Assembly: GCA_965216465.1 (NCBI GenBank)
Contig: CBDCFW010000001.1
Span: 128,001-192,000 of the forward strand
Source of the DNA: Bacteroidia bacterium
GTDB taxonomy: Bacteria > Bacteroidota > Bacteroidia > NS11-12g > UBA9320
Length of the DNA stretch: 64,000 nt
Direction: 5' to 3'
The notes beneath the pieces are model-generated. The model ran no database searches. It saw only the letters and a list, made by a program, of their open reading frames with translations, and was not told the DNA's origin. The position numbers and the translations under genes are program-made. Numbering within the stretch: the first letter of the stretch is position 1; every line of letters starts with the position of its first letter. Below, piece by piece: positions 1 to 64,000 of the stretch.

Positions 1-1908
1 AAAAACGTATCGTTCGAATTTGGAGGTAATTACCTTTTTAAGAACATCGATTGGTTTATAAAGCCGAGAGAACGAATTGGTCTTATTGGCAAAAATGGAG
101 CTGGAAAATCCACCCTACTTAAGCTTATTATCGGAAAATATGAGCTTCGCGAAGGCTCAATTAATAAACAAGGTGGGCTAAGAATTGGCTACTTAAGTCA
201 AGACATGATCAGCGAAGATGGCAATCAAACCATCTTAGAACATGCTAAACAAGCTTACAAACGCACACTTCAGATTCAACAAGAACTTGAAGAACTCTAT
301 GTTAAAATGGAAACGGATCACAGCGAAGAGGTGATTCAAAAAATGGCTGACCTACAAGAAGAGTTTGATGCTCTTGACGGCTACAACATGGAGAATAAAA
401 CCGCTGAAATTCTTGAAGGCTTAGGATTTAAAACCTCAGATCTAAGTCGTCCGATGAAAGAGTTTTCAGGAGGTTGGCGAATGCGGGTTGTTTTGGCTAA
501 AATGCTTTTAGAACAACCAGATGTTATGCTCATGGATGAGCCTACAAACCACCTTGACCTGCCAAGTATTGAGTGGTTAGAAAGCTACCTAAGCAACTAC
601 CCAGGAAGTGTAATCATTGTATCGCATGATAGAGAGTTCTTGAACAAGATGATTACAAAAACGGCTGAGGTTAGCAATCAAAAACTGTACCTATGGGATG
701 GTAACTACGACTTCTTTCTCAAAGCAAAAGTAGAACGTGACGACCTCCTATCGCGTCAAGCTGAAAATCAAAAACAGTTTATAAAAGATCAAGAAAAGTT
801 CATCAATCGATTTAAGGCCAAAGCATCCAAAGCAAAAGCCGTTCAAAGTCGAATGAAGATGTTAGACAAGATTGATCGCATTGAAGAAATTCAAGAAGAT
901 AAATCGAACCTTAAAATCGACTTTAAGGTTGCTCGCCCAAGCGGTAAAGTGGTTATAAATCTTGAAGATATCAATCAGAACTTTGGCGAGAATCACTTAT
1001 TTAAAGGTGTAGATAGAGAAATTGTTCGCGGTGATAAAATCGCCTTAATTGGTGCCAACGGTACAGGTAAATCTACCTTTCTAAGGATAATTGCAGATCA
1101 CGAAGAGTTTACTGGAAAAAGAACCATTGGTCACAATGTAGATGAATCGTTCTACGCTCAACATCAGCTCGAAAGTTTGCATCTCGACAATGAAATTCTT
1201 GACGAGCTAAAATATGATGCACCTCACAAAACCGAAATGGAGTTAAGGAGCATGCTGGGATGTTTTCTTTTCACCGGTGATGATGTATTCAAAAAAATCA
1301 AGGTGTTATCTGGAGGAGAAAAAGCTCGGGTATCTTTAGCTAAAACATTGGTTTCAGAGGCTAATTTCCTGTTGTTGGATGAGCCTACAAACCATCTTGA
1401 TATAGATTCAATTGAAATTATAATTGAAGCACTAAGGCGGTACGAAGGAACATTGATATTTGTTTCGCACAACCGATATTTTATTGAGAAATTAGCGAAT
1501 AAGATTTGGTGGATCGAAGACCAAGATATCAAAGAATACCCAGGCACCTTCCACGAGTACCAATACAAGCTTGAACAGGCTAAAGCTAAAGCCCAAGCTA
1601 AGCCAGCTAAGACAAAACCGGAGGCTAAAGTCGAAAAGGTCGATTCAAAGAAGACCTGGAAGCAGAAAGATGAAAAAGAGCAATTGATGAAAAAGCTTCA
1701 AAAAAAGCTTGACGCTCTCGAACAAGAACTTGAATCGACAAAATCTAGGAAAAAGGAAATTGAAACCAAACTTGCCGATGTTTCTAATCTAAGCAATGAG
1801 CAAATCGAAGAATTAGGCAAAGATCACGGTGCGATTTCATCCAAACTTCAAGAGCTTGAAAGTCAATGTGACGATATCGTAGAAGACATGATTCTCCTAG
1901 AAGACTAG
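1..1908 (+). CDS. ABC-F family ATP-binding protein (5' end outside window)
   Basis: Frame is open from base 1 (KNVSFEFGG...GKNGAGKST Walker A). Two ABC cassettes (FSGGWRMR/DEPTNHLD and GANGTGKST/LSGGEK/DEPTNHLD), no TM segments, coiled-coil tail. Confidence 0.93.
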   Translation, partial: KNVSFEFGGNYLFKNIDWFIKPRERIGLIGKNGAGKSTLLKLIIGKYELREGSINKQGGLRIGYLSQDMISEDGNQTILEHAKQAYKRTLQIQQELEELYVKMETDHSEEVIQKMADLQEEFDALDGYNMENKTAEILEGLGFKTSDLSRPMKEFSGGWRMRVVLAKMLLEQPDVMLMDEPTNHLDLPSIEWLESYLSNYPGSVIIVSHDREFLNKMITKTAEVSNQKLYLWDGNYDFFLKAKVERDDLLSRQAENQKQFIKDQEKFINRFKAKASKAKAVQSRMKMLDKIDRIEEIQEDKSNLKIDFKVARPSGKVVINLEDINQNFGENHLFKGVDREIVRGDKIALIGANGTGKSTFLRIIADHEEFTGKRTIGHNVDESFYAQHQLESLHLDNEILDELKYDAPHKTEMELRSMLGCFLFTGDDVFKKIKVLSGGEKARVSLAKTLVSEANFLLLDEPTNHLDIDSIEIIIEALRRYEGTLIFVSHNRYFIEKLANKIWWIEDQDIKEYPGTFHEYQYKLEQAKAKAQAKPAKTKPEAKVEKVDSKKTWKQKDEKEQLMKKLQKKLDALEQELESTKSRKKEIETKLADVSNLSNEQIEELGKDHGAISSKLQELESQCDDIVEDMILLED

Positions 1909-3959
1909 AAGTTTGCTCCTAAACGAATAGTTTGAAACACTCCTCTAAATGAGGTTCTCGGTGAATTCTCAATAATCTCGCCATCAGTTAACCATTCTTT
2001 CTTAGAAAGGTCAAAGTTTATACCACCATGATAACCCAAGGTTAGTTTACCAAGGTTAATATCAATTATTCCGCTAAGGTCAAAAACAAAAGCGGGATTG
2101 GTATAAACCACATTTTTAATGTTTCCTAAAAATCCTGTTCCAACATTTCCTTGATTTCCGTCTGACTCTTGTGTTGTTAGCTTAAGTTGGTGGTAACCCA
2201 GTGCCATCCCTGGCATAACATCAAGCCAATCCATTGATTTGGTCACATTATAGAAGGATGCATCTTTTATGTAGAATCCTGTTAAATCATATGAAGACCC
2301 GTTATTTAGCGACACATTTTGTCCTGAAAACCAACCAACGGAGAATCCCGTCATAAAACCATCAGCTCCACCTAGTCCACCAAATTCAAAACCTTCTAGT
2401 ATTCCATTAAACTCAGAACTTACTCCATCTAGATAGTCAGTAAATCTTGCGTTGAGGGAAGTAAGATCTACTTTGTGCTGTGTAAATCCAGTTACTAGTT
2501 TGAAGTTATCATCGTCATCAGCGGTGGAAATATACTCATTCAGATAGTCATAAACCTCGCCCTTCTGCGTATTGGTGTTTAAGAAAATAAACTTAAAATC
2601 TTTGCCGTATGCTTTGTTTAACACGCTGTCTGAAGCAATATCTAACAGCACAACGCTGTTCTCGGTGATATCGTCGAAAAACTTGTCAAACCGCTCCTCT
2701 AGTGAATCTCTATCAGGACCCGTGTTGCGATCATCTTCATATAGAATAGCAATTGACATTACCTGATCGGCAAATGCTCCACCTTCGGTATGCTCAATGC
2801 GGTCAGCTAAACTATTAAACTCGAACCATTCGCATGAGTTTGAGTTTTGTTTAGTAAGTGTTGTATGGCATCTTCCAAATTGTCCAAACCAATTGCCTGG
2901 GTGTTTCTTGTATTCATCTAAGAATCGATTGTGCATGTAATTCTCTCGGTAGATATACTCTTGAATTGCCCCTTCCGAATCATAGGTCATCCATTGTTTT
3001 CGAGCGAGATAGTTATCTACGATTATTAGCTTAAATTCTTCAAAGTTGTCACCTAGCAGTGCCTTATAGTGCTCTTCAAACTTTAAGAAATTGGCATGAA
3101 CCAAATCGATTGTCGCACCTGATTTAAATGTAAATCCATATCCTGAACCTCCTTCTTCATCTTGTTCATCAAGCTTAAAATCGTTGTAAGCTGCTAAACT
3201 TTTCAAACTTTGAACATGAAGATCAATTGAATCATGAGCTTCAAACTCTTCAGGAAGTAGATAAGCTAAAATTTTAGCTACTGGATAAACCCCACGTTCT
3301 ATATCAATAGCAGTAAAATACAGCTTCTCATCCTCTGGAAGACTATCATTGTATGCTTTTAAATCTTCAAGTGCATTGCTGTATTCAATGTATGCAAACT
3401 GATCTATGCTTGAAAAAAGAGTGGTATCTCCTGTTTTTAGGTACTCGTTTACAAGGAAGCCGTACGAATAACCATATTCAAACATTACGTTTCGAACACC
3501 CGCATTCTGATGCAGATACTTTATCATTTTAAGCCATAATCGAGCATTACTCTCGGTATAGGTATGGTTCTCTCCTGTAATGAATACTTGATATTCTCCT
3601 ACCACATCATCAAGCATAGAAAGGCCTTCAAATCCTTCTGAATACAATCCGATAGTGTCTTCCTCATCGAAATAAGTACGTTCATAATCGGGCTCATCGT
3701 AATCGTCCATAATAATCAGTTCATCCACTCCATCTGTAGTGTCAGCTTCTGATTCTTCTGATTCGCTAGCAGCCGCTTCTACCGCAGCCGCAGCAGCTTC
3801 AACTGCTTCTTCTACCGCTCTAACGGCTTCTTCAGCAGCTCTTTCGATCTCGGAAATAGGCACATCAGTGGTGTCAGTAGATAATGATGTTGTATCAGTC
3901 TGGGCGAAGGTGCCAACGCACCATCCCATCATAACAATAAGTGTAAGAAGTTTAGTCAT
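1905..3959 (-). CDS. Secreted acidic protein: erythromycin-esterase/ChaN-like domain plus C-terminal beta-barrel-like region
   Basis: 684-aa ORF with signal peptide, E/A/D-rich linker, GENH..FEYG..RENYM..GRCH motifs, amphipathic strands and terminal Phe. Confidence 0.55.
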   Translation of the reverse strand: MTKLLTLIVMMGWCVGTFAQTDTTSLSTDTTDVPISEIERAAEEAVRAVEEAVEAAAAAVEAAASESEESEADTTDGVDELIIMDDYDEPDYERTYFDEEDTIGLYSEGFEGLSMLDDVVGEYQVFITGENHTYTESNARLWLKMIKYLHQNAGVRNVMFEYGYSYGFLVNEYLKTGDTTLFSSIDQFAYIEYSNALEDLKAYNDSLPEDEKLYFTAIDIERGVYPVAKILAYLLPEEFEAHDSIDLHVQSLKSLAAYNDFKLDEQDEEGGSGYGFTFKSGATIDLVHANFLKFEEHYKALLGDNFEEFKLIIVDNYLARKQWMTYDSEGAIQEYIYRENYMHNRFLDEYKKHPGNWFGQFGRCHTTLTKQNSNSCEWFEFNSLADRIEHTEGGAFADQVMSIAILYEDDRNTGPDRDSLEERFDKFFDDITENSVVLLDIASDSVLNKAYGKDFKFIFLNTNTQKGEVYDYLNEYISTADDDDNFKLVTGFTQHKVDLTSLNARFTDYLDGVSSEFNGILEGFEFGGLGGADGFMTGFSVGWFSGQNVSLNNGSSYDLTGFYIKDASFYNVTKSMDWLDVMPGMALGYHQLKLTTQESDGNQGNVGTGFLGNIKNVVYTNPAFVFDLSGIIDINLGKLTLGYHGGINFDLSKKEWLTDGEIIENSPRTSFRGVFQTIRLGANF

Positions 3960-3966
3960 TTAAGTA

Positions 3967-6092
3967 TTATAAGTTATCAAAGAAGTAATTGCTCACCTTT
4001 TCATATAAGTGAACGCGATCAGGGCCAATTACATTGTGTTTGTGATGCGGATAAACAAAGTAATCCAGTTGAACTCCTTTTTTTATTGCCTCTTCAATGT
4101 ATTGTAAGCTGTGCTGCCAGAGCACCACATCATCTTGCCCCCCATGAATCATTAGAAGCTTACCTTCTAAATCATCGATGTAATTTTTCAAGTTTGTTTT
4201 AGCATAACCTTCTGGATTTTCTTGGGGAGTATCCATGTAACGCTCGGTGTACATTACCTCGTATAAGCTCCAATCAATAACTGGTCCACCAGCTACTCCT
4301 ACCTTAAATATCCCTGGATTTCTACTCATCATGCTAGTGGTCATAAACCCGCCATAGCTCCATCCGTGAATTCCTAGACGCTCTGCATCAACCCACGATT
4401 GTTTCTTCAACCATTCAACTCCCGTAATTTGATCTTCCATTTCCTTTTCACCGCAGTTTCTGAAGATCGCACTTTCAAAATCAAAACCACGATACGCAGA
4501 CCCTCTTCCATCGATGGTAAATACAGCATAACCGTTTTGCGCCATGTAATGGTACCACATGTTTGCTCCACCTAGCCAACGGTTAGTAACCATCTGAGCG
4601 TGAGGACCGTTGTATAAGTATACCACTACTGGATATTTCTTTTTAGGATCAAAATCAACCGGTTTAAAAAGTCTGTAATGAAGATCTTCACCGCCTTTAC
4701 CTTTTAAAACCCCAAGTTCTAAATCAGCAAGTTTATAATCCGCTAAAGGATTACTTACACTATGAAGCTCATCAATAACCGCTCCTTCAGCGTTAATCAT
4801 ATTCACCTTTCGTGGAACTGTGATTGAAGAATAATCGTCAATAAACATTGAACAATCAGAATTTGCTCTAATGCTATGATATCCAGGCTCTTGTGTTAAC
4901 CTTTTGGTCTTTCCATTTTTAACATTTACACAGTACAAGTGTCTTTCAGCTGGGCTTTCTTCAGTAGACGTGATAAAGATTTCTTCACCACTTTCTGAGA
5001 AGCCATGAAACTGAGTTACAACCCACTCACCAGAAGTCAATTGCTTTGCTTCACCCCCATCCAATGAGTGTAAATAAAGGTGATTATAACCGTCTTTTTC
5101 GCTCCACCAAATGAACTTAGAAGGATCTGACGCTAAGAACAGAGCAGGATGCTCAGGTTCTACATATTTATCGTGAGACTCTTCAATTAATGTGCGAACG
5201 TAATTTCCCGTAGTAGCATCGTACATGTTCAGTTTCATGTGATTCTGCTCACGGTTTAGGATGGCTATTAAAACGTGCTTACTGTCTGGAGTCCAAGAAA
5301 CATTTGTCAAAAATTGATCTTTCGGGCCTTCAGTTTTAATTGCAACAACCTTACCTACGTTGTTCATTACTTTTAGAATTACATGATGACTTTGAGCTCC
5401 AGCGGTTGGGTAACGAAGCATGTTAGCGGTTGCTGGAGTATCAGCCAACTTATAAAGCGGGTATTCTGTTACCATTGATTCATCCATGTAATAGTAGGCT
5501 AATTGCTGGCCATCTGGTGACCAGAACAAACCGTTTGTAATTCCAAATTCGTAGCGATGAACAGCTTGTCCCATCACAATTCCTTTCTTCATCTCTTCAC
5601 GGGTAAAAACCACATTTCCTATTCTTCCTTTAAATCCACGGTCTGTGGTTTTAACAAATCCTTGTTGCTTAGGAGCATGATTTAAGCCTCTCGAAGCTTT
5701 TGATTTATATAAAGGTCTAGCTTTTTAGACTTGTAATTGAATGCATAAAACATTTCGTTGGCATGAAACCTAAACTCTTCTGCATTTATCCAAGCTGCAG
5801 CTGGCATACTCGAAACATAATTTCCATCTGCTGTAGAGTTTTTAATGTCTGATAAGGTTACACGATCAACCTCACGCTGATCTACAGCGTTTTTAATAAC
5901 CAATTCCATCTGACCTGAGTCATTCTTTACCGACTGTGAGTAGAACTTACCATCTGGAATCCATTGCAATTGACTCAATCCTCTTGGGTAAAGATGATAT
6001 CCTGCAATAGCTTCATTTATCGTAAAGTTTTTATCTTGAGTAAATCCAAAAAATGTGGTTAAAACAAAGGTGAATAAGACAATTAATCGCAT
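3967..6092 (-). pseudogene. Dipeptidyl-peptidase IV / S9 family peptidase, split by a frameshift near 5706-5711 (real or assembly error)
   Basis: ORF 5682-6092 carries the signal peptide and ORF 3967-5613 has GWSYGG, DDVV and HNV catalytic motifs. Removing 2 nt from a TATATA run joins the frames (LDLY-KSKASRG...). Confidence 0.85.
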
Positions 6093-6218
6093 AAGGCAAA
6101 TATGTTACATTTTGTGTGGATTGAGCACATTAGATGATGAAATTGCAAATTAATTCTACTGACAAAAAATCAATTAAGTGCTTTACTATCAGGTTTTATA
6201 CTTTTATTCGCTCTGTTA

Positions 6219-7607
6219 ATGCTCAAAATTGCAAGAAATATTAAGTTTTGGCTGTGCCTATTCTTTGCTATGCGACTTGTGGGCATTACAAATCCTCCAT
6301 TAGAATCAGCTCACAATTGGCGTCAGACTTCTGGTTTAATGGTGGCTCGTGGATTTTTAGAAGTAGACAACAATATTTTCTACCCGCGGAAAGAAGACCA
6401 TAAAGGCACAACGGGAATTATCGGCTTTGAATTTCCGGTGCTCAATTACACCCACTACCTTATTTCAAAAGCATTTGGACACACCCATTGGTATTCTCGT
6501 TTGATCGTATTGCTAGTATCTACGCTAGGATTGTGGTTTTTTTATTTAATGCTTAAGAGGCTGTTTAATGAACCCATAGCTTTCACAACAACACTAATCA
6601 CAGCGGTCAGTATTTGGTTTATGTACAGTCGTAAAACGATGCCAGATGTTTACTCTGTTTCATTGGTGACCATGGGAGTGTATGCTGGACTCAATTTTCT
6701 GGATTCAAAAAAGTGGTGGCAATTGGCCCTGTTCTTTGTGCTTTCGACCTTAGGAGTCTTAGCCAAAATTCCGGCGGTATTGTTTTTGGGATGGATGATT
6801 ATTCCCGTTTTCAGTCATGGATTATTTAAAAAAGAAAGCTTGTTGCTTGTACTATTTGGAGGAATAGGCTTAGCCGCTGCTTACTGGTGGTACTTTGTTT
6901 GGAATGAGCATTTGGCCTACACCTATGGAATCTTTTACAACCGTGGATTTAGTTTTGAGGAAGGATGGAGTGCACTTTCTTCATCACCACTAAGAATATT
7001 TGAACTCTTATCGCATAGCACCTTACAGAGCTATGTTTTCTTTGCTTGCAGTTTAGCCGGATTGGTTTTCAGTATTTCAAAACGAAATTGGAAGATAATA
7101 CTGGCCACCTTGCCCATTGCAATCGGCTTTGGCATTTTTGCGCTGAAGGCTGGTGAAATCTTCCTTCATCACAGTTACTACATGGTACCGTTCGCCCCTG
7201 TTATGGCCTTGTTTGCCGGATACTTTTTATCGCAATTAAAATACAGAAAAGCAGTACCGGTTATCCTAGCCTTGGGAATAATAGAAGGAATAGCCAATCA
7301 GCAACACGACTTTTTTATTAAAGATAGCGAAAAGTATAAGCTCACGCTCGAACCTATTATGGACGAGGTTGTGCACCAAGATAGCTTAGTCGGCATAGCG
7401 TCGATGAACGAAAATCATCTGTTGATGTACCTCGCCCACCGCAAGGGCTGGATGATTATGAATCATGAAGTACTTGAAACGGAGGTGTTGTTAGATCACA
7501 AGCAACGTGGCTGTGATTATTTGATTCTTGACAAGCACATTCAGCAGCACAAGCCTTTGATGGAACAAGTGTATGAGGATGAGAACTTCGCTATTTTTAA
7601 GTTTTAG
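6219..7607 (+). CDS. ArnT/GT39-like integral membrane glycosyltransferase
   Basis: 462 aa with many TM helices, HNWRQT, EFP and MPD motifs. Confidence 0.75.
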   Translation: MLKIARNIKFWLCLFFAMRLVGITNPPLESAHNWRQTSGLMVARGFLEVDNNIFYPRKEDHKGTTGIIGFEFPVLNYTHYLISKAFGHTHWYSRLIVLLVSTLGLWFFYLMLKRLFNEPIAFTTTLITAVSIWFMYSRKTMPDVYSVSLVTMGVYAGLNFLDSKKWWQLALFFVLSTLGVLAKIPAVLFLGWMIIPVFSHGLFKKESLLLVLFGGIGLAAAYWWYFVWNEHLAYTYGIFYNRGFSFEEGWSALSSSPLRIFELLSHSTLQSYVFFACSLAGLVFSISKRNWKIILATLPIAIGFGIFALKAGEIFLHHSYYMVPFAPVMALFAGYFLSQLKYRKAVPVILALGIIEGIANQQHDFFIKDSEKYKLTLEPIMDEVVHQDSLVGIASMNENHLLMYLAHRKGWMIMNHEVLETEVLLDHKQRGCDYLILDKHIQQHKPLMEQVYEDENFAIFKF

Positions 7608-8037
7608 AGCGTTGTTTTATGCAATAGCCCAAAACTCCACCTACAATAAAAGTCGGAATGCCTCCAAACAGCAAAATCCAATATAAAGGTTTATAATAAT
7701 AATCACATACGGCATCAGAAAACTTGTAGTACTCATTAACACTGCTAAATCCTTCCTCTATAAAACCAATAGTTGACCCAAGGAGTATACCACAAATAAG
7801 AATTAGTACAGAGCCAATCTGCCCAACTAGAATTGGTGACCTCCTTCTAATGTTGATTAAATAGTTCATTCTTCTAGAGGCAAAAAATCCAATAACAAAT
7901 AGTGCTCCAATTCCAACTCCTAAATTCAAAGGGTAATCGCTAAGCATATCAAGAACATCTCTTCCTCCGAGAAACAATATTGCAATTGTTAGGCAAAGGG
8001 TTATTGCTAGAAAGGTTTTAATCTGAAAATGTTTCAT
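7597..8037 (-). CDS. Hypothetical membrane protein
   Basis: 146-aa ORF with about 4 hydrophobic helices; last gene of a tightly packed minus-strand operon. Confidence 0.6.
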   Translation of the reverse strand: MKHFQIKTFLAITLCLTIAILFLGGRDVLDMLSDYPLNLGVGIGALFVIGFFASRRMNYLINIRRRSPILVGQIGSVLILICGILLGSTIGFIEEGFSSVNEYYKFSDAVCDYYYKPLYWILLFGGIPTFIVGGVLGYCIKQRSKT

Positions 8038-8038
8038 A

Positions 8039-8467
8039 TCATTCTAAATCTAAAAAGCTGTGGTCTTTTAACTGGTCTGGGTGAAGGTCAGTGAACGTTA
8101 CATGCCAGTAGTACAACGCCAACAAGGCCAGGGGCACTACTGCAACAAAGCGATACAGAAAATCACCGTCCCAATCGTATTGAATAAAATCATTGAAGTA
8201 AAATACGGCCATCCATCCTAATGCGATAATGCAGCCTGCTTTAAGGTGAGGCAAAAGTTCTGATGCTTTGCCGTGCCGTAAAAAATGTATAAACGATGAG
8301 AAAATGTGGGTTAAACTCATCCAAAAACCTACGGCGTAGTAGAATACTTCATAGCCTTCATTCCAATTAACTTTAATCAGAAAGCCAAATAAGGTGTTGA
8401 ATGCAAACAGTAGAATCCAAAACCATTGTAAGTAATAATTAATCTTGCGTCCCATATTATATTCCAT
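8039..8467 (-). CDS. Hypothetical membrane protein
   Basis: 142 aa, 4 TM segments, overlaps the upstream gene. Confidence 0.6.
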   Translation of the reverse strand: MEYNMGRKINYYLQWFWILLFAFNTLFGFLIKVNWNEGYEVFYYAVGFWMSLTHIFSSFIHFLRHGKASELLPHLKAGCIIALGWMAVFYFNDFIQYDWDGDFLYRFVAVVPLALLALYYWHVTFTDLHPDQLKDHSFLDLE

Positions 8468-8900
8468 TAGTTCTTATTAATTTCATAAGCACTGCCCCGG
8501 CAATAATTACCACACCACAAACAATGTTAAGTGCCGACCAAAATGAGCGTTTAAACCTCATTTTATCTAACTTCTGGTTGGGTAGTGCTAGCAAAAATGT
8601 TATCGAGAATAAGCCAAATGCACCGAGCATCTTGAGGGCAAAAGCAGCCAAGTATGCCGATTGATTTTCAACACTTGGATAGATGTCGAACCATTGATAC
8701 AATCCGGTTACCGTAACAGCAATTACTCCGCTCCATTTGATGATCGAAAAACGTCCAATCATCTTGCTGAGGTACACTTCTCGGTCATGTGCTGAGATAT
8801 ATTGTAAGTTTGGCAAGAGCACCATTCGAGAGTAAAACAGTCCACCCAATGAAGTGCAAGTTGCTGCAATGTGCACGATATGACTTATTATGCTCATCAT
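8457..8900 (-). CDS. CopD-like / DUF4149-like 4-TM membrane protein
   Basis: 147 aa; HI...GGLFY...LP and TG.YQ pattern. Confidence 0.55.
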   Translation of the reverse strand: MMSIISHIVHIAATCTSLGGLFYSRMVLLPNLQYISAHDREVYLSKMIGRFSIIKWSGVIAVTVTGLYQWFDIYPSVENQSAYLAAFALKMLGAFGLFSITFLLALPNQKLDKMRFKRSFWSALNIVCGVVIIAGAVLMKLIRTNGI

Positions 8901-9676
8901 AATACCAAACCTTCTTCTTTAATAGCTAACTGACGACCTCTTAAAAACGTGACCGCAAAAGTTATTACTCCTCCAATCAGTGCTGAAGTCAATAGATTTA
9001 TGAACTCGACTTCTATGTTTCTAAATAGTAAGCTCGTTAAATAGCCATGGCCCAATCCTAATCCAACAATTATGAGAAAGAGGCTAATGTAGTTGTACTT
9101 CAATTTATCTGGAGAAAAGTGGCTTAAACCCGCAGCAGCAACACCACTAATCGCTCCAACTATGAATACCATAATGGCTAGATCAAAATCATAAAATGGA
9201 TTAAAAGCAATTAAGTAACCAGCTGCACCAAAGGCAAAAGGCTCAAGCCAGTGTGCATCTCTTCCATAATCAATTTCGTCTGCATCAGCGTCATTTTCAA
9301 TTTTTGCATCGTCGATGTGAAAATAAGATAAAAAGGCTCCTATAGGTGCCCCAATATATGCATAAGTTAATACCCAATACAGCTGATTGTCAGCATATTC
9401 CGGGAATATATATGCCACACCATAGTACATAGCAATGGCGGTAACCAATCCCCAGAATAAACCAAATAGCAGGTGCAAATGCATGAATAGAGATTTAAAG
9501 AACAACCTCAAAAATCCCACTTGAACAAATGCACCCACAATACCAATTATGATTACTTCCTTAACGTTGAATGGTACTCCAAAAATCATTGGAGAGATCA
9601 CGATTAACCCGATCCACCCTACCAAGCCTGTTACCAGACTTGATAGAATAGAACTTCGTTGTTTTAGCGACTTCAT
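8897..9676 (-). CDS. Hypothetical polytopic membrane protein
   Basis: 259 aa, about 8 TM helices, in the operon. Confidence 0.65.
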   Translation of the reverse strand: MKSLKQRSSILSSLVTGLVGWIGLIVISPMIFGVPFNVKEVIIIGIVGAFVQVGFLRLFFKSLFMHLHLLFGLFWGLVTAIAMYYGVAYIFPEYADNQLYWVLTYAYIGAPIGAFLSYFHIDDAKIENDADADEIDYGRDAHWLEPFAFGAAGYLIAFNPFYDFDLAIMVFIVGAISGVAAAGLSHFSPDKLKYNYISLFLIIVGLGLGHGYLTSLLFRNIEVEFINLLTSALIGGVITFAVTFLRGRQLAIKEEGLVL

Positions 9677-9684
9677 AGCTGATA

Positions 9685-10140
9685 TTATTTAGTTTGATTC
9701 TTTTCAGCTTCCATTAAGGCTAATCTTGCCTTTCTTGCCTGATTTTCTCCAGATTTTTTCTTGCCTCTAAACAGCATGTATAGATTGAAGAAGACCATTA
9801 CTCCCAAGAATACAGCCAAAACACCAACCTTATAACTTAAGGTTTCGAACATGTCTTGCTTGGTGAACTCGAGTAACAATTCATCGGTTGCATAATCACG
9901 AATCATAAAATCTGACTTGTTGATTTTCATGTAGAATAGTGCAAAGCCAAGGTTTAGCAGGTAAAAACCAACTTCAAATAATTTGTTGGTGCTCAAGGCA
10001 ATCTCGCTTCTGCCGTTAAATATGTCGAGCATAAAGATCTTTGAATTCTTAAAGAAGATGCGTGCGACGATAAAAGTTAGAAAAATAGCTACCGGAAGGT
10101 AGGCTACATAGGTGGTGACAATTAAATCTAGTTCTTTCAT
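9685..10140 (-). CDS. Membrane protein of the GbsR-associated operon (paralog of 10152-10514)
   Basis: N.L..GFYLLNLG and KVG...LG...FN motifs are shared with the neighbouring gene. Confidence 0.7.
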   Translation of the reverse strand: MKELDLIVTTYVAYLPVAIFLTFIVARIFFKNSKIFMLDIFNGRSEIALSTNKLFEVGFYLLNLGFALFYMKINKSDFMIRDYATDELLLEFTKQDMFETLSYKVGVLAVFLGVMVFFNLYMLFRGKKKSGENQARKARLALMEAEKNQTK

Positions 10141-10151
10141 GATTTTAAATA

Positions 10152-10514
10152 TTAGTTGTTGAACATTTTTATAATTTTTTCTTTTTGTTTACTCATTAGG
10201 TTCAGCACGAGAATGTTGTTGTAGTGCAAAACCCCAAGAATGAGGAAGATCATACCCACTTTTTCTGTTAACTCAGACATCAATTCAAGTGCAGAATTAA
10301 TTTCGCGAAAAGAGGTGATTGATATAGCGATATATCCCATATTAACCAGGTAATAGCCGGTTAGTAATAGGTTGTTAATTGTTGTTGTAAATCGCTCATT
10401 TTCAAATAGATCAAGAATAAGAAAGTAGCCATGTTTGTGCAAATGCCTACCCACAAATACGGTTGTAATTAGGGTAATCGACAAGAACAAGATGTAAGCT
10501 ACTATATTATTCAT
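10152..10514 (-). CDS. Membrane protein of the GbsR-associated operon
   Basis: NNLLLTGYYLVNMGY and KVG..LG.LHY.N motifs. Confidence 0.7.
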   Translation of the reverse strand: MNNIVAYILFLSITLITTVFVGRHLHKHGYFLILDLFENERFTTTINNLLLTGYYLVNMGYIAISITSFREINSALELMSELTEKVGMIFLILGVLHYNNILVLNLMSKQKEKIIKMFNN

Positions 10515-10525
10515 AATTATTGTAT

Positions 10526-10543
10526 TTTCAATATTTTTTGAAA
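10526..10543. promoter_or_regulatory. Putative GbsR-family operator TTTCA-N8-TGAAA (copy 2)
   Basis: Palindrome between the regulator and the first membrane gene; same arms and spacing as 11096-11113. Confidence 0.6.
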
Positions 10544-10560
10544 CTTTGACATAAAAAAAA

Positions 10561-11058
10561 CTACACGAGTTTTAGCAGTACTTTATAGAACCAGTTTTCG
10601 TCAGATTTGATAAATTTCTCAAGCATCTTATCTACTTTAATTGCGAAATCTTCAATATCACTTACACGATCTAACAGTTCTTTATTCTCTTTTGTATCTG
10701 GAGTTTCATCTTTTAACTCTACCAATGCCGTAATAACAGGATCAAGTTCTCGTTTACGGCGTTGTTGAGCAATTTTTCGAGCCACTACCCAAATATCCTT
10801 CTTAGCACTGTAAAAGTCTTTCCGGTCACCAGCAACCATTTCTTTGTTAGCCAGCCCCCACTCTACCAATGCCCTCACATTCATATTGGTGTTTCCTCTT
10901 GAGATTTGAAGCGTATCCATCATCTCTTCTGTACTTAGGGCACTCTCTGAAATCATTAACAGTGCATGCAATTGAGCCATCGTTTTATTAATTCCCCAAT
11001 TACTACCCAGTATACCCCAGGTCTGTACAAATTTTTGTTGTTGCTCTGTTAATTTCAT
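10561..11058 (-). CDS. GbsR/MarR family transcriptional regulator
   Basis: WG.LGS.WGINKTMAQ.HALL and ISRGN.NMN.R.L.EWGL winged-helix signature. Confidence 0.9.
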   Translation of the reverse strand: MKLTEQQQKFVQTWGILGSNWGINKTMAQLHALLMISESALSTEEMMDTLQISRGNTNMNVRALVEWGLANKEMVAGDRKDFYSAKKDIWVVARKIAQQRRKRELDPVITALVELKDETPDTKENKELLDRVSDIEDFAIKVDKMLEKFIKSDENWFYKVLLKLV

Positions 11059-11072
11059 TTCGATTTCTGGTA

Positions 11073-11080
11073 CAAATATA
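11073..11080 (-). promoter_or_regulatory. Bacteroidota -7 promoter element (TATATTTG) upstream of the GbsR-family gene
   Basis: Matches TAnnTTTG, 14 nt before the ATG. Confidence 0.6.
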
Positions 11081-11095
11081 CAACTATTTTTATAT

Positions 11096-11113
11096 TTTCA
11101 AATATTTCTGAAA
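11096..11113. promoter_or_regulatory. Putative GbsR-family operator TTTCA-N8-TGAAA (copy 1)
   Basis: Palindrome overlapping the expected -33 region of the regulator's own promoter. Confidence 0.6.
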
Positions 11114-11132
11114 GTTTATTAATGTATGTTCC

Positions 11133-11160
11133 AAAAAAATCCCCAAGATGACTTGGGGAT
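11133..11160 (-). terminator. Intrinsic terminator after hbd
   Basis: ATCCCCAAG/CTTGGGGAT stem followed by a U-tract on the minus strand. Confidence 0.8.
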
Positions 11161-11167
11161 ATAAATA

Positions 11168-12055
11168 TTATTTAAATGAATCGCTTACAATCAGTTCTTT
11201 CGTGCCGTGTGTCCAAGAGTAGAATCCTTCTCCAGATTTAACCCCCTTCTTACCTGCATTAACCATGTTTACCAATAACGGGCATGGAGCATACTTCGGA
11301 TTTCCAAATCCATCGTACAGTACATTTAGAATAGCTAAACATACATCCAAACCAATAAAATCAGCCAATTGTAACGGCCCCATAGGATGTGCCATTCCCA
11401 GCTTCATTACGGTATCGATGTTTTGAACCTCTCCTACACCTTCGTGTAACGTCCAAATAGCTTCGTTGATCATTGGCATAAGAATTCTGTTGGCAATAAA
11501 TCCTGGATAATCGTTGGCCATCGCCGGAACCTTTCCAATCTTCTTAGAAAGTTCATCAATAGTTGCGGTCACTTCTGGAGATGTATTGTATCCGTTAATA
11601 ATTTCAACCAATTTCATAATCGGTACAGGATTCATGAAGTGCATACCGATAACCTTATCAGGTCTTGAAGTTTGTGCTGCCAATTCAGTTATTGAGATTG
11701 ATGACGTATTCGATGCCAAGATGCACCCTTCTGGAGCGTGCTCATCCATATCTTTAAAGATCTTAAATTTAAGATCCTTATTCTCAGTAGCGGCTTCAAC
11801 CACAAGATCAGCTTGCTTTACACCGTCAGCTAAAGCAGTATAGGTGGTAATATTTGCAAGTGTAGCATCCTTATCAGCTGCAGTGATTTTTTCTTTTGCA
11901 ACCATACGATCTAAGTTCTTTGCAATGGTTGCTAGAGCTTTCTCTAACGCTGCCGCATTGATGTCAATTAATGAAACGGTATAACCATTTTGTGCAAATA
12001 CATGAGCAATTCCGTTGCCCATAGTACCTGATCCGATTACTGAAATATTTTGCAT
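11168..12055 (-). CDS. hbd: 3-hydroxybutyryl-CoA dehydrogenase
   Basis: GSGTMGNGIA, EAATE, SNTSS, GMHFMNP, HPMGP motifs. Confidence 0.93.
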   Translation of the reverse strand: MQNISVIGSGTMGNGIAHVFAQNGYTVSLIDINAAALEKALATIAKNLDRMVAKEKITAADKDATLANITTYTALADGVKQADLVVEAATENKDLKFKIFKDMDEHAPEGCILASNTSSISITELAAQTSRPDKVIGMHFMNPVPIMKLVEIINGYNTSPEVTATIDELSKKIGKVPAMANDYPGFIANRILMPMINEAIWTLHEGVGEVQNIDTVMKLGMAHPMGPLQLADFIGLDVCLAILNVLYDGFGNPKYAPCPLLVNMVNAGKKGVKSGEGFYSWTHGTKELIVSDSFK

Positions 12056-12128
12056 TTTTATTCTGTTTTTAGGTGGTGCAAACCTAAGAATTTATTGGTT
12101 AAGATTGAACCGTGTGGTACAATAATTG

Positions 12129-12710
12129 TCACTTGATGTTTAGCTGAACACTAAAGCCACTATAATAACCCATGCCTGGCTGATATGAATAGATTCTCGG
12201 AGCAACCTTCATACTCAAATCTTTATTCACTCTAAACTCTTTTAAATGAGCATCTACATTGGCATCAATGGCCTGCAAGGCATACAATCCTGCAAAACCC
12301 AGTATGGCTATATCTCTATACCTGCGATGGAAATCTCTAAAGTTTCTTATTGACGATTCGGATGCATTGGGATACAAATCAACTGTGTTGCTATCGCCAT
12401 CTATTTTTGCTGTAAGTATTTCTTGAAAGTGATTTAAGCTGTCGGTGTTGTATTTAAACATATAAGCTAAACCGCCAAATCCGGCATATACAATTCCAGC
12501 TTTCCAATACCTCTTGTTGTAAATCTGTCCAGCTCCAGGAATTACAAGCGACAATACCGTCGCCTTTTTTGGATCAGACCACTTTACAGCAGAATCTGTT
12601 ACAACGCTAGGATTTGCCTGCTGTTGTAGGTAAGCCGCATTATATGGCAATTGTGCATGCACATTTGTACACAAAACAATAAACAATGCTAGAAGTCCGA
12701 ATTGCTTCAC
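12129..12710 (-). CDS. DUF5683-type protein
   Basis: PKKA..LS.VIPGAGQIYN..YWK and IDANVDAHL motifs; downstream of parB. Confidence 0.8.
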   Translation of the reverse strand: MKQFGLLALFIVLCTNVHAQLPYNAAYLQQQANPSVVTDSAVKWSDPKKATVLSLVIPGAGQIYNKRYWKAGIVYAGFGGLAYMFKYNTDSLNHFQEILTAKIDGDSNTVDLYPNASESSIRNFRDFHRRYRDIAILGFAGLYALQAIDANVDAHLKEFRVNKDLSMKVAPRIYSYQPGMGYYSGFSVQLNIK

Positions 12711-12723
12711 GCAGCAAAGGTAT

Positions 12724-13596
12724 TTAAACCAATTTCTTTAAGATGTCTTCGAGTTGATCCTTTGACGAAAAACTGATAATAATCGTTCCGTTATCATTAG
12801 ATCTCGATTTAAAACGAACATCAGTATGCAATTTCTTAGCTAGGGAATTCTTTTGCGTGATGTAGTTTGAAAAGTCAAAGTACTTTGATGCTGCTTTGCT
12901 TGTAGTTCCCTCGCTAGTTCTTTCATTTCTTACTAGCTCTTCAACTTGACGAACCGAAAGATTTCCTTGAACAGCGGCATTGAAAATCGCCAATTGAGTC
13001 TGTTCATCTTCTACATTAACCAACGCCCGAGCATGTCCCATCATCAACTCACCATCTTTGATGGCCATTTGAATTTCGTCAGGCAGTCTCAATAAGCGTA
13101 GGTAATTATTTACTGTGCTTCTTTTCTTCCCTACACGTTCTCCTAAAGCTTCTTGTTTTAGGCCGCATTCGTCAATTAGTCGTTTATACGACAACGAGAT
13201 CTCAATTGCATTCAGATTTTCACGCTGAATGTTCTCAATCAAAGCCATTTCAAGCATCTGCTGATCATCAGCAAGACGAATGTAGGCAGGGATATGAGAA
13301 AGCCCTGCTAGAATAGAAGCTCTCGTTCTTCGTTCACCACTAATCAGCTCATACTTCTCGTAACCAATTTTTCGAACGGTGATTGGTTGAATTATACCGT
13401 GTACCTTAATTGACTCAGAAAGTTCTTCGAGAGCTTCATCATCAAATTCGGTACGTGGCTGAAAAGGATTAGCTATTATTTGACTAATTTTAATTTCTGC
13501 TATACTGTGAAGTGCCTTTGGCTCAATACCTGTTATATCGGTTTCTGCATTCTCTAGTAATGCACTGAGACCTCTTCCTAATGCTTGCTTGCTCAT
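12724..13596 (-). CDS. parB: Chromosome partitioning protein ParB/Spo0J
   Basis: LGRGL, NPFQPR, GERR, ENIQRENL motifs and an HTH. Confidence 0.95.
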   Translation of the reverse strand: MSKQALGRGLSALLENAETDITGIEPKALHSIAEIKISQIIANPFQPRTEFDDEALEELSESIKVHGIIQPITVRKIGYEKYELISGERRTRASILAGLSHIPAYIRLADDQQMLEMALIENIQRENLNAIEISLSYKRLIDECGLKQEALGERVGKKRSTVNNYLRLLRLPDEIQMAIKDGELMMGHARALVNVEDEQTQLAIFNAAVQGNLSVRQVEELVRNERTSEGTTSKAASKYFDFSNYITQKNSLAKKLHTDVRFKSRSNDNGTIIISFSSKDQLEDILKKLV

Positions 13597-14393
13597 TGAA
13601 TAATCCTTTCTTCTTCGCTAATTTTAGTCAAACCGTTTTTCTGCAACAGCTCTCTAGCGAGATTGAGGTATCCAATACTTCCTGAAGCGGTTGCATCGTG
13701 TTCCAATACAGGAACCCCAAAACTTGGAGCTTCACTTAACGTGGTGTTTCTCTTTATGATTGTATCGAACACCAATTGTTGGAAATGTAGTTTTACTTCC
13801 TCAACAACTTGATTCGATAATCTTAATCTTGAATCGTACATAGTTAACAATAATCCTTCAATTTCTAAACGTGGATTTATGCTTCTTTGTACAATTTTGA
13901 TGGTATTTAATAGCTTTCCTAACCCTTCTAATGCGAAATACTCACATTGTACAGGAATAATCACTGAGTCTGCAGAACCCAAAGCGTTTGTAGTAATCAA
14001 ACCAAGCGAAGGAGAACAATCAATAATAATAAAGTCGTAGCTCGCTTTAACTTTATCGAGAATCCTGGCCATAATCTTCTCTCGATTAGGCAGGTCAATC
14101 ATTTCAATTTCTGCTCCTACAAGATCAATGTTTGCCGGAAGAATATTCAAAAACTCATTCTTAGTATCTAAGATAGCGTCAGATGGATTAAGATCTTGTA
14201 CCAATAACTCGTATAAACCAAGTCTTACATTTTTGGGATCAAAACCAAGGTGAGATGTTGAATTTGCTTGAGGATCTGCGTCAACCAACAACACACGATT
14301 TTCTAACACTGCAAGGCTATACGCCAAGTTGATCGCCGTCGTCGTTTTTCCTACTCCTCCTTTTTGATTTGCTATACAAATGATTTTAGACAT
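13593..14393 (-). CDS. parA: Chromosome partitioning ATPase ParA/Soj
   Basis: NQKGGVGKTT, DADPQAN, QCEYFALEGL. Confidence 0.95.
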   Translation of the reverse strand: MSKIICIANQKGGVGKTTTAINLAYSLAVLENRVLLVDADPQANSTSHLGFDPKNVRLGLYELLVQDLNPSDAILDTKNEFLNILPANIDLVGAEIEMIDLPNREKIMARILDKVKASYDFIIIDCSPSLGLITTNALGSADSVIIPVQCEYFALEGLGKLLNTIKIVQRSINPRLEIEGLLLTMYDSRLRLSNQVVEEVKLHFQQLVFDTIIKRNTTLSEAPSFGVPVLEHDATASGSIGYLNLARELLQKNGLTKISEEERIIQ

Positions 14394-14400
14394 GATTTTT

Positions 14401-15087
14401 TTATAATTCTATGGTTTGATTAATGTTTGGTAAAATGAGCTCAATTCCTCTATTCATAAATGTTTCGGTAGCTGAGCTGTGATTAATTTCAATGGGTGGG
14501 AAGGTATCGAAGTGCATCCCTATCACCTTTTTCGTGTGTACAAATTGAGCCGCCATTGCTGCATCATTAACTCCCATGGTAAAGTGGTCGCCAACAGGTA
14601 AAAACGCAAAGTCGACATCGAATTCATCTGCGATTAATTTCATATCAAGGGTTAGTGCGGTATCACCGGCATAGTAAAATGTTTTGCCTTGAGCTGTAAT
14701 TACAAAGCCGACTGGATTTCCACCATACGTACCATCTGGAAGCGAACTACTATGCTCAGCCTTTACCATCTTCATGGTGCAGAAACCAAGATTAATAGAC
14801 CCTCCAGTATTCATGGGCACACAATTTTCGATGCCTTGCTTTTGCAGCCACTCCGTAATTTCATAGGCCGCAATTACTTGTGCCTTCGATGCATCGGCAA
14901 TGGCCACAGCATCAGCAACATGATCTCCATGTCCGTGTGAAATCAAGATCACGTCGGGAGTTATTGTGGAAATGTCGATAGCACTTGCCTTAGGATTTGG
15001 AGAAATAAATGGATCAAACAGTATATTTTTACCGCCTATTTTCACCATAAAGCAAGAATGTCCGTAGTATGTAATCGATACAGTCAA
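14401..15087 (-). CDS. Metallo-beta-lactamase-fold metal-dependent hydrolase (UlaG-like)
   Basis: GHSCF, SHGHGDH, HSSS, AGDT, GMH motifs; TTG start. Confidence 0.88.
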   Translation of the reverse strand: MTVSITYYGHSCFMVKIGGKNILFDPFISPNPKASAIDISTITPDVILISHGHGDHVADAVAIADASKAQVIAAYEITEWLQKQGIENCVPMNTGGSINLGFCTMKMVKAEHSSSLPDGTYGGNPVGFVITAQGKTFYYAGDTALTLDMKLIADEFDVDFAFLPVGDHFTMGVNDAAMAAQFVHTKKVIGMHFDTFPPIEINHSSATETFMNRGIELILPNINQTIEL

Positions 15088-15135
15088 TTTGGTTCAAATT
15101 TGTGTTTCAAATCTAATCACATATATAAGGCAGTA

Positions 15136-16722
15136 ATGAACAGGTTTTTCTTAGTTATTCACATTAGTTTAGTGTTGATTTCTTGCAATTCTGGGTCGAA
15201 ATCTGACGACAAAGAAGTTTTTAGATATAACAGTTCAACCGGAATTACCTCTTTAGATCCTGCTTTTGCTCGAACTCAAGAAAACATACGTGCTGTAAAT
15301 CAGCTGTTTAACGGCTTGGTTCAACTTGATAATGATTTATTTGTTCAACCGGCTATTGCCAAATCGTGGACCATTTCAGACGACAACAAAGTGTACACTT
15401 TTACACTCAGAAACGATGTATTTTTCCACAATAGCAATGTTTTCACGGAAGGCAAAAGAACGGTGAATGCTTCAGATTTTGTTTATTCGTTTAATCGCAT
15501 TATTGACCCCAAAACTGCTTCTGATGGTGCTTGGATATTTAACGGCATAGTTGCTGACAATGAGCCATTTAAAGCACTCAACGACACGACATTCACCATA
15601 GAACTCAACAAACCCTTCACCCCTCTTGAGAGCATGCTAACCATGGCGTACTGCTACGTTGTTCCACGGGAGGCGGTTGAATCATTAGGCGACGACTTTG
15701 GTAAAAGTCCTATAGGAACGGGCCCCTTCAGATTTGCCAATTGGCAAGAAGGCATTAAACTGAATCTGCTTCGAAACGAAAATTACTTTGAGTCTATAGC
15801 ATCCAATCCTATTCCATATGTTGATGCTGTTTCTGTTTCATTTATCCAAAGTAAGCAAACCGAACTGCTCGAATTTTTACAAGGAAAACTGGATGTCTTT
15901 ACAGGACTCGAAAGCTCATTTAAAGATGAAATCCTTTCTGCTGAAGGTGAACTTAAATCGAAGTATCATATTCAATTTGAAATGGAAAAGATTCCTTTTC
16001 TAAATACCGAGTATCTTGCTTTTAATGTAGAAGACAGTTCTTCGCCTGTATTCAACCCAGCCTTGCGTAAAGCAATGAGTTTCGCAGTAGACCGACAAGC
16101 AATGGTTAAATACCTAAGAAATAATGTCGGTTTGCCGGCAAATGGAGGGTTTACTCCAAAAGGACTTCCTGGATATCACCATTTCTCAACGAGTTTGTAC
16201 AACCCTACAAAAGCGAAAACTATTGTAGATTCACTTAATTTTAGCTTTGAAGAACCGATTGTTTTAACCACTACCAAAGACTATCTCGACCTTTGTATTT
16301 TAGTTCAAAAGAACTTGGCTGATGTTGGCATTCCATTGAAGATAGATGTAGTTCCTTCGAGCTTACTCAAACAACAAAAATCCAGTGGTGACTTAGCCTT
16401 TTTTAGAAGCAGCTGGATTGCAGATTACCCCGATGCGGAAAACTACATGGCGTGCTTTCTTTCAAGTAATAAGGCACCCAATGGACCAAATTATACACGA
16501 ATACAGAATTCTACATTCGACAATTTATATCAGTCTTTACTTATTCCAAGGCAAACTGAAGAGAAGCTGAGCTTGCTTCGAGAAATGGAAGAAGAATTAC
16601 ATCGCACTACACCATTCATTGTTCTGTTTTATGACGAAAGCATCTGGATTCGGCCCAACACACTTCAAGGTCTGAAGGTTAATTCTTTAAATCATATGGA
16701 TTTGAAGCAAGTTAGAAAGTAA
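15136..16722 (+). CDS. ABC transporter substrate-binding lipoprotein (peptide/nickel, family 5)
   Basis: Likely ATG at 15136 with a lipobox (LISC); SLDPA, GTGPF and WIADYPD motifs. Confidence 0.88.
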   Translation: MNRFFLVIHISLVLISCNSGSKSDDKEVFRYNSSTGITSLDPAFARTQENIRAVNQLFNGLVQLDNDLFVQPAIAKSWTISDDNKVYTFTLRNDVFFHNSNVFTEGKRTVNASDFVYSFNRIIDPKTASDGAWIFNGIVADNEPFKALNDTTFTIELNKPFTPLESMLTMAYCYVVPREAVESLGDDFGKSPIGTGPFRFANWQEGIKLNLLRNENYFESIASNPIPYVDAVSVSFIQSKQTELLEFLQGKLDVFTGLESSFKDEILSAEGELKSKYHIQFEMEKIPFLNTEYLAFNVEDSSSPVFNPALRKAMSFAVDRQAMVKYLRNNVGLPANGGFTPKGLPGYHHFSTSLYNPTKAKTIVDSLNFSFEEPIVLTTTKDYLDLCILVQKNLADVGIPLKIDVVPSSLLKQQKSSGDLAFFRSSWIADYPDAENYMACFLSSNKAPNGPNYTRIQNSTFDNLYQSLLIPRQTEEKLSLLREMEEELHRTTPFIVLFYDESIWIRPNTLQGLKVNSLNHMDLKQVRK

Positions 16723-16764
16723 TTCTATTCTGCTATATTCGTAAGGTAACCAACTTAAAATCTT

Positions 16765-17178
16765 ATGAATCCAATACTTAGAAACATTTTAGTAGTAATC
16801 GGCGGACTCTTTGTTGGAGGGCTCGTTAACGGTCTCATTGTATCCATCAGTGGATCTGTGATTCCATTACCCGGGGATATAGACCCCAATGACATGGAAG
16901 CTTTAAAGGATGCTATTGGCTCATTTGAGACCAAACATTATATAATGCCTTTTCTTGCACATGCACTGGGCACTTTGGTAGCAGCCTTTCTTATTGCAAA
17001 ATTTGCGGTATCTGCTCATATGCAACTCGCTGTATTCATCCCAGGAATTTTATTCTTAATAGGTGGGATTATGGCAAGCCAGATGCTAGGAACACCTATG
17101 GTTCCAACTGTTGTTGATTTGGTATTTGCCTATCTTCCAATGGCATTCATTGGATATAAGCTAGGCTACAAGAAATAA
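16765..17178 (+). CDS. Hypothetical membrane protein
   Basis: 137 aa, 4 TM segments, PFLAHALGT motif. Confidence 0.7.
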   Translation: MNPILRNILVVIGGLFVGGLVNGLIVSISGSVIPLPGDIDPNDMEALKDAIGSFETKHYIMPFLAHALGTLVAAFLIAKFAVSAHMQLAVFIPGILFLIGGIMASQMLGTPMVPTVVDLVFAYLPMAFIGYKLGYKK

Positions 17179-17191
17179 TTTAAGAGAAAGT

Positions 17192-17731
17192 TTAGCCAGA
17201 TTTTCTTACACTAGAAACTTTTGGGCCACCTTTGGCTTTGCTTTGAGCCTTAGGTGCAGACTTAGTTTGCTGTGGTTTTTTAGCTGCAGTCTTCTTTTCA
17301 GTTGCTTCTGCGTGATCTTCAGCTTCTTCGTCCATTAAGTTATTGAAGTCTAACTTGTCTTTTAATAGATTGTACCAGCTTACAAGCTTAAGAATGTCTG
17401 AATTGTAAACTTGGTCTTCGTCAAAATTTTCAAGTACCGTTCTAAAAAATGTTCTGATTTCATCACCAGAATTTTTCTTAGTTACCAATGCTAGACCACC
17501 TTCAACCTTTTCGTGCAAGCTTTTTAATATTACATCAAGCTTCTCATCACCTTCGTAGGTATACATTGATATATCGCTTAAAAACGAAACTTTTTGCGTT
17601 AAGTTGGTAGGGAATCTTTTTTTAGATCCATCTAAACTCTCAACAATAAGACCGTTTGGTCTTCTACCTACTAATTTGTGCAATCCTGGTTTGCCTGAAA
17701 CCGAAACAATATCTGATAAGTATAATGCCAT
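17192..17731 (-). CDS. DUF5606-type protein
   Basis: SVSGKPGL, LSDISMYT, VYNSDI.K..SWYN motifs and a K/A-rich tail. Confidence 0.75.
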   Translation of the reverse strand: MALYLSDIVSVSGKPGLHKLVGRRPNGLIVESLDGSKKRFPTNLTQKVSFLSDISMYTYEGDEKLDVILKSLHEKVEGGLALVTKKNSGDEIRTFFRTVLENFDEDQVYNSDILKLVSWYNLLKDKLDFNNLMDEEAEDHAEATEKKTAAKKPQQTKSAPKAQSKAKGGPKVSSVRKSG

Positions 17732-17941
17732 GTGTAATATTTTGTGCGAATGTATTTATTAAAATGATATGGTTTGTAAGGTTTTTATAAGAATTACTTT
17801 TTTCTGCTAAATGTCATATAATTCTTAGCTTTTTCCGTTTGTCAAGTGAATACGCACTTTTATCCAATTGCAATGAAACAAATAGACATTTCTTGCGTTA
17901 TGTGTTTGGGTAAATTTGATTTAATTGGTTAGTTAGTTGGT

Positions 17942-17968
17942 AAAGGAGGCCGTTACTCGGCCTCCTTT
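17942..17968. terminator. Strong, likely bidirectional terminator hairpin after kdsA
   Basis: Perfect 11-bp stem AAAGGAGGCCG/CGGCCTCCTTT. Confidence 0.75.
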
Positions 17969-17974
17969 CCTATT

Positions 17975-18790
17975 TTATAAACTCGCCCGTATAGCAAGCA
18001 ACTTCGTCAGTAATTCTTCCATTTTATGAAGAGGCAACATATTAGCTCCATCGCTCAGTGCAGTACTCGGATCAGGATGTGTTTCAATAAACAATCCATC
18101 TACACCAACAGCAATAGCGGCCTTTGATAATGGCTCGATTAATTCTGGTAATCCACCTGTAACGCCACTCCCATTGTTTGGCTGTTGTAACGAATGCGTA
18201 CAATCCATTATCACTGGAAAGCCCGATTGTTTCATCCAAACTAAATTTCTGTAGTCAACAATCATATCGCCATAACCGAACATGTTTCCTCGCTCGGTAA
18301 ACATCACTTGGTCATTTCCAGTTTCTGTTACTTTTTTAGCGGCATGTGGCATCGCTTCAGCAGCAGCAAATTGTCCTTTTTTGATATTCACAACCTTTCC
18401 TGTTTTTCCAGCAGCAGCTAACAACTCAGATTGTCTAAAAAGAAACGCTGGAATTTGCAATACATCAACATACTCTGCCGCCATTTCAGCCTCTCGGCTT
18501 TCGTGAATATCTGTAACTACTGGAACATTAAACTCACTTCTAACCTTAGCCAAAAGCTTTAGTGCCTTTTCATCTCCAATGCCTGTAAACGAAGAAGATT
18601 TAGTTCTATTTGCCTTGCGATAAGAAGCTTTAAATACGTAAGGAATGTCCAGTTTTTCCGTTAGTTTCACTAGATGTTCAGCTGTTTGTAAAGTTATTGT
18701 TTCATTTTCTACAGCACAGGGGCCTGCAAGCAGAAATAACTTTTCTTTGCTGAACAGACTTTTTAAAGTTGAATTTATAGTTTGACTCAA
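17975..18790 (-). CDS. kdsA: KDO-8-phosphate synthase (start uncertain; TTG at 18790 assumed)
   Basis: AGPC, KASYRKANRT, QIPAFL.RQ, NIKKGQF, ETHPDP..ALSDG. Confidence 0.93.
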   Translation of the reverse strand: MSQTINSTLKSLFSKEKLFLLAGPCAVENETITLQTAEHLVKLTEKLDIPYVFKASYRKANRTKSSSFTGIGDEKALKLLAKVRSEFNVPVVTDIHESREAEMAAEYVDVLQIPAFLFRQSELLAAAGKTGKVVNIKKGQFAAAEAMPHAAKKVTETGNDQVMFTERGNMFGYGDMIVDYRNLVWMKQSGFPVIMDCTHSLQQPNNGSGVTGGLPELIEPLSKAAIAVGVDGLFIETHPDPSTALSDGANMLPLHKMEELLTKLLAIRASL

Positions 18791-18836
18791 GACGTTGATT
18801 TTGTACGGCAAAAGTAAAATATTAAGCATTCAATCC

Positions 18837-19433
18837 ATGGTTCGGACCATATTCATGGTTGCGAGCTTATTTCTTGCCGACCAATTGGCCGCTCAAGATT
18901 TGCACCCTTATCTTAAAAATTTCAACTTAACAGCTTCAAACGGCCAACTCTACCTGAGCTGGACCACCCGCCCTGGATTTACCTGCCAAGACATCCATAT
19001 TGAGTTATCAAAAGATTCAACCAATTTTAACCGTGTAGGTACTTATTTTGGGCTATGTGGTGACACCGCTGAAAAGCACTATACTTTTATAATAGAAGAG
19101 CCTCACTTTAACACCATCAATTATGTTCGTCTTGAGCTTGGAAATTTTGGCTATTCATTTGTAGAAGCTGCTCGTGTAATTAAACCAAGCAGTGAATTGC
19201 TTGTGGTTCCTCACCCTGCGAATAGAGCTAGCGTATTCTATTTTACCAACGACAACAAAAATCTTGCAACTATTAATTTTTATAACCTATCGGGAAAGCT
19301 CGTTCGCTCGGTACAAACGGAAGGAAATAGTTTTGGTTTTGGTGACTTAACCTGTGAAGATGGGATTTTCACCTACACCATAGAAGTTGACAACTCAATA
19401 AAGCGTGGTAAAATTCTGGTATCCTGCTTATAA
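18837..19433 (+). CDS. Small secreted protein with a T9SS-type C-terminal domain
   Basis: Signal peptide; PHPA...YNLSGKLV...GIFTY...KILV tail. Confidence 0.7.
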   Translation: MVRTIFMVASLFLADQLAAQDLHPYLKNFNLTASNGQLYLSWTTRPGFTCQDIHIELSKDSTNFNRVGTYFGLCGDTAEKHYTFIIEEPHFNTINYVRLELGNFGYSFVEAARVIKPSSELLVVPHPANRASVFYFTNDNKNLATINFYNLSGKLVRSVQTEGNSFGFGDLTCEDGIFTYTIEVDNSIKRGKILVSCL

Positions 19434-20198
19434 GAAATCGAACAAGGCGGTGTAAATCTCTTCTGCCATTGCCGTGTTTAGTGCCTTTGACCCATGATCA
19501 CTTGGAAAAGTGGGTTTAAAATAAACCAGATTGTTTTTTGGGATAATATTCGTAATAGGATCTACAACCATTTCTAACTCTGCTAATGAACCTGTTACAA
19601 AAACTGGAACTTTCATCCCAACAACGCTTGTTTTTAGCAGATTTCGGTCGTTAAAATATTCGCCAGGACTGAAAGCTATAGCTTTCTTTACGCGTTCATC
19701 TGAATTTGCGACCATAAGAGCCAAAGATGCTGAATAAGAGCTTCCCCAGACGTAAATATCCATATTGCTATTCTCGGCAGCATAATTTATTGCAGCTTCA
19801 ACATCCTTGCGTGCTTCAAGATATGAAATAGGCAGGTTAAGGTCGTTAGCTCTCTTAAACGTCTCATTTGCAACTCCATACACCTCATTTCCACTTCTTT
19901 GATCGATGGCAAGACATGCATAGCCAGAATCGATTAAGCGTGGAGCAATGTCTTTATACTCCGCTCGACTGAATCCAGCTTGATGGCATAAAATAATTAA
20001 GGCCTTTGCCTCAGCATTTGGATAGAAGTCTGCAGTTACCATTAAGCTATCTTCAGCATAAAACTCAACCGTTTTAGAACCACCTAAAGCAACTTCAACA
20101 GCAGCATTATCTAACTCCTTGTCAGAGTCACTTGTATCTGAACTACAACCTGATATAAATGCCAATGCGATAAGAATTAAATAAAAAAGCTTGCTCAT
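19428..20198 (-). CDS. Alpha/beta hydrolase lipoprotein (dienelactone hydrolase-like)
   Basis: Lipobox ISGC; HQAG, DQRSG, GSSYS, FSPGEY, HGS motifs. Confidence 0.8.
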   Translation of the reverse strand: MSKLFYLILIALAFISGCSSDTSDSDKELDNAAVEVALGGSKTVEFYAEDSLMVTADFYPNAEAKALIILCHQAGFSRAEYKDIAPRLIDSGYACLAIDQRSGNEVYGVANETFKRANDLNLPISYLEARKDVEAAINYAAENSNMDIYVWGSSYSASLALMVANSDERVKKAIAFSPGEYFNDRNLLKTSVVGMKVPVFVTGSLAELEMVVDPITNIIPKNNLVYFKPTFPSDHGSKALNTAMAEEIYTALFDFL

Positions 20199-20253
20199 AA
20201 GGGTTCAAAAATGTTTTATTTATCTAAAATTGCAAAGCCTAAATTAATAAAAC

Positions 20254-21054
20254 ATGTCAAACAATCTTTTAAAAGGTAAAAAAGGTATTATTACCGGTGC
20301 TTTAAACAGCGATTCAATCGCATGGAAGGTAGCTGAAAAATGTGTAGAACAAGGTGCTGAAATTATTCTTTCAAACGCACCTATAGCCTTAAGAATGGGT
20401 ACCATTAATGAGCTTGCTGAAAAAACCAATGCAAAAATTATTGGATGCGATGTGAGCAACAACGACGATGTGGTAAATCTAATCGATCAGAGTATGGAAG
20501 AATTCGGTGGTAAGTTCGATTTTATGTTGCATTCTATCGGGATGAGTTTGAATGTTAGAAAAGGAAGAGAATACACTAACTTAAAATACGACTGGACCCA
20601 AAAGACTTTTGATATTTCAGCATTGTCATTTCACAAAATGCTTCAAGCAGCCTATCAAAAAGATGCATTAAACGAATGGGGTTCTGTATTAGGTTTAACT
20701 TATATAGCCGCTCAGCGTGTTTTCCCAGATTATAATGAAATGGCCGAAAGTAAAGCTCTTTTAGAGAGCATCGCAAGAAGCTTTGGATATCACTACGGTA
20801 AATTTAGAAACGTACGTGTAAATACAATTTCTCAAAGTCCAACAGTTACTACCGCAGGTAGCGGAGTTAAAGGATTTGATGATTTTGTTAATTATGCAGC
20901 GAAATTATCTCCACTTGGAAATGCCGACGCAAATGCTTGTGCCGATTACTGTATATCTATGTTCTCTGACCTAACCAAAATGGTGACCATGCAGAACTTA
21001 TTTCACGATGGTGGATTTAGCTTCACCGGTGCAAGTAACGAAGTTCTTCGCTAA
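20254..21054 (+). CDS. fabI: Enoyl-ACP reductase
   Basis: GALN..SIAW, HSIGMS, YNEMAESKA, QNLFHDGG. Confidence 0.92.
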   Translation: MSNNLLKGKKGIITGALNSDSIAWKVAEKCVEQGAEIILSNAPIALRMGTINELAEKTNAKIIGCDVSNNDDVVNLIDQSMEEFGGKFDFMLHSIGMSLNVRKGREYTNLKYDWTQKTFDISALSFHKMLQAAYQKDALNEWGSVLGLTYIAAQRVFPDYNEMAESKALLESIARSFGYHYGKFRNVRVNTISQSPTVTTAGSGVKGFDDFVNYAAKLSPLGNADANACADYCISMFSDLTKMVTMQNLFHDGGFSFTGASNEVLR

Positions 21055-21075
21055 TTACAGAACAAATTTACCGAT

Positions 21076-21951
21076 ATGAAGATTGCTATTTTATCTCGGA
21101 ATCCTAGGCTTTATTCAACCCGTAGATTGGTTGAAGCCGGTGAGAAAAGAAATCACGAAATGGTGGTACTTGACCACTTGAAATGCGATATTCTTATTGA
21201 GAAAAAGAAGCCTCAGCTCTTTTATAAAGGAGAACCTGTAACTGGATTTGATGCAGTTATTCCTCGTATTGGTGCTTCTGTTACCTTTTATGGAACTGCG
21301 GTTGTTCGCCAGTTCGAAATGATGAAGGTATTTACAACCATCGAATCTCAAGCTTTGGTGCGCTCTCGTGATAAACTGCGATCGCTACAGATTCTAGCCC
21401 GTTCAGGTATTAATCTACCTAAAACAGCGTTTACTGATTTTTCTAAAAGTCCTGAAGGATTGATAGACCGTGTTGGTGGACCTCCCTGCGTAATTAAATT
21501 GCTTGAAGGTACTCAAGGTGTAGGTGTTTTACTAGCAGAAACGGAAAGTGCAGCTCATTCTGTACTTGAAGCTTTTCAAGGAATTAATGCACGTGTAATG
21601 GTGCAAGAGTTCATCAAAGAAGCGAATGGAGCTGATATCCGTGCATTTGTTGTTGACGGTGTTGTTGTTGGAGCCATGAAACGGCAAGGTAAAGAAGGTG
21701 AATTTAGATCCAACTTACATCGTGGAGGTACAGCTTCAATCATTCAATTATCGGACGAGGAAGAAAATGCAGCCCTTAAAGCAGCACGCGTTCTAGGTTT
21801 AGGAATAGCTGGTGTTGATATGCTTCAATCATCAACGGGACCTAAAATTATGGAAGTAAATTCATCTCCAGGTCTAGAAGGCATCGAAGAAGCAACCGGA
21901 AAAGATATAGCTAAAGCTGTTATACGATATGTAGAACGAAATGTCGATTAA
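21076..21951 (+). CDS. rimK: Ribosomal protein S6 glutamate ligase RimK
   Basis: [38 protein letters not shown]. Confidence 0.95.
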
Positions 21952-22912
21952 GCCACTTAGAATCTTAGATACCGAAATAAAACCAGGGAAAACGATTCTT
22001 AAGCTAGACATCGCCAAGCTACATACCCGAACCAAAATAGATGTTCCAATCATCATTCAAAGGGCCAAAAAAGAAGGTCCTACCCTGCTACTTCTTGCTG
22101 GAATTCATGGAAATGAATTAAACGGAGTTGAAATTGTAAGACGAATAGTAAAAGACAAATACAACAAACCACAATGTGGAACCATCATTTGCATTCCCAT
22201 TGTTAATGTGTTTGGATTCTTGAATCAAGAGAGACAATTTCCTGATGGAAGAGACTTAAACCGAATGTTTCCTGGAAGTGCTAAAGGTTCACTCGCAGCT
22301 CGATTTGCTCATACCATTATGAAAGAGGTTGTGCCCCATGCAGATTACATCATTGACTTTCATACCGGTGGAGACCAACGCTTTAACTACTCTCAAATCC
22401 GAATTGATAAAAAAGATCAAGAATGCCTAAAACTAGCCAAGGCATTCGGAGCTAAGTTTATTCTTGACTCTAAAAACAGAGACAAATCACTCCGACAAGC
22501 AGCTCAAGAGCTGGGCAAGAAAGTTCTTCTTTTTGAAGGTGGGAAATCATTGCATCTAGACCGCAAGGTTACACGTACAGGAATTGAAGGTACAATCCGC
22601 GTAATTCATCATCTTGGCCTGCGAAATTTTAGCTCTGAAATTGCAAAAATGGATACGATTGATGACCAATTCCTTATCAGTTCATCACAATGGCTAAGAG
22701 CTCGTCACTCAGGAATGTATCGTAAATCTTTAAACCTTGGGGCCTTCGTTGAAAAAGGACAAAGACTCGGAAGTATATCTGACCCATTCGGAGACTTCGA
22801 AAGACAAGTTAAAGCATCAAAAAGTGGATTTATTATTTGCTCAAACCAATCACCTTTAGTAAACCAGGGTGATGCCCTGATTCACATTGGCTACGATGTT
22901 CAAAAACTTTAA
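21941..22912 (+). CDS. Succinylglutamate desuccinylase/aspartoacylase family protein
   Basis: HGNELNG, DLNR.FPG, DFHTG motifs; usual neighbour of rimK. Confidence 0.9.
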
Positions 22913-22915
22913 AGC

Positions 22916-25042
22916 TTAGAGGTTTACACCCATTTCTTCTAGCACTTCATCCGCTTCTCCGAAGTATTTCATTACATAAAGCACGTAACGAATATCCACT
23001 CCGATTGATCGACTGTAGCTTTCATTCCAAGCATAGTCGTTAATGGTTGCGGTATAAGCTCTATCAAAGTTAATTCCGACAATTTGACCTTTACTGTCCA
23101 TAATTGGGCTGCCGCTGTTTCCTCCTGTAGTATCCATATTGTATAAGAAGGCCACAACCACAGAATTGTGCTTAGGATGTTTTAATACATCCGCAGGTTC
23201 TACTTTTTGGAGCTTATCAATAAACTCGGGTTGTAAATAATAATCTTTATTGTCTGAACCTATGCTCTTTTCTAAGATTCCGTTGATTGTTGTAAACGGA
23301 CTAAATACAACAGCATCTTCTGGCTCATATCCCTTAACATATCCATACGTAAAACGTAACGTTGAGTTCGCATCAGGAATAAATTTACCCCCGTTAAGCT
23401 CCATTTCTAAATCATTGAATCGCGGAATAATGGCGTCTATTTCTGCATTAATCTTAATCATCTCACCGCGTATAGCTCCAAATGCCTGATTAATTTCACC
23501 TGCAAACTTCACCATATTCGACTTGTTGCTTAAGAATTTTTTAGACGACGATTTTAACAATTCCATTCCTCCAATAGGGTCTGTAAGCTTAGAATCGTTG
23601 TGCAAACTTCTCGCGTATTCATCAATCTCTTCTTTTGATTTTCCTTCTAATCGTGAATCAAAAATTGCTTTCAATTCAGGCAGCTTTGATTGCGATAAAC
23701 GCTTAAACAACTCAACGAACAAGGTTTGGTCAAGTTCAGCATGTACGCCCATTTGTCGATAAGATCTAAATGCATTGTCTACAGCCTTTCCGTTGCTATC
23801 AACATAGGCTTGTACTTCTTTTTTGCTTAGACCGGATAGTTGATTGTTCACCAGATTATCAATGGTTGCTGCTCCGCCAAATGCTCCTGTTCCATACAAT
23901 TGGAACAAGTATAAGTAGTCGGTACTCAGTTCAAACTTTCGGTTATATAGCTTTTCGTTCTTTTCGAACAATGGAACGTAGCTCGCAAATGCATCACTTT
24001 TTGAAGCAAATGCCTTTAACTCCGCTTGATCTTTATGGGTTTGCTCGATAACATCAGTTCGCATAAGGCCTTGCATTTTGCCTTTGAAGTTCTTTTCTGC
24101 ATTACTTAAACTAGCTAAGGTTCCAGAAAACTTTAACTGAAGAGCTACATCATCACCAGCATAAGCTTTTGTAGCATTGATTCGGTATTCGAACCAATCT
24201 GCAATTATTGGAAGTACGTAATTATTTTGATAGTCAAGAAATTGAGCGGTTTGATTTCTATACGTTCTTCCTGGATATCCTAAAATAAAGGTAAAGTCAC
24301 CTTCTTTTGTTCCTTCTGAACTTACAACCAAATGCTTTTCTGGCTTGTACGGCTTTCCATTTTCATAAGCACGAACAATTGAAAAATCACCATTATGACG
24401 TGGCCACTCCCAATTATCTGTTTCCCCGCCAAACTTACCAATGTTCTTTGGCGGCACATAAACAAGTCTAACGTCATTTAAGGTCTTGTATCGAAAAAGC
24501 GTATACGATTTACCAACAAGCATTTCAGACACTTCGATGGTAAGACCAGGATGATCTTCCTTCTCGGTTTCAACAATTGCCTTGATATTTTTTTGAATCA
24601 GCTTTTGCTTCTCTATTGCATCACTCAATGCATCAACACCGGTTAATACTTCTTCAGAAACATCGCGGTACGATTGGGTAATCTTACAAGGCAAGGTAGT
24701 TTTTAACTCTTTTTCATATGTACTTGCATAAAAGCCATTCTCTAAGTAGTTATTTTCTGGACTACTTTGTGAGGCTACTTGGCTAAACACGCAATGGTGA
24801 TTGGTAATAATCAGCCCTTCGTCCGAAATAAAAGACCCTGTACATCCTCCTAAACGAACCAACGCATTTACCAAGCTTGGTTTTTCTTCATTATAGATTT
24901 CATCGATGTCAATCGACAAACCTGCTTTTTTCAAATCAAGCTTTGAAAGATGGCTCATCGGAAAAATTCCTTCTTCGCTTTTATCGGCCTTGAATCCAAT
25001 CAAAAGACCAATCACAAATAGTAATGCTATACCTTTTTTCAT
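22916..25042 (-). CDS. S46 family dipeptidyl peptidase
   Basis: GCTGSF, TNHHC, DNWEWPRH.GDF, DTTGGNSGSP. Confidence 0.93.
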   Translation of the reverse strand: MKKGIALLFVIGLLIGFKADKSEEGIFPMSHLSKLDLKKAGLSIDIDEIYNEEKPSLVNALVRLGGCTGSFISDEGLIITNHHCVFSQVASQSSPENNYLENGFYASTYEKELKTTLPCKITQSYRDVSEEVLTGVDALSDAIEKQKLIQKNIKAIVETEKEDHPGLTIEVSEMLVGKSYTLFRYKTLNDVRLVYVPPKNIGKFGGETDNWEWPRHNGDFSIVRAYENGKPYKPEKHLVVSSEGTKEGDFTFILGYPGRTYRNQTAQFLDYQNNYVLPIIADWFEYRINATKAYAGDDVALQLKFSGTLASLSNAEKNFKGKMQGLMRTDVIEQTHKDQAELKAFASKSDAFASYVPLFEKNEKLYNRKFELSTDYLYLFQLYGTGAFGGAATIDNLVNNQLSGLSKKEVQAYVDSNGKAVDNAFRSYRQMGVHAELDQTLFVELFKRLSQSKLPELKAIFDSRLEGKSKEEIDEYARSLHNDSKLTDPIGGMELLKSSSKKFLSNKSNMVKFAGEINQAFGAIRGEMIKINAEIDAIIPRFNDLEMELNGGKFIPDANSTLRFTYGYVKGYEPEDAVVFSPFTTINGILEKSIGSDNKDYYLQPEFIDKLQKVEPADVLKHPKHNSVVVAFLYNMDTTGGNSGSPIMDSKGQIVGINFDRAYTATINDYAWNESYSRSIGVDIRYVLYVMKYFGEADEVLEEMGVNL

Positions 25043-25075
25043 ATTTAAATAAATGTCGAGTATGAACTCTTGGGG

Positions 25076-25804
25076 TTAAATGTATGAGGCTTTAATAAAA
25101 TTGGTTAGCCTCTCGTTACCTGAATTTCGAATGTCTTTAACTGCTCCTTGCCACTCGTTAAACCCTTCGTAGATGAATATTACATCATCTCCAATGTCAA
25201 AGACAGTCTTCATATCGTGGGTGTTAATTATCGTTGTAATATTAAACTCTTCTGTAATATCTTTCAATAAAGAATCGATAACCCGCGATGTTACCGGGTC
25301 TAAACCCGAATTTGGTTCGTCGCAGAACAGGTATTTGATATCTAAAGCTATTGCTCGGGCGATACCTACCCTTTTCTTCATTCCACCACTAATTTCAGCA
25401 GGAAATTTGTCGTTTATACCTGATAGGTCTACTTGCTGAAGACAGAAATCAACTCGCTCTCTACGCTCAGCAGCTGTCATTTTGGTAAACATTTTAAGCG
25501 AGAATTCAACGTTTTGCTCTACCGTTAACGAATCGAAGAGGGCCGTACCTTGAAATAACATCCCAATCTCTCTTCTTACTTCTCTTTTTTCTTTGTAAGG
25601 AAGATAGGTAAAGTCTCGATTGTCATAAACAATATGGCCTTCCGATGGCGTAACCAATCCAACCATACACTTCATTAATACACTCTTTCCGTGACCACTT
25701 GCTCCAATAACAAGGTTAACTTTTCCGGGTTCGAACTTGGTCGATATTCCCTTGAGCACTTCTTTATCTTCAAAAGACTTGTGTATGTTATTCAATTCTA
25801 TCAT
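25076..25804 (-). CDS. mlaF: MlaF-like ABC ATP-binding protein
   Basis: GASGHGKS, ISGGMKKR, DEPNSGLDP; adjacent to the MlaE-like gene. Confidence 0.85.
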   Translation of the reverse strand: MIELNNIHKSFEDKEVLKGISTKFEPGKVNLVIGASGHGKSVLMKCMVGLVTPSEGHIVYDNRDFTYLPYKEKREVRREIGMLFQGTALFDSLTVEQNVEFSLKMFTKMTAAERRERVDFCLQQVDLSGINDKFPAEISGGMKKRVGIARAIALDIKYLFCDEPNSGLDPVTSRVIDSLLKDITEEFNITTIINTHDMKTVFDIGDDVIFIYEGFNEWQGAVKDIRNSGNERLTNFIKASYI

Positions 25805-26571
25805 AGCATCAATTGAGATAAGAGGTAATCAGAGAATAAAATGGCAACTGCACTGTATACAACCGCCTTGGTGCTGCTTGCTCCAACTTCGAGTGCTCCG
25901 CCCTGGGTAAAATATCCATGAAATGCAGATACCGAAGTTATTATGAACGCATACGTAAATGCTTTCACCAATGAAAAGAGTAAGTTAAATGGGAGAAATG
26001 ATTCTCTTGCTCCTTGCAGGTATTCTTGTCGAGTTAAAATCCCCGATGCTTCACCGGCAATAATTCCGCCGACATTACTCAAGAAAATTGAGATGATAAC
26101 AAGGCATGGAATCATAATTACACCAGCTACAATTTTAGGCAAGGCCAAGAAGCCACTTGAATTAATCCCCATCACTTCTAAAGCATCAATTTGCTCACTT
26201 ACGCGCATCGTTCCAATTTCGGATGCTATATGCGATCCTACCTTTCCCGCTAAAACCAAACAAGTTATAGTAGGTGCAAGTTCTAGCATTGATGAATCAC
26301 TCACAATAGATCCAATTACAGGATTTGCTACAAGTGGAGAAATCAACTGATAGGCAATTTGTAAGGTAGTTACTGCTCCTTGAAATATGGCAATAATTAC
26401 AACAATAGCCAAAGACCCTATACCAATATTGTTCATTTCGGTAAGGGTTCGATCTATATATACACTTCTTTTCTCAGGCCTTGAAAACATGCCTTTGAGG
26501 AAGATTAAGTATCGTCCAAATTGATAGAATAATTTCAAATCGGCGGTAAATATAAGAACTACAAACTTCAA
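25801..26571 (-). CDS. mlaE: MlaE family ABC permease (start uncertain)
   Basis: ELAP...LAGKVGS..ASEIGTMRVSEQIDALEVMG. Confidence 0.9.
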   Translation of the reverse strand: MKFVVLIFTADLKLFYQFGRYLIFLKGMFSRPEKRSVYIDRTLTEMNNIGIGSLAIVVIIAIFQGAVTTLQIAYQLISPLVANPVIGSIVSDSSMLELAPTITCLVLAGKVGSHIASEIGTMRVSEQIDALEVMGINSSGFLALPKIVAGVIMIPCLVIISIFLSNVGGIIAGEASGILTRQEYLQGARESFLPFNLLFSLVKAFTYAFIITSVSAFHGYFTQGGALEVGASSTKAVVYSAVAILFSDYLLSQLML

Positions 26572-26637
26572 GGCACAGAATTACTATACAGGATGTTTAA
26601 ATTGTTCTACACAAAGGATAAACGTATCTTTGAAGCG

Positions 26638-27316
26638 ATGTCAAAAATTGCAGTTGTTACAGGCGGAACTAAAGGAATTGGAAGAGCTATTTGCGAAGAA
26701 TTATTAGCTCAGGGATTTACAGTTTTTACTTCAGCCAGAAGCGTTGATCCCCTTTTTGATCACCCTCAAGTACGTCAATATGGAGCTGATCTGTCGCAGA
26801 AGGAGAACGTTCTATCTTTTGCCGGTTGGGTTAAGGAGCATGTTAACCATATTGATATATTGGTCAATAATGTTGGTGTTTTTTTGCCAGGAAGTATAAT
26901 TGATGAAGAGGAAGGAGTATTCGAACAGCAGATTAACACCAATTTAGCATCTACTTATCACTTAACGCGAGCATTGATTGACCGCATTCGTAAAAGTGAA
27001 AAGGCCTATATATTTAACATCTGCTCAACAGCAAGTATAACCGCTTATACCAATGGAGGTTCGTATTGTATTTCGAAATATGCTCAGCTAGGCTTGACCA
27101 AAGGTGCTGCGTGAAGAGTTAAAATCGGAGAAAATTGCCGTCTCAGCTGTTTTACCCGGAGCTACATTCACCAATTCTTGGGAAGGCTCTGATTTGCCAC
27201 AAGAGCGTTTTATAAATCCACGTTCCATTGCTCAACTGATTTGGGCCGCTTATAAAGTGGCACCTGAAACGGTGATGGAGGAAATCCTAGTGAGGCCAAT
27301 GGATGGCGACATATAA
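26638..27316 (+). pseudogene. SDR family oxidoreductase with a 1-nt frameshift near 27100-27104 (real or assembly error)
   Basis: TGGTKGIG, NNVG and YCISK motifs. Deleting one base gives TKVLREELK and fuses the two ORFs. TATCTTTG promoter box at 26625-26632. Confidence 0.85.
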
Positions 27317-27408
27317 GGTTATTTGTTGCCTTGAGATGACAATTTGTGAAATATTTACTGTGTAATTTTGAAGAATAATTTAATTTTGGCGCAATTTAAA
27401 AACAAGAA

Positions 27409-28760
27409 ATGAAAAAATTTACGTAATACTAGCATCAGCTATGTTTTTGAGCCTTGGATCCATGGCTCAACAAATTGCTAAACCTGTTAGTGGGTTAGAG
27501 ATTGTAAAGAGTGAGTATACTCCACTTCCTTACGAAAAACCTGTAGGAAATCAGAAAAACAAAGCAATTGAATCAGGATGGTTAAGTCCTGTAAGCATGT
27601 GGGAAGCTCAAGGAGCATTTTGGCAACAGTCTTCTTTCATGAGATTATTCCAAGACTCTACTGTAGTTATCAATCCTGCAGATGGTAGTGATGCGTTTCA
27701 CCAACCATGGCATGTAATGGGTACTGTTTTTGAACCAACAGAACCTTTCTACAAAGAGCAAACTTCAACTTCTTGGTTGATGAACAGATACGACACTTAT
27801 GATGTGGATTCTGTAAGATTTATTTTTGGATACTTTAGAGATACCGATTCAATGGACATTAATGGTACAATGACTGAGATTGTTGATACTGTTATTCTAC
27901 ATTACTACAATGCATCTGACTTATCAAGATGGTACATTGGAACTGTTGGTAACTGGGAAGATCACGTATTTACTGCTCCAATTGGCAGCGACTACAACCC
28001 AGCTAGTCCTGGTCCAAGTGGTAACGTTTGGAACGATACTATTTTATTAACTGCTGACGCAGCTACTCCAACAAACGATCAAGGTCAATTTACTCCAAGA
28101 TTACTTCGTTTAGAAGTTCCTTCAGATGTTAAAACAGTAACTAACAATGCTCAGCTTAACGGTGCACATACAGTAGGTCTTTCTCTTACATACAGAACAA
28201 TGCAGAACTACGAGTTTGGTGACACACTTGACAACTTCGATGAGAGCATTGAGGTTACTAACAAGCTTAACACTTTCGGAACTATTGTTTATTACAACGA
28301 AGGTGCTGAAATTCAACAAGATAGATACGCTAACAACTCATTCGTTACGAACAGACAAGTGGTTGCTGGTGACTTATTTGCTAATACTTTTAGAGGATAC
28401 CTTCCTACTACAGCTTCAATGGGATGGCAACAAGATTTCTTCCTAGATGCTGACTTCTACGTTTCAGTTGATAATCCAGCTTACGTTGAGAAAGTTGAAA
28501 ATACTTTAGGATTAAAAGCTTATCCAAATCCTGCTACATCAGGACAAGATATCGTTGTTTCAGTTGACGAAAATGCATCAGTAAGCGATGTAACTATCGT
28601 TATGACTGACTTATTAGGAAATGTAATTAACAATGACTTTACTGCAATTGGAGATAACAAATACAGTGTTTCTTCTACTGGTTTAGCTAACGGTGTTTAC
28701 TTGGTAAACGTTAAAGCTAACAACGCTGCAGGAACAGTTAGAATTGTTATTGCTGACTAA
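27409..28760 (+). CDS. T9SS-secreted protein; signal peptide frameshifted at an A6 run (27412-27417)
   Basis: Adding one A gives MKKIYVILASAMFLSLGSMA. C-terminal YPNP...DLLG...GVYLV sorting domain. Confidence 0.8.
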
Positions 28761-28779
28761 TTCTAATCAAACGAAATTG

Positions 28780-28810
28780 AAAAGGAGCGACGATGTCGCT
28801 CCTTTTTTTT
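28780..28810 (+). terminator. Intrinsic terminator
   Basis: AAAAGGAGCGAC/GTCGCTCCTTTT stem followed by a T-tract. Confidence 0.85.
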
Positions 28811-28904
28811 GTCAATTATTTTGGGTCGATGCTCAATTGGTTTGAGCTCAATCTTGTATTCGCTCCAATCATTTTCTACCTTAGAAACACCTAATCCAAT
28901 TGAC

Positions 28905-30236
28905 ATGAAAATCCGAATCTTACCTACCCTTTTTCTAGCAAGTCTGTTTTTCTTTTCGAGTGCACAGAAGCTTGTACCACCTGATTTAAATGAACATTCT
29001 AAGCAAGTCATAATTGACGTCCCTCTTCAACCGGAACTTAAGAACAAGTGGGGCTCTCTAGGTTGGTTAAGCCCAGTTAGCATGTGGGAAGCACAAGGAG
29101 CATTCTGGCAAGGGTCCACATTAACACTCTTGTTTCCTGATTCAACCGTTTTAATCAATTTATCAGATACAGCTGCCTATCCAATTAATACACATCTAAT
29201 TGGAACGGTCTTTGAACCAACAGAACCATTTTATAAAGAGCTATCTCGAGATCAAAGACTTGTAAGTAGAATTTCGCCATACCATGTTGATTCCGTACGT
29301 TTTAAGTTTGGTTATTTCAGAAATGTTGACTCAATTATTGTCAATCAAGTTAAAACTGAGGTTGTGGACACTTGTGTTGTTCACTTTTATAATTCTGATA
29401 ATCTTCAAAGATGGTATGTTGGAATAGCGGGCAACTGGGAAGATCATGTATTTACCATTCCCAACGAAAATGATTTTAATGCAAGGGCCTCGGGTCCCAT
29501 GGAAAACATTTGGAACGACACAATTTTATTAACGAAATCTATTGCTACACCCATATACAATCAAGGTTACTTTATGGCTAAATCTGTTGCTATCGCAATC
29601 CCATACAATGTTCGCGAAATTCCTCCTAACATAAACTTGGATGGGGCTCAAACAATTGGTGTATCTATAATATATAAGCCTATGCAGGTATACCAAAAAG
29701 GTGATACGCTTATAAATTTTGACACAACTCTTCATGTCAAAAATAAGCTAAACTCCTTCGGAACAATAACTTATGCCAATGAAGGAACTCCGATCACCCA
29801 AAATAGGTTTGCGAATAATTCATTTATAACTAATACTAAATTACTGAGTGGAGGCTTGTATAAAAGTCTTAAAGGGTATTATCCAACTTTAAAGAACTTT
29901 AGTTGGAATACGGATGTATTTTTTGATGCTGAGTTCTGCATTGAAACATTTGGGAATATAGATGATGACAAAATTCTCCATCTAACAATACAAGCCTCTC
30001 CCAACCCTATCCAACAAGGAGAGCTTCTAAATCTTCAAGTCGACCAAAATGTAGCAATTTCAGAATTTGATGTAAGCCTGCATAACCTACTCGGTGCAAA
30101 AGTAGATGTAAATGTAATTCCTAAGGGAAATAATAAGTTCTGCCTAGAAACGAACTCGCTGGTGCCCGGCGTTTATTTTGTATCCATCAATACTCTAGGT
30201 GCCAATGGAACGTACAAACTCACTGTTATGCGTTAA
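28905..30236 (+). CDS. T9SS-secreted protein, tandem paralog of 27409-28760
   Basis: Shares GWLSPVSMWEAQGAFWQ, GTVFEPTEPFYKE and GNWEDHVFT; SPNP...GVYFV sorting domain. Confidence 0.82.
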   Translation: MKIRILPTLFLASLFFFSSAQKLVPPDLNEHSKQVIIDVPLQPELKNKWGSLGWLSPVSMWEAQGAFWQGSTLTLLFPDSTVLINLSDTAAYPINTHLIGTVFEPTEPFYKELSRDQRLVSRISPYHVDSVRFKFGYFRNVDSIIVNQVKTEVVDTCVVHFYNSDNLQRWYVGIAGNWEDHVFTIPNENDFNARASGPMENIWNDTILLTKSIATPIYNQGYFMAKSVAIAIPYNVREIPPNINLDGAQTIGVSIIYKPMQVYQKGDTLINFDTTLHVKNKLNSFGTITYANEGTPITQNRFANNSFITNTKLLSGGLYKSLKGYYPTLKNFSWNTDVFFDAEFCIETFGNIDDDKILHLTIQASPNPIQQGELLNLQVDQNVAISEFDVSLHNLLGAKVDVNVIPKGNNKFCLETNSLVPGVYFVSINTLGANGTYKLTVMR

Positions 30237-30817
30237 AATATTCCTATTGTTGGGGTGTTGATGATGTCTTCAACAGATGGACTTCCATCCAATATATCAT
30301 CCTTTAACCCATTTAGTGTGTCTTTTGTTTCCTTGCTCAAAACCTCCTGCATTTCTTCAATAAAATCACCAGAAACTACAATGGGTGAATGCTCGTAAAG
30401 CAATCCACCGTTTTCAACAATACCGCTTACGTTATATTCATTGCACAACCGAACTTCTTTGCCGGTAAAGGTGCATCTTTCGGTCCATGCAGCGATATCG
30501 TACCGCTCAGCGGCATGCAAATAGTCAAGCTTCATGATTACATTTTCATTGTACGATTGATACAACTCTACAATGCTTTGCTTCGATTCTTCAGAAATCT
30601 CACCACTCATGTTCGATACACAGTCCCAGCAAATAGCATATTCATAAACAATTTCTGATTTATTCAATACCTTATTCTGCTTAATCACTTTCTCTACCGC
30701 ATATCGCTCAGCATCAGCTAAACCGTTGCCACACAACGAACAATGCTCGAATGGCTCACCTGTATCATAACTCTTAAAGAGGTCAGGAATAGAATCACTT
30801 AAAAATTTTCGAATCAT
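30233..30817 (-). CDS. Hypothetical Cys-rich (CxxC) protein
   Basis: 194 aa with CSLC, CWDC and further Cys residues. Confidence 0.65.
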   Translation of the reverse strand: MIRKFLSDSIPDLFKSYDTGEPFEHCSLCGNGLADAERYAVEKVIKQNKVLNKSEIVYEYAICWDCVSNMSGEISEESKQSIVELYQSYNENVIMKLDYLHAAERYDIAAWTERCTFTGKEVRLCNEYNVSGIVENGGLLYEHSPIVVSGDFIEEMQEVLSKETKDTLNGLKDDILDGSPSVEDIINTPTIGIF

Positions 30818-30865
30818 ATAAACTTTACTTCGGTAAAAGTATTACTTTTGCAAAAATTTTTAGCA

Positions 30866-31135
30866 ATGGGCGTTACAAGATTAGAAAGAAAAGGTAGAAA
30901 AAATAAAACTGTAGCAAAGGTTAGAGTTGCAACTATCAAGAGATTGAAAAGAAAGGTTACTGTTGAGTCGCCTAACAAAGAAGAATCAGGAGTTGTTGTT
31001 GGAGACGTAATGGACGTGCTTAACAACATGAACAGCAAGCCAGCTAAAAAAGCTCCTAAAGCTAAGAAAGAAGAAGCACCAGCGGTAGAAGAAGCTCCTG
31101 TAGCTGAAGCAGCTGGAAGCGGTGAAGAAGAATAA
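30866..31135 (+). CDS. Small protein with a basic N-terminus and an acidic/Ala-rich tail
   Basis: MGVTRLERKGRKNK...; TACTTTTG promoter box at 30843-30850 and its own terminator; codon usage typical of highly expressed genes. Confidence 0.75.
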   Translation: MGVTRLERKGRKNKTVAKVRVATIKRLKRKVTVESPNKEESGVVVGDVMDVLNNMNSKPAKKAPKAKKEEAPAVEEAPVAEAAGSGEEE

Positions 31136-31156
31136 AATACCAATATTTATAAATAG

Positions 31157-31187
31157 AAAAAGCCTCAGCAAATGCTGAGGCTTTTTT
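31157..31187. terminator. Bidirectional intrinsic terminator
   Basis: AAAAAGCCTCAGCA/TGCTGAGGCTTTTT between convergent genes. Confidence 0.85.
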
Positions 31188-31206
31188 ATTATCATCTTAT
31201 TTCAGC

Positions 31207-32586
31207 TTAAACTATAAGTTCTTTAATGTCCAATTTAATCTTATTGGCTAAACTGTCTGCCACACGAAGTGTAGATCCTTCAGCATAAATACGGATTATT
31301 GGTTCTGTATTTGACTTTCTAAGATGCACCCACTCTTGATCAAACTCTATTTTAACACCATCAATAGTATTAATAGGTTGGCTTTTGTATTTCTCTTGAA
31401 GCTTATCAAGAATTAAGTCTACATCGATATCTGGAGTAAGGTCTATTTTATTCTTGCTGATAATGTAACTTGGGTAAGAAGCTTTTAAGTGACTCATTGG
31501 GCGGTTGCTCGTTGCCAAATGGCTTAAGAACAAGGCAATACCTACCAACGCATCTCTACCGTAATGTAATTCTGGATAGATTATCCCGCCATTTCCTTCT
31601 CCTCCTATCACAGCATTTACCTCTTTCATCATCTTAACAACGTTCACCTCTCCTACTGCACTGGCTGAATAACTACCGCCATTTTTCTCTGTAACATCAC
31701 GCAAGGCACGCGTAGATGAAAGATTTGAAACTGTATTTCCTTTATTATGGTGCAACACGTAGTCAGAAACGGCTACAAGGGTATACTCTTCGCCAAACAT
31801 CTCACCATCTTCATTCACAAATGCCAGTCGATCAACATCTGGATCGACTGTAATGCCTAAATGGGCTTTGTTTGCCAATACTGCTTCAGATAAGTCTTTT
31901 AAGTGTTCTGGAAGTGGTTCTGGATTGTGCGGAAAATGTCCTGTTGGTTCACAATAAAGTTCAACAATATTGTTAACTCCTAGTGCTTTTAGAAGCTTAG
32001 GCACTGCAATTCCTCCGCTCGAGTTAACTGCATCAACAGCTATAGTGTAGTTCTTTTCTCTTATTGCTTCTACATTGACTAATGGTAGTTTTAAGATCTC
32101 TTCAATGTGCCAATCGATGTAACCTTCCTTTTGCGTGTAGCTTCCAATATCATCAATCTCGTTGTAGTTAAAATCAGACTCTTTTACACGAGCAATGATC
32201 TCTTCGCCGAGTTCTGATGATATGAATTCTCCCTTTTCGTTTAATAACTTAAGAGCATTCCATTGCTTAGGGTTATGGCTCGCAGTAAGTATTATACCTC
32301 CGGCTGCTTGTTCATTCACCACGGCCATTTCAACAGTAGGAGTCGTTGAAAGTCCGAGGTCAACTACTTCGACACCCTTACTGATCAAGGTTCCGCAAAC
32401 AAGCTGATTAACCATTGATCCTGAGAGTCTTGCATCTCTACCAACAACAATTTTTTTATTCTCAGTGTTTGCGATTACATCTGCGAAAGCAGTGGTGTAT
32501 TTCACAACATCTATAGGGGTTAACGATTCATCTTCGCGGCCGCCAATAGTTCCTCTAATTCCAGATATAGATTTAATTAAGGTCAT
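31207..32586 (-). CDS. glmM: Phosphoglucosamine mutase (Bacteroidota type)
   Basis: SISGIRG, TASHNP, DPDVDR, GGEGNGG, RKSNTEP. Confidence 0.88.
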   Translation of the reverse strand: MTLIKSISGIRGTIGGREDESLTPIDVVKYTTAFADVIANTENKKIVVGRDARLSGSMVNQLVCGTLISKGVEVVDLGLSTTPTVEMAVVNEQAAGGIILTASHNPKQWNALKLLNEKGEFISSELGEEIIARVKESDFNYNEIDDIGSYTQKEGYIDWHIEEILKLPLVNVEAIREKNYTIAVDAVNSSGGIAVPKLLKALGVNNIVELYCEPTGHFPHNPEPLPEHLKDLSEAVLANKAHLGITVDPDVDRLAFVNEDGEMFGEEYTLVAVSDYVLHHNKGNTVSNLSSTRALRDVTEKNGGSYSASAVGEVNVVKMMKEVNAVIGGEGNGGIIYPELHYGRDALVGIALFLSHLATSNRPMSHLKASYPSYIISKNKIDLTPDIDVDLILDKLQEKYKSQPINTIDGVKIEFDQEWVHLRKSNTEPIIRIYAEGSTLRVADSLANKIKLDIKELIV

Positions 32587-32683
32587 CTAGTTTAGGTTTC
32601 TAATATCTATCGCAAAGGAAGTTTGTTTGCCGAACTAACGGGCATTTTCGTACCAAAACATATACTCATTTTAGTGTGGATTA

Positions 32684-33361
32684 CTATTTAAACCAAAATG
32701 TAAATCCAGCGTTTCCAAATGTGTCTGCGACACCAAATACAATTACTCCTCCTTCGGTAAAATCTCCTTCAGTTTGATTCACTAAGCTCGCTACATTCGT
32801 TTCTACAAAAAAACTAATTCTAATTCCAGACTCAGCAAAAAGAGAAAGATATTGAGTTGGGAAGTACTCACCCCTTAAGCCTAAGCCAATAATGGTGGAA
32901 GTAAAATCTTCTTCACGATCATCGAAACCGCTTACAGAACTTGTTGCAGTACCGTTGAATATATCAACACCCAGTACCGGAGATATAGTAACACTTTGAT
33001 CTTGGCCAAGTTTAATTAAGGGTGCTTGAACACCTAGTTTAATTATAGTTCCGGTTGTCTTCACTTGACTAAATGTGTTAAAATCAGATTCGCTTCTTCG
33101 CTTGGATGACATCACGCCAAATCCTCCATTAATAATCAAATCATCAAGTAAAAAGTACCGTAAATTAACAGCACCTCCTCCATTACTTGTTTTATAAGTA
33201 AAGTTTGAAGGTTCTCCGGTTTCCGAGTTCGAGTATCCTAGGCTAACATCTGCTCCAATGCCAAAACGGCCTTTCTTGTTTGCCCAATTGGGACTGGTTG
33301 TTTGTCCAAAACAAAGTGATGATACTGCGAATAGAAATAATAAGGTTAAAAATTTTTTCAT
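32684..33361 (-). CDS. Outer-membrane beta-barrel protein
   Basis: Signal peptide, alternating strands, aromatic C-terminus (FTFWFK). Confidence 0.75.
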   Translation of the reverse strand: MKKFLTLLFLFAVSSLCFGQTTSPNWANKKGRFGIGADVSLGYSNSETGEPSNFTYKTSNGGGAVNLRYFLLDDLIINGGFGVMSSKRRSESDFNTFSQVKTTGTIIKLGVQAPLIKLGQDQSVTISPVLGVDIFNGTATSSVSGFDDREEDFTSTIIGLGLRGEYFPTQYLSLFAESGIRISFFVETNVASLVNQTEGDFTEGGVIVFGVADTFGNAGFTFWFK

Positions 33362-33436
33362 GGTTGTGTTAGTTGGTCTTCTTCAATTTTAACAATTTTT
33401 CTTCAATGCATCAACGCAACTAATATTAACCTTTCT

Positions 33437-34459
33437 TTGAAGCATATGATAAAGATTGCGTGGTCTCTAGCATTAATCCTTGCTTTTTCCTGCACACCCA
33501 TTAAAGAAAAGGAATCGTATAGTGTGGCATTTTATAACGTCGAGAACTTGTTCGACACAATTAACAACCCACGTACATACGACGATGATTACACACCTAA
33601 TGGGAATCGCCAATGGAATACAGAACGTTATAAGACCAAAGTACTCAATCTTTCGAACGTGTTATCTGGGATTGTAGATGGCTATCCAGCCGATTTTGTT
33701 GGATTGTGTGAAGTGGAAAATAAAGAAGTGGTTATGGACCTTATTCATCAACCTGGATTAGAAAACACCTTGTACGATGTAGTTCATTACGACTCGAAAG
33801 ATGAACGCGGTATGGACGTAGCATTTATTTACAACAGCTTGGTTTTTACAGCCACAGAATCGAAGTCACTACCCATAGACATGAGTGAATGGAGAGACTA
33901 TACACGCGACATACTGTACGTCAAGGGCAACCTTGCCAACGGTGAGGAGTTGCACTTTTTTGTAAACCATTGGCCGAGTCGACGAGAAGGCCGTAAGAAA
34001 TCAGAGCCCAAACGGATGCAAGCAGCCAAAGAATTGAATAAGTACAAACAAGAAATCTTAAACCTTGATCCCAACGCTAAAATCATCGTGATGGGCGACT
34101 TCAATGATGAACCCTCAAACCGAAGTATCTCAGACGGATTAAATTCAACTTCAGTAGTTTATGAAGTAGGTGATGGACTATACAATACCATGGCTGATTT
34201 GGAAGAGCAAGATCTTGGAAGCTATAAGTATGGCAGATGGTGGGATATGTTAGACCAGATTATGTTGAGCAATGCATTGATGACCACAGATACAGGTCAA
34301 GTCTCTTATCAGCTAAACTCGGCCAGTATTTATTCTGAAGAATGGATAGTACAACACGGGAAATACGAAGGATCGCCGCTTCGAACCTTCGGTGGTAAGA
34401 ATTATTTAGGTGGATTCAGCGACCATTTCCCTGTTTATATCAAGTTGATAATCAATTGA
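33437..34459 (+). CDS. Endonuclease/exonuclease/phosphatase family lipoprotein
   Basis: FYNVENLFD, NHWPSR, GDFND, LDQI, SDHFP. Confidence 0.9.
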   Translation: MKHMIKIAWSLALILAFSCTPIKEKESYSVAFYNVENLFDTINNPRTYDDDYTPNGNRQWNTERYKTKVLNLSNVLSGIVDGYPADFVGLCEVENKEVVMDLIHQPGLENTLYDVVHYDSKDERGMDVAFIYNSLVFTATESKSLPIDMSEWRDYTRDILYVKGNLANGEELHFFVNHWPSRREGRKKSEPKRMQAAKELNKYKQEILNLDPNAKIIVMGDFNDEPSNRSISDGLNSTSVVYEVGDGLYNTMADLEEQDLGSYKYGRWWDMLDQIMLSNALMTTDTGQVSYQLNSASIYSEEWIVQHGKYEGSPLRTFGGKNYLGGFSDHFPVYIKLIIN

Positions 34460-34482
34460 ACAAATAAGCGTTTAAAAAACTA

Positions 34483-34490
34483 TACATTTG
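34483..34490 (+). promoter_or_regulatory. -7 promoter element (TACATTTG) of rnpB
   Basis: TAnnTTTG match immediately upstream of the P1 helix. Confidence 0.7.
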
Positions 34491-34491
34491 C

Positions 34492-34857
34492 AAAGCAAAA
34501 TGGCTTATCGCTTCATTGATTTTTGATGAAGAGGAAAGTCCGGGCAACACAGGGCAGTGCACCTTTGGAAACAGAGGGTATCGCAGCAGAAATGAGGTGA
34601 TAACAGAAAGTGTAGCAGAAAATTACCACCAGTATTTTACTGGCCAGGGTGAAAACGTGAGGTAAGAGCTCACGCATTTAGGTGGCAACATCTATTTGGT
34701 ACAAACCTTGCACGTTGTAAAACCAAGTAAACTAAAGCTTGAGGGCGGCCCGCTCAAATTCTTCGGAATGCTTTAGAGGGTAGGTTGCGTAGATAAATGA
34801 TAGGCTCTTATCACACTTTGTGCGGTATAGACAGAACCCGGCTTATAGTTTTGCTTT
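34492..34857 (+). ncRNA. rnpB: RNase P RNA (bacterial type A)
   Basis: Universal GAGGAAAGTCC and ACAGAACCCGGCTTAT motifs, GGTAAGAG loop, terminal P1 helix AAAGCAAAA/TTTTGCTTT. Confidence 0.95.
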
Positions 34858-34879
34858 TTATAACATACTAAACCTTAAT

Positions 34880-36241
34880 ATGGCAAGAATATTAATTGTA
34901 GACGACGAAGAAAGTATCAGAGAAACGCTAAAAGAAATTTTAGACTACGAGGGATACGAAATTGAAGAAGCTCCAGATGGAGAGAAGGCTCTATCGCTAA
35001 TTAAGAAATTTAATTACGATGCTGTTTTGGCTGACATCAAAATGCCTAAGCTTGATGGACTCGAATTGCTTGAAAAAGCAAAAGAAGTAGCACCTGAACT
35101 TCCATTTATTATGATCTCTGGTCATGGTACCATGGAAACAGCGGTAGAAGCAACTAAAAAAGGAGCATTTGACTTTATTAGTAAACCTCCAGATTTAAAT
35201 AAGCTCTTAATCACCGTTCGTAACGCAGTAGATAAAAACAACTTAGTTATTGAGACTAAGGTGTTAAAGCGTAAGATTACCAAAACCCGTCCAATTATTG
35301 GAGATGCTCCAAGCATCAAAAAAATAAAGCAGACCATCGAGAAGGTAGCTCCTACTGATGCGCGTGTAATGATTACTGGAGAAAACGGTACAGGTAAGGA
35401 ACTTGTAGCACGTTGGATTCACGAAAAAAGTAACCGCTCAGACAAGCCTATTATCGAAGTTAACTGTGCCGCGATTCCATCAGAACTTATTGAAAGTGAG
35501 CTTTTTGGACATGAAAAAGGTTCATTTACTTCTGCAGTTAAGCAGAAGCTGGGTAAGTTTGAAAAAGCGAATGGCGGAACGCTCTTCTTAGATGAGATTG
35601 GAGACATGAGTCTTTCTGCTCAAGCCAAAGTTTTGAGAGCGTTACAAGAGAATAAAATTACGCGTGTTGGTGGTGAGAAGGACATTAATGTAGATGTTCG
35701 TGTTATCGCTGCGACCAATAAAGATTTGATGCACGAAATTCAAGAAGGTAACTTCAGAGAAGACCTCTACCATAGAATTTCGGTGATTGTAATTCACGTT
35801 CCTACGTTAAATGAAAGAGTATCTGATATTCCAACGCTTGCAGAAAAATTTATGGAAGAAATCTGTCAAGACAATGGAATAAATAAAAAGCAGATTACTG
35901 CTGGAGCAATGGATGCTCTGAAAAACATTTACTGGAGTGGTAATATTCGCGAGTTGCGTAACATTATTGAACGATTGATCATCTTATGCGACCAGAAAAT
36001 TACAGAGGAAGATGTTCAGTTATATGCCAACAACGGTAAAAAGAAACCAGGTACAATTGATGCTATCAATGAGTTTTCTCGTTTCCAAGACTTCAAAGAC
36101 TATGCTGAGAAAATGTTTATCGATGCCAAATTGAAGAAGAACAATTGGAACGTAGCTAAGACCGCTGCAGAAATCGACATTCAAAGAAGTCACTTGTACA
36201 ATAAGATTGATAAGTTTAGTCTTAAGCGTGACAAAAAATGA
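34880..36241 (+). CDS. Sigma-54-dependent response regulator (NtrC/NtrX-like)
   Basis: Receiver domain (VDDE, DIKMP), GENGTGKE, ESELFGHEKGSFT, C-terminal HTH. ATG at 34880; the longer ORF call overlaps rnpB. Confidence 0.93.
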   Translation: MARILIVDDEESIRETLKEILDYEGYEIEEAPDGEKALSLIKKFNYDAVLADIKMPKLDGLELLEKAKEVAPELPFIMISGHGTMETAVEATKKGAFDFISKPPDLNKLLITVRNAVDKNNLVIETKVLKRKITKTRPIIGDAPSIKKIKQTIEKVAPTDARVMITGENGTGKELVARWIHEKSNRSDKPIIEVNCAAIPSELIESELFGHEKGSFTSAVKQKLGKFEKANGGTLFLDEIGDMSLSAQAKVLRALQENKITRVGGEKDINVDVRVIAATNKDLMHEIQEGNFREDLYHRISVIVIHVPTLNERVSDIPTLAEKFMEEICQDNGINKKQITAGAMDALKNIYWSGNIRELRNIIERLIILCDQKITEEDVQLYANNGKKKPGTIDAINEFSRFQDFKDYAEKMFIDAKLKKNNWNVAKTAAEIDIQRSHLYNKIDKFSLKRDKK

Positions 36242-37185
36242 TAGGCACGGATGTGTCTGTTGCAGCTAAGCTTTTGCAAAAAGGTGAAGTTGTAGCCATT
36301 CCCACCGAAACAGTTTATGGTTTAGGGGCAAATGCTCTAGACCCAAGCGCTGTCACTAAGATTTATCAAACCAAGGAACGTCCTTCGTTCAATCCATTAA
36401 TTCTTCATCTTCCAAATTTAGAAGCAGCAAGGCCTTATATTCAGGATGTTCATCCTATGGCTCAACAATTGGCTGACCGATTTTGGCCAGGCAGCTTGAG
36501 CTTGCTATTTCCAAAAACAGACATGGTTCCTGATATTGTTACTGCTGGATTGCCCAATGTGGTTATACGCGTCCCAAATCATGAATTAACGTTGCAATTA
36601 TTGCAGGAAGTAAAATTTCCGGTCGCAGCACCAAGTGCCAATATATCGAATACCGTTAGTCCAACTTCCGCAGAGCGGGTTCAACAGAACTTAGGTGATA
36701 AGATAGAGTACATTTTAGATGGCGGACCATGTACGGTTGGAGTGGAAAGTACAATCGTTTCCTTTGTTGATGATGAAGTTACGATTTTGCGTGAAGGAGG
36801 AATTAGCAAGGAAGAAATCGAAGCGGAGTTAGGAATTTCGGTATCGTATAAGAAGGCAAAAGAGGTTACTGCACCGGGCCAGCTTAAACGTCACTATGCG
36901 ACTCGAAAGCCGCTTTATGTTGTTGACGACATCGAAGAGGCCATGCTCAGCTTTAGGGATAAGAAGGTTTCGGCCATGTTGTTTGAAACCAAGCAGATTA
37001 AAGCCAATAAGGTATACCTCCTCTCCCACAACTACAATCTATCGGAAATAGCCATCAATTTATTTGAGATGATGAATAAGGCAGACGAAGACAATAGTGA
37101 AATCATCTTAGTAGAACGTATCAAAGAAGAGGGAATTGGAAAGGCTATCGCAGATCGTTTAAGAAGGGCGAGCACTGAGCTCTAA
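36238..37185 (+). CDS. tsaC: L-threonylcarbamoyladenylate synthase (Sua5 type)
   Basis: PTETVYGL, K.RP..NPLI, APSAN, GVEST, APG...HY, DRL.RA. Confidence 0.92.
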   Translation: MIGTDVSVAAKLLQKGEVVAIPTETVYGLGANALDPSAVTKIYQTKERPSFNPLILHLPNLEAARPYIQDVHPMAQQLADRFWPGSLSLLFPKTDMVPDIVTAGLPNVVIRVPNHELTLQLLQEVKFPVAAPSANISNTVSPTSAERVQQNLGDKIEYILDGGPCTVGVESTIVSFVDDEVTILREGGISKEEIEAELGISVSYKKAKEVTAPGQLKRHYATRKPLYVVDDIEEAMLSFRDKKVSAMLFETKQIKANKVYLLSHNYNLSEIAINLFEMMNKADEDNSEIILVERIKEEGIGKAIADRLRRASTEL

Positions 37186-37196
37186 CACACTCTAAA

Positions 37197-37245
37197 CTCA
37201 AACTCTTGCTCAAAACTCTTGCTCAAAACTCTTGCTCACACTCAA
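37197..37245. repeat. Three tandem copies of a 13-bp unit (AAACTCTTGCTCA) ending in the left arm of a 17-bp inverted repeat
   Basis: CTCTTGCT occurs at 37203, 37216 and 37229. Confidence 0.85.
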
Positions 37246-37256
37246 ACCTTAACCCC

Positions 37257-37397
37257 CTAAATATTCCAAATCAGAATTTCATCTGACTCGTTGTAGGAGT
37301 CTTCTGTAGAGGAGTAGTCGTCTGGATTGATGATTTTCATCATGCAAGTGCTTTCAGGATTTTCTGTAGCTTGCTTTATGAGTTCGTAGTATGACAT
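37257..37397 (-). CDS. Unannotated 46-aa acidic small protein MSYYELIKQATENPESTCMMKIINPDDYSSTEDSYNESDEILIWNI
   Basis: Intact ATG-TAG frame translated by hand; TAGCTTTG (-7 box) at 37419-37426 on the same strand. Confidence 0.55.
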   Translation of the reverse strand: MSYYELIKQATENPESTCMMKIINPDDYSSTEDSYNESDEILIWNI

Positions 37398-37567
37398 AGT
37401 GAATTAAAATCGTTGCTTCAAAGCTAGCGAGTTATGAAATGAACTTATACATCATTTTCTACACATAATGTGTATAGAATTGGATAGCGGACGGTTTGAT
37501 GAAGTCTTCTTACTTCGTCGTAATGCCTTAATCAACCAATTTAAGCTCTCTCGAAAAGGACATAGAG

Positions 37568-37584
37568 TTGAGTGTGAGCAAGAG
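37568..37584. repeat. Right arm of a perfect 17-bp inverted repeat (partner 37229-37245)
   Basis: TTGAGTGTGAGCAAGAG is the reverse complement of CTCTTGCTCACACTCAA. Confidence 0.85.
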
Positions 37585-37719
37585 AGTGAGAGTACGAATT
37601 CTACCTATTCAAGGTCTCTTGGAGAGGACCTTGAAGAGTCAAATGCCTACTTATTAAACCTACATGGTAAAATCATTCACCAACCTTTGCTATATTCGAT
37701 TCCTGAACTTCTTTAATAA

Positions 37720-37905
37720 ATGGAAAACCTCTACTTCATCTTCAAAGAAACCACTGCAATATTCATTATTTGGGTAGTTGCAGAGCTTATTTTCATGTAC
37801 AAGGACATTGCTCCAAAACAACGATGGAGGTACCGAACTTGGGTACTGGCTAGTGCAGTTTTTATTGGAGTTGCTGTTTATTTGGTTTGGAGGTCGAATT
37901 TCTAG
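37720..37905 (+). CDS. Small 2-TM membrane protein
   Basis: 61-aa ORF with two hydrophobic helices and a basic loop. Confidence 0.55.
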   Translation: MENLYFIFKETTAIFIIWVVAELIFMYKDIAPKQRWRYRTWVLASAVFIGVAVYLVWRSNF

Positions 37906-37960
37906 GTACCAAGTAATTAAGATCCCTAATGTAGACCTTTGATTAGGATTTCGTTGCATC

Positions 37961-38266
37961 CTAGTAACTCAACAGTATTCCGCAAATGGTGAAAACACCA
38001 AAAGCAACCCAAAACAAGATTGAAAGAAATCTCACATGCTTAGGTTGTATGGCTAAATTTAAAGGATTTAATGCGTACCATTTTGAATAGTGAGTTTTCA
38101 TTAAAAAACCTTCATCCTTAAAATCACTTCTATACAAATAGATATAATGCAAAATATATTTGAGAGCAAACGCACCAAAAGCAGTTAGTCCAGAGTAAAA
38201 TGATATGTCATATATTAAGGGTTGCATCGAATTTTCAATAGAGCAATTATTCACCAAAATAAACAA
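37961..38266 (-). CDS. Small membrane protein (cargo in the repeat array; start uncertain)
   Basis: 101-aa ORF with two hydrophobic segments; a downstream ATG (MQPLIY) is possible. Confidence 0.5.
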   Translation of the reverse strand: MFILVNNCSIENSMQPLIYDISFYSGLTAFGAFALKYILHYIYLYRSDFKDEGFLMKTHYSKWYALNPLNLAIQPKHVRFLSILFWVAFGVFTICGILLSY

Positions 38267-38330
38267 TTTGAATTGAAACCAGCATAGTGCACCTTAAATG
38301 AGCTGAATCAAACAAGTGTACCAATATTTG

Positions 38331-38392
38331 CAGTCAGTGGGAGATTGAGGGCGAATGCAGATGATTCTACCTGCACTTCGCATTATAAGTTG
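38331..38392. repeat. Hairpin array element, copy A (diverged, core apparently inverted)
   Basis: CAGTCAGTGGGAGATTGAGGGCGA-ATGCAGATGATTCTACCTGCA-CTTCGCATTATAAGTTG. Confidence 0.85.
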
Positions 38393-38400
38393 TTTACTAT

Positions 38401-39534
38401 TTATCTAAACTGATCTCTAATTGCAGCAATTGATTTCCCAGAGTTTGAGATTATAAGATACCTTACATCAGACACTATTCTTTTAAACTCCTCGTCATCT
38501 GACAACTCATTTACCGAATCCAAAAAGTCAATTAACTCTATTTCTATGTCTTCTTGATAAAGTATCTGACTATTGTCTTCACTTAAATACTTCTTCAGAA
38601 TGGGAATCGCAATCTTGCTGAGTTCTACTGCTTTCATTCCATTTCTCACACTCAGTCCTTCCTCTTTTATTATTGAGCTCAAATAGTAGTAGTCATTAAT
38701 ATACGACTTGCCAAGTTCAGAAGTTGACAATTCTGCTCTGATATCATAGAAAGTAGACTTGTCAATAATCTTCCCTGACACTTTTTCAGCCTCATTAATG
38801 CCACAAGTTCTTCCATAGCAATCAAAAGTCCCATCTCCATTCGACATGCAGTTCATATCCGGTGCCTCAAAACAAGGGTATTGACAGCCTTCTTTGTCCT
38901 TCTTAGGCTTGTCTGGAACATCAGGAGCTTTTTTAGACTTTAAGTAATTAGCACCTAAAACTTGGTGCAGAAAAACTGCATGATCAGGGACTTCAAATTC
39001 ATAATTACTCCGCAATGAAACTGCAGAAAAGAAGCGTTGATCTAAGTCCATTTGTCTCGCGAAAACTACAAAATCGTTAGTTGAGATTGCGTCAACCTCG
39101 ATTGACTTAAATCGATATGAAAGCTCGTTGCAATCAAATCCATCAACATACAGTCTCCCTTCTTTCAGATAAAAATACAATGCAGCTCTACTGGAATCCA
39201 GATTTAATTTCTCGCTTTTATCAAGTCGATTATTGAAGTATAAGACAATTGAGATTGGAATATTCTCGTCATTCTTCTGTATAAGATTGAACAAGTCCAT
39301 CTTTTGAATAATTGAATCTTGTCCAGTATAGTGAAATGCTAGATGAAAATTATTGTTAGTGTTGCTCTTGTTTGCATAGTACACTTGAAAGGAAATGGCA
39401 GCGAGATCATCACCAAAAAGTGCTGCTTGTTTATCAGGTGAAAACGTGTCGCAAGAAGCACATGTCAATCGATTACTATCCTTACAACTGAAAAGGAGAA
39501 AAAGGGCTAAAAATGCTAATGTTATTTTTTTCAT
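38401..39534 (-). CDS. Lipoprotein with a Cys-rich linker and helical C-terminal domain (cargo)
   Basis: Lipobox LFSC; CQYPC..C..C..C cluster; 377 aa. Confidence 0.75.
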   Translation of the reverse strand: MKKITLAFLALFLLFSCKDSNRLTCASCDTFSPDKQAALFGDDLAAISFQVYYANKSNTNNNFHLAFHYTGQDSIIQKMDLFNLIQKNDENIPISIVLYFNNRLDKSEKLNLDSSRAALYFYLKEGRLYVDGFDCNELSYRFKSIEVDAISTNDFVVFARQMDLDQRFFSAVSLRSNYEFEVPDHAVFLHQVLGANYLKSKKAPDVPDKPKKDKEGCQYPCFEAPDMNCMSNGDGTFDCYGRTCGINEAEKVSGKIIDKSTFYDIRAELSTSELGKSYINDYYYLSSIIKEEGLSVRNGMKAVELSKIAIPILKKYLSEDNSQILYQEDIEIELIDFLDSVNELSDDEEFKRIVSDVRYLIISNSGKSIAAIRDQFR

Positions 39535-39598
39535 GTCTTCAAAATGAAAACAACAAGCTCACACATATTGTAGAAATTCTACTACTTCATTAGTTGTT

Positions 39599-39652
39599 TT
39601 AATAAAAATCTTTAACTCCCTTATATACTCTAAGCTTTTCAAAATCAAACAT
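39599..39652 (-). pseudogene. Truncated 5' stub of the four-helix-bundle gene (MFDFEKLRVYKGVKDFY*)
   Basis: The first 7 residues and the upstream spacer match the intact copies; it stops after 17 codons. Confidence 0.8.
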
Positions 39653-39667
39653 GTATATCAAAATTCA

Positions 39668-39728
39668 CAGTCAGTGCGAGAATGAGGGCGAATGCAGGTA
39701 GAAGCACCCGTGCTTCACACTCTAACTG
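39668..39728. repeat. Hairpin array element, copy B
   Basis: CAGTCAGTGCGAGAATGAGGGCGA-ATGCAGGTAGAAGCACCCGTG-CTTCACACTCTAACTG. Confidence 0.92.
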
Positions 39729-39732
39729 CATT

Positions 39733-40080
39733 CTACTTCTCCAACTTCCGTATTAGAGCATATAACATCTTAGACAGCTCTTCTGCTTTCTGATAGAGTG
39801 TAGAGTACTCTTTTATATTGAGTTTTGATTTATCTTTAAGTATGTCGCAAATAGCAACACATTCAAATACTGAACTTCTAGAAATAACATAGAAATTTCT
39901 TTTATCACGATTCGTAAATCGTCCTGTACCTTCAGCTATGTTTAAAGCGATACTAAGTGAAGCCCGCTTGAGCTGATTGGTAATTACTGAATCTGGTTTA
40001 CAGTTGTCTAATAGTTTCTCAATTTCAAAATGAAATTCTTTTGCTCGCTTATAGACTGTAAGTTTTTCAAAATCAAACAT
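39733..40080 (-). CDS. Four-helix bundle protein (23S rRNA IVS / Avd-like family), copy 1
   Basis: FEKL.VY..A, QL.RAS.SIALNIAEG.GR, F..ISRSS..EC signature; ATG at 40080. Confidence 0.92.
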   Translation of the reverse strand: MFDFEKLTVYKRAKEFHFEIEKLLDNCKPDSVITNQLKRASLSIALNIAEGTGRFTNRDKRNFYVISRSSVFECVAICDILKDKSKLNIKEYSTLYQKAEELSKMLYALIRKLEK

Positions 40081-40095
40081 GCATATCAAAATTCA

Positions 40096-40156
40096 CAGCC
40101 AGTGCGAGAATGAGGGCGAATACGGGTAGAATCACCCGCGCTTCACACTCTAACTG
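40096..40156. repeat. Hairpin array element, copy C
   Basis: CAGCCAGTGCGAGAATGAGGGCGA-ATACGGGTAGAATCACCCGCG-CTTCACACTCTAACTG. Confidence 0.92.
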
Positions 40157-40157
40157 T

Positions 40158-40508
40158 TTACTTCTTCTCCAACTTCCGTATTAGAGCATATAACATCTTA
40201 GACAGCTCTTCTGCTTTCTGATAGAGTGTAGAGTACTCTTTTATATTGAGTTTTGATTTATCTTTAAGTATATCACAAATAGCAACACATTCAAATACTG
40301 AACTTCTAGAAATAACATAGAAATTTCTTTTATCACGATTCGTAAATCGTCCTGTACCTTCAGCTATATTTAAAGCGATACTAAGTGAAGCCCGCTTGAG
40401 CTGATTGGTAATTACTGAATCTGGTTTACAGTTGTCTAATAGTTTCTCAATTTCAAAATGAAATTCTTTTGCACGCCTATAGACTGAAAGCTTTTCAAAA
40501 TCAAACAT
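40158..40508 (-). CDS. Four-helix bundle protein (23S rRNA IVS / Avd-like family), copy 2
   Basis: Near-identical to copy 1 (about 7 substitutions counted by eye, plus one extra terminal Lys). Confidence 0.92.
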   Translation of the reverse strand: MFDFEKLSVYRRAKEFHFEIEKLLDNCKPDSVITNQLKRASLSIALNIAEGTGRFTNRDKRNFYVISRSSVFECVAICDILKDKSKLNIKEYSTLYQKAEELSKMLYALIRKLEKK

Positions 40509-40523
40509 GCATATCAAAATTCA

Positions 40524-40584
40524 CAGTCAGTGCGAGAATGAGGGCGAGTGTGAGTAAGAACACTCACACTTCACACTCTAACTG
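40524..40584. repeat. Hairpin array element, copy D
   Basis: CAGTCAGTGCGAGAATGAGGGCGA-GTGTGAGTAAGAACACTCACA-CTTCACACTCTAACTG. Confidence 0.92.
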
Positions 40585-40587
40585 TTA

Positions 40588-40643
40588 TGGTACCCAGGGT
40601 CGGGCTCCCCAACGTTGCAGTTGGGATAAACTTCTCGCCCGAC
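40588..40643 (-). repeat. Duplicated tRNA-Leu 3' end (T-arm, acceptor strand and CCA) with a palindrome in the T-loop
   Basis: 40590-40607 is identical to 40703-40720 (18 bp). The GTCGGG/CCCGAC stem encloses CCCAAC-N6-GTTGGG. Confidence 0.85.
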
Positions 40644-40666
40644 TTTAGAATTCAAATTTTCGCCAT

Positions 40667-40696
40667 AAAAAAAGCTGACCTAGAAGATCAGCTTTT
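40667..40696 (-). terminator. Intrinsic terminator after tRNA-Leu
   Basis: AAAAGCTGA/TCAGCTTTT stem with a U-tract on the minus strand. Confidence 0.75.
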
Positions 40697-40703
40697 CATT
40701 TTG

Positions 40704-40785
40704 TACCCAGGGTCGGGCTCGAACCGACACGTCTTGCGACATTGGTGTTTGAGACCAACGCGTCTACCAATTCCGCCACCTGGGC
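40704..40785 (-). tRNA. tRNA-Leu (anticodon CAA)
   Basis: GCCCAGG/CCTGGGT acceptor stem, GGAATTGGTAGAC D-loop, TTGGT-CTCAAAC-ACCAA anticodon arm, long variable arm, GGTTCGAGCCC T-arm. Confidence 0.96.
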
Positions 40786-40864
40786 ATGAAAGGACGTTTA
40801 CGTCCTTGAGCATACAGACCTAAGCGTCTGCACCGATTCAAGACCTACAACCAGGTTTCTCAAA

Positions 40865-41395
40865 TCAGGCTGCGAATGTATTTAGACTTTCTCTTATTCG
40901 CAACACATACTTTAACTTTAAGTATGTTTCTTTAACTTTTTCTAAAATTTCTTTTCGAGCTTCACTTCCAACTTCCAACTTATCAGCCTCTCCCGCCCTA
41001 TTCGCTAACTCCAAATTCAATTCTTCTTCCAACTGCCTTACCTCCATCAATACTTCATCTTGCTTCGCAGCATCAGGATCCATTTTTAAATCCATAATAT
41101 CCTCATTGATGTCCATCATCTCCATTAAAAAGCTTTGCGGAATAGCATTCTGTGCCTCTTGAAGCACCTCATTAAGTTTTAGAATGTAATTCACTCTCGA
41201 GCTGAACTTGCTTAACGCCTTGAATGCCGAATTATTGGTACTCGTCGTTTCTAAAGCCTGCTCATACTTCGCTTCATCATCAATAACAAAATCAGGGTGA
41301 TGCTCTTTACTAATCTTAAAGAATAGCTGTTTTAACTCAGCTTCATCCAAGAAGAATTGCTCTTCTATACCATAAAACTGAAAGTAGTTCATCAA
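40865..41395 (-). CDS. hscB: Fe-S co-chaperone HscB
   Basis: NYF, J-domain HPD, FLMEMMDINE. Confidence 0.88.
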   Translation of the reverse strand: MMNYFQFYGIEEQFFLDEAELKQLFFKISKEHHPDFVIDDEAKYEQALETTSTNNSAFKALSKFSSRVNYILKLNEVLQEAQNAIPQSFLMEMMDINEDIMDLKMDPDAAKQDEVLMEVRQLEEELNLELANRAGEADKLEVGSEARKEILEKVKETYLKLKYVLRIRESLNTFAA

Positions 41396-42732
41396 CTAAA
41401 AAACGCGTTTAAGCTATCAATAAACAGTATAAAGCCCATTAAAGCAAAAAGTAGAATCATTCCAACGATTTGGAAGTAGTACATTACTTTCTCAGGCAAT
41501 GGCTTTCTTCTAACCATCTCTATCAATAAGAACAATACGTGTCCTCCATCTAAAGCCGGAATAGGTAACAAGTTCATGAAAGCTAAGACAAATGATAGCA
41601 TTCCTGTAATCTGCCAGAATCGATGCCAGTTCCATTCCGCTCCATAAATGGTAGCAATTGTAATCGGCCCGCTTAATGTTTTGGTTGGATTAAGCTTTCC
41701 TTTAATCATCTCACCAAAAGCTCTAATGTTTAAGTTCAAGGTGTTAATTCCTCTCCTGGTTCCTTCTGGGAACGATTCTAAAAAGCCAAACTTCGTGGTA
41801 ATGGTTTTACCTGCAAATTCAGAAACATCATCCATCAATATTCCAACTCTACCATTGGTATCTAGTTTGTGCTTTATCTCAATTGATTCGTTGTCTCTGA
41901 TTATACCTATAGTTACTTCTTCACCTTTGTGATTTTGAAGCTCATCCTTCATGTTATTGTGAAAAGGAGTAGCAACATCATTAACCGATACAATTTGGTC
42001 GCCTTTTTCAAAGCCAGAACTCTTAGCCTCTTCAGTTTGTGCTTCATATACAATAGACTTAATACGCTTGTCGTATAAGCCACGGCCTTTGCTTTCCATA
42101 ACCTTAGGCTTTATACTATCTGCCAGAATGAAGTCACGAATTTGACCATTATTTTCTACGGTATAAGTTAGATCTTCATCTCCTGAAAAGAAAAGTTCAG
42201 GCTTACTAAATTCACGGTATTTTTCAAGCTTCTCACCGTTCAATGCGATAAGTTTATCTCCTTCTTTGAATCCTGCTTGAACTCCTAATTCGGTAGGAAC
42301 AATTCCATTCACATTAGCTACTTCTGTTGGTAACCATGTATCTCCATAGTGCCATAGTGATAAGGCGAAAATTAATATTCCTAAAAAGAAATTAACCGTT
42401 ACCCCACCAATCATAACAATCAAACGCTGCCATGCTGGCTTGCTTCTAAATTCATAATCTTCAGGTTCTGAAGCCATTTGCTCTTTGTCAAGGCTTTCAT
42501 CTATCATTCCTGAAATTTTAACATAGCCTCCAAGTGGCAACCATCCAATACCCCATTCGGTGTCGTTTACCTTCTTGCTGAAAAGCTTTACTCCCCAAGC
42601 ATCGAAGAAGATGTAGAATTTCTCAACACGTATACCAAAAGTACGTGCTGCGATGTAATGCCCCCATTCATGCAACGATACTAAAATAGCTAACGCTAGT
42701 ATCAGTTGCCCTGCCATGATTAATGTTCCCAT
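41392..42732 (-). CDS. rseP: RIP metalloprotease RseP
   Basis: HEWGH, PLGGYVK, PDZ domains, NLLPIPALDGG. Confidence 0.95.
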   Translation of the reverse strand: MGTLIMAGQLILALAILVSLHEWGHYIAARTFGIRVEKFYIFFDAWGVKLFSKKVNDTEWGIGWLPLGGYVKISGMIDESLDKEQMASEPEDYEFRSKPAWQRLIVMIGGVTVNFFLGILIFALSLWHYGDTWLPTEVANVNGIVPTELGVQAGFKEGDKLIALNGEKLEKYREFSKPELFFSGDEDLTYTVENNGQIRDFILADSIKPKVMESKGRGLYDKRIKSIVYEAQTEEAKSSGFEKGDQIVSVNDVATPFHNNMKDELQNHKGEEVTIGIIRDNESIEIKHKLDTNGRVGILMDDVSEFAGKTITTKFGFLESFPEGTRRGINTLNLNIRAFGEMIKGKLNPTKTLSGPITIATIYGAEWNWHRFWQITGMLSFVLAFMNLLPIPALDGGHVLFLLIEMVRRKPLPEKVMYYFQIVGMILLFALMGFILFIDSLNAFFS

Positions 42733-42833
42733 GTATCCTTTTTATTTGGCTGCGAAAATAGCCTTTTAAAGCTTATTCTATTGCAGTATTAATTCCTAAT
42801 TGATGAATTGCTAATTTTTGCCGCTAAAGCCCC

Positions 42834-45374
42834 TTATTCTGCCAATTTAATGATTTTTTTAACCACCTCATCATCGCCCTGTTTCAAGCGAATGTATAAG
42901 ATGCCATTCGTTATTCCACCGAGGCTCAGTTCGTATTCTGCTGCACTTTGTACTTCTCTTTTAATCAAGGTCTGACCCAAGTTATTGTACACTTCAACCT
43001 CAATGTTGTTTTCATTCGATTCATCGAACTTCAATATCACAAATGAACTCGCTGGATTTGGAACAACATCCAATGCTGTAGATTCTGGAATTTCAACGTA
43101 ATGCATGCTTGAATCTATGTTTTGTACAACCCATAATCCGCCACTCACACTTCCAGCCCATAGCTTTTTGTTCGAAGTAACATTTGGGTCAATCATGAGT
43201 GTACGTGTTCTTCCTCCAACATTACGTGGACCTCTTTCTGTCCATGTGATGTCATTATTTTCATCGGCAATACCCGTAAAAATTCCTCTTCCGTGGGTGG
43301 CTGCAACAAACTTATCATCGCTAATACGTGAGATCAGCTGGTCTACTCGAATATTGGGTAGTCCACTGCTATTATCTCTCCAAACCGTGTTCTCTCCATC
43401 CAATTTATCGGTGGAGTACACACCCAATTCAGTTGCTACGTGAAACACGTCAGAACTTCCATTCTTAAAGCAACCCCAACGCACTGGAATGTTTGGTAGA
43501 TTTCCTTCACAACTGACCCAATCTGGATCATCTGCATATGCGTTGTGAGTCTCATAAACGCTTATGATATCGTAATTACTATATATCACCACCAAGTGGT
43601 TTGAATCTTGATCATCAGGAACGATACAATTCAAGAACACATTTGCAGAAGGAAGCTCCGCATTGCCATCCAGCTGAACTGCTCTATTGTTAGCATCTCC
43701 ATTCCAAACATTATCTACTCGAAAAGGAAAATTTAAGCGGCCAACAAAAGCAGTATTTTTTGCCAGTCTTGAAGTGGCTACGGTTGTAATCACTCCAAAG
43801 CGATTTGAAACCTGTTTCCACTCTTCTTTTTTTGCTGTTCTCGAATTAAACAATGCCCACAATCCAGCATTGGTTGCTTGATAGATAATTTGCGGATCGT
43901 TCACATCCATATGAATCTGATTGATAAATTGAGTGTTCCCATTTCTTCCATCTTCAATATATGGATTAGTGATGGTGTCAACATTATTACCGTGCGTTCG
44001 ATACATTCTTGCATACTGTGTTGTAGAATACAAGTATTCACCGTTTTCTTGGTCTATCGCACAGAAACTTCCGTCGGCATATGAAACACGTTTAAACTCA
44101 CTTATACCGTTTCCTGTAGAAGCAAAAGAACCATTGTCTTGCATGCCTCCCATTACCAGATTGTTATCTTTTTGAGGAGCAATTGCACATGCATAATACT
44201 GTGACGTATTGTAATTCAAATTGAGGTCTAGAAACAATGGAGTATCTGCCGTAAAGTTATTCGACTTCCATACACCTCCGTCGTTAGTAATGTACACCGT
44301 GTCTGAATCTTGGAAGATAAAATTATGTTGGTCTACGTGCACATATTGCAAATTGTACTTATTGTGGCGCCTGCTGCCTTCAAACATCTGTTGCCACGTG
44401 TTTCCTCCATCTTGTGATCGATGTACGTTGAACCCTCCAACAATTACGACATCTTCATTTGCTGGATCAACTTGAAGAATCAAGTCATACCATGCTTGCA
44501 GTTTGGCAAAACTGTCATTTCCTCCAGGCTTCGGAAGCTCAAACCAATTCTGTCCTTTGTCAGTCGTTTTATAAATTGGATGAGTTAAGCGATCGCTTGG
44601 TCGATAGCCTGTTGCATACATCACTTGAGCATTGCTCGGTGCTGTAGCCACCTCGATTCGTCCAATGTTACTTGTTGGAAATCCATTTGAAATTTCCTGC
44701 CAATCGTTTAAGTCTCCGGTTGAAGATATATAAATGGCATCTCCTGAAGTTAAAATCCCAAAAGCCACAACAATATCGTTATCAGCCGTAAGCTCTAAAT
44801 CCACAGCGGCATCGCGGGAAGATCCCATGTTTCTATAGATTACTTTTTCCCAAGTTTCACCACCATCTTGTGAACGAATCACACCGTCATTCGACGTAGC
44901 AACGTAAACATCACTGGTTACAGGATGAACAATCATATCCTGACAGAAATAGAAACTATCATTTGCCGTTGATGGCAATTGGCTCCATGATTCTCCAGCA
45001 TCTGTACTTTTCCAGATTCCTGCACCGCGGGCCGATCCGATATTCATAAACCCTTCTCCAGTTGAGAAGTAATACACTTTGGTATTGTTCGGATCGTGAA
45101 CGATTTGCGAAACACTTAAAGTAGCAAAACGGTCATCGACGGGAGACCATGTGTTTGGATAATACTTTGTCGCTTTGTTTTTATAGATGTCTCCCATAGT
45201 GCGAGGAAGATATTGATGCAATAGGTGACTCGGAACATCACCAGTTATTGGACTTTTAATTCTTTCAACATCAAAAATCATCCCTCCTGGAGCCATTTCT
45301 GGCTCAGCACTTTCTTGAGAAGACTTGCATCCAAAGAATGCCAATAAAACGACTAAGTATACCAGTTTTTTCAT
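42834..45374 (-). CDS. T9SS-sorted BNR/Asp-box beta-propeller lipoprotein (VPS10/GH74-like), apparently circularly permuted
   Basis: Repeated S.D.G.TW boxes, HVDQH, GGMQDNG, ATHGRG; VPNP...YNNLGQ sorting domain. Confidence 0.85.
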   Translation of the reverse strand: MKKLVYLVVLLAFFGCKSSQESAEPEMAPGGMIFDVERIKSPITGDVPSHLLHQYLPRTMGDIYKNKATKYYPNTWSPVDDRFATLSVSQIVHDPNNTKVYYFSTGEGFMNIGSARGAGIWKSTDAGESWSQLPSTANDSFYFCQDMIVHPVTSDVYVATSNDGVIRSQDGGETWEKVIYRNMGSSRDAAVDLELTADNDIVVAFGILTSGDAIYISSTGDLNDWQEISNGFPTSNIGRIEVATAPSNAQVMYATGYRPSDRLTHPIYKTTDKGQNWFELPKPGGNDSFAKLQAWYDLILQVDPANEDVVIVGGFNVHRSQDGGNTWQQMFEGSRRHNKYNLQYVHVDQHNFIFQDSDTVYITNDGGVWKSNNFTADTPLFLDLNLNYNTSQYYACAIAPQKDNNLVMGGMQDNGSFASTGNGISEFKRVSYADGSFCAIDQENGEYLYSTTQYARMYRTHGNNVDTITNPYIEDGRNGNTQFINQIHMDVNDPQIIYQATNAGLWALFNSRTAKKEEWKQVSNRFGVITTVATSRLAKNTAFVGRLNFPFRVDNVWNGDANNRAVQLDGNAELPSANVFLNCIVPDDQDSNHLVVIYSNYDIISVYETHNAYADDPDWVSCEGNLPNIPVRWGCFKNGSSDVFHVATELGVYSTDKLDGENTVWRDNSSGLPNIRVDQLISRISDDKFVAATHGRGIFTGIADENNDITWTERGPRNVGGRTRTLMIDPNVTSNKKLWAGSVSGGLWVVQNIDSSMHYVEIPESTALDVVPNPASSFVILKFDESNENNIEVEVYNNLGQTLIKREVQSAAEYELSLGGITNGILYIRLKQGDDEVVKKIIKLAE

Positions 45375-45730
45375 CCTTTTATTTCAAATTGGGTAGCCCC
45401 TACAAATTTAATTGGTGGATTTTCCTTTACTAAATTAACCCGCCAAGTGGCATTTGGTTTTAAAGCTTTTAGGTCATCAAATATAGCCTTACAGCACTCT
45501 TCAATGAGTTTGAACTCTTGCTTCATTATTGCAATCACTCTTTCCTGAATAAATTCGTAGTTCACACTGCTCTCCAAGTCATGAAACTCCTCGTCAGCTG
45601 AAGCTGAACTTATTACTTGTACAGAGATATTGTACATCCCTCCTAATTCTCTTTCTGCTGCATACCAACCGTGATATGCTTTCACTCTGATGTTATCAAC
45701 ACTTAGAACGGTCTCTAATCGATTGCTCAT
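45371..45730 (-). CDS. folB: Dihydroneopterin aldolase
   Basis: AYHG...ER..G, VNY, LIE, K.NPP. Confidence 0.85.
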   Translation of the reverse strand: MSNRLETVLSVDNIRVKAYHGWYAAERELGGMYNISVQVISSASADEEFHDLESSVNYEFIQERVIAIMKQEFKLIEECCKAIFDDLKALKPNATWRVNLVKENPPIKFVGATQFEIKG

Positions 45731-45780
45731 TTCTAATTTGTGGGCATTAATTTTACATTTGCAAACATATTTAAAAACTT

Positions 45781-46998
45781 ATGACTGAAGGTGAAATTAA
45801 TTCGTTGAAAGAGGCAAATAAAGGCAAGGATGTTTTCAATCATCCTGATTTCTATCAAATAGACGATTTACTGAGTGAAGAACATAAGCTGGTACGCGAT
45901 AGTGTAAGAGCTTATGTGAAGCGAGAGCTCTCTCCTATTATAGAGGAATGTGCGCAGAATAATTATTTCCCTTCACACATTGTAAAACAACTGGGTGAAA
46001 CAGGATGCTTCGGCCCACAACTACCTATTGAATATGGTGGTGGCGGTTTAGATTATATAAGCTACGGACTAGCTATGCAAGAGTTAGAGCGATGCGATAG
46101 TGGAATCCGCTCTACCGCTAGTGTTCAAGGATCACTCGTTATGTATCCGATTCACTTATTTGGTAGTGAAGAGCAAAAAAAGAAGTACTTGCCAGCACTT
46201 GGATCTGGTGACATGCTTGGCTGTTTCGGACTGACTGAACCCGACCACGGTTCTAACCCGGGAGGAATGACCACAAACTTTACGGAAGATGGTGATGACA
46301 TCATACTTAACGGAGCTAAAATGTGGATTAGCAATGCTCCTGAAGCAGATGTTGCTGTAGTTTGGGCTAAGGATGAAGAAGGTGTGGTACGCGGTGTAAT
46401 TGTTGATCGCGAAATGGAAGGTTTTTCTACTCCGACCACACATAATAAATGGAGTCTACGAGCAAGTTGCACGGGTGAACTTGTTTTTGACAATGTTCGT
46501 GTTCCTAAAGCTAACATACTACCTAATGTAAAAGGACTTAAAGGACCATTAACCTGCTTAAATTCTGCACGATACGGTATAAGCTGGGGTGCAATCGGTG
46601 CTGCGATGGATTGTTATGAAAGTGCTAAGAAATATGCTGCTGAACGTCATCAGTTTGGCAAACCAATCGGTGGATTTCAATTGCAGCAAAAGAAGCTAGC
46701 TGAAATGCTAACCGAGATAACAAAAGCTCAATTGGTATGCTGGAGACTTGGTGTGTTGATGAATGAAGGAAAGGCCACTCCCGCCCAAATTTCATTGGCA
46801 AAAAGGAACAATGTTGAAATGGCGATGAATATAGCTAGAGAAGCACGTCAAATGCATGGAGGTATGGGAATTACGGGTGAATACTCTATGATGCGCCATA
46901 TGATGAATCTTGAGTCTGTTGTGACGTATGAAGGCACACACGACATTCATCTACTAATCTTGGGAATGGAAATAACTGGAGAAAATGCATTTACATAA
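45781..46998 (+). CDS. gcdH: Glutaryl-CoA dehydrogenase
   Basis: GCFGLTEPDHGSNP, ARYGISWG, TYEGTHDIH; TACATTTG box at 45754-45761. Confidence 0.88.
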   Translation: MTEGEINSLKEANKGKDVFNHPDFYQIDDLLSEEHKLVRDSVRAYVKRELSPIIEECAQNNYFPSHIVKQLGETGCFGPQLPIEYGGGGLDYISYGLAMQELERCDSGIRSTASVQGSLVMYPIHLFGSEEQKKKYLPALGSGDMLGCFGLTEPDHGSNPGGMTTNFTEDGDDIILNGAKMWISNAPEADVAVVWAKDEEGVVRGVIVDREMEGFSTPTTHNKWSLRASCTGELVFDNVRVPKANILPNVKGLKGPLTCLNSARYGISWGAIGAAMDCYESAKKYAAERHQFGKPIGGFQLQQKKLAEMLTEITKAQLVCWRLGVLMNEGKATPAQISLAKRNNVEMAMNIAREARQMHGGMGITGEYSMMRHMMNLESVVTYEGTHDIHLLILGMEITGENAFT

Positions 46999-48084
46999 AC
47001 TTTTAGCTGTTTCTTTACTTTTTTATTTGGATGTCAATCAAGCAATCGACTTCCAGCCAACTACGACAACACGCCGGTAATGTTGTATGTATCTAAAGAC
47101 TTACAACACGATTCGATTGGATTCAACTTTGTTGCTGAACTGCAAGAATTAGTATACCCACGTCTACTGACAGGCGACCTTCCACTTTGGGAAAATCCGA
47201 ATAAAGAAATTATTGTATCAAAAGAACGTTTTGCTCAGATTGAGAAAGGTGCAGCAAAACCCTTTGTTCAAAGTTCGAATCTCTTTATTCATGAGATTTG
47301 GCAGATCTATAAGAAAAATTACGATTTCGCAACCCTAGGCTTTTCATTTACAGGACAATCAAAATATGGCAAGAGTATTAATTATGGATATGTTGACATT
47401 ATAGATATTCTAGATCTTTTGAAGTCAACTCCTATTCCTTCCAATGCTAATGGTTCTTCTACCCTAACATTTTGGAATGCTCTGCACAGCAAGGCGTATA
47501 ATTTTAATTTGGTTCAGTTTGGAGACGAATCGTTTAAAGAAGATCAAGTACTTGCACTGAGACTTAAACATCAAGCAATAACCAGCGACAAAGTACTCAG
47601 AGAGTTGTATCAAATAGAAGATGTGAAAAGCATTGAATATAAGGTGCTTCAACCCAATATTAACTCGAACGAAGAAAATGCAAGCTTCTATTCAACCTTT
47701 GAAAAATTTGTGAATGAAAACAAGCAAACCATTCTTAACGCTGGAGGAGATGCACACTTTGACCATTTGATGTTTGTGCCTTGGAAGATTGAAGCCATTG
47801 AAGTTGCCGAAGAATGGAGGCGATATAATAGCATAGCATTTCAACAGTTGACACGTGTAAGTTTGTTTATTGACGGGCACTCTATCACACTGAACAGCAA
47901 GCAATTGGAAGAGCTAAACATCAAAATCAACTTAAGAGGTTTAGAAGAATACCTGAGCGAAAAGTCTTTTGACTTTGTACTTCAGAAAGTAAATGATGAA
48001 GAAATCGCTCCGAACAAATCAAGATTATACTACGAGGCATTACTAAACAATAATTGGAATAATATCAAACCTACTCATGACTAG
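46985..48084 (+). CDS. Lipoprotein with possible GldN/PorN-like repeats; signal peptide frameshifted at a T6 run (47019-47024)
   Basis: Adding one T gives MHLHKLLAVSLLFLFGC in frame with ORF 47080-48084. Confidence 0.6.
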
Positions 48085-49474
48085 AATAAAATTCGGAACC
48101 GACGGATGGAGGGCCATCATCGCAAAAGAATATACTACAGACAATGTTGCCCGAGTGGCATTCGCAACAGCTCAATGGATTAAACAGAAGTCGGATAACC
48201 ATACCGCTCTTGTTGGCTACGATTGTCGATTTGCAGGCAAGCTTTTTACGGAAACAACTATTTCTGTACTTATCAAAGAAGGAATTAAAGTGTATACATC
48301 TCATGGATTTGTTTCTACACCAATGGTTTCTTTGTCTACATTAAAGCATGATGCTTTTGCAGGAATTGTTATTACGGCTAGCCACAATCCACCATCTTAT
48401 AATGGCTTTAAAATCAAAGCTAATTATGGGGGGCCTGCAATCCAATCTGAGATTGATGCCATTGAAGCATTGATTCCTGATAGTTATTCGGTAGATATTC
48501 AATCGTTCGACAAACTCATTGAACACGAGCAAGTTGAAGTAATTGATATGGAGCAAGAATATATTGATCACGTCCACGCAAACTTTGATATCGACGCTAT
48601 TAAAAACAGTGGATTGAAATTTGGATACGATGCCATGTATGGAGCGGGTCAGAATGTAATCAGAAGACTGCTTCCCGATGCGTTTTTAATGCATGCTGAA
48701 TACAACCCAAGTTTTTTGGGCCAGGCTCCTGAACCTATTGCGAGAAACTTGCAGCCTTTTGCATCAGAAATCAAGCAAAAAGGCTTATCAAGCGGATTGG
48801 CCACAGATGGGGATGCAGATAGAATTGGACTATTTGATGAGAATGGAGACTTTGTTGACTCTCACCATATTATCCTTCTGCTAATTCGTTACCTCGTAGA
48901 GTTTAAAGGTGTTAAAGGAGGAGTTTATACCAGTTTTAGCTGCACTTCAAAAATTAAGAATTTGTGTGAGCATTATGGCTTAGATCACAATGTAACCAAG
49001 ATCGGGTTTAAGTACATCTGCAAAGAGATGATTGAGAACGAAAGTTTGCTCGGAGGTGAAGAAAGTGGCGGAATTGCGGTAAGCACTCACATCCCAGAAC
49101 GTGACGGAATTTGGATGGGTTTAATCCTTTGGGAATACATGGCAAAAACAGGCAAACTTCTCAGCGAACTGATTCAAGATGTGTATGATTTAATTGGTTC
49201 ATTTGCTATGGATAGATACGACCTGCATGTACCTGAAGATCAGAAATGGGCCATTATTGAGAAGTGTAAAAATAATGAGTACGGAAGCTTTGGTCAGTAT
49301 GAAGTAACCGGAACCGAAACGGTTGACGGATATAAATTCTTACTTGAGAACGACACTTGGGTTATGATTAGACCAAGTGGTACGGAGCCTCTTTTAAGAG
49401 TATACGGACAAGCCGCAAATGCTACGGATGTAATCGCAATTCTAGATGCTACTAAAGAGACTATATTGTCATAG
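48077..49474 (+). CDS. Phosphoglucomutase/phosphomannomutase family protein
   Basis: FGTDGWR, TASHNP, DGDADR, GGEESGG, RPSGTEP. Confidence 0.92.
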   Translation: MTRIKFGTDGWRAIIAKEYTTDNVARVAFATAQWIKQKSDNHTALVGYDCRFAGKLFTETTISVLIKEGIKVYTSHGFVSTPMVSLSTLKHDAFAGIVITASHNPPSYNGFKIKANYGGPAIQSEIDAIEALIPDSYSVDIQSFDKLIEHEQVEVIDMEQEYIDHVHANFDIDAIKNSGLKFGYDAMYGAGQNVIRRLLPDAFLMHAEYNPSFLGQAPEPIARNLQPFASEIKQKGLSSGLATDGDADRIGLFDENGDFVDSHHIILLLIRYLVEFKGVKGGVYTSFSCTSKIKNLCEHYGLDHNVTKIGFKYICKEMIENESLLGGEESGGIAVSTHIPERDGIWMGLILWEYMAKTGKLLSELIQDVYDLIGSFAMDRYDLHVPEDQKWAIIEKCKNNEYGSFGQYEVTGTETVDGYKFLLENDTWVMIRPSGTEPLLRVYGQAANATDVIAILDATKETILS

Positions 49475-50360
49475 TCTCACACTATTGTTTTTAGCACTGT
49501 GCTTTTCAAGCCAGGCACAAAACGATAGCATTAATTATAAACTTCGAAAGCAAATTGTAATTGGTGGAAATGCAATTGCTTACACTTCTACCATGGTGGG
49601 TCTATATCACCTTTGGTATAAAGACCATGACCTGGGGAAATTTCATTGGTTCAACGATAATGCTGAATGGAATCAGATGGATAAGGTAGGCCATACCTAT
49701 TCGTGTTACTATGAAGGTGTCGCTGGAATTGAGATGATGAAATGGGCTGGCTACAATCACAAACAAGCTTCTTGGATAGGTGGTTCGTATGGTTTCTTCA
49801 TACAATCTGGGGTTGAAATTTTTGATGGATTCTCTAATGGTTGGGGAGCTAGTTATGGAGACATAATAGCCAATACAGTAGGAAGTGGAATGGCTATCTC
49901 TCAAAGTCTATTGTGGGACGAACAACGCATAACGATGAAGTATTCTTACTCCCGTTCTCCTTATGATAAAATTCGCCCAAACGTACTCGGTAATAATCTC
50001 CCAGAACGTATGCTTAAAGACTACAATGCTCAAACTTATTGGTTGAGCACTAACATAAAAGCATTTGCTCCAGAATCAAAATGGCCAGATTGGTTATGCA
50101 TTGCAGTTGGTTATGGAGCGGACGGTATGATAGGCGGTCATGACAATGTTTTTGATCGCGATTGGGTCGTTTACGACTATTCTCACATCCCACGTGCGAG
50201 GCAATTTTACCTTGCACCTGATATCGACCTAACCAAAATAAAGACGGATAGCAAGCTCTTAAAAGGAGTTCTAATCGTTGCTAATTCTATCAAATTTCCT
50301 TTGCCAGCTCTTGAATATCATTCTAAAAATGGATTTAGAGGTCATATTATTATGTTCTAA
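49446..50360 (+). CDS. DUF2279 / YfiM-like protein
   Basis: DNAEW.QMDK.GH, EIFDGFS..WGAS..D, KDYNAQTYW. Confidence 0.78.
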   Translation: MLLKRLYCHSLTLLFLALCFSSQAQNDSINYKLRKQIVIGGNAIAYTSTMVGLYHLWYKDHDLGKFHWFNDNAEWNQMDKVGHTYSCYYEGVAGIEMMKWAGYNHKQASWIGGSYGFFIQSGVEIFDGFSNGWGASYGDIIANTVGSGMAISQSLLWDEQRITMKYSYSRSPYDKIRPNVLGNNLPERMLKDYNAQTYWLSTNIKAFAPESKWPDWLCIAVGYGADGMIGGHDNVFDRDWVVYDYSHIPRARQFYLAPDIDLTKIKTDSKLLKGVLIVANSIKFPLPALEYHSKNGFRGHIIMF

Positions 50361-50377
50361 TTCGTAAATTTGGCCAT

Positions 50378-50971
50378 ATGAAAATGGCTAAAAGTGTTGA
50401 AGAGTATTTGAGTTTTCACCCTGAGTGGGCCGATTCTCTACAAATCTTGCGAAAAGTAGTTTCAAACCTCGGTATGGAAGAGGAAATGAAATGGGGGGCC
50501 CCACATTATACAGTTAATAAAAAGAATGTTGTCGGTTTAGGAGCCTTCAAATCGTATGTCGGCTTGTGGTTTCATCAAGGTGTATTCTTAAAAGACGAGG
50601 CTAAGGTATTGATTAATGCTCAAGAGGGTACAACCAAAGCACTTCGTCAATGGCGATTCAATTCTCCAACAGAAATTGATGAAGATCTTGTCAAGACCTA
50701 TGTCTTGGAAGCCATAGAAAATCAAAAGGCGGGAAAGATGATTAAACCAGAACGTCAGAAAACCTATGACATGCCAGACGAGCTCAAGCATGCCTTGAAG
50801 ACTAATGATGATCTAGCTCAGCACTTCTTTCAACTGACTTTTGGAAAACAAAAAGAATATGCCAATCACATCTCGAGTGCAAAACAAGAAGCAACTCGGC
50901 TTAAAAGATTGGATAAAATTACCCCGATGATCTTGTCAGGAATTGGTTTAAACGATAAATACCGAAAGTGA
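50378..50971 (+). CDS. YdeI/OmpD-associated (DUF1801) protein
   Basis: KWGAPHY, WFHQG, RQWRF, AKQEATR..R. Confidence 0.85.
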   Translation: MKMAKSVEEYLSFHPEWADSLQILRKVVSNLGMEEEMKWGAPHYTVNKKNVVGLGAFKSYVGLWFHQGVFLKDEAKVLINAQEGTTKALRQWRFNSPTEIDEDLVKTYVLEAIENQKAGKMIKPERQKTYDMPDELKHALKTNDDLAQHFFQLTFGKQKEYANHISSAKQEATRLKRLDKITPMILSGIGLNDKYRK

Positions 50972-51258
50972 GCAGTGGAGGACACATGTCGCTGATGCAA
51001 AGCATGTTGCGTAACAATGGCTTAGTAGGCAGAAAGCATACTTATTTTGACAACAAGAACCTGTATGTAGGATTAGCAGATAAACAATACCATAAAAGAT
51101 TTAAGCAGCTAACACCAGCTGAAAAAGAAGAAATTCGTTTACTGATTAAGAAAAGAAGAGAGCGGGAAGGAATTCGAAACCTGATACTATTATTTGTTGC
51201 TCTTGGAATAACAGGATGGTTGTTTTGGTATGGCTTTCAAATGTTAGAGTCTGCGTAA
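50968..51258 (+). CDS. Hypothetical protein with a C-terminal TM helix
   Basis: 96 aa; GTGA overlap with the upstream stop codon. Confidence 0.55.
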   Translation: MSSGGHMSLMQSMLRNNGLVGRKHTYFDNKNLYVGLADKQYHKRFKQLTPAEKEEIRLLIKKRREREGIRNLILLFVALGITGWLFWYGFQMLESA

Positions 51259-52116
51259 TTCGCCACTATGCTCCCTCCTATCATCGAAAATCATTTCTTT
51301 CTTACGCCACGAGCCCTTTTCAAATTCTAAGAAGTCGTATGTTCCATCGGGCACGTAGTTCTCATATCTGCCTTCCAACGCCGGGTTTATGGGTACCAGA
51401 TTGGCATATACAATGGCCTCTTCGTCAGGATCATACCTACAAATCATAGCTGCCTTATCAGCAAAATCAAATATGATGCGTGATTGCATGTCTCCATCGT
51501 AGTTAAAGATTTCTTTACCGAAGTGAGGTTTATCCTCTTCATCGAACCAAAGTACTTCGATAATCTTGCGGTTCGTTCGAGAATCTTGACCATCCCAGCC
51601 AAAAAGCAGGTAGTGATCTTCGCGTTTCCAGCGGTAATGGTGTACTTGGTAATACAGGGCCCCCATCCAATGTTTATGGTCAAACTCGCCATAAATGACA
51701 TCTCTGTTGTAGTCTGAACTATCGTAAAGGCCATACAACACCAAGCTGTCGGCGTTATTCATTTGGATAGCCCCGAAGTACATGTACTTGCCCGAATCGA
51801 GGAGAAGATTCCAGGTGAATATTCTAAACTTATTGTCGTCGGGTCTAAGAGCAGACACCGTTCTGAGTGAAGTAAAGTCATAGTAAAAGGACTGAGGTAC
51901 CTGCAATGCTTCTTTCAACGTTTGGATAAAATAATAACAGCTTGTTATTCTTTCCTGCTTGTCTTCAGCATTGATAATGTTGTAACTCAGTCCTTCTAAC
52001 TGATACTCATAATTTCGAATTGAGTCGAAATTAACCGAGTCTATTACAGCTTTTTTGCTGCGCTGGGCAAAGCTCAAGCTCGAAATAAAAATCAATATCC
52101 AAGTTACAAACCTCAT
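51244..52116 (-). CDS. Conserved hypothetical secreted protein
   Basis: 290 aa with signal peptide; FRIFTWN, W.GALYY, YVPDGTYD motifs. Confidence 0.75.
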   Translation of the reverse strand: MRFVTWILIFISSLSFAQRSKKAVIDSVNFDSIRNYEYQLEGLSYNIINAEDKQERITSCYYFIQTLKEALQVPQSFYYDFTSLRTVSALRPDDNKFRIFTWNLLLDSGKYMYFGAIQMNNADSLVLYGLYDSSDYNRDVIYGEFDHKHWMGALYYQVHHYRWKREDHYLLFGWDGQDSRTNRKIIEVLWFDEEDKPHFGKEIFNYDGDMQSRIIFDFADKAAMICRYDPDEEAIVYANLVPINPALEGRYENYVPDGTYDFLEFEKGSWRKKEMIFDDRREHSGELRRL

Positions 52117-52165
52117 CGTATACTATAACTTAGAATTATCAATTTTCGTGCCCAAACAGATTAAA

Positions 52166-53344
52166 TTAGATGTTGCGGATAACCATAGCACTGGCTCCAC
52201 CCCCACCGTTACAAATACCAGCAGCACCAATTTTACCGCCGTTTTGTTTCAATACGTTGATAAGTGTAACCAAGATTCTTGCTCCCGATGCTCCAAGTGG
52301 ATGACCAAGGGCAACTGCACCACCATTCACATTAACTTTTGCTGGGTCTAGGTTTAATAGCTTGTTATTTACAAGGGCAACAACTGAAAATGCTTCGTTT
52401 AACTCAAATGCATCAACATCATCAATTGAGCAGCCTGCTCTTTCAAGTGCTATAGGAACTGCCTTTGCTGGTGCCGTAGTGAAGTACTCAGGTTCATGTG
52501 CTGCGTCAGCAAACGAAACAACTTCTGCAATTGGAGTTAATCCCAATTCTTTTACTTTGTCTTCGCTAGCTAAAATGATACAAGCTGCTCCGTCGTTAAT
52601 TGTAGACGCATTTGCAGCAGTTACCGTACCATCTTTTTCAAAAACTGGTCTCAAACTCGGAATTTTCTCAAATTTCACATTTCTGAATTCCTCATCTTCG
52701 TTCATTACAATAGGATCTCCTCTTCTTTGTGGAATCTCAACAGGAACAATCTCATCCTTAAATTTCCCAGCCTCAGAAGAAGCAGCAGATTTTTTGTATG
52801 AATTGATTGCAAATTCGTCTTGTTCTTCACGTGAGATGTCATAATCTTTGGCTGTTTTATCAGCTGCATTACCCATCATGTATTCGTTATAAACGTCGCG
52901 TAATCCGTCGTACGCTAAACCGTCAACAGCTGTGAAGTTTCCGTATTTATATCCTCCTCGAGAGTTAGGAAGGTAGTGAGGAACCTGGCTCATGTTTTCC
53001 ATTCCTCCGGTAACTACAATATCGTTGTGTCCTAGCATGATTGAAGAAGCCCCTAAAGCAACGGTCTTCATTCCACTTGCACATACTTTATTTACTGTGG
53101 TACATGGTGTTGTATTCGGAAGACCTGCATAAATCGCTGCCTGTCGAGCTGGAGCTTGTCCTAAGCCCGCTTGCAAAACATTTCCGAAGAAAACCTCGTC
53201 TACTTGATCAGGTTGAACACCTGCTTTTTCTAAAGCTCCTTTAATCGCAACCGATCCAAGTTTTGGAGCCGATATTCCGCTTAGTTTGCCATTAAAACTT
53301 CCCATTGGTGTTCTAACTGCAGCAACAATATATACTGATTTCAT
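52166..53344 (-). CDS. atoB: Acetyl-CoA C-acetyltransferase (thiolase)
   Basis: NKVCASG, NEAF, GHPLGASG, CNGGGG; TATCTTTG box at 53350-53357. Confidence 0.92.
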   Translation of the reverse strand: MKSVYIVAAVRTPMGSFNGKLSGISAPKLGSVAIKGALEKAGVQPDQVDEVFFGNVLQAGLGQAPARQAAIYAGLPNTTPCTTVNKVCASGMKTVALGASSIMLGHNDIVVTGGMENMSQVPHYLPNSRGGYKYGNFTAVDGLAYDGLRDVYNEYMMGNAADKTAKDYDISREEQDEFAINSYKKSAASSEAGKFKDEIVPVEIPQRRGDPIVMNEDEEFRNVKFEKIPSLRPVFEKDGTVTAANASTINDGAACIILASEDKVKELGLTPIAEVVSFADAAHEPEYFTTAPAKAVPIALERAGCSIDDVDAFELNEAFSVVALVNNKLLNLDPAKVNVNGGAVALGHPLGASGARILVTLINVLKQNGGKIGAAGICNGGGGASAMVIRNI

Positions 53345-53515
53345 TGGTGCAAAGATAGTGCATTATAAACACAATTCTTGTGTAGCTAAACGTCAGAGCT
53401 ATCTACATAATACCAACTCTTTTTAATTAATAAAAATGACTAACAATTCGAACCGATGTAAGATATATGTCATTGTTTACTAACGGTTTGCTTACCTATT
53501 TTATCAAAATTAGAT

Positions 53516-55114
53516 TTGACGCGACTGATGAATTCTCGCTCTAACCCCGCTAAGTATAAAAACCTTTTGGTCACTCTCTTCTTTTTAGTTTATGCCATCG
53601 TTATGCTGGTCATGAATCTTAAAGTACCAATTGGTGGAGATGAACCATTCTCAATTTTCTATGCCCAAAGAAGTACTTTAGAGATAATTAACGCTCTTAA
53701 GTACGGAAATAACCCTCCTCTTTTTGAAATAATACTGCACTTTTGGATTCATCTATTTGGCACGTCTACCCTTGCTGTTAAAGCACTTCCTGTTTTATTC
53801 AATACGCTCACCTCCTTTTTTATATATCGACTAATACTGACGAAGTTCAACACTCTAATGGCCCTTATGGGTGCTGTTTTGCTAGCCGTAAGTAACCTTA
53901 ATTTTGGGTTTTTGTTGGATGTAAGAGCCTACTCACTCCTTGCATGGTTAACTACCATGTTGATTTTCTTTATTGTCACTAAGAAGCTAGATTCTCTTCG
54001 ATCTATGCTCCCAATAGTCTTGGTCTCGATAGTAATGATTTACACCCATTACTTCGGTATTCTTATCGTGTTCACCTTAGGTGCAGTGGTTGCCCTGAAT
54101 GCGGCTACCAAGAAAACATATAGTTTAAAAGTAATTGGTGTCGGATACCTCATAATTTTGGCATCGCTAGCTCCTATTGTACCTCTTCTTTTTATGCAAG
54201 CCCACTATGCAGTTTCAAATGGGAACTGGTTGCAGCCGATCCAAAATGTAGGAAACCTACATGATTCATTTCTACATTTTCTCAATGGAAGTAGATTATT
54301 GTACCTGATTGGCCTTGTTTGCCTGTATACAGCGTTAAGCAAAAGAAATAGGACTAAGTTAAAAAAGGCTTCTATTTTAGTACTGTTCGCACTCCTTGCT
54401 GTTAGTTCTTCAGTTCACTTTAATCTACCATTTATTTGGAAACTAACCAGTCAGTTGTGGTTTAATGCCCTATTCCTTATAACTCTTCTTTTTTTCACAA
54501 TTCGGGCAATGTATAAATCAAGAACCGACATTTATCTTCTATCCATTATTTCCGTTGGATTCTTGCTTCCATTGCTCATCTATATTCTAAGTCTATGGAT
54601 ACCGCTTTATACCGAAAAATACATCTCATTTGCCTTTCCTTGCCTAGCCATCATCATTCTTGGTAGCATTATTGAACTGTTTGCTGTTTGGCGATCTCGT
54701 TACGTTTTAACCGGGTGTTTTATCATAATTATGGTTCTCGGATTTGATACTAATGCATTCAAGCAGACAAATATTGTAGAAGTTACGGACGACGTCAAAT
54801 CTTGGAAAACAGATGATGAATGCATTGTAATTACTCCTTACTATTGTGACAAGGTATTTTTATATCACTACAATAAAGCAATATTCAACAATTATCAGAA
54901 CTATAGTGATGAGCTGGTTAATAACTCGATATTCAAAGTAAATTCAGTTGATCAAATAGCTCTAGAGTTGTCTAAAAAAAACTATCTCATATTGGTTAAG
55001 AAATTCTGCGGCGAAACCCATACGGCCGAATCGAATCTATTGAAGCACTTTCATTTGGTTAAAGAAAAGAAATATGAAGACCAAACCGTTATTGAGTATT
55101 ACAGCCGAAATTAA
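53516..55114 (+). CDS. GT39/ArnT-like membrane glycosyltransferase
   Basis: DEPFS, NNPPLF, VRAYSL, YTHYF motifs and many TM helices. Confidence 0.8.
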   Translation: MTRLMNSRSNPAKYKNLLVTLFFLVYAIVMLVMNLKVPIGGDEPFSIFYAQRSTLEIINALKYGNNPPLFEIILHFWIHLFGTSTLAVKALPVLFNTLTSFFIYRLILTKFNTLMALMGAVLLAVSNLNFGFLLDVRAYSLLAWLTTMLIFFIVTKKLDSLRSMLPIVLVSIVMIYTHYFGILIVFTLGAVVALNAATKKTYSLKVIGVGYLIILASLAPIVPLLFMQAHYAVSNGNWLQPIQNVGNLHDSFLHFLNGSRLLYLIGLVCLYTALSKRNRTKLKKASILVLFALLAVSSSVHFNLPFIWKLTSQLWFNALFLITLLFFTIRAMYKSRTDIYLLSIISVGFLLPLLIYILSLWIPLYTEKYISFAFPCLAIIILGSIIELFAVWRSRYVLTGCFIIIMVLGFDTNAFKQTNIVEVTDDVKSWKTDDECIVITPYYCDKVFLYHYNKAIFNNYQNYSDELVNNSIFKVNSVDQIALELSKKNYLILVKKFCGETHTAESNLLKHFHLVKEKKYEDQTVIEYYSRN

Positions 55115-56352
55115 TTCAATTGCTGTCTGAAGCCAATTCTCAAGCCACTGGCATATTGATTTTGATTCACTGGATAAGGCTGTTTGAACGTTGAGTTGAT
55201 GTTCGATTTAAAGTGCGGGTTGATGAACATTTCCAATCGATTTCCAACAAACTGTGAAACGGTAAACCCTGCAGAAACCCCCATTCCGTACATTCTAAAT
55301 ATTTCTTCCTTAGAAGTAATCCAGTAGTAATAGTCGGTGTCGAAGTCATAAACTAATGCGTTTACATTGTCTAGCTTTTGAAAATGAACCCCAGCATTAA
55401 ACGAAACTTTCGATTTGTCAAACACAAAGGCATCGTAACTCAAATTTAATGGTACCTCCACATAAGAATATCGGTTTGAATATGGAATATTGTTTTCAGG
55501 AGATTCAGTCTTATAAACCTCATACATTGGATCTTGGCCTAGAAAATTAGATCTGTTGTAGTTTAGGTTTTGTTTATCCACCCCACAGATTTGAATCTGT
55601 TCACCGTATTGAGCATAATGAATACCCGAGTTCAAAGTTAGTTTAGGCGTAATTCTTCTTCCAATATCTATTCCAACAGTGTAAGAAGTAATCGCTTTAT
55701 CGCTAATGTTTCTTTGTTCTTCAGTTAAACCGTATACATAACGGTAGTTTCCAACTACCTTAACACCGTTTACATTGGTCGGATCGTAACCAAAGCTTCT
55801 ATAACTCAAGGTCGGAGCAAAACTGATTCCGATAGACCATTTCCCGGTATGCGGTGTAAGGTTTGGATTAATTAAGTATTCGTTCTCTAACCTACTGAAA
55901 TACTTAGCCAAAACCGGGTTGTTAATTTGAAATGACAAATCAACATCAGAAATATTCTCTAAACTTCTAAAATCTTCAAAACGAGGCAAAGTTTGAAACT
56001 GTGTTTGATCCGGTTCAATAATCACCGCAGGACGAGTTCGTACCTCTTCGAACGAATTCTTCTTAATAGGAGAAAATAATGTCAGCTCTGGAATATCTTC
56101 GGTATAGCGTGGTGTGTAGTCAAATACAATATCAGACTCTTTGATGGGTTCGTCTACAACAACTTCTTCTTTGCTCTCCCAGAGTTTTCCAATTTCGAAG
56201 TTTAATTCTTTGAACGATTTTCCTGTAATCAGGCTATAGGTTTGAAACCCAAGTAGACCCAAACCAGCAACAACCAATGGTGTAACAACGATGGTTGCCA
56301 TCGAAGCCTTACCTAGGAGTGCTTTCTTTATATTTTGAAGTTGGTAGCCCAC
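55111..56352 (-). CDS. Outer-membrane beta-barrel domain protein with an N-terminal anchor
   Basis: N-terminal hydrophobic helix; C-terminal strands including YVEVPLNLSY. Confidence 0.7.
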   Translation of the reverse strand: MGYQLQNIKKALLGKASMATIVVTPLVVAGLGLLGFQTYSLITGKSFKELNFEIGKLWESKEEVVVDEPIKESDIVFDYTPRYTEDIPELTLFSPIKKNSFEEVRTRPAVIIEPDQTQFQTLPRFEDFRSLENISDVDLSFQINNPVLAKYFSRLENEYLINPNLTPHTGKWSIGISFAPTLSYRSFGYDPTNVNGVKVVGNYRYVYGLTEEQRNISDKAITSYTVGIDIGRRITPKLTLNSGIHYAQYGEQIQICGVDKQNLNYNRSNFLGQDPMYEVYKTESPENNIPYSNRYSYVEVPLNLSYDAFVFDKSKVSFNAGVHFQKLDNVNALVYDFDTDYYYWITSKEEIFRMYGMGVSAGFTVSQFVGNRLEMFINPHFKSNINSTFKQPYPVNQNQYASGLRIGFRQQLN

Positions 56353-56488
56353 TATTTTAGCAAAAATAACTTTTCAAAGAAGTTAAGAGTCAACATTTTA
56401 ACGTGTTTGACCGAAATATGAGATAATGATTGATTTTATAAAATTTAGATAGCGCTACACAATAACGCAAAAGTGCTTCATTTTCGTG

Positions 56489-57115
56489 CTATGGTTGAAG
56501 CCTTACCAACTCCCAACTACCCTCATTTAGCCTATATAACAGTCTGTCGTGCAGCCGGTTAGCCCTACCCTGCCAAAATTCAATTTCGTATGCTTGAACA
56601 GCATATCCTCCCCAATGATCGGGCCTTGAAACTGATTTATCGTCATAGTACTCAATTTTGGCCTTCAACTTAGCTTCTAACGCTTCTCTAGACTCAATTT
56701 CTTCACTTTGGTTAGAAGCCCATGCTCCTATTCTACTTTCAACAGGACGTGAATCGTAGTATTCATCAGATTCAGAAGAGTCAATTTTGGTGGCGCTACC
56801 TCGTACAATTACTTGTCTCTCCATCGGTAACCAAAGGAATAATAAAGAGCAATATGGGTTTTCAGCTAGTTGCTGGCCTTTGTTACTCTTATAATTGGTA
56901 AAAAAGACAAATTCTTCATCACGTATGCCTTTTAACAGCACTGTTCTGCTGTCTACCCTGTTATTAAGCGAGGTAGAAAGCGTCATGGCATTTGGTTCTA
57001 AAACGTTGTTTTCTTGTGCCTGATCAAACCACAACTGAAACATTTCAAACGGGTTGCTTAAGGCTTCCTCTTCGAGGAGTTGAGACTTGGTATAGTTTCT
57101 ACGTAAGTCTTTCAT
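56489..57115 (-). CDS. pdxH: Pyridoxamine 5'-phosphate oxidase
   Basis: RTVLLK, FFTNY.S.KG, EFWQGR..RLHDR. Confidence 0.95.
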   Translation of the reverse strand: MKDLRRNYTKSQLLEEEALSNPFEMFQLWFDQAQENNVLEPNAMTLSTSLNNRVDSRTVLLKGIRDEEFVFFTNYKSNKGQQLAENPYCSLLFLWLPMERQVIVRGSATKIDSSESDEYYDSRPVESRIGAWASNQSEEIESREALEAKLKAKIEYYDDKSVSRPDHWGGYAVQAYEIEFWQGRANRLHDRLLYRLNEGSWELVRLQP

Positions 57116-58443
57116 TATCTTCTAAATGGAGTTCTTCCACCTAAGCTACGCATACCCTTTCCGCTATTCATGGCCTTCATCATCTTACGCATTTCATCGA
57201 ATTGCTTAACCAATTTATTTACTTCGGCAGTGCTTGTACCACTACCTTTTGCGATACGTTTTTTACGACTTCCGTCTAATACTTGAGGATTTTGACGCTC
57301 ATGAGTAGTCATACTTTGAATAATGGCCTCAATACCTTTAAAGCTATCATCATCAATATCAATGTCTTTTATGGCTTTTCCAACCCCAGGAATCATGCCC
57401 ATAAGGTCTTTAATGTTACCCATTTTCTTGATCTGGTTAAGCTGCTTTAAGAAATCGTCGAAATCAAATTGATTCTTACGCATTTTCTTTTGCAGTCGAG
57501 CTGCCTCTTCTTGGTCGAAGTTTTCTTGGGCTTTTTCAACAAACGACACGATGTCTCCCATTCCCAAGATACGATTTGCCATACGGTCTGGGTGGAATAC
57601 ATCAAGAGCATCCATTTTTTCACCCGTACTTACAAACTTGATCGGTTTGTTAACTACGGTTTTAATCGATATTGCCGCACCACCTCGAGTATCACCGTCA
57701 AGTTTTGTTAAGACAACACCATTAAAGTCTAGCTTGTCGTTAAAGGCCTTGGCCGTATTAACAGCATCCTGACCCGTCATCGAATCCACAACAAACAAGA
57801 TTTCCTGAGGCTTTAATTGGTCCTTCAGGTTGCCAATCTCGTTCATCATTTCCTGATCAACACTTAATCGACCAGCGGTATCGACAATTACCACATTGTT
57901 TTGGTGGGCTTTTGCATGCTTTATCGCATTTTGAGCAATGGCTACAGGGTTTTTAACATCATCTTCAGCGTAAACGCTTACACCAACTTGCTCACCTAAT
58001 ACCTTGATTTGGTTAATAGCTGCGGGACGATACACGTCGCAGGCAACCAGCAAAGGATTTCTTCCCTTCGATTTCAGGTGATTCGCAAGTTTTCCAGAAA
58101 AAGTAGTTTTACCAGAACCTTGAAGACCCGCAATTAAAATTACTGCAGGACTTCCTGTTAGGTTTATTGGTTTTGTTTCACCTCCTAAAAGCTCTTTTAA
58201 TTCATCGTTAACAATCTTGGTCATCATTTGACCAGGAGAAACGCTGGTTAGCACGTTCTGACCCAAAGCTTCTTCTTTCACTTTGTTCGTGAAATCTTTG
58301 GCAATCTTATAACTCACATCGGCATCAACTAAAGCTCGTCTAATCTCCTTAACTGTTTCTGCGATATTTAATTCTGTAAGCGATGAATGCCCTTTAAGCG
58401 TCTTAAAGGCACGGTCTAATCTGGATGATAAATTTTCGAACAT
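57115..58443 (-). CDS. ffh: Signal recognition particle protein
   Basis: GLQGSGKTT, DTAGR, TKLDGD.RGG and a Met-rich M domain. Confidence 0.97.
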   Translation of the reverse strand: MFENLSSRLDRAFKTLKGHSSLTELNIAETVKEIRRALVDADVSYKIAKDFTNKVKEEALGQNVLTSVSPGQMMTKIVNDELKELLGGETKPINLTGSPAVILIAGLQGSGKTTFSGKLANHLKSKGRNPLLVACDVYRPAAINQIKVLGEQVGVSVYAEDDVKNPVAIAQNAIKHAKAHQNNVVIVDTAGRLSVDQEMMNEIGNLKDQLKPQEILFVVDSMTGQDAVNTAKAFNDKLDFNGVVLTKLDGDTRGGAAISIKTVVNKPIKFVSTGEKMDALDVFHPDRMANRILGMGDIVSFVEKAQENFDQEEAARLQKKMRKNQFDFDDFLKQLNQIKKMGNIKDLMGMIPGVGKAIKDIDIDDDSFKGIEAIIQSMTTHERQNPQVLDGSRKKRIAKGSGTSTAEVNKLVKQFDEMRKMMKAMNSGKGMRSLGGRTPFRR

Positions 58444-58690
58444 TTTGTATAAAAATGGGCTGCGAATTTATTTAAAAAAAAGGCCACCAAAAAACTTTGG
58501 ATGCCTTATTATCGTTTTTAGCGATTCAACGCATTTAAGTTGCTCTTTTTAAGCGGAATTACGTCAATTCTTACGCACGATGTTTTCAATCAATTTTTCT
58601 AAGAATTCTGCATCCCAGAATACCTTCGTCCCAAATTGATTGAAATTATGTTTAAACGTAGGCAGTATTTGCATATTTTCGCCCTCCCAT

Positions 58691-59404
58691 ATGAAAAAGA
58701 CTTTAATCATACTAAGCGTTGCGATTGGATTGTACGCTTGTCAAGAGCAAAACAACGACCTTGAGAATGCGAAAAAACTGTATAAAATTGCCCAAGAAAA
58801 TCTTGATGCAAGCACAACCAAAGTAGCTCTAAACCAGTTAATTCTGTTAGATTCTACCAATATGGATTACAAAGATTCTTTGGCTCGTTTGTATATGGCA
58901 ACTGGTAATTACAAAGCAGGTTCTAAGCTCGGAAACTTGGTGTATTTAAGCGGTAAGGCTGATAATGAGCTTAAGGAAAGTCTTGCACTTTCTTACCAAC
59001 AGCTCAATGAAATTGATAAGGCAGAAAAGATGATTGAGGAATTATGGATCGACACCAAAAACTATAAATACCAATACCAAAAACTCGTTTTAGCTTACAA
59101 CAAACGTGATGTTATTGGTTTTGATACAATGGCCACCAATATGATCAATCTTATTGCAAGAGATTCAGTAGTTGCACAAACCACAGTGTCGCTAAGAGGC
59201 CCTGTTTCTGGAGTTAATCAGGATGTGCCATTGTTATCTGCTGTTTACTTTATTGTAGGAAATAATTCATTTGACAACGAGCAAAACGTTCAAAAATCGG
59301 TAGAGTATTTCACACGAAGCCTTAATATCTTCCCAGAATTTGAATTGGCTAGATACTCGCTTCAAGAAATCGAGCGAATGATTGCTGCCTCGCGCATGCA
59401 GTAG
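58691..59404 (+). CDS. TPR-like lipoprotein
   Basis: ATG at 58691 with lipobox LYAC; helical repeats. Confidence 0.7.
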   Translation: MKKTLIILSVAIGLYACQEQNNDLENAKKLYKIAQENLDASTTKVALNQLILLDSTNMDYKDSLARLYMATGNYKAGSKLGNLVYLSGKADNELKESLALSYQQLNEIDKAEKMIEELWIDTKNYKYQYQKLVLAYNKRDVIGFDTMATNMINLIARDSVVAQTTVSLRGPVSGVNQDVPLLSAVYFIVGNNSFDNEQNVQKSVEYFTRSLNIFPEFELARYSLQEIERMIAASRMQ

Positions 59405-59405
59405 T

Positions 59406-59936
59406 CTATTTAGACTCCCACTTCACTTCTTCTTTTCCTTCCTCGCGAAGGAATTCTCGACTGAGCACAAAAAGATAATCGCTCAAACGGTTTAAATATT
59501 GAACCAATATACCATAGTCATCATTTTCGAGAGCTACTACCCTTCTCTCAGCTCTACGGCAAACACTTCGTGCAACGTGAGCCTGAGCACTTAATACAGA
59601 GCCCCCGGGAAGAATAAAGTTTCTTAATGGCTCTAAATTCTCATTAAGCCTATCAATTTCTTTTTCAAGAGTCTCGATATCAGCAGCATCCACCGAAGGA
59701 AGTTCAAAGTTCACCTCGCGTTCAACAGCCAAAAGACTACCAATGTTAAACAAGCGGTGCTGAATATTTTGAAGAAATTCTTGATGCACTTTGCTTGACG
59801 AGCTTACTACTCCTAAAACAGAGTTTAATTCATCTACAGTTCCATAAGCTTCTAACTTCTGATGAGCCTTGCTTACTCGAGTTCCACCAAGCAATGATGT
59901 GGTTCCTTTATCTCCTGTTTTAGTGTAAATTTTCAT
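59406..59936 (-). CDS. Cob(I)alamin adenosyltransferase (PduO type)
   Basis: KIYTKTGDKG, YGTVDELNS, RRAER, NRLSD. Confidence 0.92.
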   Translation of the reverse strand: MKIYTKTGDKGTTSLLGGTRVSKAHQKLEAYGTVDELNSVLGVVSSSSKVHQEFLQNIQHRLFNIGSLLAVEREVNFELPSVDAADIETLEKEIDRLNENLEPLRNFILPGGSVLSAQAHVARSVCRRAERRVVALENDDYGILVQYLNRLSDYLFVLSREFLREEGKEEVKWESK

Positions 59937-59941
59937 CTTGG

Positions 59942-60622
59942 TTATATGTTTTCGTCGGTATCTACTTTACCATCAAGCAAACGAATTATACGCTTTGCAT
60001 TTTGGGCAATGTCCTCTTCATGCGTTACCATAATAACAGTATTGCCTTCGCTATGAATCTTGTCGAACAGGGCCATTATTTCACTGCTGCTTTTACTATC
60101 TAGATTTCCGGTTGGCTCATCAGCTAATACAATAGACGGGTTGTTTACCAATGCCCTTGCTATTGCAACACGCTGCCTTTGACCTCCTGAAAGTTCATTT
60201 GATTTATGATCACCTCGATTTCCTAAACCTACTTTTTCAAGTGCCGCTTGAGCCCTTTCGGTACGCTCAGTTTTAGACACACCCGCATAAATTAATGGAA
60301 GAGCAACATTTTCAATGGATGTTGTTCTGGGTAAGAGATTAAACGATTGAAATACAAAACCAATTTCTTTGTTTCTTACTTCTGCCAACTCGTCGTCGGT
60401 GCGTTTGCTGACATCTTTACCATTTAACAGATATCTTCCTTCAGTTGGCGTATCAAGACAACCAATCATGTTCATTAAGGTAGATTTTCCAGACCCTGAA
60501 GGTCCCATTAGAGCAACATACTCTCCTTTATCAATCTTGAGGTCCACACCATCCAGGGCATGGATTTCTGTGGTTCCCATTTTATAAATCTTGAAGAGGT
60601 CTGAAATATCAATCTGAGGCAT
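59942..60622 (-). CDS. LolD/MacB-like ABC ATP-binding protein
   Basis: [25 protein letters not shown]. Confidence 0.9.
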
Positions 60623-60912
60623 TACTTCTTTATCACTTTTGGAACTTTGAAGTAATCAGAATCTTTTGATGGAGCATTTTTGAGTACTAGCTCTTTTGCA
60701 AGGTGATCTTTGGCAACATCTTCTCGCAAAACATTTTGCTCGTGACTCATGTATACTAAAGGCTCAACATTCTCTGTATCAACTTCTCTAAGCTGGTCAC
60801 AGAAGTCAATTATTTTACCTAAATCGGATTTAATATGCACCTTGTCTTCGTCCTTAAACTCTAATCGAGCTAAGTGAGCCAAGTCATCTATTAGTTTGTC
60901 GTCAACTTTCAT
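60622..60912 (-). CDS. gatC: Asp/Glu-tRNA amidotransferase subunit C
   Basis: [21 protein letters not shown]....YFKVPKVI. Confidence 0.92.
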
Positions 60913-61646
60913 GCAAAATTGTATTCGTTAAACTTCTCTTCAATTATACGATAAACCTGATTGGCAAGCTCTACTTCGTCTTCAGGTTTTAGATTTTTGG
61001 TAGGAATAGGTCGATGAACATACATTCTCATTTTACCGGGTGTGCCTCCCCCAGACAATCCTCCAGCTGGAAGTCTCTTCCAATTATCGAGTAAGGTAAT
61101 GGGCACAATTTCTAATCCATGTTGAATAGCCATGCGAAACGGTCCCATCTTAAACTTTTGCATTTTAGGTACAGTTTTCCCAATTCCTCCTTCTGGAAAG
61201 TTAAGTATGCTTACATTTTTTCGAAGCTTTGCATTAGCCATTTTATAAGCTCGTTTAGCTCCTCTAATTGATTTTCGTTCTACAGGAATATCAATAGTTC
61301 TGAAAAAGATGCCAAACACAGGTATATCAGCTAATTCTTTTTTGGCCATAAAGCTGAAATAGAAAGGCATTTGAGAATTCACTGAAACAATGTCAAAATA
61401 GCTAAAGTGATTTGGTGTAAAGATGTAGGTTTTGTCTTTGTCGAGCGGTTCTTCATATATGGTTTCACCCCTCAAACCTGATAGAAACATTAGAGATCGT
61501 CCCCAAAATCCGCGTAAAGCATGAGCCTTCGAGTATCTCGATTCTTCCGCTAAATAGTATCTAAATAAAGGGTACAGCAAGAAGAATAGCAATACAAACC
61601 ATATAAGAAAATATACGGCCCAGGCATATTTTAGAACCTTAGTCAT
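60909..61646 (-). CDS. plsC: 1-acyl-sn-glycerol-3-phosphate acyltransferase family
   Basis: NHFSYFD and FPEG motifs. Confidence 0.85.
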   Translation of the reverse strand: MTKVLKYAWAVYFLIWFVLLFFLLYPLFRYYLAEESRYSKAHALRGFWGRSLMFLSGLRGETIYEEPLDKDKTYIFTPNHFSYFDIVSVNSQMPFYFSFMAKKELADIPVFGIFFRTIDIPVERKSIRGAKRAYKMANAKLRKNVSILNFPEGGIGKTVPKMQKFKMGPFRMAIQHGLEIVPITLLDNWKRLPAGGLSGGGTPGKMRMYVHRPIPTKNLKPEDEVELANQVYRIIEEKFNEYNFA

Positions 61647-62043
61647 TCAGATGTTTTGTCAGTTTGTGAACTTGAACGTCTAAAAAGTCTTTAAGCAGTT
61701 TTTCAGCCATCAAGCGCATCATAAAGTTCAGCTCTGCATTAATGGTTGCTTCAACCTCAGCCTGCTGATCCGAAATGGACTTTATATTCCATTCTAAATT
61801 AAAATTGAAAGGAAGTTTGTTCTGCGGTTTAAGTTCAAGATAGGTAGGAGAATCTTTCTGAACGAATGCCAGCTCTACCTTCCCAATACCTTCAATATCA
61901 AGCGTTGCTTCGTCGTCAGTTGCTTCAAATGAACGAACTTTGCTTGGCATAAGAATTCGGTAATTCTCAGGTACACTCAAGTATTCAAAAACAACTTCAG
62001 CCGATTGGTTTATTGTAGTCTTATTACTCTTTATTGACACCAT
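61639..62043 (-). CDS. SRPBCC/CoxG-like protein
   Basis: VFEYLS...N...LMP and LNFMMRLM pattern. Confidence 0.65.
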   Translation of the reverse strand: MVSIKSNKTTINQSAEVVFEYLSVPENYRILMPSKVRSFEATDDEATLDIEGIGKVELAFVQKDSPTYLELKPQNKLPFNFNLEWNIKSISDQQAEVEATINAELNFMMRLMAEKLLKDFLDVQVHKLTKHLND

Positions 62044-62557
62044 CGTACATCATATTTTTTGAGATAAATACGGCTGTGAGAATTGATATGATAAATCCGG
62101 TAATCAAACTTTGGGCTATGGCCAATAAGGCATAGCTCATAGGCTTAAACTGTCTTTCTATATCTTGCAGTGTAATCTCCAATTCTGTGCTTTTATCCTC
62201 TTCTGCGATTTGATCGTCGTTGGCAATCTTATCTTTAGCTAACTCAATGGCCTCATTAACTTTTGGTTGATAAAACTCTCCATTTGGGTAGTAAAAGATC
62301 ATAAAAGAAATGATCAACACTAATGCTCGAACCAGTGCAATTAATGATCCTGAAAGTAAGGTCCTTCCGATGCTAATCGTTCCACCCAACAGTTTTCGGA
62401 TTAATATCAATCCAAAAACAACACAAATGATTAGTACCAAGCCTTTGGCTAGATACATGGTCATGGGACTAAAATTGTCGCTTGAATAAAATAGATATTC
62501 TAAAAATGCACTGAAGATTCCAGCGATTCCTCCAAAAATCCAGATTGATTTTTGCAT
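62024..62557 (-). CDS. DUF4199-type membrane protein
   Basis: Three N-terminal TM helices, a charged loop and a final TM helix. Confidence 0.65.
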   Translation of the reverse strand: MQKSIWIFGGIAGIFSAFLEYLFYSSDNFSPMTMYLAKGLVLIICVVFGLILIRKLLGGTISIGRTLLSGSLIALVRALVLIISFMIFYYPNGEFYQPKVNEAIELAKDKIANDDQIAEEDKSTELEITLQDIERQFKPMSYALLAIAQSLITGFIISILTAVFISKNMMYDGVNKE

Positions 62558-62571
62558 ATTTTTATTTTCGA

Positions 62572-62868
62572 TTATTCTTCTTCTTGAGTTTTGCGTGTAA
62601 ACTCATCAAAATCATACTCAGGCATTAAATCACTCTTAACGTAGTTCACTGTTTCAGTGAACGCCTCCGAAAACTTATTGAAGTCTTCTTTGTACAAGAA
62701 TATTTTGTGCTTGATATATCCCCCATCCTCATATCGCTTTTTACTTTCGGTAATGGTTATATAATAATCATCGCCTCGAGTTGTTTTAACATCAAAAAAG
62801 TAGGTTCTTTTTCCAGCTCTTACTTTTTTAGAGAAGACTTCTTCTCTGTCATAATTTGACTCACCCAT
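62572..62868 (-). CDS. PUR-family DNA/RNA-binding protein (DUF3276)
   Basis: FSK.VRAGKRTYFFDV..T...DYYITITESKK and HKIFLYKEDF. Confidence 0.88.
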   Translation of the reverse strand: MGESNYDREEVFSKKVRAGKRTYFFDVKTTRGDDYYITITESKKRYEDGGYIKHKIFLYKEDFNKFSEAFTETVNYVKSDLMPEYDFDEFTRKTQEEE

Positions 62869-62932
62869 CTCGTGTCTTTTTTATTAACTATCACAAAAAA
62901 CGTTAAAAAAAGGCAGATTCAGAAACATTTTT

Positions 62933-64000
62933 TTATGACACTTCATTGGCTCTAAGCATTTGCTTGCTGTACAATTCAGCATAAACTCCACCTGAATTAT
63001 ATAAGCTAGTGTGGCTGCCTTCTTCAATTACTTCTCCTTCATCTAGAAATATTATATGGTCAGCATCCTGTATTGAAGAAACGCGATGGCTAATATTTAT
63101 AAAGGTCTGTGCTGAGTTCCATTCGCTCAAATTATTCTTGATTTCAACTTCTGTTTTGGTATCCACAGCCGAAAGTGCATCATCCATCAACAAAATTTCT
63201 GGACGTTTAATTAAGGCTCGAGCTATTGCCGTTCTTTGTTTTTGTCCGCCCGACAGGGTTATACCTCTTTCTCCCAATATGGTCTCTAATCCATCTGGGA
63301 AGCTTCCAATTTCACCGCTCAATGCAGCTGATTCAATAGCCCTATCAAGATTCTCTTCATCTTCAAGCTTATTCCCTCCAAACAGTACATTATTTCTTAT
63401 ACTATCTGAAAACAAGAAAATATCTTGAGCCACATACCCAAATAACTGTTTGAGATTCTTCTGGTCATATTCCTGCATGGCAATACCATCAATGAGTATT
63501 TCCCCTTTGGTCGGTTCATAAACACCCATTAATAGCTTAGCTATGGTTGATTTTCCACTTCCTGTAGTTCCAATTATGCCAAGTTTGTCTTTCGCATTTA
63601 CCTTGAACGAAACGTCTTTAAGCACATAATTGTCGGTTCCTGGATACTTGAATGACACATTTCGAAACTCAATTCCTTCTTTGAGACTTTCTATTTTTAA
63701 CGTTCCTGTAGACTCTTCAATCGGTACATTTAAAAATTCATCAATACGCTTCTGCGAGGCAGCAGCACGCTGAACCAAAGAAGTCACGTAGCCTAATGAT
63801 GCCACGGGCCATGTAAGCATGTTTACATAAATTACATATTCTACGATGTTTCCAATTGTAAAGTTTCCGTTTACTACTTCATTTCCTCCTACATACAGCG
63901 TAATCAATATACTCATCCCCACCAATCCCAAAACAGCAGGCATAAACACTCCATTAATTTTTACCAGCTTCATATTGTCGGCCATGTATTCATCATTTAC
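62933..64000 (-). CDS. ABC exporter, fused TMD-NBD (MsbA/MdlA-like; 5' end outside window)
   Basis: TM helices, GTTGSGKST, LSGGQKQR, DDALSAVD; frame open to the window edge. Confidence 0.9.
   Translation of the reverse strand, partial: VNDEYMADNMKLVKINGVFMPAVLGLVGMSILITLYVGGNEVVNGNFTIGNIVEYVIYVNMLTWPVASLGYVTSLVQRAAASQKRIDEFLNVPIEESTGTLKIESLKEGIEFRNVSFKYPGTDNYVLKDVSFKVNAKDKLGIIGTTGSGKSTIAKLLMGVYEPTKGEILIDGIAMQEYDQKNLKQLFGYVAQDIFLFSDSIRNNVLFGGNKLEDEENLDRAIESAALSGEIGSFPDGLETILGERGITLSGGQKQRTAIARALIKRPEILLMDDALSAVDTKTEVEIKNNLSEWNSAQTFINISHRVSSIQDADHIIFLDEGEVIEEGSHTSLYNSGGVYAELYSKQMLRANEVS

Follow-up and report, generated by a model that had tools for sequence, protein, structure and literature searches.

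The DNA downstream of the gene for tRNA-Leu(CAA) in this Bacteroidia bacterium is best explained, with a probability of about 0.55, as a small tandem array in the tRNA trailer of a cassette of the type found in ribosomal RNA intervening sequences (IVS): a gene for a four-helix-bundle (4HB) protein that has been amplified via hairpin repeats and that decays with distance from the tRNA. The window, i.e., the whole stretch of DNA analysed, comprises 64,000 nucleotides. The protein belongs to PF05635, a very large family that is not known to have a function outside diversity-generating retroelements (DGRs) and that is familiar mainly as the open reading frame (ORF) in some 23S rRNA IVS. Such ORF-bearing IVS (with S23p ORFs) occur in Coxiella burnetii, Leptospira, Xanthomonas and Brucella. 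In the searchable literature, subscription journals excluded, no hairpin-flanked 4HB cassettes were found described outside rRNA or beside tRNAs. From the tRNA gene to the gene sua5, the locus has the following features.

40703..40785, minus strand: tRNA-Leu(CAA) (ARAGORN; Rfam tRNA, 55 bits)
40657..40686, minus strand: terminator-like hairpin plus T-run directly after the tRNA, recognised by eye and not flagged by a consensus terminator scan
40588..40636, minus strand: tRNA-like 3′ fragment (T-stem, 31-nt insert with its own small hairpin, acceptor 3′ strand, CCA)
40524..40584, minus strand: hairpin element copy 4 (H4), folding energy −24.4 kcal/mol, z −3.9, consensus fold
40158..40508, minus strand: 4HB gene copy 2 (PF05635), intact, Pfam E 6.7e-25, PDB 2GSC E 2.6e-4
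40096..40156, minus strand: hairpin element copy 3 (H3), by repeat alignment and folding
39733..40080, minus strand: 4HB gene copy 1 (PF05635), intact, Pfam E 2.4e-25
39668..39728, minus strand: hairpin element copy 2 (H2), by repeat alignment and folding
39599..39652, minus strand: 17-codon stub of a third 4HB gene, 43/52 nt identical to the gene start
38401..39534, minus strand: putative lipoprotein of 377 amino acids, between cassette remnants, read as an accessory gene
38331..38392, minus strand: hairpin element copy 1 (H1), the most diverged, by repeat alignment and folding
38306..38330, minus strand: possible fourth 4HB remnant (spacer and first codons), a weak match of 17/23 nt
37961..38266, minus strand: ORF after H1 for a small putative membrane protein, from the ORF list, no Pfam match
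37560..37600, no strand assigned: complementary arm (GAGTGTGAGCAAGAGAGTGAGAG), 17-nt perfect inverted repeat
37186..37250, no strand assigned: arm of CTCTTGCTCAAAA repeats beside the sua5 stop codon (inverted repeats I1 and I2)

The array, all of which lies downstream of tRNA-Leu(CAA), is built as had been described from the letters alone: the hairpin element, 61–62 nt long, is present in four copies with start-to-start distances of 1337, 428 and 428, so that the last three are 428 bp apart. In a 128-nt register, the identities of the element copies are 60, 100, 89 and 83%. Each copy follows the preceding stop codon or CCA after a gap of 8, 4, 1 and 3 nt (copies 1 to 4), within the 1–8 nt noted before, and a spacer of 15 nt leads from the element to the ATG of the 4HB gene. 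The two 428-bp tandem units differ at 16 of 428 positions, i.e., they are 96% identical. The 4HB gene is indeed intact twice: the two ORFs (39733–40089 and 40158–40517, minus strand) both score above the Pfam cut-off for PF05635, the true start likely being the ATG that gives MFDFEKL, at 40080 and 40508. Seven of 115 codons differ between the gene copies, five of them synonymously and two conservatively. The protein of gene copy 2 matches PDB entry 2GSC, a structure of five chains. The 17-codon stub held up as well, since none of 1000 shuffles reached the score of its alignment with the gene start. The fourth, barely recognisable stub that had been placed at 38306–38314 fared less well: the stretch around it (TTGTTTGAT, about 38306–38330) may be a remnant in so far as it continues the alignment of element copy 1, whereas taken by itself it is not significant (111/1000 shuffles score equally). 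Further candidate 4HB remnants, between the stub and the lipoprotein gene and 3′ of the lipoprotein gene, were not established (23/1000 and 493/1000 shuffles, respectively).

The possibility that the 428-bp duplication arose during assembly was examined in Logan contigs. Gene 1, element 3 and gene 2 are bridged by contigs of runs X1, X2 and X4 (40069–40193; 39736–40193), runs that are possibly the assembly's own source, and the 363-nt contig into which the two genes collapsed is covered about twice as deeply as the contig next to it (4.93 vs 2.8; 4.91 vs 2.5). As far as contigs can tell, therefore, the tandem is genuine. The two-copy form alone was seen in these contigs, with neither alternative joints nor circles, low-depth contigs being able to miss rare forms.

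Each element comprises a purine-rich arm, a small and variable inner hairpin (7–8 bp in H4), and a pyrimidine-rich arm. In three of the four copies, the fold is stronger on the coding strand (−21.2, −22.2 and −24.4 vs −17.2, −19.4 and −21.6 kcal/mol), because of G–U pairs. The RNAalifold consensus has 21 pairs, three of which, in the inner stem, show compensatory double changes. A sigma-70 promoter scan, using a consensus unsuited to this phylum, remained at shuffle level (12 vs 11.6). At the DNA level the arms around both genes pair poorly, with an ungapped inverted score of 10, which is within the control range; the arms are local hairpins, unlike the classic arrangement of a gene in the loop of one stem.

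The gene hscB lies upstream of tRNA-Leu(CAA) on the same strand, and the order hscB–tRNA-Leu is kept in all 16 of 16 genus loci. Rfam matches at E ≤ 1 over 36000–42000 were to tRNA only, with none to rRNA. The terminator-like hairpin stands between the tRNA and the array, which counts against simple read-through from the tRNA. Beyond it is the tRNA-like fragment, of which positions 40590–40607 are an exact 18-nt copy of the 3′ end of tRNA-Leu(CAA), 95 nt from the tRNA. A module of GAGAAGTTTATCC, a hairpin and the acceptor end is also found in the relatives G008 and G068, with a different inner hairpin in each; since the same fragment has been conserved in both, it must be old. The CCA of the fragment as a mark of an RNA intermediate is unsupported, the G008 fragment having AAA in that place. 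When 1111 nt of the array were searched as DNA against 40 relatives, the fragment region of G008 was the sole match, and the conserved 24-nt flank, as an exact pattern, had no match in metagenome contigs.

Homologous hairpins, with or without a 4HB gene, occupy the tRNA-Leu(CAA) trailer across several genera of the family. Of the 53 trailers examined, four (G000, G069, G081, G044) have a 4HB gene or stub no more than 1.5 kb from tRNA-Leu(CAA), and G044 has about five tandem copies of a related GAG-type hairpin. Related GAG-type hairpins without the gene are present in G008, G076 (three in tandem), G067, G068 and G074. These gene-less hairpins bear on the proposal that the hairpin is an autoregulatory leader, i.e., a cis-acting 5′ RNA structure that is bound by the pentameric Avd-like 4HB protein and controls the translation or stability of its own message, with the array as a by-product. 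The coding strand favours the structure, and conservation within the unit is highest from the 3′ arm through the 15-nt spacer into the first codons, both as a leader would have it; moreover, a relative of the family, Avd, acts together with DGR RNA and has a four-helix-bundle pentamer fold (PMC10053308). However, hairpins of the same family persist where there is no 4HB gene to regulate, and arm sequences vary widely between close homologues, so that such a leader is quite unlikely to be the explanation.

To see how the 4HB genes are placed elsewhere, 80 loci with relatives of the array protein were surveyed (553 kb), these being best matches to one protein and not a random sample of the family. 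Inverted arms with a score of at least 14 flank 31 of 77 4HB genes vs 8 of 331 control ORFs (Mann–Whitney U, p 8.7e-14), and flanking direct repeats were found for 14/77 vs 7/334. Enrichment was measured by ungapped repeat scores, because G+C and length confounded the RNAduplex energy of 200-nt flanks. Local hairpins, considered by themselves, were no commoner beside 4HB genes than beside control ORFs (p 0.54 and 0.35). Within the same family, gene-enclosing arms were seen in seven of the eight cluster loci inspected.

Seven of the 77 4HB genes in this set lie at most 287 nt downstream of a same-strand tRNA; conversely, of the 12 tRNAs in the 553 kb, nine have a 4HB gene no more than 355 nt away, and seven of these nine precede that gene on its own strand. 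Three of the neighbouring tRNAs are again tRNA-Leu(CAA), each set among different genes (L022, L025, L026). Repeats of hairpin plus 4HB gene stand beside a tRNA or tRNA fragment at three other Bacteroidota loci: in L020, the 5′ half of tRNA-Leu(CAA) is fused to an array with a period of 436 bp; in L024, the order is tRNA-Gln, hairpin, 4HB gene, hairpin, and then a 4HB pseudogene; and in L025, it is tRNA, two hairpins, 4HB gene, hairpin. Hairpin and tRNA are not directly adjacent in L022, L026 and G081. An apparent tRNA 5′ half in G063 proved to be an assembly gap, and two 4HB loci of G007 suspected of being rRNA gave no Rfam match. The recurrence of these layouts bears out hairpin plus gene as a unit, and the tRNA neighbours, together with the tRNA-Leu(CAA) trailers of the family, bear out its tie to tRNA.

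A rival account is that a gene was duplicated in tandem together with its terminator or leader region and then decayed, as an ordinary event in a variable intergenic spot and without any element-like character, the hairpin being no more than the local terminator or 5′ leader. Occurrence of the element here only had been named in advance as pointing that way; within the genome this is so, the element being confined to the locus, whereas the hairpin-plus-4HB layout recurs in other lineages. The 96% identity of the intact units is also in keeping with a duplication, recombination between 61-nt direct repeats requires no special machinery, and in L020, L023, L024, L025, G044 and G069 the last part of the hairpin is a T-rich run, resembling that of an intrinsic terminator. 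Yet the element here has no T-run and the terminator scan found none in it; the layout is found again among unrelated genes and in other orders; arms near-identical over 23–34 nt are shared with a Saccharicrinis cassette; and flanking repeats are enriched some 10-fold or more around 4HB genes. Taken together, these make an ordinary duplication rather unlikely, and the IVS-type cassette array is preferred.

The original prediction likened the locus to an integron: hairpin plus gene would be a recombination cassette entering next to the tRNA, with unrelated genes captured site-specifically at the hairpins. An integron has an IntI-type tyrosine recombinase with attI adjoining the array, and attC sites have the cores RYYYAAC and GTTRRRY. 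Like integron cassette arrays, the locus has small co-oriented ORFs, each followed within 1–8 nt by an imperfect hairpin; hairpin plus stub precedes two unrelated genes; and the youngest-looking copies are closest to the tRNA, decay increasing with distance here, as noted before, and likewise in L024. Unlike such arrays, it has neither attC cores (the element ends in ...CTCTAACTG on the plus strand and starts with CAGTTAGAG on the minus strand, neither of which fits) nor a nearby integrase, as had been rightly noted: there is no recombinase on the 383-kb contig, and the four PF00589 (tyrosine recombinase) genes are all on contigs C4, C5 and C6. The trans-acting enzyme that might have filled this role did not emerge either, the genome containing no Y1 transposase (PF01797) and no reverse transcriptase (PF00078). 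The element is absent from the rest of the genome, the contigs show no circles or alternative joints, and nothing shows that new units join the array on the tRNA side. Related genomes have 4HB cassettes within a fatty-acid oxidation operon, between housekeeping genes that clearly are not cargo. Thus, the attractive analogy with integrons, including the accumulation of cargo and the amplification at the tRNA end, is corrected as unsupported, and an integron-like platform is very improbable.

Two other kinds of mobile element are similar in part. Tandem, short and imperfect intergenic palindromes are also possible for REP/BIME sequences with RAYT; the copies here are at one locus instead of dispersed, and the genome has no Y1/RAYT transposase. 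Over 18 nt, the tRNA 3′ end is repeated directly, as in tRNA-targeted integrative elements and their scars; however, this repeat lies between tRNA and array rather than bounding the array, and there is no integrase.

A better reading of the unrelated genes is that they are ordinary accessory genes in a variable gap, from tRNA-Leu to sua5, where remnants of cassettes lie among them. This gap is 3517 nt here vs less than 200 nt in seven of the nine genus loci that hold sua5, which are taken to show the empty site. The 377-amino-acid lipoprotein has no Pfam match, and weak relatives of it (E 4e-7 to 2e-6) occur in 3 of 65 other genomes of the family. On the sua5 side, the CTCTTGCTCAAAA arm is identical at 32 of 34 nt to arms of the Saccharicrinis 4HB cassette L021, and the two arms enclose 322 nt with a 46-amino-acid ORF. 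A decayed 4HB gene within this loop was sought, and none was recognisable (best tblastn E 0.07).

The closest known counterparts are the IVS of 23S rRNA. Each 4HB gene stands between two direct copies of the 61-nt hairpin, which would place complementary arms on both sides of it much as in an rRNA IVS, the pairing itself being local; the best reading is that this unit is the same element as that known inside 23S rRNA. The Coxiella IVS has 428 nt, complementary borders and an S23p ORF, and is excised by RNase III (PMC4990558); the unit here has the same protein family, a length of 428 bp, a stable-RNA transcription unit as its putative residence, a sporadic distribution, and a reductive decay of the ORF. 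Unlike the rRNA IVS, it is in a tRNA trailer with no rRNA match in 36000–42000, its arms are local hairpins between genes instead of one stem around the gene, and it is tandemly repeated. With Avd, it shares a homologous four-helix-bundle pentamer fold (the PDB 2GSC match; PMC10053308); unlike Avd, it is found in a genome, 100% complete, that has no reverse transcriptase.

In the proposed mechanism, the hairpin repeats on either side of the gene would have recombined unequally or slipped, and the array would have grown in this way. Copies far from the tRNA, dispensable by then, would have lost most of the gene by deletion, leaving first a hairpin with a stub and then gene-less hairpins. On the coding-strand RNA, the hairpins would be duplexes at which the RNA is processed or insulated, RNase III being the probable enzyme, as for the rRNA IVS; in this way the cassette could ride a stable-RNA transcription unit without harm. 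The lipoprotein and membrane protein genes would be residents of the variable gap and not captured cargo.

More tentatively, IVS-type 4HB cassettes may be widespread selfish elements that hitch-hike on stable-RNA units, i.e., on rRNA helices and tRNA trailers. With the hairpin just after the acceptor end, tRNA 3′-end processing would make the 5′ end of the cassette RNA; where a terminator intervened (G000, G008, G068), the tRNA-like T-arm/acceptor fragment may have been kept as a processing signal; and the hairpin repeats may have two roles, in RNA as sites of RNase III cleavage or insulation, and in recombination as the substrate by which the unit is amplified, deleted and perhaps spread. This locus and its relatives place the gene-plus-arms unit behind tRNA genes as well, in tandem arrays that decay to gene-less hairpins persisting across genera. 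One testable picture would thereby take in the IVS of rRNA, intergenic hairpin repeats that lack an explanation, and a major family of “unknown” proteins.

The array lies between tRNA-Leu(CAA) and sua5 and comprises, in minus-strand order:

40703-40785, minus strand: tRNA-Leu(CAA), preceded by hscB
after the tRNA, minus strand: terminator-like hairpin with a T-run
40588-40636, minus strand: tRNA-like fragment, including 18 nt identical to the tRNA 3′ end
after the fragment, minus strand: H4, 4HB gene 2, H3, 4HB gene 1 and H2, in that order
after H2, minus strand: 17-codon stub
between the stub and H1, minus strand: gene for a 377-aa putative lipoprotein
after the lipoprotein gene, minus strand: H1, then the possible last remnant of a 4HB gene start
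after H1 and the possible remnant, minus strand: small membrane-protein ORF
37560-37600 and 37186-37250, beyond the membrane-protein ORF: complementary repeat arms, a pair enclosing 322 nt
after the repeat arms, last in order: stop codon of sua5, a convergent gene

As originally predicted, there are four hairpin elements (H1–H4; spacing 1337, 428 and 428 bp) and two intact four-helix-bundle (4HB) genes, both clear PF05635 members in Pfam; the only solved structure matched by the sequences of the two proteins is 2GSC (five chains). Sixteen positions distinguish the two 428-bp units; their genes differ in 7 of 115 codons, 5 of them silently. The 17-codon stub is real, matching the 4HB gene start at 43 of 52 nt, a score reached by 0 of 1000 shuffles; a proposed fourth stub is reduced to the possible remnant after H1, for which 111 of 1000 shuffles scored as well, so that it is not significant alone. 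There is no obvious sign that the 428-bp duplication arose in assembly, since Logan contigs (from runs that may be the assembly's own source) bridge the H3 junction and the collapsed gene contig is covered at roughly twice the depth; contigs covering the array contain no alternative joints. PF05635 is otherwise represented in this genome by a single weak relative on contig C4 that lacks arms (G000:C4:84583-84933). This third 4HB-like ORF has diverged strongly and scores below the Pfam cut-off; at its start it overlaps the stop codon of the gene before it, it is followed by a permease-like gene, and it may be a domesticated copy.

Each element copy consists of an outer stem, a middle stem and an inner hairpin of 7–8 bp. 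The folds on the minus strand, which is the coding strand, have z-scores of −2.6 to −3.9 and, in three of the four copies, are better than the plus-strand folds by 2.8–4.0 kcal/mol, because G–U pairs turn into A–C mismatches on the other strand. RNAalifold finds 21 pairs in the four copies; three of these, each within the inner stem, show compensatory double changes. Coming from four related copies, this covariation is no more than suggestive. The element matches no Rfam family.

In the 4HB clade of the window, the arms stand together as a complete hairpin instead of one on either side of the gene, and two direct copies of this hairpin flank the gene, a layout also found in the closest homologues (49–59% identity). 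The hairpin flanks the gene on both sides in a Saccharicrinis locus (L021) and a Cyclobacteriaceae locus (L025; tRNA, hairpin, hairpin, gene, hairpin), a Crocinitomicaceae locus (L020) has a tandem array of 436-bp period reaching the contig end, and L024 has tRNA-Gln, hairpin, intact gene, hairpin and a pseudogene with in-frame stops. Unequal recombination between the 61-nt direct repeats would generate gene-less “solo” hairpins as well as the 428-bp duplication; such repeats on either side of a gene would be sufficient substrate, and the inner-stem likeness of H3 to H2 is compatible with this. Decay increases with distance from the tRNA in the window array and in L024, two cases that fit equally new units entering at the tRNA end and selection keeping the proximal copy only, and cannot distinguish between them.

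The original prediction was of an integron-like array gathering cargo genes. A real, amplifiable, tRNA-anchored unit is upheld, but not the integron analogy, as there is no capture platform: the window's contig carries no recombinase, the element has no attC cores and is confined to this locus in a 100%-complete genome of 3.23 Mb, and the search for a trans-acting enzyme found neither a Y1 transposase nor an RT in that genome.

The tRNA-Leu–sua5 site is a variable gap. The order hscB then tRNA-Leu is kept in 16 of 16 genus loci; of the nine with sua5, seven have a gap below 200 nt, and the remaining two, with gaps of 767 and 1280 nt, contain other small accessory genes but no 4HB. In the window, the gap is 3517 nt, with a G+C of 0.33–0.38, slightly low versus 0.384 for the genome. 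Among 65 other family genomes, three have relatives of the lipoprotein, all weak. The sua5-side arm (37203-37239) is identical at 32 of 34 positions to the Saccharicrinis cassette arms, and the first 23 nt of a solo hairpin in G008 are, compared by eye, the same as those of L021. Between the GAGCAAGAG-type arms, the 322-nt loop has a 46-aa acidic ORF (37257-37397, minus strand) as its sole same-strand frame; this ORF matches no family and is not similar to 4HB. CACACTC/AAACTC hexamer runs, with letters as in the pyrimidine arms, also occur in this genome (C1:120641-120670, C1:121362-121395, C6:426540-426565 and C6:427312-427385) immediately following the signal-peptide-like starts in secreted proteins, where they would encode His/Thr/Gln-rich linkers.

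For a wider view, 77 4HB genes were compared with 331–334 other ORFs from the same 80 public loci, which were those best matching the 4HB protein in many phyla and not a random draw of the family. Inverted repeats across the gene scored at least 14 in 31/77 4HB genes versus 8/331 control ORFs (MWU p 8.7e-14), and at least 12 in 42/77 versus 14/331; direct repeats stood on both sides in 14/77 versus 7/334. Local hairpins as such were not enriched around 4HB genes relative to control ORFs, because control genes have terminators.

The link between 4HB cassettes and tRNA genes extends beyond the window genome. Among the 12 tRNA genes in the 80 loci (553 kb), nine are at most 355 nt from a 4HB gene, and seven of these nine are upstream on the same strand, where about a quarter of one is expected by length alone. 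tRNA-Leu(CAA) accounts for three of the seven, each time in a different gene neighbourhood (L022, L025, L026); in L020, the 5′ half of tRNA-Leu(CAA) and the array meet at a 7-nt microhomology. In the taxonomic family, 53 tRNA-Leu(CAA) trailers were examined, 17 in the genus and 36 elsewhere (one of the 36 just 156 nt long; G063 was left out for an assembly gap). Four have a 4HB gene or stub within 1.5 kb (G000, G069, G081, G044): in G069, a hairpin and truncated gene are immediately 3′ of the tRNA, and G081 has two cassettes in the trailer. GAG-rich hairpins opening CAG[A/T]G follow the tRNA without a 4HB gene in G008, G067, G068 and G074, and such hairpins form three tandem copies in G076 and about five in G044; a G054 hairpin is built on another repeat unit. 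At ten junctions, no more than 10 nt separate the start of the hairpin from a tRNA acceptor end, either a real one (G044, G067, G069, G074, G076, L024, L025) or a tRNA-like fragment (G000, G008, G068); in L022, L026 and G081, a terminator and other sequence intervene. The module of terminator, fragment and hairpin is common to two genera (G000/G008 and G068), so the fragment is old, which rules it out as a fresh integration scar.

Other tRNA pieces were observed. Upstream of the real tRNA, L014 (G001; 130-300) and L019 (G008; 115-160) contain 5′ pieces of tRNA-Leu(CAA), two in tandem and one, respectively, with a TCCCGATAAnTATCGGGA palindrome in place of the D-arm region; a Fluviicola MAG (L022 3870-3890) has this palindrome as well, with the tRNA terminator on one side of it and the 4HB hairpin on the other. 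In the window genome, the 220 nt downstream of tRNA-Asp (C6:383088-383162) contain two terminators with a partial copy of the 3′ half of this tRNA between them; among 51 tRNAs, tRNA-Asp and tRNA-Leu(CAA) alone have a 3′-tail copy within 600 nt.

PF05635 genes are present in 60 of 66 genomes of the family, and in 7 of the 8 cluster loci inspected the gene is enclosed by arms made up of short tandem repeats. These cassettes are co-oriented and placed in gaps of housekeeping operons, including the acyl-CoA dehydrogenase/thiolase/FadB (fatty-acid oxidation) operon in five genomes of three genera (L100, L101, L102, L104, L109); thus, a gene between two 4HB cassettes is not thereby “cargo”. A single 284-aa open frame in G078 (L107 2239-3093) has PF05635 and OsmC domains, and could be a fusion or cassette read-through into its neighbour. 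Identical 4HB loci by an HMG-CoA reductase gene (L114 and L115; G007:C1 near 12 kb and 2861 kb) are near both ends of a one-contig genome, probably through assembly overlap of a circular chromosome and not true duplication.

The closest described thing to these cassettes is the ORF-bearing intervening sequence (IVS) of 23S rRNA, which in Coxiella is 428 nt long, has complementary borders and an S23p ORF, and is excised by RNase III (PMC4990558). The literature covered, outside subscription journals, yielded no description of such 4HB cassettes outside rRNA. From the rRNA IVS precedent and the strand asymmetry, we infer how the hairpin may act and how cassettes may reach new sites. The best-supported reading, with a probability slightly above even (roughly 0.55), is that the array is an IVS-type 4HB cassette in a tRNA trailer, tandemly amplified via its own hairpin repeats and decaying distally.

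Follow-up and report, generated by a model that had tools for sequence, protein, structure and literature searches.

A tandem array of PF05635 gene cassettes joined by hairpins with constant arms and variable tips in a Bacteroidia bacterium

Organization of the locus

The window analysed here, a stretch of 64 000 nucleotides from contig CBDCFW010000001.1 of a Bacteroidia bacterium, carries a compact array of short genes and hairpins on the minus strand (Table 1). Two intact genes of the PF05635 four-helix-bundle family lie in the array, both scoring above the gathering cut-off of the family (33.8 bits), and gene 2 also matches PDB entry 2GSC (E = 2.6e-4). The two genes differ in seven codons, five of these differences being synonymous. 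A third gene of the same family survives only as a dead 5' stump, and the lipoprotein-like gene encoding 377 amino acids occupies a broken PF05635 unit that has stumps at both ends. No Pfam family matched this 377-aa protein, which has only four weak relatives among the 190 other genomes of the order. Small ORFs in the adjoining interval 37186–38330 likewise matched no Pfam family and contained no convincing PF05635 remnant.

The sole RNA gene in the region is that of tRNA-Leu(CAA), the only entry above its gathering score in an Rfam search of 37000–42000 (E up to 5); no rRNA match was present in the same interval. An ordinary hairpin with a T-run follows the tRNA gene (approximately 40667–40697) and, 113 nt behind the gene, an 18-nt fragment repeats its 3' end. 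Copy D of the repeat described below starts 5 nt after this fragment, an abutment that resembles the way in which real tRNA and tmRNA ends stand beside the hairpin in other genomes. On the far side of the insert, the only candidate for a second, att-like copy of the tRNA end was a 12/14 inverted match (37833–37846), which was not trusted. The DNA of 39600–40620 was not found in 27 genomes of the same genus, and the best protein identity detected elsewhere was 62% among genome contigs and 60% among contigs from metagenomes.

A repeat of approximately 70 nt is present in four copies (A to D in Table 1), and an 18-nt anchor beside the cores occurs four times in the window versus 0.02 occurrences expected. 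A search of the 3.23-Mb genome with a 72-nt profile gave no further copy (next match E = 2.5); with four copies at a single locus, the genome does not show the distribution of REP-type dispersed palindromes. Read along the minus strand, each unit runs from a CA-rich R arm through a short leader and the PF05635 gene to a GT-rich L arm, and the array has a period of 428 nt. Each repeat is the joint of successive minus-strand PF05635 cassettes rather than a stand-alone element, and the 21-nt core is the innermost closing stem-loop of a long hairpin between tandem cassettes. The first-pass annotation of this DNA had described the cores as lying inside otherwise constant repeats; the constancy of the flanks was borne out, but the context had been missed, i.e. 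that the repeats are the arms of PF05635 cassettes. Copy A, in which the L arm is decayed and the tip inverted relative to B and C, is an older copy.

Table 1. Positions of the hairpin copies, genes and gene remnants (coordinates are those of the window).
Feature	Position	Strand	Remarks
tRNA-Leu(CAA) gene	40703..40785	(-)	ARAGORN; Rfam tRNA, 55 bits
18-nt copy of tRNA-Leu 3' end	40590..40607	(-)	Exact repeat of 40703–40720
Hairpin copy D	40518..40589	(-)	L arm 40569–40584; core 40548–40568; R arm and leader 40518–40547
PF05635 four-helix-bundle gene 2	40158..40505	(-)	115 aa; ATG at 40505; Pfam E = 6.7e-25
Hairpin copy C	40090..40161	(-)	Core 40120–40140
PF05635 four-helix-bundle gene 1	39733..40077	(-)	114 aa; Pfam E = 2.4e-25
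Hairpin copy B	39662..39733	(-)	Core 39692–39712
Dead 5' stump of third PF05635 gene	39601..39651	(-)	16 codons FDFEKLRVYKGVKDFY, behind copy B; tblastn E = 8e-5
377-aa lipoprotein-like orphan gene	38401..39534	(-)	ORF inside third cassette
Hairpin copy A	38325..38396	(-)	Core 38355–38375
Short stump of PF05635 gene start	~38300–38324		Behind copy A

Variation of the core and its flanks

All four core sequences were recovered at their positions as the first-pass annotation had quoted them, and so was the contrast between core and flank that it had reported for copies C and D, which differ at 10 of 21 core positions versus 1 of 72 flank positions (Fisher p = 4e-7). The corresponding figures are 11/21 versus 1/72 for B and D (p = 6e-8) and 4/21 versus 2/72 for B and C (p = 0.02), while copy A differs from B, C and D at 10–13 of the 21 core positions and at 18–20 of the 72 flank positions (p = 0.003–0.045). 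The core excess rests essentially on copy D versus copies B and C, within a set of only four copies, three of which are near-duplicates. The B and C cores have diverged from each other roughly as much as has the dead stump of the third gene, which lies behind copy B (10/60). Transitions account for 9/10 of the core differences between C and D and for 11/11 of those between B and D, run in both directions and have no adenine specificity.

Two further descriptions of the core hold at this locus and not beyond it. Its length is fixed at 21 bp here, whereas the centre of related elements spans approximately 20–60 nt. Similarly, the core can be called hypervariable in the window, but in 38 pairs of related elements from the wider family the centre did not clearly exceed the arms in variability (difference rates of 0.13–0.18 up to 10 nt from the loop centre versus 0.10–0.17 farther out), an outcome largely against what the first-pass annotation had expected of a larger alignment, and most of 24 within-locus comparisons of upstream with downstream elements showed few, scattered differences. 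Low-depth contigs (depth approximately 2–6) from four DNA sequencing runs of one study, which may represent the source sample, reproduced the cores of B and C in full and that of D in part. These contigs contained no core variants and only three differences, all of them paralogue mix-ups between the two genes.

Once inverted, the core of copy A matches those of B and C at 15 of 20 positions, compared with 10–11 of 21 when read directly; the remaining 5/20 differences from each are no more than A shows in its flanks. Moreover, the loop of copy A is the exact reverse complement of the loop of copy C. Tip flips with unchanged arms were also detected by a direct motif search at other loci, i.e. 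in L061, in L106 and in the downstream elements of L062 and L112, when set against L052, L063 and the upstream elements of L062 and L112; an automatic screen for tip inversions, the criteria of which were overly strict, had given none. The suggestion that the core is actively rewritten or exchanged can be kept only in this modest sense, namely that the tip of A is inverted relative to B and C and that flips occur in other genomes.

Pairing and folding of the hairpin

The pairing reported for the core stems was reproduced exactly, with Watson–Crick pairs at 7/7 positions in D, 6/7 in A, 5/7 in C and 4/7 in B, and with every mismatch being G–T or A–C. The core of copy D forms a perfect 9-bp stem, a palindrome that includes the inner motif usual for the family. 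Over the whole tip helix 90.6% of cells are paired and three of eight pairs have changed on both sides; with four copies, 67 of 500 shuffles reached three double-sided pairs and 21 of 500 reached the score, i.e. the covariation is weak. The earlier proposal that structure and not sequence is selected thus fits the degree of pairing, the double-sided changes and the transitions through G–T, but its statistical footing in four copies is slight.

For each gene, the upstream and downstream sequences are strongly complementary, with predicted duplexes of −38.3 and −40.4 kcal/mol. In copies B, C and D the sense strand folds better than the antisense strand by 5–6 kcal/mol, and the outer helix of the window hairpins has invariant U–G pairs, which become A–C on the opposite strand. 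Across 17 related elements, G–T outnumbers A–C on the sense strand by 23 to 9 (p = 0.02). For whole spacers it is the antisense strand that folds slightly better, the sense strand being lower in only 10 of 32. Duplexes between cognate upstream and downstream sequences averaged −21.2 kcal/mol versus −17.2 kcal/mol for non-cognate combinations, the cognate one being best in 6/108, a modest difference; many loci have identical arms. RNAalifold gave no consensus structure for 21 family spacers, the MAFFT alignment of which was not in structural register. No terminator-like site was found in 38200–40850, where the window hairpins have no T-run; A-tract and T-tract flanks are present in many relatives.

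Related cassettes in other Bacteroidota

The PF05635 family (protein of 23S rRNA intervening sequences, IVS, or Avd-like) is widespread, and we know of no function for its free-standing members. Within the order, 128 of 191 genomes encode the family. Among the 90 related genes across Bacteroidota with 800 nt or more of sequence upstream, we detected a tRNA or tmRNA gene on the same strand, ending no more than 800 nt upstream, in 63 cases (chance expectation 0.0064 per gene), and in related loci the module of hairpin and PF05635 gene directly trails the tRNA or tmRNA gene. The window copies align with 18 spacers that lie between stable-RNA 3' ends and PF05635 genes. Related spacers have common L-arm and CCCTCA...CTCACACTC R-arm motifs around a variable centre, the arm motif being present at 55 places in 65 loci. 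Candidate cultured carriers of the module are Crocinitomix catalasitica ATCC 23190 (L035, where it follows tmRNA), Labilibacter sediminis CG51 (L036) and Saccharicrinis sp. (L033 and L040). A PF05635 hairpin module outside rRNA was not found described in the literature searched; in the passages of two papers that name a 'four helix bundle protein' (PMC8700078, PMC8491059) the gene is merely listed.

Origin of the variable tip

We think it probable that the core is an unconstrained hairpin tip between tandem IVS-type cassettes, in which sequence drifts as long as pairing is kept and template switching brings further changes, and that its variability is not programmed. Where two units meet, a long imperfect hairpin would form from the L arm of the first and the R arm of the second, and its tip would have no sequence role and need only close the helix. 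The arms are constant because their motifs are conserved across Bacteroidota, and recombination between tandem units may also keep them alike; the tip, lacking a sequence role, would therefore accumulate changes, mostly transitions passing through G–T(U) intermediates. From time to time, a template switch during replication within the palindrome may rebuild the tip in a single step and leave either perfectly complementary arms, as in copy D, or a flip of the whole tip, as in copy A. Template switching is described as homogenizing the arms of inverted repeats and inverting their spacers (PMC8604942) and as maintaining RNA hairpins (PMC8794818), and we infer that it, rather than point mutation, produced particular tip changes at this locus. 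The perfect palindrome of copy D, the exact loop inversion of copy A and the restriction of clustered multi-nucleotide differences to an inverted repeat all resemble template-switch (quasipalindrome) mutation; this is, however, a mutational process and not an element, and it explains how the tip changes but not what the hairpin is for.

The low synonymous divergence between the two genes (5 differences) means that a purely neutral tip requires the gene bodies to have been homogenized. Such homogenization between units is plausible, to judge from the position of the gene differences, 4/7 of which fall within the first 11 codons. As for the hairpin, by analogy it may act in the transcript, e.g. 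as a double-stranded processing or stabilizing stem like the RNase III stem of the 23S IVS. The variable core as such is most probably nothing out of the ordinary.

It seems rather unlikely that the palindrome is no more than a by-product at the DNA level, i.e. a feature of cassette duplication or movement in which pairing is kept by template-switch homogenization and has no role in RNA. The tip inversions do show DNA-level events acting on the palindrome, a general sense-strand folding advantage is missing from the 32 spacers, and arm homogenization by template switching has been documented (PMC8604942), but homogenization must be infrequent because copies B and C retain imperfect tips (4/7 and 5/7 Watson–Crick pairs), and the sense-strand surplus of G–T over A–C and the invariant U–G pairs of the outer helix, A–C on the other strand, also speak against this reading. 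More doubtful still is a role of the hairpin as a recombination site like attC, in which crossover would take place in the tip and the joints would be chimeras of half-tips brought by each cassette. Like an integron array, the locus alternates short genes with imperfect hairpins that are conserved at the ends and variable in the middle, it has a non-PF05635 gene (that of 377 aa) between copies A and B, and the 3' tip arm of B perfectly complements the 5' tip arm of A, as that of C pairs at 6/7 positions with the 5' arm of B. The complementarity of A and B is equally explained by the inversion of the A tip, which also accounts for the inverted loop, whereas the flanks of gene 2 (3' arm of D and 5' arm of C) pair at only 4/7 positions, and in each of L052, L063 and L061 both joints bear an identical asymmetric tip, which the exchange of cassettes does not predict. 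Nor is the 377-aa gene, lying in a broken PF05635 unit, a clean cassette, and nearly all cassettes of this single locus belong to one gene family. An integron integrase is absent (best TIGR02249 match 75.5 bits versus a cut-off of 265, with all matches on other contigs), the same search gave no tyrosine recombinase on the contig of the array, and the end motifs, compared by eye with those of attC, do not have the inverse-core/core arrangement, a core-like word standing at the wrong end on either strand.

A variant in which the array belongs to a cassette-shuffling system that lacks a known recombinase, with units leaving and entering at a crossover point in the tip, perhaps aided by the PF05635 protein, we regard as a long shot. 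The joints would in this case be chimeras of unit-specific half-tips, and genes from elsewhere, e.g. the 377-aa gene, could be captured; if this were true, a new class of mobile gene cassette would have to be recognized in the PF05635 cassettes found behind tRNA, tmRNA and rRNA genes. Least credible of all is programmed diversification or a guide-like small RNA, in which the variable centre would pair with targets or be rewritten by a dedicated enzyme in the manner of a DGR. PF05635 is similar to Avd, the accessory protein of DGRs (PMC10053308), and the differences are locally concentrated in a segment of fixed length. Yet no reverse transcriptase (RVT_1, PF00078) was matched in the genome, which is 100% complete, and the locus has neither a template repeat nor the adenine-specific pattern of a DGR, the transitions being bidirectional. 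With up to three mismatches allowed, none of the cores matched a further site in the genome, and exact searches of viral contigs with the four cores gave 0, 0, 0 and 1 match, the last (core D in L154) falling in an apparent ORF, as judged by eye, with unrelated flanks, and being taken as chance. The self-complementary cores suit a hairpin better than a guide, and in relatives the centre is neither of fixed length nor hypervariable. The processed small RNA with a variable centre that had been put forward for this locus is left unsupported, and nothing supports programmed variation or a guide-like small RNA.

Relation to known systems

The IVS of Coxiella burnetii is described as 428 nt in length, with a terminal stem of 28 bp that RNase III cleaves (PMC4990558). 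The window array is like such ORF-bearing 23S rRNA IVS (S23p in Coxiella burnetii, and those of Leptospira) in its small PF05635-family ORF, in the complementary ends that enclose the ORF and are able to form a long stem, in a unit of approximately 428 nt and in its tie to a stable-RNA gene. It differs in lying behind a tRNA fragment and not in helix 9, 25 or 45 of 23S rRNA, and in being a tandem array, so that local hairpins arise between the arms of adjacent units. The location in 23S rRNA is the one known in print, whereas the location behind tRNA and tmRNA genes is seen in the present analysis, and the locus adds evidence that PF05635 genes move about in units bracketed by a hairpin and associated with stable-RNA genes. 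It also makes it possible to ask whether the stem directs RNA processing in the way that the RNase III stem does in the rRNA IVS. As an instance of hairpin evolution it combines constant arms with a tip that is free, changing by transitions and sometimes flipping, and it offers a probable natural example of template-switch mutation that keeps a hairpin intact.

With the PF05635 cassettes that trail tRNA and tmRNA genes in other Bacteroidota, the array shares the gene family, the L-arm and CCCTCA-type R-arm motifs, tandem duplication and a place directly behind a tRNA 3' end. In contrast to them, the window array abuts only the 18-nt tRNA fragment, its L arm is shorter, the gene has been replaced in one unit, and the tips have diverged, one of them being inverted.

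Architecture of the cassette array

The four ~70-nt hairpin repeats (copies A–D), spaced successively at 1337, 428 and 428 nt, are the joints of IVS-type PF05635 cassettes (IVS, intervening sequence of 23S rRNA) behind a tRNA gene. An 18-nt anchor of the element occurs four times in the window against 0.02 expected, and a whole-element profile search of the 3.23-Mb genome returned only copies A–D, without recovering three further anchor-like matches elsewhere. All genes between the copies lie on the minus strand. Read on this strand, each element comprises a GT-rich L arm beginning directly 3' of a stop codon, the core (the central 21 nt) and a CA-rich R arm that starts with CCCTCA and is followed by ~20 nt and then the next ATG. 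L and R arms base-pair in the window copies, two U-G pairs being invariant, and in copies B, C and D the gene-strand fold is 5–6 kcal/mol better than that of the opposite strand.

Repeat copies and genes of the cassette array
Feature	Coordinates	Strand	Pfam E
Element copy A	38325-38396
Lipoprotein-like orphan gene, 377 aa, without Pfam family	38401-39534	-
Element copy B	39662-39733
PF05635 (23S_rRNA_IVP) four-helix-bundle gene	39733-40077	-	~1e-25
Element copy C	40090-40161
PF05635 (23S_rRNA_IVP) four-helix-bundle gene, near-identical to the preceding one	40158-40505	-	~1e-25
Element copy D	40518-40589

The nearest solved structure to the two PF05635 proteins is 2GSC, which is taken as the family representative and as homologous to Avd, the accessory protein of diversity-generating retroelements (PMC10053308). 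Among 190 further genomes from the order, only four weak relatives of the orphan turned up. Remnants of PF05635 genes lie behind copy B (a third gene, dead and reduced to 16 codons) and behind copy A (still shorter), so the orphan sits within a broken unit, having taken the place of the inner part of a PF05635 cassette whose old gene survives as stumps on either side.

Copy D adjoins 18 nt that duplicate the 3' end of tRNA-Leu and lie 113 nt behind the genuine tRNA-Leu(CAA). This exact direct repeat (40590-40607 and 40703-40720) encloses the terminator-like hairpin of the tRNA and resembles a scar left by an integration or a rearrangement through which the array was displaced from the tRNA. 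In two genomes of the same genus (G003 and G007) Sua5 and tRNA-Leu are separated by ~100 nt containing an ordinary terminator, and 37186-40702 is missing from both; this stretch is thus an insert of ~3.5 kb. Two further genomes (G016 and G014) carry different inserts at the same Sua5/tRNA-Leu site.

The module in relatives and in 23S rRNA

Relatives of the protein are encoded at 121 loci (65 in genomes, best identity 62%; 56 in metagenomes, best identity 60%). A same-strand tRNA or tmRNA gene ends within 800 nt upstream in 63 of the 90 genes for which 800 nt or more of upstream sequence is available, against a chance expectation of 0.0064 per gene. These stable-RNA genes (27 tmRNA, 15 Leu, 9 Arg and others) mostly lie 83–360 nt away. 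The spacers share one design, in which a hairpin begins a few nt past the stable-RNA 3' end and runs from a GAGTGTGAG-type L arm through a variable centre of ~20–60 nt to a CCCTCA...CTCACACTC leader, a second L arm following just 3' of the stop codon. The window copies can be aligned with these spacers, and the core of copy D has the inner stem usual for the family.

Within the order, 128 of 191 genomes encode a member of the PF05635 family. Nine loci (L144-L151 and L153, in the related genomes G067, G066, G069, G030, G071, G014, G001, G068 and G089) carry PF05635 genes in operons away from tRNAs; here the bracketing complementary arms consist of short tandem units of other kinds, and the arrangement orf~592 / 4HB / orf~392 / 4HB / orf~700 is common to several genomes. 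One-arm tandem arrays also occur in some relatives: eight R-arm copies, some of them in runs with a 37-nt period, at L052 (2886-3310), about ten R-arm-like units at L073 (2829-3200), and repeated L arms at L039 (downstream of the gene), L038 and L049.

The published relatives of the window cassette are the ORF-bearing IVSs of 23S rRNA, which have the same gene family, bracket and size, whereas the window unit lies outside rRNA. The Coxiella IVS is described as 428 nt long, with an S23p ORF and inverted repeats at its borders that form a 28-bp stem cleaved by RNase III (PMC4990558). Its length equals the tandem period of 39601-40456, a shared size class that the ~115-codon gene together with its arms probably determines. 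In the open-access literature, to which our search was confined, we found no description of PF05635 cassettes behind tRNA or tmRNA genes.

Variation of the hairpin tip

The core variation reported in the first-pass annotation is confirmed, its interpretation only in part. Copies C and D differ at 10 of 21 core positions but at one of 72 flank positions (Fisher p=4e-7), B and D at 11 of 21, all transitions, against one of 72 (p=6e-8), and B and C at 4 of 21 against two of 72 (p=0.02). The Watson-Crick pairs in the tip stem were likewise reproduced (D 7/7, A 6/7, C 5/7, B 4/7), every mismatch being G-T or A-C. Copy A must be read differently from B–D, as its core, when inverted, differs at 5 of 20 positions from B and from C and is no more divergent than its flanks (18–20 of 72); the 6-nt loops of A and C are exact reverse complements. 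The contrast between core and flank may be due in part to unusually constant flanks: arm motifs are conserved across orders, and the cores of B and C have diverged about as far as the dead gene remnant behind B (10 of 60). The gene bodies may also be homogenized, given that four of the seven codons differing between the two PF05635 genes fall within the first 11.

Most likely, the variable core is an unconstrained hairpin tip. The suggestion that structure is selected, or the core rewritten or exchanged, holds in so far as it is structure that counts rather than sequence, and the tip is open to being remade. Tests of a programmed mechanism were negative. RVT_1 had no match in the genome, and no integron integrase scored above cut-off there or occurred on this contig. 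The core changes are transitions in both directions. Nor was a target of the cores found: no other genomic site lies within three mismatches of any core (shuffled controls, 0–1 matches) and exact searches of viral contigs gave zero, zero, zero and one match. The latter, to core D in a 343-kb viral contig (L154, 301-321), falls in an apparent open reading frame (read by eye) with unrelated flanks and was taken for chance. Covariation is statistically weak, both sides having changed in three of eight tip pairs among the four copies, a result equalled in 67 of 500 shuffles. Across the wider family we found no tip hypervariability: difference rates in 38 related pairs were 0.13–0.18 near the loop and 0.10–0.17 elsewhere, and 24 within-locus comparisons showed mostly few, scattered differences.

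A possible RNA role draws support from the excess of sense-strand G-T over A-C pairs (23 versus 9, p=0.02, counted over 17 long palindromes that are related to one another) and from the better sense-strand fold of the window copies. Against it, antisense folds slightly better over 32 whole spacers (sense lower in 10), and the window hairpins are not terminator-like. Swapping of cassettes by crossover in the hairpin tip would explain the complementarities between cores; we consider it improbable, since tip inversion accounts for the same complementarities and the loop as well, and exchange fails at L052, L063 and L061. An asymmetric tip of 26–28 nt has one orientation at L052, L063 and upstream at L062 and L112, and is reversed relative to unchanged arms at L061, L106 and downstream at L062 and L112. 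Wobble-type transitions in the tip stem also separate L093 and L032. Template switching between inverted-repeat arms is described as homogenizing arms and inverting spacers (PMC8604942), and a part in the origin and upkeep of RNA hairpins has been proposed for it (PMC8794818); both the tip of copy D, a perfect 9-bp palindrome, and that of copy A, which is flipped, are consistent with such outcomes.
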